Below are positions 1 through 64,000 of a stretch of 64,000 nucleotides of DNA, one piece after another. This DNA comes from Macrostomum lignano (Eukaryota), in contig NIVC01003629.1 of the NCBI GenBank assembly GCA_002269645.1, positions 1-64,000 of the forward strand, written 5' to 3'. The position numbers and the translations under genes were made by a program. Under the pieces are notes generated by a model, which worked only from the letters and a program-made list of their open reading frames with translations, did not search any database and was not told the DNA's origin. Numbering within the stretch: position 1 is the stretch's first letter; every line of letters begins with the position of its first letter.

Positions 1-313
1 CTGCGGCCCAGACGTTCCATCGGATTCTGTCAGCTGACAATGCTTGATCAAGGTCGACCTGCTCGGCCTCGGCCTCTATTGATCCTTTCGCCTCAGTTGC
101 CCATCTCAGACCAGCAGCAGTTTAGCTTTGGTGTGGCTTTCAGTTTTTTGAAAATTTGTTTTTTTCGGCAGTGCATCCGCTGTTAAAATATTATTTGTCG
201 AAAAGTGCATGGCAAACTAGTGACTTTTACCCGTGTGCTTTCAGAAAGTTCTTTTTTTATTTTTTACTACCAGATATGCACGATTTGTTTCTGACTGCGT
301 CTCCCAATGCTGT

Positions 314-625
314 CAGCCTCCCAGATCCTCAGTTGCTGGGCCAGCCTCCAGATCCTCAGTTGCTGGGCCAGCCTCCCAGATCCTCAGTTGCTGGGCCAGC
401 CTCCCAGATCCTCAGTCGCTGGGCCAGCCTCCAGATCCTCAGTCGCTGGGCCAGCCTCCCAGATCCTCAGTCGCTGGCCAGCCTCCCAGATCCTCAGTTG
501 CTGGGCCAGCCTCCCAGTGTCAGTTGCTGGGCCAGCCTCCCAGATCCTCAGTTTCTGGGCCAGCCTCTTAAATCCTCAGTTGCTAGGCCAGCCTCCAGAG
601 TGTCAGTTGCTTGACCAGCCTCCCA
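314..625 (+). repeat. About 28-bp minisatellite (gccagcctcccagatcctcagttgctgg)
   Basis: About 11 direct units with the CCTCCCAGATCC core. Confidence 0.95.
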
Positions 626-1017
626 GCTGCTCTTACTTAAACATAAAGAATGAATAGCATATTAAAATTATTAAACTTGTGTTTTTTGCATTTTGCAATG
701 CCATGCAAGATCTCTAATTTGCTTGGAACTAAATTTTTATAATAGCATTGCCCTATTTTAGCCCCTATGTGCATGTCAAGCTAGTCTATCATCACGTCAC
801 ATCGCGTTCATTTTGCCCGATCTGCTTTGAAGTTTGAGTTGAAAATGATTGCCTGTAGTCGGAAATCAATGTATATTTTATAAGAATCCTTGGGTCTTGC
901 TGCTTCAAGAATATTTCTCTGAGTAATCCGCCCCTTCATCTCTTCATCAGCCATCTTCATCCGCCTACTAATTCGCAAACGCCTCTTCATTCCTGAAACC
1001 ATTCAAACCATCTGCAG

Positions 1018-4000
1018 CTTCGCCAACTGCCCGTGTATCAGGCGGGTGTGCCCGTACTGCCTGTTGGCCCAGCGGCTCTCGGCGGCGCAGGCGGCGGTCA
1101 GCCTCCCGGCATGTCGATGCTTCGTCACGTCAGTTCGACGCCAAAGTCTGGAGAAACCAGCGTTAGCGACAATCGACCTCTCGGTGAGTTGCAGCGTTAA
1201 CATTCAAGACGAGTATGGAGTACTCGTGAGTAGTATAGAGTAATCGTAAGTAGTATAGAGTCTCGTGAGTAGTATTGTGGTATATGCGCATATAAAGTAT
1301 ATTTCATTTCACACACATTGGCCATAGACACTGCCCCTGTTAACCCTGCGTTCTAAAGCTAATATAAGGAGAGCAAATATAAAGGAAATGAATGTTAACA
1401 TCGGCATGGCAAGAGCCCGCTACCAAGCTTGAGATTACTAACACATAATTCACCTGGACTTCGAGTTGGTAACGGAAGTCGGATGTAACATTGGCGACGA
1501 GGATTCTTCAGAAGAAGACAAAATGACCGCGCCAAATACTGCTTCGAAAATCAGCAATTTGATCCGGCACGACCTGAAAGGTGGACTGGTATACGAGGAG
1601 CGTCTGGAACAATACTTCATCGCTAAATCCATCACCAAAGAGGAGATTAAGCGAGCCGAGCTCATCACAGTAATTGGTGAAGACTGCTATACGTTGCTCA
1701 GACTTACTGTCTCCAGACTCTCCGAAGGACAAATCCTACGATGATTTAATTGAAAAGTTACGAACGCATTTCACCCCAACGCCGAAAAGAATCGTCGAGA
1801 GATACAACTTTCATCACCGAAGCCAGCAGGAAGGCGAATCCATTGCAGAGTACGTCGCGCAGCTACGGAAGTTGGCGGCGACCTGTTCGTTGGAGGCTTT
1901 TTGTCGGAGGCGATATCAGAGACAGACTGGTTTGTGGACTACGAAGCAAGCTGACACAGCAAAGGCTGCTGCAGGAGGACGATGTTTCACTGACGACGCA
2001 GTTAAAATCTCGACAGCAATCGAAATCGCAGAGAAGGGTGCAATGCGGATCCACACTGGAAGAGACATTGTCGGCCTGGCTCAGGCCAATGCGGTATATG
2101 GAAGATCATCTGCTAAGGGATCGGGACCGACGAATCCGGCCAGTTCAGACGACCGGTGCTACAGGTGCCTCTCTTCTGGGCACTGGGCGAGAAGCTGTCA
2201 AAAGATCGCATGTCTGCAGTCGATGCAATAAACCAGGTCATGTTGAGAAGGCGTGCAGGACGAAGCAGAAGCAGTTCAGGGAAAACCAACCGTCGCACAG
2301 CAAGAAGAAGTTCAAACCCAAGCAGAGCTACAAAGGTAGGAAAATAAAGCATCTGAGCGCAAATGTTCATACTGACGCGTCATGCTATGGTGTCGGCGCG
2401 GTGCTTTCACTCATTATGAGCGATTCGGATGAGAAGCCGATCTGTTATGCGTCAGAGGCCTGTCCAAGGCTGAGAAGAACTATTCGCAGATAGAAAAGGA
2501 AGGTTTAGCAATAGTCTTCGCGGTGAAAAAGTTCCACCAGTATTTGTACGGCAGACGGTTTATTCTGGTCACTGACCATAAACCGCTTGTGACGATATTC
2601 GGTCCGAAGAACAACATTCCAAGCATAGCTGCCAGTCGGTTGCAGCGCTGGGCTGTGATTCTGTCAGCCTATCAGTTCGAGATTCGATACAGGCGGACAG
2701 ACGAATATGGAAATGCGGACGCGTTGTCAAGACTGCCGCTGGAGAGTACTAAGTCCACGGAGGATGGTGTGTTCCAGAATCGCATAGAGGCTCAACCAAT
2801 CGACCATGGAGAGTTAAAGAGAGCAACAGCGATGGACGAAAATCTGTCCCGTGTTCTGCGATACTGTCGTTTTGGGTGGCCAGAACATAGCGAACAAGAG
2901 CTTCAGCCCTACCACTCGAGGCGAAACGAGCTGAGTGTTGAAGATGGAGTCATCTTTTGGGGCATCAGGATGTTGATCCCTGCTTCACTGAAGCAGCAGC
3001 TACTGCAACTGCTACACGAAGGGCACCCCGGCATTGTGGGCATGAAGTCCCTGGCACGGCTGCATGTATGGTATCCAGGGATCGATAAAGACATCGAGAC
3101 GGCTCTAACAAATGCAAGGGCTGTCAAGCGCAGAGGAACCTGCCGCCACAGGCGCCACTGCAGCCGCTGCTCTGGCCAGAAAAGGCATGGACTCGACTTC
3201 ACTTGGACTTCTTTGGTCCATGCTACGGGTTCATGTGGCTTGTCGTTGTCGATGCCACAACCAAATGGGTTGAAATTTACCCGATGAGGTCGGCGACTGC
3301 CCATGGCACGATCAGCAAGCTGCAGGAAACTTTCGCGAGATATGGTTATCCGAGGCAAATCCTCTCTGACAATGGGTCGCAGTTCACTGCTGAGGAATTT
3401 AAAAACTACCTTCGAAGCTGCCGCATCACACAAATTCTGACGTCGGTGGGCATCCAAGATCGAATGGACTAGCCGAACGAATGGTTCAGACCGCCAAAAG
3501 AGCGTTAAGAGCGGGCATGAAGGACTCTCATGATGCACTAGGATGCCTAAATGCTTTTCTAGCGCGCTACCGAGTTACGCCACACTCTACAACCGGCAAG
3601 ACGCCTAGCGAGATGATGCTAAAGTACTCGCCAAGAACTAAACTTAGTCATCTTCACCAGGACACCGAGCAAAGAGTTGCTGAGAAGCAGGAGCAGCAGA
3701 AGCAGCAACACGACAAGGGAGCTTCAAAAGTAGCCCGTGAGTTTGAACCTGGAGAATCTGTGCTCGTGCTCGACTTCAGGAAGCAAGGAGAGGACAAATG
3801 GGCCGTCGGAGAAATTCTTAAACGCCGTGCACAACTCTCATGTCTGGTGAAAGTAGGCCGCATGGTCTGGAAACGGCACGTGGACCACATTACTTCGACA
3901 GGACTTCAAACGGAGAGCAAGGCCGCTTTGTCCATGAATTACTGGAGCAGCTAATCGGGAAAGGCAATAACGAGTCGCAGGCAGTTAACTCAGGCGGAGG

Positions 4001-7000
4001 AGCGACAACCAAGACTAGATGTGCGGAGACTGCCCAGGCCAGGAGGCATCGCTACAAGCATGAGGATGTGCCTCTAACTCAGACCAGACTGAGATGAAGT
4101 ATAAAGTATAAAGTACTCGTGAGTAGTGTAGAGTACTCTGGAGTAGTATAGAGTACTCGTGAGTAGTATAATTAATTACTCGTGAGTGTAGAATACTCGT
4201 GAGTAATATTGCAGTAGATTAGTATAGAGTACTCAGGAGTAGTATAGAGTACTCAGGAGTAGTATAGAGTACTCGTGAGTAGGATGAGTAATCGTGAGTA
4301 ATATTGGAGTACTCCTGAGTAATATTGAAGTACTCGTGAGTAGTATGAAGTACTTGTCAGTAGTATGGATAATTTTTGCTATTAGTAAATAAGAATGATT
4401 ATAACAAATAAATCTGATACTTGTCCCTGATTCCAGCCATTGTCAGCGCTAACAGCAAACAGCAGCATCACAATAACAACAACAATCAGAGCATCAGCTC
4501 CGCGCCAACAGTAGACCTGTCATATTCATCAGCGGCTGGCCAATCTCAGCACCTGATGCTGCAGAAGCAATTAATTCAACGTCAACAACAGCTGCTCGCA
4601 GCCTCCGCATCCGCTACAGTTCCCGTGTCGCCACTTGCCAACGATTATAGCGATGAAGACGACTCCAATACTAATAATAATAATAGTAGTAGTAATAATA
4701 ATCACCATAATAGCGATTCGGACAGCGATGAGGCAGCTAATGTTGATCAACAAAGCGGCGATCGATTCTACGACGATGTTGCCGATGAAGATGACGACGA
4801 CATCGATGAAGACAGCTCCATCGACGGTGATGAGGAAGCTGACGACAGCGTTCCCGGGATGGAAGGCTACGAGCAGGTGCCCGCTAAACAGCCGGACCTG
4901 AGCAGGCAGCCTGAGCGGGGCATCATTAAACTGCCAGGAAGCAAGGGAAGGATAAGGTAAGCTGTTAAAATGCTCTTGTTATTAGTATATCTGTCTAGAT
5001 CCTCCATTTTCACTCTTTGGGGCTGTTGCTATTTTTCCAGATCCCTCTACTTGCTCCAATCGCTGTCCCAACTTAATCCAACCACCCTCCCAGATCCCCA
5101 ACTTAACCCAAATCCCCTCCCAGATCCCCAACTCGACCCAAGTCCCCTCCTAAATCCCCAACTTGACCCAAATCCCCTCCAAATCCCCAACTTGACCCAA
5201 ATCCCTCCCAAATCCCCAACTTGACCCAGATCCCCAACTTGACCCAAATCCCCTCCCAGATCCCGAACTTGACCCAACTCCCCTCCCAGATCCCGAACTT
5301 GACCCAACTCCCCTCCCAGATCCTCAACTTGACCCAAATCCCCTCCCAGATCCCGAACTTGACCCAACTCCCCTCCCAGATCCCCAACTTGACCCAACTC
5401 CCCTCCCAGATCCTCAACTTGACCCAAATCCCCTCCCAGATCCCGAACTTGACCCAACTCCCCTCCCAGATCCTCAACTTGACCCAACTCCCCTCCCAGA
5501 TCCTCAACTTGACCCAAATCCCCTCCCAGATCCCGAACTTGACCCAACTCCCCTCCCAGATCCTCAACTTGACCCAAATCCCCTCCCAGATCCCGAACTT
5601 GACCCAACTCCCCTCCCAGATCCCGAACTTGACCCAACTCCCCTCCCAGATCCTCAACTTGACCCAACTCCCCTCCCAGATCCTCAACTTGACCCAAATC
5701 CCCTCCCAGATCCCTAACTTGACCCAACTCCCCTCCCAGATCCTCAACTTGACCCAAATCCCCTCCCAGATCCCGAACTTGACCCAACTCCCATCCCAGA
5801 TCCCGAACTTGACCCAACTCCCCTCCCAGATCCTCAACTTGACCTAAATCCCCTCCCAGATCCCGAACTTGACCCAACTCCCCTCCCAGATCCCCAACTT
5901 GACCCAACTCCCCTCCCAGATCCTCAACTTGACCCAACTCCCCTCCCAGATCCTCAACTTGACCCAAGTCCCCTCCTAAATCCCCAACTTGACCCAAATC
6001 CCCTCCCAAATCCCCAACTTGACCCAAATCCCCTCCCAAATCCCCAACTTGACCCAAATCCCCTCCCAAATCCCCAACTTGACCCAAATCCCCTCCCAGA
6101 TCCCCAACTTGACCAAATCCCCTCCCAGATCCCGAACTTGACCCAACTCCCCTCCCAGATCCCGAACTTGACCCAACTCCCCTCCCAGATCCTCAACTTG
6201 ACCCAAATCCCCTCCCAGATCCCGAACTTGACCCAACTCCCCTCCCAGATCCTCAACTTGACCCAACTCCCCTCCCAGATCCTCAACTTGACCCAAATCC
6301 CCTCCCAGATCCCGAACTTGACCCAACTCCCCTCCCAGATCCTCAACTTGACCCAACTCCCCTCCCAGATCCTCAACTTGACCCAAATCCCCTCCCAGAT
6401 CCCGAACTTGACCCAACTCCCCTCCCAGATCCTCAACTTGACCCAAATCCCCTCCCAGATCCCGAACTTGACCCAACTCCCCTCCCAGATCCCGAACTTG
6501 ACCCAACTCCCCTCCCAGATCCTCAACTTGACCCAACTCCCCTCCCAGATCCTCAACTTGACCCAAATCCCCTCCCAGATCCCGAACTTGACCCAACTCC
6601 CCTCCCAGATCCTCAACTTGACCCAAATCCCCTCCCAGATCCCGAACTTGACCCAACTCCCATCCCAGATCCCGAACTTGACCCAACTCCCCTCCCAGAT
6701 CCTCAACTTGACCCAAATCCCCTCCCAGATCCCGAACTTGACCCAACTCCCCTCCCAGATCCCCAACTTGACCCAACTCCCCTCCTAGATCCTCAACTTG
6801 ACCCAACTCCCCTCCCAGATCCTCAACTTGACCCAACTCCCCTCCCAGATCCCCAACTTGACCCAACTCCCCTCCCAGATCCTCAACTTGACCCAAATCC
6901 CCTCCCAGATCCCAAACTTGACCCAACTCCCCTCCCAGATCCCCAACTTGACCCAACTCCCCTCCCAGATCCCAAACTTGACCCAACTCCCCTCCCAGAT

Positions 7001-10000
7001 CCCGAACTTGACCCAACTCCCCTCCCAGATCCCGAACTTGACCCAACTCCCCTCCCAGATCCCCAACTTGATCTAACTCCCTTTAGATCCCCAACTTGAC
7101 CCAACTCCCCTCCCAGATCCCCAACTTGACCCAACTCCCCTCCCAGATCCTCAACTTGACCCAAATCCCCTCCTAGATCCCGAACTTGACCCAACTCCCC
7201 TCCCAGATCCTCAACTTGACCCAAATCCCCTCCCAGATCCCGAACTTGACCCAACTCCCCTCCCAGATCCCGAACTTGACCCAACTTCCCTCCCAGATCC
7301 TCAACTTGACCCAACTCCCTTTAGATCCCCAACTTGATCTAACTCCCTTTAGATCCCCAACTTGACCCAAATCCCCTCCCAAATCCTCAACTTGACCCAA
7401 ATCCCCTCCCAGATCCCCAACTTGACCCAAATCCCCTCTCAGATACCCAGCTTGATCCAACCACTGTCCCAGTTCCCCAACTTGATCCAACCAGTCTCCC
7501 AGATCCCAAATTATTTCAACTCCCCTTCCAGATCCTTAACTTGATCCAACTCCCCTCCCAGATCCCCAACTTGACCCAAATCCCTCCCAAATCCCCAACT
7601 TGATCCAACTCCCCTTCCAGATCCTTTACTTGATCCAACTCCCCTCCCAGATCCCCAACTTGACCCAAATCCCCTCCCAAATCCCCAACTTGACCCAAAT
7701 CCCCTCCCAAATCCCCAACTTGACCCAAATCCCCTCCCAGATCCCGAACTTGACCTAACTCCCCTCCCAGATCCCGAACTTGACCCAACTCCCCTCCCAG
7801 ATCCCCAACTTGATCTAACTCCCTTTAGATCCCCAACTTGACTCAACTCCCCTTAGATCCCCAACTTGACCCAACTCCCCTCCCAAATCCCCAACTTGAC
7901 CCAAATCCCCTCCCAAATCCCCAACTTGACCCAAATCCCCTCCCAGATCCCCAACTTGACCCAAATCCCCTCCCAGATCCCCAACTTGACCCAAATCCCC
8001 TCCCAGATCCCCAACTTGACCCAACTCCCCTCCCAGATCCCCAACTTGATCTAACTCCCTTTAGATCCCCAACTTGACCCAACTCCCCTTAGATCCCCAA
8101 CTTGACCCAAATCCCCTCCCAAATCCCCAACTTGACCCAAATCCCCTCCCAAATCCCCAACTTGACCCAAATCCCCTCCCAGATCCCCAACTTGACCCAA
8201 ATCCCCTCCTAGATCCCCAACTTGACCCAAATCCCCTCCCAGATCCCCAACTTGACCCAACTCCCCTCCCAGATCCCCAACTTGACCCAACTCCCCTCCC
8301 AGATCCCCAACTTGATCCCACTCCCCCCCAGATCCCCAACTTGATCCAACCACTATGTCAAATAGCAATCATCTAAACCTTTCAACCCCTTCCAGGCCTC
8401 CCGCAGCGGAACCCGTCCAGCCGCTGTCACCACCGCCAACACGTCGCCGTCTTCAGACGCCGCCGCCGACACGTCAGGCGGCTCATCCACTGCCGGCGCC
8501 ACTCCCCGCTCTGGCCTGGCAGCGAAAATCAAGCGCAAAGATTCTCTAGCCAGATTTCTAGAATCTCAGAAAGTCGAACGTCGCCAGATTCTATCGGTAC
8601 GGCGAGTGCCGTCCAAGGAACGTCGCGAGGAGCGCGACAGAATCGGCAGCGTGCTGGAACGTCGCCTGAGTCAACGACCGACGCCAGAGGAGCTACAGTG
8701 TCGGAATATTCTGCACAACAAGTCGGAAGCGGCTCTGGAGACCGAGAAGCAGCAGATTATCAAATATCTGACTAGAAAGCTGAGCTTCCGACCCACAATT
8801 CAGGAATTGCGAGAGAAGCGCATCATCCGATTCAATGACTATGTGGAGGTCACCGACACGGAGGAGTACGACAGGGCTGTAGACAAGCCGTGGACTCGGC
8901 TGAATGCGGTGGATAAGGTTTGTTGCAGTGCTCAACTGGCCTTTCTGCCTTTATTTAGATCCTTTGGGATCAAGCGTTCATTAGCTGTTTAACTAGACAT
9001 CATCCCAGATCCTCAGGTGACCAGCCTCCTGGATCCTCGGGTGACCAGCCTCCCTGATCCTCAGGTGATCAGCCTCCCAGATTCCCAGGTATGACCAGCC
9101 TCCCAGATCCCCAGGTATGACCAGCCTCCCAGATCCTCAGGTGACCAGCCTCCCAGATCCCCAGGTATGACCAGCCTCCCAGATCCCCAGGTATGACCAG
9201 CCTCCCAGATCCCCAGGTATGACCAGCCTCCCAGATCCCCAGGTATGACCAGCCTCCCAGATCCCCAGGTATGACCAGCCTCCCAGATCCCCAGGTATGA
9301 CCAGCCTCCCAGATCCCCAGGTATGACCAGCCTCCCAGATCCCCAGGTATGACCAGCCTCCCAGATCCCCAGGTATGACCAGCCTCCCAGATCCCCAGGT
9401 ATGACCAGCCTCCCAGATCCCCAGGTATGACCAGCCTCCCAGATCCCCAGGTATGACCAGCCTCCCAGATCCTCGGGTGACCAGCCTCCCAGATCCTCAG
9501 GTGACCAGCCTCCCAGATCCTCAGGTGACCAGCCTCCCAGATCCCTAGGTGACCAGCCTCCCAGATCCTCAGGTGACCAGCCTCTCAGATCCCCAGGTGA
9601 CCAGCCTCCCAGATCCTCAGGTGACCAGCCTCTCAGATCCCCAGGTGACCAGCCTCCCAGATCCTCAGGTGACCAGCCTCTCAGATCCCAGGTGACCAGC
9701 CTCCCAGATCCCCAGGTATGACCAGCCTCTCAGATCCCCAGGTGACCAGCCTCCCAGATCCTCAGGTGACCAGCCTCCCAGATCCTCAGGTGACCAGCCT
9801 CCCAGATCCCTAGGTGACCAGCCTCCCAGATCCTCAGGTGACCAGCCTCTCAGATCCCCAGGTGACCAGCCTCCCAGATCCTCAGGTGACCAGCCTCTCA
9901 GATCCCCAGGTGACCAGCCTCCCAGATCCTCAGGTGACCAGCCTCTCAGATCCCCAGGTGACCAGCCTCCCAGATCCCCAGGTATGACCAGCCTCCCAGA

Positions 10001-10750
10001 TCCTCAGGTGACCAGCCTCCCAGATCCCCAGGTATGACCAGCCTTCCAGATCCTCAGGTGACCAGCCTCCCAGATCCTCGGTGACCAGCCTCCCAGATCC
10101 TCAGGTGACCAGCCTCTCAGATCCCCAGGTGACCAGCCTCCCAGATCCTCAGGTGACCAGCCTCTCAGATCCCCAGGTGACCAGCCTCCCAGATCCTCAG
10201 GTGACCAGCCTCTCAGATCCCCAGGTGACCAGCCTCCCAGATCCCCAGGTATGACCAGCCTCCCAGATCCTCAGGTGACCAGCCTCCCAGATCCTCAGGT
10301 GACCAGCCTCCCAGATCCTCAGGTGACCAGCCTCTCAGATCCCCAGGTGACCAGCCTCCCAGATCCTCAGGTGACCAGCCTCTCAGATCCCCAGGTGACC
10401 AGCCTCCCAGATCCTCAGGTGACCAGCCTCTCAGATCCCCAGGTGACCAGCCTCCCAGATCCCCAGGTATGACCAGCCTCCCAGATCCTCAGGTGACAGC
10501 CTCCCAGATCCTCAGGTGACCAGCCTCCCAGATCCTCAGGTGACCAGCCTCCCAGATCCCCAGGTTACCAGCCCCCAGATCCTCAGGTAAAGCAGATCAG
10601 TAATAGAACTTATGCAACCCCAATTTAAGCTCATACAATGGAAAATTCCAATTTCAGGCTCGCATCCGTAAAGAGTTGAACGACTTCAAAGCCTACGAAA
10701 TGCCGGTTCACGAGGAAAGCAAGAGATTCACTCGATTTCATAAGCCCTAA
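1018..10750 (+). CDS. phactr: Phosphatase and actin regulator (PHACTR, RPEL-repeat protein), multi-exon; 5' end possibly outside the window or not identified
   Basis: Exons 1018-1183 (lower confidence, LRQLPVYQAG...), 4437-4956 (acidic/Asn-rich, ...RGIIKLPG), 8396-8917 (KIKRKDSLARFL; RPEL repeats RRLSQRPTPEELQCRNIL and RKLSFRPTIQELREKRII; RFNDYVEVTDTEEYDRAVDKPWTRL) and 10658-10750 (ARIRKELNDFKAYEMPVHEESKRFTRFHKP*). The C-terminus matches the conserved PHACTR PP1-binding tail. All introns are GT-AG; one phase mismatch at 4956/8396 is unresolved. Confidence 0.93.
1276..1490 (+). repeat. Putative 5' LTR of the Gypsy element, followed by the primer-binding site
   Basis: Begins TG (tgtggtatat) and ends CA (atgtaaca), immediately followed by ttggcgacgagg, a PBS-like TGGCGACGAG. 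No second copy is visible. Confidence 0.7.
1276..4100 (+). mobile_element. Defective Ty3/Gypsy LTR retrotransposon (Mag-like) in a PHACTR intron; gag, RNase H and integrase present, protease and RT deleted, 3' LTR absent
   Basis: Gag fragments (YEERLEQYF; ERYNFHHRSQQEGESIAEYVAQLRKLA; IRDRLVCGL), two CCHC knuckles (CYRCLSSGHWARSC, CSRCNKPGHVEKAC), RNase H (TDASCYGVGAVL, EKEGLAIVFAVKKFHQYLYGRRFILVTDHKPL), integrase (HEGHPGIVGMK, SDNGSQF). Several frameshifts. Confidence 0.92.
4100..4370 (+). repeat. About 20-bp degenerate minisatellite (gagtactcgtgagtagtata); the same repeat also lies at 1213-1275
   Basis: The same unit flanks both ends of the Gypsy insertion. Confidence 0.85.
5087..8352 (+). 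repeat. 30-bp minisatellite (ccctcccagatcc(c/t)(c/g)aacttgacccaa(a/c)tc), about 3.3 kb
   Basis: About 100 tandem units filling a PHACTR intron; source of the many repetitive ORFs. Confidence 0.98.
8396..8917 (+). CDS. phactr: PHACTR exon with C-terminal RPEL repeats
   Basis: Acceptor ttccag|gcc at 8395/8396 and donor aag|gtttgt at 8917/8918; open frame with RPEL motifs, overlapping ORF 8606..8992. Confidence 0.92.
9000..10588 (+). repeat. 24/26-bp minisatellite (gaccagcctcccagatcc(t/c)caggt[at])
   Basis: About 60 tandem units filling the last PHACTR intron. Confidence 0.98.
10658..10750 (+). CDS. phactr: PHACTR last coding exon
   Basis: Acceptor atttcag|gct; 30 codons ending TRFHKP-TAA; phase 0, matching the upstream donor. 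Confidence 0.92.
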   Translation, partial: ARIRKELNDFKAYEMPVHEESKRFTRFHKP

Positions 10751-11611
10751 TTTAACTTACACTAGCAAGTACAGTATGTACTGCACAGGTAATATTTAGC
10801 AGATCAATATTTTCCTGTCTTTACCAATCATGTGAAGTGACTCATTTTTCAAATGCAGCTTTTCTAGACAAAAACAAACATTTTGTTAACAATGTCCACT
10901 ATTTTGGTTGACTACTTCTAGTAGGCTATGCGCGTGTGTTGGTTTCTACTCGATTAATAAAAAAAACAGTTGCGCAATAGAAGTTCTGTTCATTCATTAC
11001 TGATTATATTAGACGGGCGTGTGCTGTGCTTGTCTTTTATTTTTCCGTCTCCCAAATAGACTGCTCTGCGAACTTCTATAGCGGTTTTTCTGGCCTTACA
11101 AATACTCAGCTGCTGTGAGATATGGCAATTTTTTCTGTCTTATTTGTGTAGCTCGAGGTTTCAACATGTGCTAGCTATTACCTGTTTAACAGCTGAATGT
11201 CATTTAGACGCACACACCCTTGATGGTGGACAATAATATTATTGTATTAGTAAATCATTTTCCCTTTGCCTGGTGACTAACTAAATGACTAATTTACTTA
11301 CTATCTGCTTTTTAACGGCATCTGGACACTGTAAATTGTTGCTTTTCACTATACATCATGGCTTTAATTTCAAAACTTATTAATAATAGAATAAATAATT
11401 TAAACAGTAAATTGCGTTTATTTAGTTGAACAGAAGATTAACAGAAGCGTTAATCCCTTTTTGTAAGTTTTCATGCCATTTTTCTCTAAAATGCGTTCAT
11501 ATAATTCGTTGAGTGGCTTTCACTGTTAAATTATTAAAACTTAAACCTTGCTAGCATTAACAAATTTCACCTGCTCAGCCGCAGCACTCAACCGTTGTAC
11601 AGCCCACGTGC

Positions 11612-12290
11612 CACCCCACTGAATCCACCACCTCATTGAATCCACCACCTCGTTGAATCCACCACCCTAATAAACCCACCAGCCAATTAAACCCACCACC
11701 CCACTAATTCCGCCACCCCAATAAACCCACCATCCCATTGAATCCACCACCCCATTGAATCCACCACCCCATTGAACCCACACCCATTGAATCCACCATC
11801 CCATTGAACCCACCACCCCATTGAACCCACCACCCATTGAATCCACCATCCCATTGAATCCACCACCCCATTGAACCCACCACCCCATTGAACCCACCAC
11901 CCCATTGAACCCACCACCCATTGAATCCACCATCCCATTGAACCCACCACCCCATTGAATCCACCACCCCATTGAATCCACCATCCCATTGAACCCACCA
12001 CCCCATTGAACCCACCACCCATTGAATCCACCATCCCATTGAATCCACCACCCCATTGAACCCACCATCCCATTGAACCCACCACCCCATTGAACCCACC
12101 ATCCCATTGAACCCACCATCCCATTGAATCCACCATCCCATTGAATCCACCACCCCATTGAACCCACCATCCCATTGAACCCACCACCCCATTGAACCCA
12201 CCATCCCATTGAACCCACCATCCCATTGAATCCACCATCCCATTTAATCCACCACCTCATTTAATCCACCACCCCATTTAATCCACTACC
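11612..12290 (+). repeat. 14-17-bp C-rich minisatellite (ccaccaccccattgaa(c/t)) between the convergent PHACTR and ninein 3' ends
   Basis: Direct tandem units. Confidence 0.95.
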
Positions 12291-13036
12291 CGATAGCCAC
12301 TCCATGCCAAATTTAGCAACAAAAATTCACGATCTGAATTTGGTAGAAGTAATAAATTAGTTTTAAAGTTTATTTATTGATTTTGATTTTAATACAAGGC
12401 AATACTTTAATAGTTTATAAAATAATAATTACTGCAGCTGTTACTAATTTTCATTAAAAATTTTATTTGCAAAAATGGCGGCTGATAAAAGTTGCAGCAG
12501 ATGAGATTAATACCTGCTGTTAGAACCCTTACACCATCGTTTCTTTAGAGAGACCCACTTACTTAAACTAAAGGCGCAGCCTCTTCAATATGAAGCATGT
12601 TATGAATGGAAGAAAAATAAACACAAGATACCTCAGTAAATGAAAACAAAAATAACTCAAAATCATTAAGCTTATTAACGTTTGAGTAACACTTCGTTAC
12701 TCGACAAGGAGTCAACTTAAACGAAAATATGTTTCTAGAGCGGCAAGTTTCAACGACTTTGTTTTTCTGCTCTCAAAAGTAATGCGAAAATTTAAATAAA
12801 ATCAACAACGAAACCCGCGCAGTAACTGTTTTTCACGAGTCTTGTACTTTCTGGAGCGTCATAAAAGTGCAAGGGAAATAATTTTCCCCAATTAAAGCAT
12901 TTTATACTTTATTGTTGAGAGGAATGGCAAAGGAATGCAAAGTTGAAAATGAGGAGATTGTTCCGTGTCTGGTGCTCTTGTGAAACTCATTGGTCAGGTA
13001 TCTCAGTGAGCGGCCGTGTCTCATTGGTCAGGTATC

Positions 13037-45320
<32,284 letters not shown>

Positions 45321-46104
45321 CTAAGAGATGTCTCTACAGTCTGGCTTTGACTTTGTTCATGTACTTTCGGGGCGGTTTTTGTTAGCTGTTTTCATAGATT
45401 CTGAAACAATTCGACTGTCGTATATTTTAGCAAGTTATCGCCTACTTATGAGTAGTAAGGAAAGTACATGCAATGTGCAGAAAAATGACAGTTACTAAGT
45501 AGCACAGCTTTCACAAACTCGAGGATTTACAAACTCGAAATTTCACAAACTCGAATATTTACAAACTCAAGGATTCACAAACTCAAAAGCTTTACAACCT
45601 CGAAGATAAACAAACTCAGAATTTCACATTGTTTAAGTTTTGAGCTCGAAGAATTGGTGACTAGCGGAAGACATTTCAACCAGGTGATATTTCGAGCTTG
45701 TAAAATTCGCACTCCACAGTTACTATTATGACTAGCTCGTAGATGGGCTAAATTTACGTGTTAAACTACTTTCAGTACACTGGAATGTAAAAAATAGAAG
45801 CATTTCAATGTATTTTCAGGAAAAACTTGTTTATTCACTAGCTCTTACCCCATGAGCTAACCCCTCCCACCTCGAGTTAAAATGCAGAATCTCATATCTT
45901 GATCTCCTGGGTGCTTCAGCATTGTCACGAGCCACTGGACAGACAGTTAGAAGCTTAAAGAACAGTTTAGGTGCCATAGCAGGAAATGACAGTGGCAGTA
46001 CGCACAAGTAAGTTTGTATGCGCATGAAAATGATGCATGCTGGCTCTTTATTGGGCCGAAATTTTCAAGATGAAGGGCTCAATGACCCATATTGAGAGAG
46101 TGAG

Positions 46105-46420
46105 CTGGTAAGAGGGTGTGAGGGGATGAGGGTGTGAGGGGATGAAGGTGTGAGGGGATGAGAGTGAGAGGGGATGAGGGTGTGAGGGGATGAGAGTGAG
46201 AGAGGATGAGGGTGTGAGGGGATGAGGGTGTGAGGGGATGAGGTTGTGAGGGGATGAGGGTGTGAGGGGATGAGGGTGTGAGGGGATGAGAGTGAGAGGG
46301 GATGAGGGTGTGAGGGGATGAGAGTGAGAGGGGATGAGGGTGTGAGGGGATGAGGGTGAGAGGGGATGAGGGTGTGAGGGGATGAGGGTGTGAGGGGATG
46401 AGAGTGAGAGGGGAAGAGGG
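46105..46420 (+). repeat. 16-bp minisatellite (gagggtgtgaggggat)
   Basis: About 19 units upstream of the ninein ATG. Confidence 0.95.
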
Positions 46421-48860
46421 TGGCCAATACGTGATTCACGCTCGTACGATGTCAGTTGCATCCATTAGGAAGTATCTGCCACATCTGTGAACAATGTTGT
46501 ATATTGTGTGTTTTATAGGTACATGTACATGTTATGCAAGACACACAGCAAGTGCGTGCACGTATAATAGCGATCAACGCTTTTTGTTAGGATTAATATT
46601 AAAAATTTTAATGTTCGGATGTTTATCTATGCAGTTCCAACAGTACATTTTGCCAGAAGAAGAATTATTCAAGTTAACACTGTTATGTTGTTCAGTTCAG
46701 AAGTACGAATATAATAGCGACGGTTATACATATTCAGCAGTAAAAAATTAACTAAATCGAAATTAAGGCAAATCCGCAAATGCGTTTATAAATTTATTAT
46801 TGATAAAGCTTGTTTAATTAAATTTTTGTGTTAGAGCACGGCCGTTATATTTAAAAACAATGAAATGTTAAATACACAAGAAAGCATTTCAATTTAAAAA
46901 TTAAGCCACTTAAAAAAACATTGACTGAGGAATGATTCGTTTTTATTAAGTTATTATACTACCAAGCCTAAATAAAAATATAAAAATATTGTTTTAAATC
47001 ATAATTTATACTGAAAAGATGACAAAAAGTCTATTGTTTTTTTAAATCTGTGATGCTTCCTATCCTAAAATTAAAACCTTAAATTCTCATAAATTCTAAA
47101 ATTTCCATGTTAAACACATTGAAGAAAATCTTAAGACAGAATGAAATATAACTGTAAAAAATCACTTCTTAATTTACACAGAACTTAATTCTTAACTGGC
47201 CAACTCAAAAAATATTTTCTACCAGTACAAAACGTCATAGGCTGTAGCTTATGAAAGAACTTGTTTCTATATATTTTAAAAGATAGGTCTGACCCACAAA
47301 TCACAAGCTATTCGTTTGTTGCATCTTTGTGAAATTAAAATTACATCAAATATACGCTCGTAGCTTTCAGTCAAAAATTCTTAAGAAATATTACTATTTC
47401 GATTTGAAAAAGCGGTTTTATTACATAACTAAAATTGACACGAAAAACAGCTTTTGAGTTTTTATTTCATATCGTGGGATGGAACGTATACGTATTCCAT
47501 TGATTCTGGAATCAAGATGCAGATGAAACTAGAATCGAAAATACAAAATGCTGAAAAAAAGATATTTTAAAGTCCATGTTGAATCGCTGCCAGATATGTG
47601 CATCGTATCTACCGTGCTATAATCACGTATTAAACGATGTAAATCCAAGAAAAATCTTTGATTCCATTAAAGCAAAGAAAAATAACTTATACTAACAAAA
47701 CGCGTTTTCTGCGTTAAAAAATTTACCAAAGCTAGTATTTCATCGCTATGTCTTCTTAGGCATATAGAAAATACATGACTTCTCTTAATTTGACCCACTC
47801 TGAGAGAAAAATTAAGTTTAAAAAAGCTAGTTATGATGGCTATCAGACTGATGGCCCAAACTTTTTACCAAGGACTTCTAGACTAAGTCTAGACTAAGAC
47901 TAAGACTTAGTCTAGAAGTCCTTGCTTTTTACCACAGTGGCAGTGGCAGTTTTTACCACATTTACATCTATAGTTATCTACATCTATAAGTTCAACTTAT
48001 TTTGTATACAAGCTGTTATTGTGACTTATCTACATTATTTATACACTGTACAATACATGTACAACAGGAAAGTTTAACATGTACACTCGTACAATGTGAA
48101 CTTTGACTGTAGCTAAATCAAATCGAATCAGATGTCTCGCATGCAGGTTCGATTTACAAATTACGTTTTTTAAAACTGAGGCTTCTACTGTTGAACCTAT
48201 AAAATGGTCACACGACAAATCCACATTTCAAAGTATAAATTCTAAAATTTCCTCAAATAACCGGACAAAACTTTATATAAAACAATTACAAGTGGTTAGT
48301 CGATTTTTTATTTTCCGATAAAACTGCGCAAATCGCGCAAGGAACAGCGTTCTAAAATTTATTTATCGAGACAAAATTACTATAAAAATAATGCATTTAC
48401 GTCTCTAGACGGTGGCCTACAGAAGCGCTTGCGATCGATACACTCGTATTAAAACGAAGCATAACTGATTTTAAAAACAAGTAGTGAATAAAATCAACCT
48501 AAAATATCACATTTTATAGCTAATGCCGTAGGCACAAAGAAGAGAAAATGCGCATTCACGTTTTGGCTCGGAGTGGACCAAAAGCGGCATTAAAAATAAC
48601 AAGCGTGTCTATTACATGTACATGTACGGCTGAAAATCCTATATTCTATTTTTACGGGATCATAAAGACACGTTTTCTGAAGCTACGTATAATATTTTTT
48701 AGTTAGTAAGTAAGTCGTGTGAAAGTTAAGGAAGTGTAGAAAATATATACACATGGTGTCGATGTACTACTGCAAGCTGAGTAAAACAAAAAGTTATCAA
48801 AATCTAAACTTGTTAAAAACTACAGTCAAGGCAGAGTTACATGTATTACTTATTGAGTTC

Positions 48861-51800
48861 TTAAGCAACAGAATCTAAAGCATCCTTAAAGACTTGCTCG
48901 ACAGTCGCTACTTCAACACCGTCGACTTCGTTAATAACACCGGAAATTCTAGACTCGTCAAGAACAATAACCAAACAGTCGTTAGTAACAGTCTTAATAT
49001 CGCCCCGACCAAAAGATTCGGCAGAAACTGCGCCCCCAGCCAGGCAGAATCGAATCAGCTGATCAGTAGTCAACAACAATCCGGGACTGTTAAATCCGTC
49101 AATTAATATTCGAACTCTCCTATTGGCTAGAATTCGGCAGCTTGTATTCGATTCTGTATTGACATTAAAATACAATTCGTGCAAACTATCGAACGGACCG
49201 CTAGGCTTGTCAGCAGCAGCAGCAGCAGTAGATTTATCAGGAGCGGAACGTTCGTAATGAACAACATAAACTGGCAGAGATTGACGCGCGTCGAAGGTCA
49301 CGAGTTCGCGTCCGTCGGGGCTACGATGCGAATGATAGCCTGGTTGGCAGGGCTGGCCATGGGAGTAGTGCCGGCACTGGTAGGTGCGACCCGGGCTGAC
49401 CTGTGCGGAGTGAAGGGAGCTTAGTTTATGGCTAAACTACCAGATAATTACATGTATTGTTAGTAAGGCTATTATTCCAGGTGATTATACTCAACTAATG
49501 CCGAAGCTAATCACCCAATTGCATCAACTAATCATCTAATGGCGTCAACTAATTACCTAATGGCGACACCTAACCACCTAATTGCGTCAACTAATCACCT
49601 AATGGCGACACCTAACCACCTAATGGCGTCAACTAATTACCTAATGGCGACACCTAACCACCTAATGGCGTCAACTAATCACCTAATGGCGACACCTAAC
49701 CACCTAATGGCGTCAACTAATTACCTAATGGCGACACCTAACCACCTAATGGCGTCAACTAATCACCTAATGGCGACACCTAACCACCTAATGGCGTCAA
49801 CTAATCACCTAATGGCGACACCTAACCACCTAATGGCGTCAACTAATCACCTAATGGCGACACCTAACCACCTAATGGCGTCAACTAATCACCTAATGGC
49901 GACACCTAACCACCTAATTGCGTCAACTAATCACCTAATGGCGACACCTAACCACCTAATTGCGTCAACTAATCACCTAATGGCGACACCTAACCACCTA
50001 ATGGCGTCAACTAATCACCTAATGGCGACACCTAACCACCTAATGGCGTCAACTAATCACCTAATGGCGACACCTAACCACCTAATGGCGTCAACTAATC
50101 ACCTAATGGCGACACCTAACCACCTAATTGCGTCAACTAATCACCTAATGGCGACACCTAACCACCTAATTGCGTCAACTAATCACCTAATGGCGACACC
50201 TAACCACCTAATGGCGTCAACTAATCACCTAATGGCGACACCTAACCACCTAATGGCGTCAACTAATCACCTAATGGCGACACCTAACCACCTAATGGCG
50301 TCAACTAATCATCTAATAGCGCCAACTAATCACTTATTTCAGATACGAGCTTGTATATTTAACTGCTTCTTTATTTTAGTGTTGTCACTCAATAAAGATA
50401 GCAAGCAAGCAAGAATAAGGCACTACTAACCAGACACAGCAGTAGTTTGCTCCGGCCTTTCACATAGTCCATAGCGCAAGCCGGGTACTCGCTAAAGTAC
50501 ACGCCCCGGCCGTACCAGCCGGAATCGTTGGTCTGTCGGTATTCGGTGCTGTAATCATTAGGATTATGAAATCCCTGCCGACAGATGGACTCGATATTGG
50601 ATTCGTCTGTGCCGTGGAATGCCAGCACAGTTTTCTGGCTGTCTTTGTCATTGCCAGAGTCGTCTTTGTTTAATAGGTCTTGTTGAAATTGACGAAATCC
50701 GGTTAGAAGTTCGGGATTGATGATGTACTCAACTCTGGCTACCTGGAAGCTGAGGTGAGGGGAGGTTTCAAGTTTTAAACTACGATCGCTTTACATATGT
50801 GGAATGAAGGGGAGAGGGAGTAAGGAAAAAGCCAGAGAAGGCAAGAGAGTAATAGAAAGAGGGCTAGAGAGGGAGAGAACAAGAGCGACAGTCAGGTGGG
50901 AGTCAGAGAGAGAGCCAGGGAGTAAGAGGGAGAGAGTCAGGGAGAGAGTCAGAGAGGGAGAGAGTCAGAGGGAGAGAGCGCCAGGGAGTAAGAGGGAGAG
51001 AATCAGAGGGAGAGTCAGAGAGGGAGAGAGTCAGAGGGAGAGTCAGAGGGAGAGTCAGAGGGAGAGTCAGAGAGGGAGAGAATCAGAGGGAGAGTCAGAG
51101 AGGGAGAGAGTCAGAGTGAGAGTCAGAGGGAGAGTCAGAGAGGGAGAGAGTCAGAGTGAGAGTCAGAGGGAGAGTCAGAGAGGGAGAGAATCAGAGGGAG
51201 AGTCAGAGAGGGAGAGAGTCAGAGAGGGAGAGAGCAAGAGCGACGTCAGAGAGAGAGCCAGAGAGGGAGAGTCAGAGGGAGAGAGTCAGAGAGGGAGAGA
51301 GCAAGAGCGACGTCAGAGAGAGCGCCAGGGAGTAAGAGGAAGAGAATCAGAGGGAGAGTCAGAGAGGGAGAGAATCAGAGGGAGAGTCAGAGAGGGAGAG
51401 AATCAGAGGGAGAGTCAGAGAGGGAGAGAATCAGAGGGAGAGTCAGAGAGGGAGAGTCAGAGAGAGGGAGAGTCAGAGAGAGGGAGAGAGTCAGAGAGAG
51501 GGAGAGAGTCAGAGAGAGGGAGAGAGTCAGAGAGGGAGAGATTCAGAGGGAGAGTCAGAGATGGAGAGAGTCAAAGGGAGATTAAGCGAGGGAGAATCAG
51601 AGGTGGAGTCAGAGAGAGGCAGTCAGAAAGGGGAATAGAGGTTAAAGAAGAGTTTGAGAACGCCATCAAAACCAGAAGAATCGGTACAAGCGGACAAAGA
51701 CGAGACATTAATTTCATCAACAAGCTTAAGCAGAAAAATCAGTGAGCAGTGAGACAGAATTCCGGCATCAATCAAGGCCGCTAACCATCCAACGCAGTCC

Positions 51801-53084
51801 CTGGCTAACAGCCGATGAAACTGCGACTCAGCCAGTCGATAATGAGACTCCTCCGGTGAGCCGCAATTCCATCGAGTCGAGTCGGATGAATCAAGCGACA
51901 CGGTCAGGTATCGATGGTCTTGAATGGCTTCCAGCTCTCCAGGCAGGACGGGCAGCCCGACGCAGCCAACGCTTGATAAGCGACGCTCTCGAGATTCGGC
52001 TCGGGCTAAGCGAAGCTCGAGGCTTCGACGAGCGGCCAGGGCCTCGGCTACCAGGGCTTTGCGCTCGGCGTGAGACATGGCGCTGTACTGGCGCATGAGC
52101 GACAGGCCGCGGGACAGAGCGTGCGGTTGCTGGGATGACATTTTGAGGAGTTTTTGTTGAGATGTTTCAGTCATGTGATGCTTTACATGTATTCATGCGA
52201 TGCTTCGGTCATGTGATGTTTCGGTCATGTGATGTTTCGGTTATGTGATGTTTCGGTTATGTGATGTTTCGGCCATGTGATGCTTCGGTTATGTGAAGTT
52301 TTGATCATGTGATGTTTCGGTCATGTGATGCTTCGGTTATGTGATGCTTCGGTCATGTGATGTTTTAGTCAGGTGATATTTCGGTCATGTGATGTTTTAG
52401 TCAGGTGATATTTCGGTCATGTGATGTTTCAGTCAGGTGATATTTCGGTCATGTGATGTTTTAGTCATGTGATGCTTTGGTCATGTGATGTTTAGGTCTT
52501 GTGGTGTAAGCGCCCCGAACATAATTTTATTAGCTTTACATACTGTTAAACGTATTTCGTTATATTTCAACTGTTAGTAGAGAACTAGGTTATGGTGTAA
52601 TGTCCCGGTATTTTTCGATAAGAAATTTGCACACGAAGTATTAAAGACCTCCTGGCTAATCATCTATTTTCATGTGCGATTAGTAACTTAAATGAGCAAA
52701 AAAACTACTAATGGTAGCAAGGTTCAAACTAAATACCTTTTCATTGTCCGGTCCAGAAGAAGGCAAACCTACTGAGTTATCCAACTTTTGCCGTTTAGAT
52801 TCAGAAATCCCATTCTCATTAACTGGCAGGGTGTCTTGTCTCTGCAATGATGGTTTCTTTCCAGCATCTCCCGCTTCGTCATCTTGGCTAGTAGCTTCTT
52901 CATCACTGTTGCCATGGTGATAGGCATCGCTACTAGTAGCTTCCATTTGCACCTGACTATTGTTTAAATCTTTGTCTTCATCGGGATGAATGAAATCTGC
53001 AAAGTGCAGCAGCCCGGTTTCCGGGCAATCGGCTCCGTGGGGACACAGCGGTCGCTGCCGCTCTGGTGCTGACGAACTTGATGA
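48861..53084 (-). CDS. PBZ zinc finger + PARP-family ADP-ribosyltransferase catalytic domain + BRCT-like domain protein
   Basis: Phase-0 exons 52737-53084 ([24 protein letters not shown] = Cx5Cx6Hx5H), 51794-52129 (donor approximate; [16 protein letters not shown]), 50431-50742 ([47 protein letters not shown]) and 48861-49400 ([30 protein letters not shown], then a BRCT-like segment). No ATG upstream of the PBZ within the first exon. Confidence 0.85.
49505..50335 (+). repeat. 42-bp minisatellite, a dimer of two related 21-mers (atggcgtcaactaatcaccta + atggcgacacctaaccaccta)
   Basis: About 19 units in an intron of the PARP gene. Confidence 0.98.
50805..51640 (+). repeat. GA-rich repeat (gagagtcagag(a)gg)
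   Basis: Tandem purine-rich units in an intron of the PARP gene. Confidence 0.95.
52165..52500 (+). repeat. 16-bp minisatellite (ggtcatgtgatgtttc)
   Basis: About 20 units. Confidence 0.93.
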
Positions 53085-53204
53085 CTGAAATTTTTAATTA
53101 AGAGCAAGTCTGTAATTTCTGTTGGGAGCAATGCTTTTTTTTATAGCTAAAACTTGGCGTCTGAATGTGCTTTATAGGAACTAGGACAGTTTTAGGCTGG
53201 TGCT

Positions 53205-54005
53205 GGGTGACCCAGCGATTGAGGATCTGAGAGACCTAGCAATTGAGGATCTGGGAGGCCTCGCAATTGAGGATCTGGGAGGCCTCGCAATTGAGGATCT
53301 GGGAGGCCTCGCAATTGAGGATCTGGGAGGCCTAGCAATTGAGGATCTGGGAGGCCTCGCAATTGAGGATCTGGGAGGCCTCGCAATTGAGGATCTGGGA
53401 GGCCTCGCAATTGAGGATCTGGGAGGCCTCGCAATTGAGGATCTGGGAGGCCTCGCAATTGAGGATCTGGGAGGCCTCGCAATTGAGGATCTGGGAGGCC
53501 TCGCAATTGAGGATCTGGGAGGCCTCGCAATTGAGGATCTGGGAGGCCTCGCAATTGAGGATCTGAGAGGCCTAGCAATTGAGGATCTGTGATACCCAGC
53601 ATTTGAGGATCTGTAATACCCAGCAACTGAGAATCTAGGAGGCGGGCCCAGCAACGGAGGATCTGGGAGACTGTCCCAGAATTCAGAAACTAACCCTCTG
53701 GGAGGCTGGCCCAGCAAACTGACACTCTGGGAGGCTGTCCCAGCTACTGACACTCTGGGGAGGCTGCCCCAGCAACTAACACTCTGGGAGGCTGGCCCAG
53801 AAACTGACACTCTGGGAAGCTGGCCCAGAAACTGACACTCTGGGAGGCTGTCACAGCAACTGACACTCTGAGAGGCTGTCACAGCAACTGACACTCTGGG
53901 AGGCTGGCCCAGCAACTGAGGATCTGGGAGGCTGGCCCAGCAACTGAGGATCTGGGAGGCTGACTTAGCAACTGAGGATCTGGGAGGCTGGCCCAGCAAC
54001 TGAGG
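53205..54005 (-). repeat. Compound 24-bp and about 28-bp minisatellite with the CCTCCCAGATCC core on the minus strand
   Basis: gcaattgaggatctgggaggcctc units, then gcaactga(ggat/cact)ctgggaggctggccca units; the latter are the reverse complement of the 314-625 array. Confidence 0.96.
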
Positions 54006-54174
54006 AAGACTAAATTGTAAAATAATATCAAAGAAGAAATTAATTGTACACCAAAGCGCCAGAACGCAGAACTGCTGGACATTTTATATTTTTCATAAAT
54101 TTACAAGGGGTTCAGTGGGCTGTTTGGCTGCTACCATAGCAACCAAACACAGTAGCTCCAAAGCTCCACCAGCT

Positions 54175-54462
54175 TTAAGAGTTGCTCTGCCCCTGATCCA
54201 GCTTGGACTCGTAGCCAGTCTGGCTCTTGGCCTTGGCCCGGCATTCCTCTTCAACCTTCTTGGCAATCATTCGATCGAAAGCGCGCTGCACATCGCGCGC
54301 ACTCGACTGGGAAGCAACGGCGCCAGCTCGTTTTGGCGCCTTGTCGACTCGACCTTTGCGAGTTTTCTCGCGTTCGCTGGTCTTTTTACCTGTCGGAGTT
54401 TGGCGGCGCCTCGCCTCCTGAGCGGGCAGCTTGGCCTTCACTTTGATCTTGCCTTGAGGCAT
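54175..54462 (-). CDS. C19orf53: Leydig cell tumor 10 kDa protein homolog (UPF0390 family), single exon, 95 aa
   Basis: MPQGKIKVKAKLP...RKGRVDKAPKRA...MIAKKVEEECRAKA, a basic small protein matching the family pattern MxQG..K / KG.r.iAPK / i.kk.E....kA from recall. Confidence 0.8.
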   Translation of the reverse strand: MPQGKIKVKAKLPAQEARRRQTPTGKKTSEREKTRKGRVDKAPKRAGAVASQSSARDVQRAFDRMIAKKVEEECRAKAKSQTGYESKLDQGQSNS

Positions 54463-54879
54463 GAATGTTGTGTTGTTGACTAAGTTAAAAGCCTAACATT
54501 TTTACTGCTTGTAAAGATTTAAACTATATTTGCCAACATTTTTACTACAAGTAGAGTAGTTGTAAAAGTTATTCATCATTAAATGTCTACCTTCAAAATG
54601 GTTTTGTTTTTACGGTAAGTATAGCTTAATGAAAGTGATAGATATAATAATTAGAATTGTAGCTTGACTTATTTTTAATTGTGCAGTTGTCTTTTTATTT
54701 GAAATTCTCTTGCAGTCAAGACTAGTGAAACTTACACATAATAACTACTTGATCACAAAGCTTAGTCCATAAGTCACACAAAGTTGGGTACTTATACTAT
54801 TGAGTAGCAAGCAAGAATAATAGGAAAGAAAGCTTGAATGCTTTTCAACATTGATTGGCATATCAACCAACATCGAACA

Positions 54880-56830
54880 GAGTCATCTCAGGCCCGAGCC
54901 TTAAGCGATGCTGCAAGAGCTTGACGTCATTCGAGACGGCATCAAAGACTGCAGGAACGCTCCAAACATCAGCGAGGCGGAGGCGAAGGCCCTGCGGGAC
55001 CTACGGGCGGACAAGCCCATCCTCATCAAGCCGGCCGACAAGGGCAGCCAGCTGGTCATTCTCAAGCGGGCAAGACTATGTTCTTCAGTGCCTGCGTCAG
55101 CTGGAGGACCCGCTGTTCTATCGGCCCATGAACGCGCCGATCAACTGCTTCACAGCTCAGATGATCCGCACCGGTTTCAAGTCGCAGCTGGAATTATTGA
55201 TCATCGCCAGTATAATGCATTTAGCCCGAAGAGCGAGTTCCGCATGCGGTACTTTACTTCCTGCCGAAGATCCCCACAAGCCTGTCGAGTCTTGGCCGCT
55301 CGGCGACATTCCTCCGGGTCGGCCCATTGTGTCTGCCGTGGACAGCGAGACCTATGCCAGCGGCCGATTCATCGACAGCTTCCTGCAGCCGATCGTCATC
55401 AAGCTGCCCAGCTTCATCAGGGATACGGACCACTTCCAGGCCGCCATCCACGGGATCACCTGTCCGGCGTCCGAGGAGGCCTTCCTGTTCACCATGGACG
55501 TGTCAGCCTATACACCAACATCCCGACGAAGGCCGGTCTCGAGTGCGCGCGGAGGGCTTTTAGGGAGCGCCCGGACAGCCGATGCCAACCTGCTCAAGCT
55601 GACCCTGGAGCGCAACGACTTAGAGTTCGACGGAAGGTTACATGGGCTACTGGGAGCCAGACCACAGAAGCCGTCTGTGGCTCCGCTACATTGACGACGT
55701 CTTTGAAGAGTAACGGGGAACAGAGGCGGAGCTGGTTCGGTTTCACCAACATCTGGACACCTTCGACCCAAACATTCGGCTACAAGTACAATTAAGCTAC
55801 AGCTGCACCGAAGTCAACTTCCTGGACGCCACCGTCTTCTGGGACGGCGAGGGCGACAACAAGAGCCTGGGAACCTTGGTGTTCTTCAAGCCCAACGACA
55901 GCCGAGCCCTCAACATCTGTGTTGAGCTGTCCTCCCCCTTGTCGTCTTATGCTGAGTAGCGGCTACTCACTACTCCTGAATAGCTACCGGCATCGTCTGG
56001 AGGCCGTGATCCAGGACAGTTGTCCGGACTGCGGGTCCTCCCCGCATGATTCTAGACATCTGTTTCAATGCCCAGCCAATCCGACCATCCTGGAAGTGGC
56101 CGACCTCTGGCGGCATTTGGTGGAGGACACTAACTTTCTCCGCCTCAGCGACTCAATTTTCTGACCTGAACTGAGCAATGGTTACACACATACGAGTACA
56201 CACAGGTGAGCCCCTCATCCACCGCGACTTGTTCCATCCTAAGCAGACTTTCCGGGGCGTGGTGAAGTCCCAGGCTCCTCAGGTACACCTGGCGGTGCTC
56301 CCGGATGGCCGAATTCGACGCAGCGTCCACCAGGCTGATATTAAATTTGGTGCAGCACCAAGACTACAGCTGGTATTTCTTCCGCACCATCAAATACATG
56401 TTGACTGAACTAGGCTTCTACCTGACCAGAAGGTGGGAGTTTGGCTTCCTGCTGTGCAACCTGGCCCAGCACATGCCAGGTTCAGCTCCATCTGCCCCAG
56501 ATCAGCTGCCATATTGGTCCAACTCATCATCAGTTAGAGGATCGACTGCAACGAAATGAATTCCATCTACGCCATGTTCTCCCACTGGTGAAATCACATG
56601 GTCTATGTTGGCAGGACTGACCAACAGCATCTTTGGACGCATGCTGGTGCACATTGGCGACATCTGACATGCCCAAAACACTGCAGTAGCCCGCCACTTT
56701 ACTAGTGATAGCCTCAGGCTGACAGGTTTCACTGTCACCAGCATGTAGGCTTGGGATAGCTTAGGACAAGAAGCTAATGAACAGCATTAGAACCATGAAG
56801 TCAAGCTGATCAATGCCCTGCATGGCACCA
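54880..56830 (+). mobile_element. Degenerate Penelope-like retroelement (RT + GIY-YIG endonuclease), frameshifted and interrupted
   Basis: Across frames: NISEAEAKALRDL, ILIKPADKGSQLVIL, PPGRPIVSA, PSFIRDTDHF, FLFTMDVS.LYTNIP, LKLTLERNDLEFDG, WLRYIDDVF, EVNFLD, LVFFKPND; after the interruption HRDLFHPKQTFRGVVKSQ, then VYVGRT...RMLVHIGDI...TAVARHF (GIY-YIG remnant). Confidence 0.85.
55915..56165 (+). mobile_element. 3' fragment of a non-LTR (LINE) retrotransposon nested in the Penelope-like element
   Basis: SGYSLLLNSYRHRL...CPDCGSSPHDSRHLFQCPANPT...DLWRH is the C-terminal CCHC domain pattern of LINE ORF2 proteins; it splits the PLE thumb region. Confidence 0.7.
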
Positions 56831-58799
56831 ACAATCTGGCCATTCTGCTGATTTTGCCCCATTGTGCAGCATCCAATGCCCTAGTTGCCATGGTGAGAGA
56901 CTGGCTAGCATGATACTACAAGGCCCCAATGCTGCCTACCTATAGTCAGCTTGAACCTGCCAATCAACTAATGCAGTTTTTGATGCAAACAATAATTTTT
57001 GCTCTTTTTAGTCCATGATTTTTTCTGCTCTTCTGCTATAGTATATATTTGTTTGTACAGATTGTTGACTATGATGCCATGTAATAGAACCCTTTCCACA
57101 CAATATTCATTTTTTATTATTAAACTTTTTTATTTCTAGTGATATTCTTGTTCAAAATTTTTATTTGACATTTAAAGGTTTTTAGGCCTATTTGTATTGT
57201 TCTAGCCATAAATTCACAATATAGTTTTTATTTGTTTATTTTTCTATGTTGATCTATTACCTATCATTCTTAAATCTATTTACTTTGCTTTGCCAACTTT
57301 TATTTCTTTTTTCTTTCTCTAGACATATATACTATTGTACTCTACTTTTAGCTATCAATCTATATTTCTTAGAGTTTATGACTTATCATATTGTACATAT
57401 TGACTTTTTATATATATTGTTTTATACACTTGTGCTCTTATTTATTTTTCTCCTTATTGATTTTTCCACCCTGGTATTATTTCCTTTAGATATTGATGGG
57501 AACTTATAAAAAAACTTTATTCTATTTGCCTTGACAAAAAATGACCAAATTCAAAATATTGCCAATATAACTCAATTATGTTGTTTACTATCATTATAAA
57601 ATTAGCACCTTAGGATGGAGGCTCACTTCTCTCTTTTTTCTTCTTTCTGATTAGGCTTCATTGTGATTAGGCTTAAATACAAGACCTATTCAAAAGGAAT
57701 TAGTAATTAGTTCTAAAGAGATGTTATAAGTATTGCTATCAAAAATAATATATATATGGTCTCGCAAGCAGCGCGGCATACATGCTGTGGTTGGCATGGC
57801 CACCACTAATTGTCCTATGCATTGTGCTGGCTATATAATATACACAAATAATTTAATATGCAAGTTGGCTATAATCTATCTATTTTGCTTGTCTCTAACT
57901 AAGCATTTGCCTAGAAAAAAGTTGAATATAGTTTAAACAATTTTCTAATGTTTAATATTTAATAACTATTCTTTTTAATTTTTACTATATTCAATAATTA
58001 TAAAAGTTAAAGGCATTGATAATAGCTAGCCTAGGGCCCTCACCCTAGGCCTAGTTAAACCAGTTAAATGTATAACAAGGAATTTTGTATTTATAAAATT
58101 AGATAAAAAATAAATTATATTATATATATACAATATGCAGGGTCAAAACATTTTTATAAATAAATTGTTATAAAAAACAAAGTTTTCTTGTTGAATACTG
58201 CAGTTATGTATATACTTAGCTTAGTAGCCAATAGCCAAACATATAGGGCATAGCATAGGCTAGGCTATAGCCCTATTATCATTGATAAGGCCCTTATCAT
58301 AAGGGTATATAGGCCTACCTAAGCATGCCCTAAGATTGCAACTTGCAAGTCTTATGACATTAACACTATATATTAATTTGTTTGCTTAGGCCTAATTTCT
58401 TCATCCAATTCAATCAAACATCAATATAGGCCCTAGGCCATAAACGTGGTAGTGGTAGGGCCTGGCCTGGCTAGGCCTAGCCTAGCTATAGTCAAACTCA
58501 GATAATGGCTAGACTGATATGAAAATATAATGATAGGCCCCAGGGAGGGAGGAAAGGCCCCTTCAGCCGTGGCAAAATATATGTATATTTGGCCTGTAAT
58601 ATATGTATATTTGGCAAAAATTGGGCTGTACATTTGGCCTGTAACTGTCTGTAACTAACTATGCAAGGTCTATTTTCTAAAATTGGGTTGTAACTTGCTC
58701 GATATAACTTGGCACTTCTCTCAAACAATTTCTTGGTCCGCCCTTGGTCAAAATCGAAGCTTGTCATGCCATGTGCTTTGTGCTTGTGCTTTTTCCTTG

Positions 58800-59020
58800 T
58801 TTTGGGTAGCGTTTTGACATTGTTCATGGTTTTTCGCGGAAAAAATCATTTTTGAATTTGTTGACATTTAAAACTAAACTAAACTGTTTAGACGTTTAGA
58901 AATTAGTTATTTTTGTAATTTTAAAAATAAAAAGTAAAATTTATATTTTAGCATAGTAAAATATATTAATTAATAAATTTTTTCATGCGTGATAAATATT
59001 TCGCGCTTATTTAGTTTCAT
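58800..59020. promoter_or_regulatory. Possible bidirectional promoter between the divergent Prune and C19orf53/PARP genes
   Basis: E2F-like sites ttttcgcggaaaa (58831-58843) and tttcgcgc (about 59000) are rare CG-containing motifs in a very AT-rich divergent intergenic region. Positional inference only. Confidence 0.25.
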
Positions 59021-59823
59021 ACTTTCCATAAATCATGAATCTTAAGCTCAAGGATTTCATATAATTTCATTTTAGACACTCAGTCTAGACAAAGAGAGAC
59101 AGAAACTGTATATTCGTTGATAGTTAAATTGTTCAGGTGCCTATTTTCTTTATTTAATGTTTCAATTAATGCATCTGAATTTCCTGAGTTTGATTTTATT
59201 TCTATCTTTAAAGAAGAATCATCAAAGGCAGCAAGGCTGAAAAAATAATATGTTCAGTCATTTGATGATTTGATGGCTAGCAAGGAATAAAGCTTAGCAC
59301 CACGCAAAAGTACAGAAGAAAGCTAGAGTTAAAAGGTTATTGGAGATATACAATAATACTAAATAGGCCTAGTCAAATAGAATAATTATATTTTGGTTAT
59401 CTAATTCAATTTCTATCATATTGGAATATTGTGTTGGTAATATTTTGTAGTGGATCAAGTTGCCTAGTTTAATGTGTGGAATGCGCTGACATTTTTTGTC
59501 TTAGCTACACATTTTAAAGGCAGTTTTCTTAAAATTTTAGATAAAATTATACAATGATAGCTATAATGATAGTAAAAATTGAGATTAATAAGTATGTTTC
59601 TTAAGCTATATATAAGCATTGTTTGTAAATTATGCTGCTTAAAAATAGCACTGTTTTAATTTAGGTAAGTAAAAGTGTTTTTTATAAAAAAATTGAATAG
59701 GCGAGTTTTTAAAGACATTTTTATAGGTATTATAGTCTTTATATGTTTGTTATAAAGATATTCTATGGTTTAGGAATCAAATTGTATTCTAATTATAATT
59801 TAATTTTGTAATTCTTTTTTCAG

Positions 59824-62800
59824 GCACTGCAAGCTTACCTCTCACAGTGTCGAGCTATTCTAGCTCGCTCCCTCACACCAACAGCCAATGGAGTGACCAC
59901 TGTTGTCATGGGCAATGAGGCATGTGATCTGGACTCTGCTGTCTGCGCACTATCCCTAGCTTACTGCCTAGATGCCGATCCATCAATGTCGCCAGCAATT
60001 CCACTGTTAAATGTTCGCCGCAAAGAGCTGCCCCTTCGCCCCGACATTTTGGTTGCCCTTGGCAACTGGTTGGGATTGCCTGAGGCACCAGAAACTTTGC
60101 TGCCCTGTCGAGATGATGCCAAGGATGTTGAGCTGTTCCAAGCGGTTCGAGATGGTAGAATCAGGCTAGCGCTGGTGGATCACAATGTGCTGCGAGGCAA
60201 GGATGCAGCACTGGCGTCTGGAGTCTTTATGGTAGGAAGATATTCCTATTTGGGTTGTTAATTTGAGGCTTGTTAAATAACTATGCATAGTGAATTCGTT
60301 ACTGGCCTAACATTAGTTATTCCCACTGTCCCAACTCCCAAGTCCTCCAGTGTCTTAGCAACTCCAGTTATTCCTCCGTTCACCCACCCACTGTCCCAAG
60401 CCCTCTACAGTGTCTTAGCAACTCCAGTTATTCCTCCGTTCACCCACCCACTGTCCCAAGCCCTCTACAGTGTCTTAGCAACTCCAGTTATTCCTCCGTT
60501 CACCCACCCACTGTCCCAAGCCCTCTACAGTGTCTTAGCAACTCCAGTTATTCCTCCTTTCACCCACCCACTGTCCCAAGCCCTCTACAGTGTCTTAGCA
60601 ACTCCAGTTATTCCTCCTTTCACCCACCCACTGTCCCAAGCCCTCTACAGTGTCTTAGCAACTCCAGTTATTCCTCCGTTCACCCACCCACTGTCCCAAG
60701 CCCTCTACAGTGTCTTAGCAACTCCAGTTATTCCTCCGTTCACCCACCCACTGTCCCAAGCCCTCTACAGTGTCTTAGCAACTCCAGTTATTCCTCCGTT
60801 CACCCACCCACTGTCCCAAGCCCTCTACAGTGTCTTAGCAACTCCAGTTATTCCTCCTTTCACCCACCCACTGTCCCAAGCCCTCTACAGTGTCTTAGCA
60901 ACTCCAGTTATTCCTCCGTTCACCCACCCACTGTCCCAAGCCCTCTACAGTGTCTTAGCAACTCCAGTTATTCCTCCTTTCACCCACCCACTGTCCCAAG
61001 CCCTCTACAGTGTCTTAGCAACTCCAGTTATTCCTCCGTTCACCCACCCACTGTCCCAAGCCCTCTACAGTGTCTTAGCAACTCCAGTTATTCCTCCGTT
61101 CACCCACCCACTGTCCCAAGCCCTCTACAGTGTCTTAGCAACTCCAGTTATTCCTCCTTTCACCCACCCACTGTCCCAAGCCCTCTACAGTGTCTTAGCA
61201 ACTCCAGTTATTCCTCCTTTCACCCACCCACTGTCCCAAGCCCTCTACAGTGTCTTAGCAACTCCAGTTATTCCTCCTTTCACCCACCCACTGTCCCAAG
61301 CCCTCTACAGTGTCTTAGCAACTCCAGTTATTCCTCCTTTCACCCACCCACTGTCCCAAGCCCTCTACAGTGTCTTAGCAACTCCAGTTATTCCTCCTTT
61401 CACCCACCCACTGTCCCAAGCCCTCTACAGTGTCTTAGCAACTCCAGTTATTCCTCCGTTCACCCACCCACTGTCCCAAGCCCTCTACAGTGTCTTAGCA
61501 ACTCCAGTTATTCCTCCGTTCACCCACCCAGGTGATCGACCACCACGTCAAAGAAGGAATCTGGACTTCAAAAGTGGACACTACAATTGAACTAGTTGGC
61601 TCCTGCAGCAGTCTTGTTGCCATACGCTTGCTTAACAACGACAGCGTCATTAGTAACCGATTGAAAACTACGCCGGGTCTGGCTCGCGCACTACGGGGCG
61701 CGATATTATTGGACACGGCGAATATGCTGCCAGCGGCTGGGAAGGCTAAGCCTCAAGATGAAGCTGCTTTAAACCTGTTGGAGAGTCTGGATAGCAAAGC
61801 TTGCGGCGGTGATCAGTCAACTCGGGCGGCAGACTATGCCGCACTGTTGAGCGCTCGACGCGACCTGTCTCGATTCGCTGGCGTGGACCATCTCAGACGC
61901 GACGTTAAAACTGTCTGCGGTGGAGACGGAGGTTCTGTTGGTGAGCTGCTTGTGATAGAAATAAAATCTAGATCCAATCTTAGATCCGATCTTAGATCCG
62001 ATCTAGATCAAATCTAGATACAATCTAAGATCCAATCTTAGATCCGATCTAGATCAAATCTAGATCCAATCTTAGATCCAATCTAGATCCAATCTAGATC
62101 CAATTTTAGATCCGATCTAGATCCAATCTAGATCCAATCTTAGATCCAATCTAGATCCAATCTAGATCCAATTTTAGATCCGAACTAGATCCAATCTAGA
62201 TCCAATCTTAGATCCAATCTAGATCCAATCTTAGATCCAATCTAGATCCAATCTTAGATCCAATCTAGATCCAATCTTAGATCCAATCTTAGATCCGATC
62301 TAGATCCAATCTTAGATCCAATCTAGATCCAATCTTAGATCCAATCTTAGATCCGATCTAGATCCAATCTTAGATCCAATCTTAGATCCAATCTAGATCC
62401 AATCTTAGATCCAATCTTAGATCCGATCTAGATCCAATCTTAGATCCAATCTTAGATCCAATCTTAGATCCAATCTAGATCCAATCTTATATCCAATCTT
62501 AGATCCAATCTTAGATCCAATCTTAGATCCAATCTTAGATCCAATCTAGATCCAATCTTAGATCCAATCTAGATCCAATCTTAGATCCAATCTTAGATCC
62601 AATCTTAGATCCAATCTTATATTCAATCTAGATCCAATCTTAGATCCAATCTAGATCCGATCTTAGATCCAATCTTAGATCCAATCTTAGATCCGATCTA
62701 GATCCAATCTTAGATCCAATCTTAGATCCAATCTAGATCCAATCTTAGATCCAATCTAAGATATAAGAATAATAATCAAATCTAGATCCAATCTAGATCC

Positions 62801-64000
62801 AATCTTAGATCCAATCTATCTAGATCCAATCTATCTAGATCCAATCTATCTAGATCCAATCTATCTAGATCCAATCTAGATCCAATCCTGATCCAATCTA
62901 GATCCAATCCTGATCCAATCTTAGATCCAATCTAAGATATAAGAATAATAATCCAATCTAGATCCAATCTAGACACAATCTTAGATCCAATCCTGATCCA
63001 ATCTTAGATCCACTCTAAGATATAAGAATAATAATCCAATCTAGATCCAATCTAGATCCAATCTAAGATCCAATCTTAGATCCAATCTTGTCTAGATCCA
63101 ATCTTGACACAATCTTAGATCCAATCTTGTCTAGATCCAATCTTGACACAATCTTAGATCCAATCTAGAATCCAATCTAGACTCAATCTTAGATCCAATC
63201 TAGACCCAATCTAGATACAATTTAGATCCAATCCTGATCCAATCTAGATCCAATCTAGACTCAATCTTAGATCCAATCTAGACCCAATCTAGATACAATT
63301 TAGATCCAATCCTGATCCAATCTAGATCCAATCTAGACTCAATCTTAGATCTAATCTAGACATAATCTTAGATCCGATCTAGACCAAATCTTAGATCCTG
63401 TCTAAATACAATCTAGATCCAATCTAGGAAACTAAAACGCTCCACAGACTGAAAGCCTCAACCAATTTTTATCGCGTTTTCAACAACAAATTTTAAATCA
63501 TACGTTACTAAACACAAAGAAATAAATGAAATCCTACGCGTATATTGCTTGCTACTCGCTAGGTTTTAAAGTAGAATGTCGCGTATTTTACAACCTATTT
63601 AAATAATGTAACTGAAAACAAAATTAATTTTCAAAAAAAAATCTGCAGTAGTCGGCTTGGCGTCCTTAGCAACCTCGGTCGCAGAATTTCTTCGCCGTTC
63701 GGACGCCGCCAAGGCTATTGAAGAATTCTCTGCTGAGGCCAACTGTTCAATACTGCTGCTGCTGGGCATTGAGGTTCTTCAACAATCGAATGACGCTCCA
63801 CCAGATGGAGCCGTTGATATTCGACGCGATTTGGCTATTGTGTGTACTCGACCAGCTTGTCAGTTGATGACTGAGAAACTCGTCCAATACCTGCTGTGTG
63901 AGCACCAGGATCCAGATTTGCAGCTGGAAGAGCTGACTATAGATTGCTTTCAATCTGGTCGGCTGTTTACTCAGCACAATTTAAAGGCGTCGCGAAAGCA
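59824..64000 (+). CDS. prune: Exopolyphosphatase Prune (DHH/DHHA2 family); 3' end runs past the window
   Basis: Exons 59824-60231 (ALQAYLSQCRAIL, VVMGNEACDLDSAVCAL, LALVDHN), 61532-61940 (VIDHH, VGSCSSLV, LRGAILLDTANM, LRRDVK) and 63649-64000+ (RRDLAIV, FTQHNLKASRK). Junction phases are compatible (0, 1). Confidence 0.95.
60349..61530 (+). repeat. Near-perfect 60-bp minisatellite filling a Prune intron
   Basis: About 20 units that differ only at one position (ccgtt/ccttt). Confidence 0.99.
61968..63425 (+). repeat. 11/12-bp minisatellite (agatccaatct(t)) filling a Prune intron
   Basis: More than 100 degenerate units. Confidence 0.97.

Follow-up and report, generated by a model that had tools for sequence, protein, structure and literature searches.

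A PBZ-type zinc finger and an H-Y-E ADP-ribosyltransferase domain in one Macrostomum lignano gene of an uncharacterised PARP clade

Described PARPs and the clade of the flatworm protein

PARP biology rests almost wholly on 17 human enzymes, and none of these appears, from profile comparison, to be an orthologue of the clade to which the M. lignano protein belongs: the family profile reached PARP12 with an E-value of 3e-12 and tankyrase-2 and PARP10 with 5e-10, against 1e-33 to 5e-61 inside the family. The initial annotation of this locus had stated that its domain order occurs in no human PARP, which is borne out by this comparison. Among solved structures, the best profile-to-sequence matches were PARP12 (2.8e-12), ZAP (2.5e-11) and PARP10 (5e-10), which are clade 3 mono-ADP-ribosyltransferases with Ile, Val or Leu at the third triad position, where the present clade has Glu (Citarelli 2010), and which are without PBZ or BRCT domains. 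A WWE domain, as in PARP12, was found in some protist members of the clade. The catalytic domain of tankyrase-1/2 was the best structural match (Foldseek E ~1e-11, TM ~0.7) and is also of the H-Y-E type, with no helical regulatory domain before the ADP-ribosyltransferase (ART) domain. However, its identity to the flatworm protein is ~20%; the donor loop of the flatworm protein is longer, with a conserved motif of its own, and neither ankyrin repeats nor a SAM domain was found in that protein by Pfam. The family profile matched the PARP1 catalytic domain at no better than E ~1e-4, and the WGR and helical domains of PARP1/2/3 were not found by Pfam in the flatworm protein. Orthology to tankyrase or PARP12 was rejected on the E-values and the missing domains.

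The family search returned 31 matches. Members of the clade occur in molluscs, an annelid, rotifers, a lancelet, cnidarians and protists. The usual layout of the clade is two PBZ fingers, a coiled coil, an H-Y-E ART domain and then a BRCT domain closest to that of PARP1. Two PBZ fingers, the PARP domain and BRCT were all Pfam-significant in oyster, limpet and rotifer, the lancelet protein has two PBZ fingers, a coiled coil and ART, and WWE, BRCT and PBZ domains occur in the protist members. The combination of PBZ and PARP domains has been noted before (Perina 2014), and no paper describing a characterised orthologue was found in the literature. The clade is uncharacterised, as the proposal of a little-described invertebrate subfamily had implied, but it also includes protists (the lancelet being an invertebrate chordate) and its domain combination was already on record.

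Orthology to the mollusc, annelid, rotifer and lancelet PBZ-PARP-BRCT proteins is established across coiled coil and ART domain, with 28-39% identity and the within-family E-values given above. Uncharacterised members of this group include Crassostrea virginica A0A8B8BUY0, Patella vulgata LOC126831981, proteins of Rotaria, and Branchiostoma belcheri Bbelb_069130. The flatworm protein and these orthologues have in common the signature HFRLAESQFYRL, SYPVLAFHGT, a 13-residue motif, KELVIF and the H-Y-E triad; the flatworm finger lies at the position of their second PBZ, and its C-terminal domain at the position of their BRCT. These orthologues have two PBZ fingers of the canonical type (CxYGxxCYRKN), and their BRCT is significant by Pfam; in M. 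lignano there is a single finger, with H/P/E at the ligand-contact positions, the tail shows no BRCT signal, and the branch in the neighbor-joining (NJ) tree is far longer (0.32, compared with ~0.1-0.17 for the others). The cnidarian members, Actinia tenebrosa LOC116302161, Acropora digitifera LOC107358070 and one from Oculina patagonica, showed the top identity to the flatworm protein (35-39%) and share with it the finger type C-x-x-G-x-[DN]-C-x-E-T-x-L-[IL]-HFA[DE]F-x-HP, without Tyr/Tyr/Arg. Unlike the flatworm protein, they stop just past the ART domain and have no C-terminal domain. The metazoan members, including M. lignano, grouped at 98% bootstrap in the NJ tree. Membership of M. lignano in a BRCT-less, cnidarian-type subfamily was considered and rejected because the tree keeps it apart from the cnidarians, on a long branch outside all other animal members, NJ with long branches being weak evidence.

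We consider it probable that the locus is a gene that is intact and expressed in M. lignano and encodes a fast-evolving member of this old, uncharacterised PARP clade, whose ancestral layout would have comprised one or more PBZ fingers, a coiled coil, an H-Y-E ART domain lacking the helical regulatory domain, and a PARP1-type BRCT. The clade joins an H-Y-E ART domain that has no autoinhibitory helical domain directly to PAR-binding fingers and a PARP1-like BRCT, and it is conserved in cnidarians, spiralians and a lancelet but missing in the usual model animals. Where orthologues carry two PBZ fingers of canonical type, poly(ADP-ribose) that PARP1/2 produce at sites of DNA damage would probably recruit the enzyme, and the BRCT domain would dock it on partners or DNA; if active, such an enzyme would be a natural case in which PAR recruits a second ADP-ribosyl writer. 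More tentatively, the whole clade, from cnidarians to the lancelet and including protist relatives with WWE in place of PBZ, might be a separate ancient PARP lineage of H-Y-E enzymes primed by existing poly(ADP-ribose), in which two unrelated PAR-reading modules, PBZ and WWE, were fused to the same ART domain and PARP1-type BRCT. Were this so, the lineage would amplify or edit the PARP1 signal in a feed-forward manner, and vertebrates, insects and nematodes would have lost this lineage; the C-x-E-T finger that M. lignano shares with cnidarians would be no dead PBZ but a variant under selection, with a different ligand.

Catalytic domain

The core of the ART domain is encoded by exon 3 (50431-50749, minus strand; Pfam PF00644, 2.6e-12), which by itself scores 47.1 bits; the score of the whole protein is 44.6 bits, and the cut-off is 26.7. 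The end of the domain lies in the 5' part of exon 4 (49248-49400, minus strand). The triad consists of H276 in FHGT (50614-50616, minus strand), Y315 in GRGVYF (50497-50499, minus strand) and E369 in GRELVTF (49305-49307, minus strand). The H-Y-E assignment of the initial annotation was confirmed by the family alignment and by alignment with PARP12, except that the triad Tyr had been misassigned to CAMDY; the CAMDY Tyr is Y326 (AMDY, 50464-50466, minus strand), which, on PARP1 numbering and our alignments, we take to be the second nicotinamide-stacking Tyr, the equivalent of PARP1 Y907. H276 and Y315 are invariant in the family, and E369, which is kept in at least 90% of the family, aligned to the third triad position of PARP12, the Ile of its H-Y-I.

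All 41 invariant family columns are retained in the M. lignano protein, including H, Y and the GxGxYFSE motif, and many positions that are near-invariant, not invariant, are altered. One of the latter is Ala323, which precedes the second Tyr by three residues and takes the place of the nicotinamide-anchoring Ser of the family consensus, the equivalent of PARP1 S904; M. lignano has C-A-M-D-Y at this site, as compared with Y-S-M-x-Y in the family consensus and Y-S-H-H-Y in PARP12. Ala323 could lower NAD+ binding. Ala or Cys at the Ser position was also found in a few other family members.

The structure was modelled on a public protein (P0032) that is identical to the spliced model. The ART fold, with its H, Y and E positions occupied, is established: the catalytic core was modelled by AlphaFold2 (AF2) with a pLDDT of 75-95, and a Foldseek search gave 364 PDB matches at E ≤ 0.001, of which the best 50 were all PARP catalytic domains, with tankyrase-1/2 at the top, followed by PARP12 and PARP10. 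Upstream of the core is a 35-residue helix (residues 134-168 of P0032, 51968-52072; pLDDT ~81-86), and neither a helical regulatory domain nor WGR was found by Pfam in the M. lignano protein. The enzyme is predicted to use NAD+ to ADP-ribosylate itself or nearby proteins, with either chains or single ADP-ribose units as possible products; the H-Y-E triad alone is no predictor of chain elongation, and PARP3 and PARP4 are H-Y-E mono-transferases.

PBZ-type finger and C-terminal tail

The locus had been proposed to encode a reader-writer enzyme recruited to existing PAR. For the family this is plausible, but for the M. lignano protein it would mean that the finger binds poly(ADP-ribose), that the tail is a functional BRCT domain and that the intact H-Y-E triad serves to extend PAR at DNA lesions, which we regard as unlikely in view of the finger and the tail themselves.

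The PBZ-type CCHH finger is itself established (C14, C20, H27 and H33; 52986-53045, minus strand). Its C-x5-C-x6-H-x5-H motif occurs once in the six frames of the 64 kb window, i.e. the whole stretch of DNA analysed, with a chance expectation of ~0.04, and of 0 for a stricter PBZ pattern. The zinc ligands are kept, and so are the framework residues G, F and HP (HF..F.HP, with [FY]-x-H). The best match among solved structures was the APLF PBZ (E = 2.6e-5); the finger aligned to both PBZ1 and PBZ2 of APLF and to the second PBZ of the orthologues. On the other side, Pfam PF10283 scored the finger at E = 0.017 and 15.5 bits, below the cut-off of 22.7, and reported none in the whole-protein scan, as compared with 88-94 bits for the PBZ domains of orthologues. 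In APLF, Y381, Y386 and R387 contact the adenine and phosphate of ADP-ribose (PMC6264785). The flatworm finger has H16, P21 and E22 at these positions, MYG/CYR of APLF being aligned to PHG/CPE, so that the PAR-contact residues appear to have been lost in M. lignano and recruitment to existing PAR is doubtful for this gene. A closely similar C-x-E-T variant of the finger is conserved across several cnidarian orthologues, which suggests selection rather than random decay. Taken with a tail that has diverged beyond recognition, the replacement of Tyr/Tyr/Arg suggests that recruitment of the M. lignano enzyme is probably independent of canonical PAR reading. The canonical fingers of oyster and the variant fingers of flatworm and coral offer a ready-made test of the roles of PBZ residues. 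RNAi is possible in M. lignano. Transgenesis is also possible in this species (genome-annotation paper), and the question is therefore testable there.

The C-terminal alpha/beta tail (48864-49133, minus strand, ending ...KDALDSVA) lies at the position where oyster, limpet, rotifer and one protist orthologue have BRCT (PF00533 or PF16589), directly after their ART domain. As a pattern, its resemblance to BRCT, on which the initial annotation had remarked, is real. The full-length AF2 model predicts the order of elements b1-a1-(GG)-b2-b3-a2-b4-a3 (pLDDT 65-80), the input alignment for this model having contained real BRCT rows. In the orthologues the domain is significant (PF00533, E 3e-8 to 1e-13), and the best match of the family tail profile was the BRCT of PARP1 (E 6e-13), ahead of REV1, TopBP1 and BRCA1. 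The flatworm tail, by contrast, gave no BRCT signal by any sequence method: Pfam found no match at E ≤ 1, hhalign against the BRCT tails of orthologues gave a probability of 0.07, hmmsearch with the orthologue-tail profile left the real tail unreported up to E 100,000 while reporting ~1,500 of 2,000 shuffles, and phmmer of the tail against 1.84 billion proteins retrieved M. lignano itself only. When the tail was modelled by itself, the pLDDT was 48 and Foldseek returned no significant match, the BRCA1 BRCT appearing at rank 12 with E 8. Only its position and the medium-confidence AlphaFold topology suggest that the flatworm tail may be a BRCT domain.

Gene model, 5' end and second genomic copy

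The structure of the gene is established as a four-exon coding sequence of 516 codons at 48861-53084 on the minus strand, with canonical AG/GT sites and one open frame; all of the elements listed in the initial annotation (finger, helix, H/Y/E fold and tail) are present on this strand. From residue 3 the spliced frame is identical, residue for residue, to PAA50468.1, an M. lignano hypothetical protein in GenBank that is marked partial. Exon 1 (52737-53084, minus strand) begins at 53084 with the acceptor tttcag/TCA in phase 0 and ends ...GPDNEK at the donor AAG/gtattt, with identical boundaries in the paralogous locus L001. Exon 2 (51786-52129, minus strand; acceptor cccag/CAA, donor TG/gttagc in phase 2) covers the conserved LSRG..YS.MS..ER motif, then the long helix and GE.EA motif, and extends into the ART domain, whose first part carries the family signature. 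Another donor, DEIN/gtctcg (phase 0), was rejected since it adds 25 residues seen in no orthologue, and the public model and the alignment both give TG/gttagc. The stop codon is at 48861-48863 (minus strand). As first proposed, splicing joins the PBZ exon to those of the catalytic domain: the public gene models PAA50468.1 and A0A1I8JK75 both contain this join, and the orthologues carry PBZ and ART within one protein. The M. lignano genome annotation was built from RNA-seq (genome-annotation paper); no mention of the gene id Mlig020716 was found in the literature.

In neither genomic copy does an in-frame ATG precede the finger, and a stop lies at 53094-53096. The first residue of a public protein (P0034) corresponds to the first codon after the exon-1 acceptor, which is tttcag/TCA in both copies. 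When the annotated 5' end was tested as a trans-splice site, it proved to coincide with an AG acceptor, and neither a donor nor an ATG was found upstream of it. The last three nucleotides of the M. lignano spliced leader (SL) are ATG (PMC8629364), the annotated 5' ends of trans-spliced genes in this species were set from SL-trimmed reads (genome-annotation paper), and in flatworms the AUG of the SL is described as encoding an initiator Met (Cheng 2006, as reported in a citing paper). Because exon 1 begins at a phase-0 acceptor, no ATG precedes the finger and the leader ends in ATG, a start codon donated by the spliced leader is likely, if unproven: the leader would probably be added at the exon-1 acceptor, and its terminal AUG, in frame, would supply the start codon. 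Such a start codon probably explains the deposition of this and similar M. lignano genes as partial.

Alternatively, translation might begin at M47 (MEATSSD...), in which case the codons of the finger would survive only as a 5' UTR relic and the protein would consist of the ART domain and the tail. The missing upstream ATG is in favour of this reading; one public model, A0A1I8I9Y9, does begin at M47, downstream of the finger, and the L001 paralogue has a G17E substitution at the conserved Gly of the finger. However, both copies keep an open frame from the acceptor all the way through the finger, and for the CCHH ligands and framework to have persisted since the lineage separated from molluscs and cnidarians, selection must have acted on a translated product. 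With the acceptor in phase with the open reading frame and with the precedent for a leader-derived initiator, a start at M47 seems improbable, and translation through the finger from a leader-donated AUG is preferred.

L001, the second genomic copy, has an intact frame and shares its exons, splice sites and upstream neighbour with the present copy, from which it differs by 22 substitutions in 1551 nt. Decay of function is possible since many near-invariant family positions are changed, as is the finger Gly in the paralogue, but that the locus is a pseudoenzyme or an incipient pseudogene within a genome that was recently duplicated, with both accessory functions and perhaps catalysis lost, is the least likely of these explanations: the long branch, Ala323, the degenerate finger and tail and a pN/pS of ~0.37 between copies, which is based on 22 differences only, stand against a frame and splice sites that are all intact in two copies, the complete retention of the invariant family columns, and public models in GenBank and UniProt from the RNA-seq-built annotation.

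Neither a second upstream PBZ exon, nor any ATG exon, nor an SL RNA gene was found within the 64 kb window. The upstream gene, which is the neighbour shared with L001, encodes a 95-aa DUF2462 protein (54175-54462, minus strand; Pfam PF09495, 1.7e-6). Tandem arrays of 24-mers and 28-mers (53218-54003) occupy 786 of the 1090 bp between this gene and the exon-1 acceptor, so that the spacer without repeats is ~300 bp, below the repeat-adjusted distance of 1 kb to an upstream same-strand gene by which operons were defined (PMC8629364). Together with the PARP gene, the DUF2462 gene may form an operon-like pair in which it stands first.

The gene and its second genomic copy

Three-frame translation of the window gave four coding blocks on the minus strand (53084-52737, 52129-51786, 50749-50431 and 49400-48861), which canonical AG/GT splicing joins into a single open frame of 516 codons and a stop. 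Exon 1 follows the acceptor tttcag/TCA, and the exon-2 donor, TG/gttagc in phase 2, was fixed by comparison with public proteins. The spliced model is identical to GenBank PAA50468.1 of the free-living flatworm Macrostomum lignano ('hypothetical protein BOX15_Mlig020716g4, partial') from residue 3 of that entry onward, and UniProt A0A1I8JK75 begins at the first codon past the exon-1 acceptor. The limits proposed in the initial annotation, 48861-53084, are exactly those of the coding sequence. In the A0A1I8JK75 isoform, an internal donor drops 29 residues of an acidic linker.

A paralogous locus on contig NIVC01001665.1 (3968-8756) has the same four exons, splice sites and upstream neighbour. 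This is an intact, duplicated gene rather than a chance string of motifs. The two copies differ at 22 of 1551 coding positions, with 10 synonymous and 12 non-synonymous changes (pN/pS about 0.37), and their introns measure 607, 1036 and 1030 bp in the window versus 1506, 788 and 944 bp in the paralogue.

Relatives and the catalytic domain

Clear relatives of the M. lignano protein (E 5e-61 to 4e-33) were found in molluscs (Argopecten, Patella, Crassostrea, Pinctada, Batillaria, Nucella, Littorina, Solemya and Dreissena), the annelid Capitella, rotifers (Rotaria) and cnidarians (Actinia, Acropora and Oculina), and a profile search added Branchiostoma belcheri together with many protist and metagenome sequences. 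The Pfam layout of the orthologues, from N to C terminus, is two PBZ fingers (E 1e-25 to 1e-27), a PARP catalytic (ART) domain and a C-terminal BRCT domain (PF00533, E 3e-8 to 1e-13); the cnidarian orthologues end past the ART domain. One protist member is organized as WWE-ART-BRCT-PBZ and another as WWE-ART. A neighbour-joining (NJ) tree built on the catalytic regions placed the animal sequences, M. lignano among them, in one clade (98%), in which the M. lignano branch was two to three times longer than those of other animal members.

The PARP domain (PF00644) of the M. lignano protein was clearly recognized by Pfam (47 bits). The initial annotation had proposed an H-Y-E triad, which was confirmed as H276 (FHGT), Y315 (GVYF) and E369 (RELVTF), but it had misplaced the tyrosine in CAMDY, whose Tyr is the second stacking tyrosine (PARP1 Y907). 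In the 27-sequence family alignment, H276 and Y315 are invariant and E369 is at least 90% conserved. Three residues ahead of the second tyrosine, most family members and PARP12 carry a serine that in PARP1 anchors nicotinamide; M. lignano has Ala323 there. Since all invariant columns are kept, catalysis is probably retained in M. lignano. The H-Y-E triad does not settle whether activity is poly or mono, as PARP3 and PARP4 illustrate.

AlphaFold2 with the family alignment returned a confident ART core (pLDDT 75-95), preceded by a 35-residue helix, in agreement with the helical segment first read from the sequence; in the same model the finger is followed by an acidic linker that is disordered. 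Foldseek against the PDB bore out the ART fold, the top matches among those listed being the catalytic domains of tankyrase-1/2 (E ~1e-11, TM ~0.7), then PARP12 and PARP10. In contrast to the tankyrases, its nearest structural match, the M. lignano protein has neither ankyrin repeats nor SAM, and Pfam also found no WGR, helical regulatory, macro or WWE domain in it. By sequence profile the order was PARP12 (2.8e-12), ZAP, tankyrase-2, PARP10 (5e-10), PARP4, PARP14, PARP15 and PARP1 (1e-4), none of which is close enough to be an orthologue. The family catalytic-region profile aligns E369 with the isoleucine that occupies the third triad position in the H-Y-I of PARP12.

Perina et al. (2014) noted PBZ fused to a PARP catalytic domain in Entamoeba, Capsaspora and lancelet, and the clade considered here is absent from the description by Citarelli et al. 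(2010). Literature searches returned no characterised clade member and no mention of the M. lignano gene; in public databases the clade proteins carry automatic domain labels. Because that domain combination had been noted and the proteins were already in databases, this is not a new kind of system; it is instead an undescribed variant inside the PARP superfamily, of which the window copy is a derived member.

The finger, the tail and a proposed role

The pattern C-x5-C-x6-H-x5-H occurs once in the six frames of the 64-kb window, versus 0.04 occurrences expected, and for a stricter PBZ pattern 0.0 are expected. Across all sequences in the PDB, the flatworm finger was closest to the APLF tandem PBZ (E 2.6e-5), in which a 24-residue stretch aligned to APLF RTSCMYGANCYRKNPVHFQHFSHP, and in the family alignment the finger occupies the column block of the orthologues' second PBZ. 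The finger is therefore of PBZ type by descent. The initial annotation was correct that a PBZ-type finger is present and spliced to the catalytic exons, but the Pfam PBZ match (PF10283, E 0.017, 15.5 bits) lies under the cut-off of 22.7, and the ADP-ribose contacts are replaced. APLF holds ADP-ribose with Y381 and Y386 (adenine) and R387 (phosphate) (PMC6264785); the aligned flatworm residues are His16, Pro21 and Glu22. In the paralogue, a conserved finger glycine is also changed (G17E). Canonical reading of poly(ADP-ribose) (PAR) has thus probably been lost or changed in M. lignano.

The cnidarian orthologues have a similar finger variant, C-x-x-G-x-D-C-x-E-T-x-L-I-HFAEF-x-HP. The flatworm finger is closer to this cnidarian form, C-x-E-T-x-L-[IL]-HFA[DE]F (orthologues P0002, P0003, P0006, P0008 and P0012-P0014), than to the canonical mollusc PBZ. 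The NJ tree did not group the flatworm with cnidarians; the resemblance may be convergence or an old variant.

The finding is weakest at the C-terminal tail (48864-49133, minus strand). The family tail profile matches the PARP1 BRCT best (6e-13), with REV1, TopBP1 and BRCA1 behind. The M. lignano tail, which had been described as BRCT-like, has the right length and position, but it gave no Pfam match at E up to 1, an hhalign probability of 0.07 against the orthologues' BRCT tails, and a score not above its shuffled versions with the orthologue-tail HMM. When 1.84 billion representative proteins were searched exhaustively with phmmer, only M. lignano itself came back, and a tail-only AlphaFold model was poor (pLDDT 48) and had no significant Foldseek match. 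In the full-length model the tail reaches pLDDT 65-80 with the elements b1 (RVRIL), a1 (10 residues), GG, b2, b3 (CLVIV), a2, b4 (EVAT) and a3 (12 residues), which is the BRCT order, but the other rows of this model's input alignment are real BRCTs. On balance, a diverged BRCT domain is somewhat more likely than not. In the paralogue, the GG of the helix-strand turn is EG.

The clade enzyme would be an NAD+-dependent ADP-ribosyl writer without the autoinhibitory helical domain, brought to PAR by PBZ (WWE in protists) and held in place by a PARP1-like BRCT, and might amplify or edit the PARP1 signal at sites of damage. What speaks most strongly for this role is that two unrelated PAR readers have been repeatedly fused to the same ART clade. 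In M. lignano, catalysis is probably kept, the canonical mode of PAR reading has probably been lost or altered, and the tail has diverged. The initial observation was confirmed, and its interpretation was partly supported.

Start codon and surroundings of the gene

Neither copy has an in-frame ATG ahead of the finger, and a stop directly upstream of the exon-1 acceptor closes the frame. The M. lignano spliced leader is 35 nt long and ends in ...TTGCATG (PMC8629364); because the acceptor is in phase 0, the leader ATG would be in frame, predicting a product start (15 residues). For flatworm leaders, a role of the terminal AUG as an initiator methionine has been reported (Cheng 2006, cited in PMC12582326). 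We infer that the start codon is donated by the leader at 53084. The Mlig_3_7 annotation used leader-trimmed reads to place the 5' ends of trans-spliced genes (PMC5730564), which explains why models start at the acceptor and carry the flag 'partial'; the missing ATG and a leader-donated start would explain the 'partial' GenBank entries. Alternatively, initiation could occur at M47, downstream of the finger, which would leave the retention of the CCHH framework unexplained.

Directly upstream on the same strand, a 95-aa ORF of the DUF2462 family (54175-54462, minus strand; PF09495, E 1.7e-6) is separated from the gene by 1090 bp. As 786 bp of this spacer are tandem repeats, the distance falls within the repeat-adjusted 1 kb operon criterion (PMC8629364). 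The DUF2462 gene adjoins the paralogous copy as well, suggesting a possible operon-like arrangement of the two that trans-splicing resolves.

The DNA is eukaryotic, with introns rich in tandem repeats: every intron and the upstream spacer hold a different long array (49507-50333, 50868-51618, 52193-52507 and 53218-54003), the reported units being a 42-mer (x20), 12/14/28-mers (x ~50), a 16-mer (x20), a 24-mer (x16.5) and a 28-mer (x13). At 54855-55795 (plus strand), two long ORFs that overlap in different frames look like a frame-shifted mobile-element gene but had no Pfam match. LTR retrotransposon remnants with broken frames (1674-3287, plus strand) include gag with a zinc knuckle, an RT RNase H-like domain and an integrase zinc-binding domain. 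Downstream of the PARP gene, further coding-looking ORFs were found at 38885-41195 and 45054-45320 (minus strand), one with a weak EF-hand match (E 0.005).
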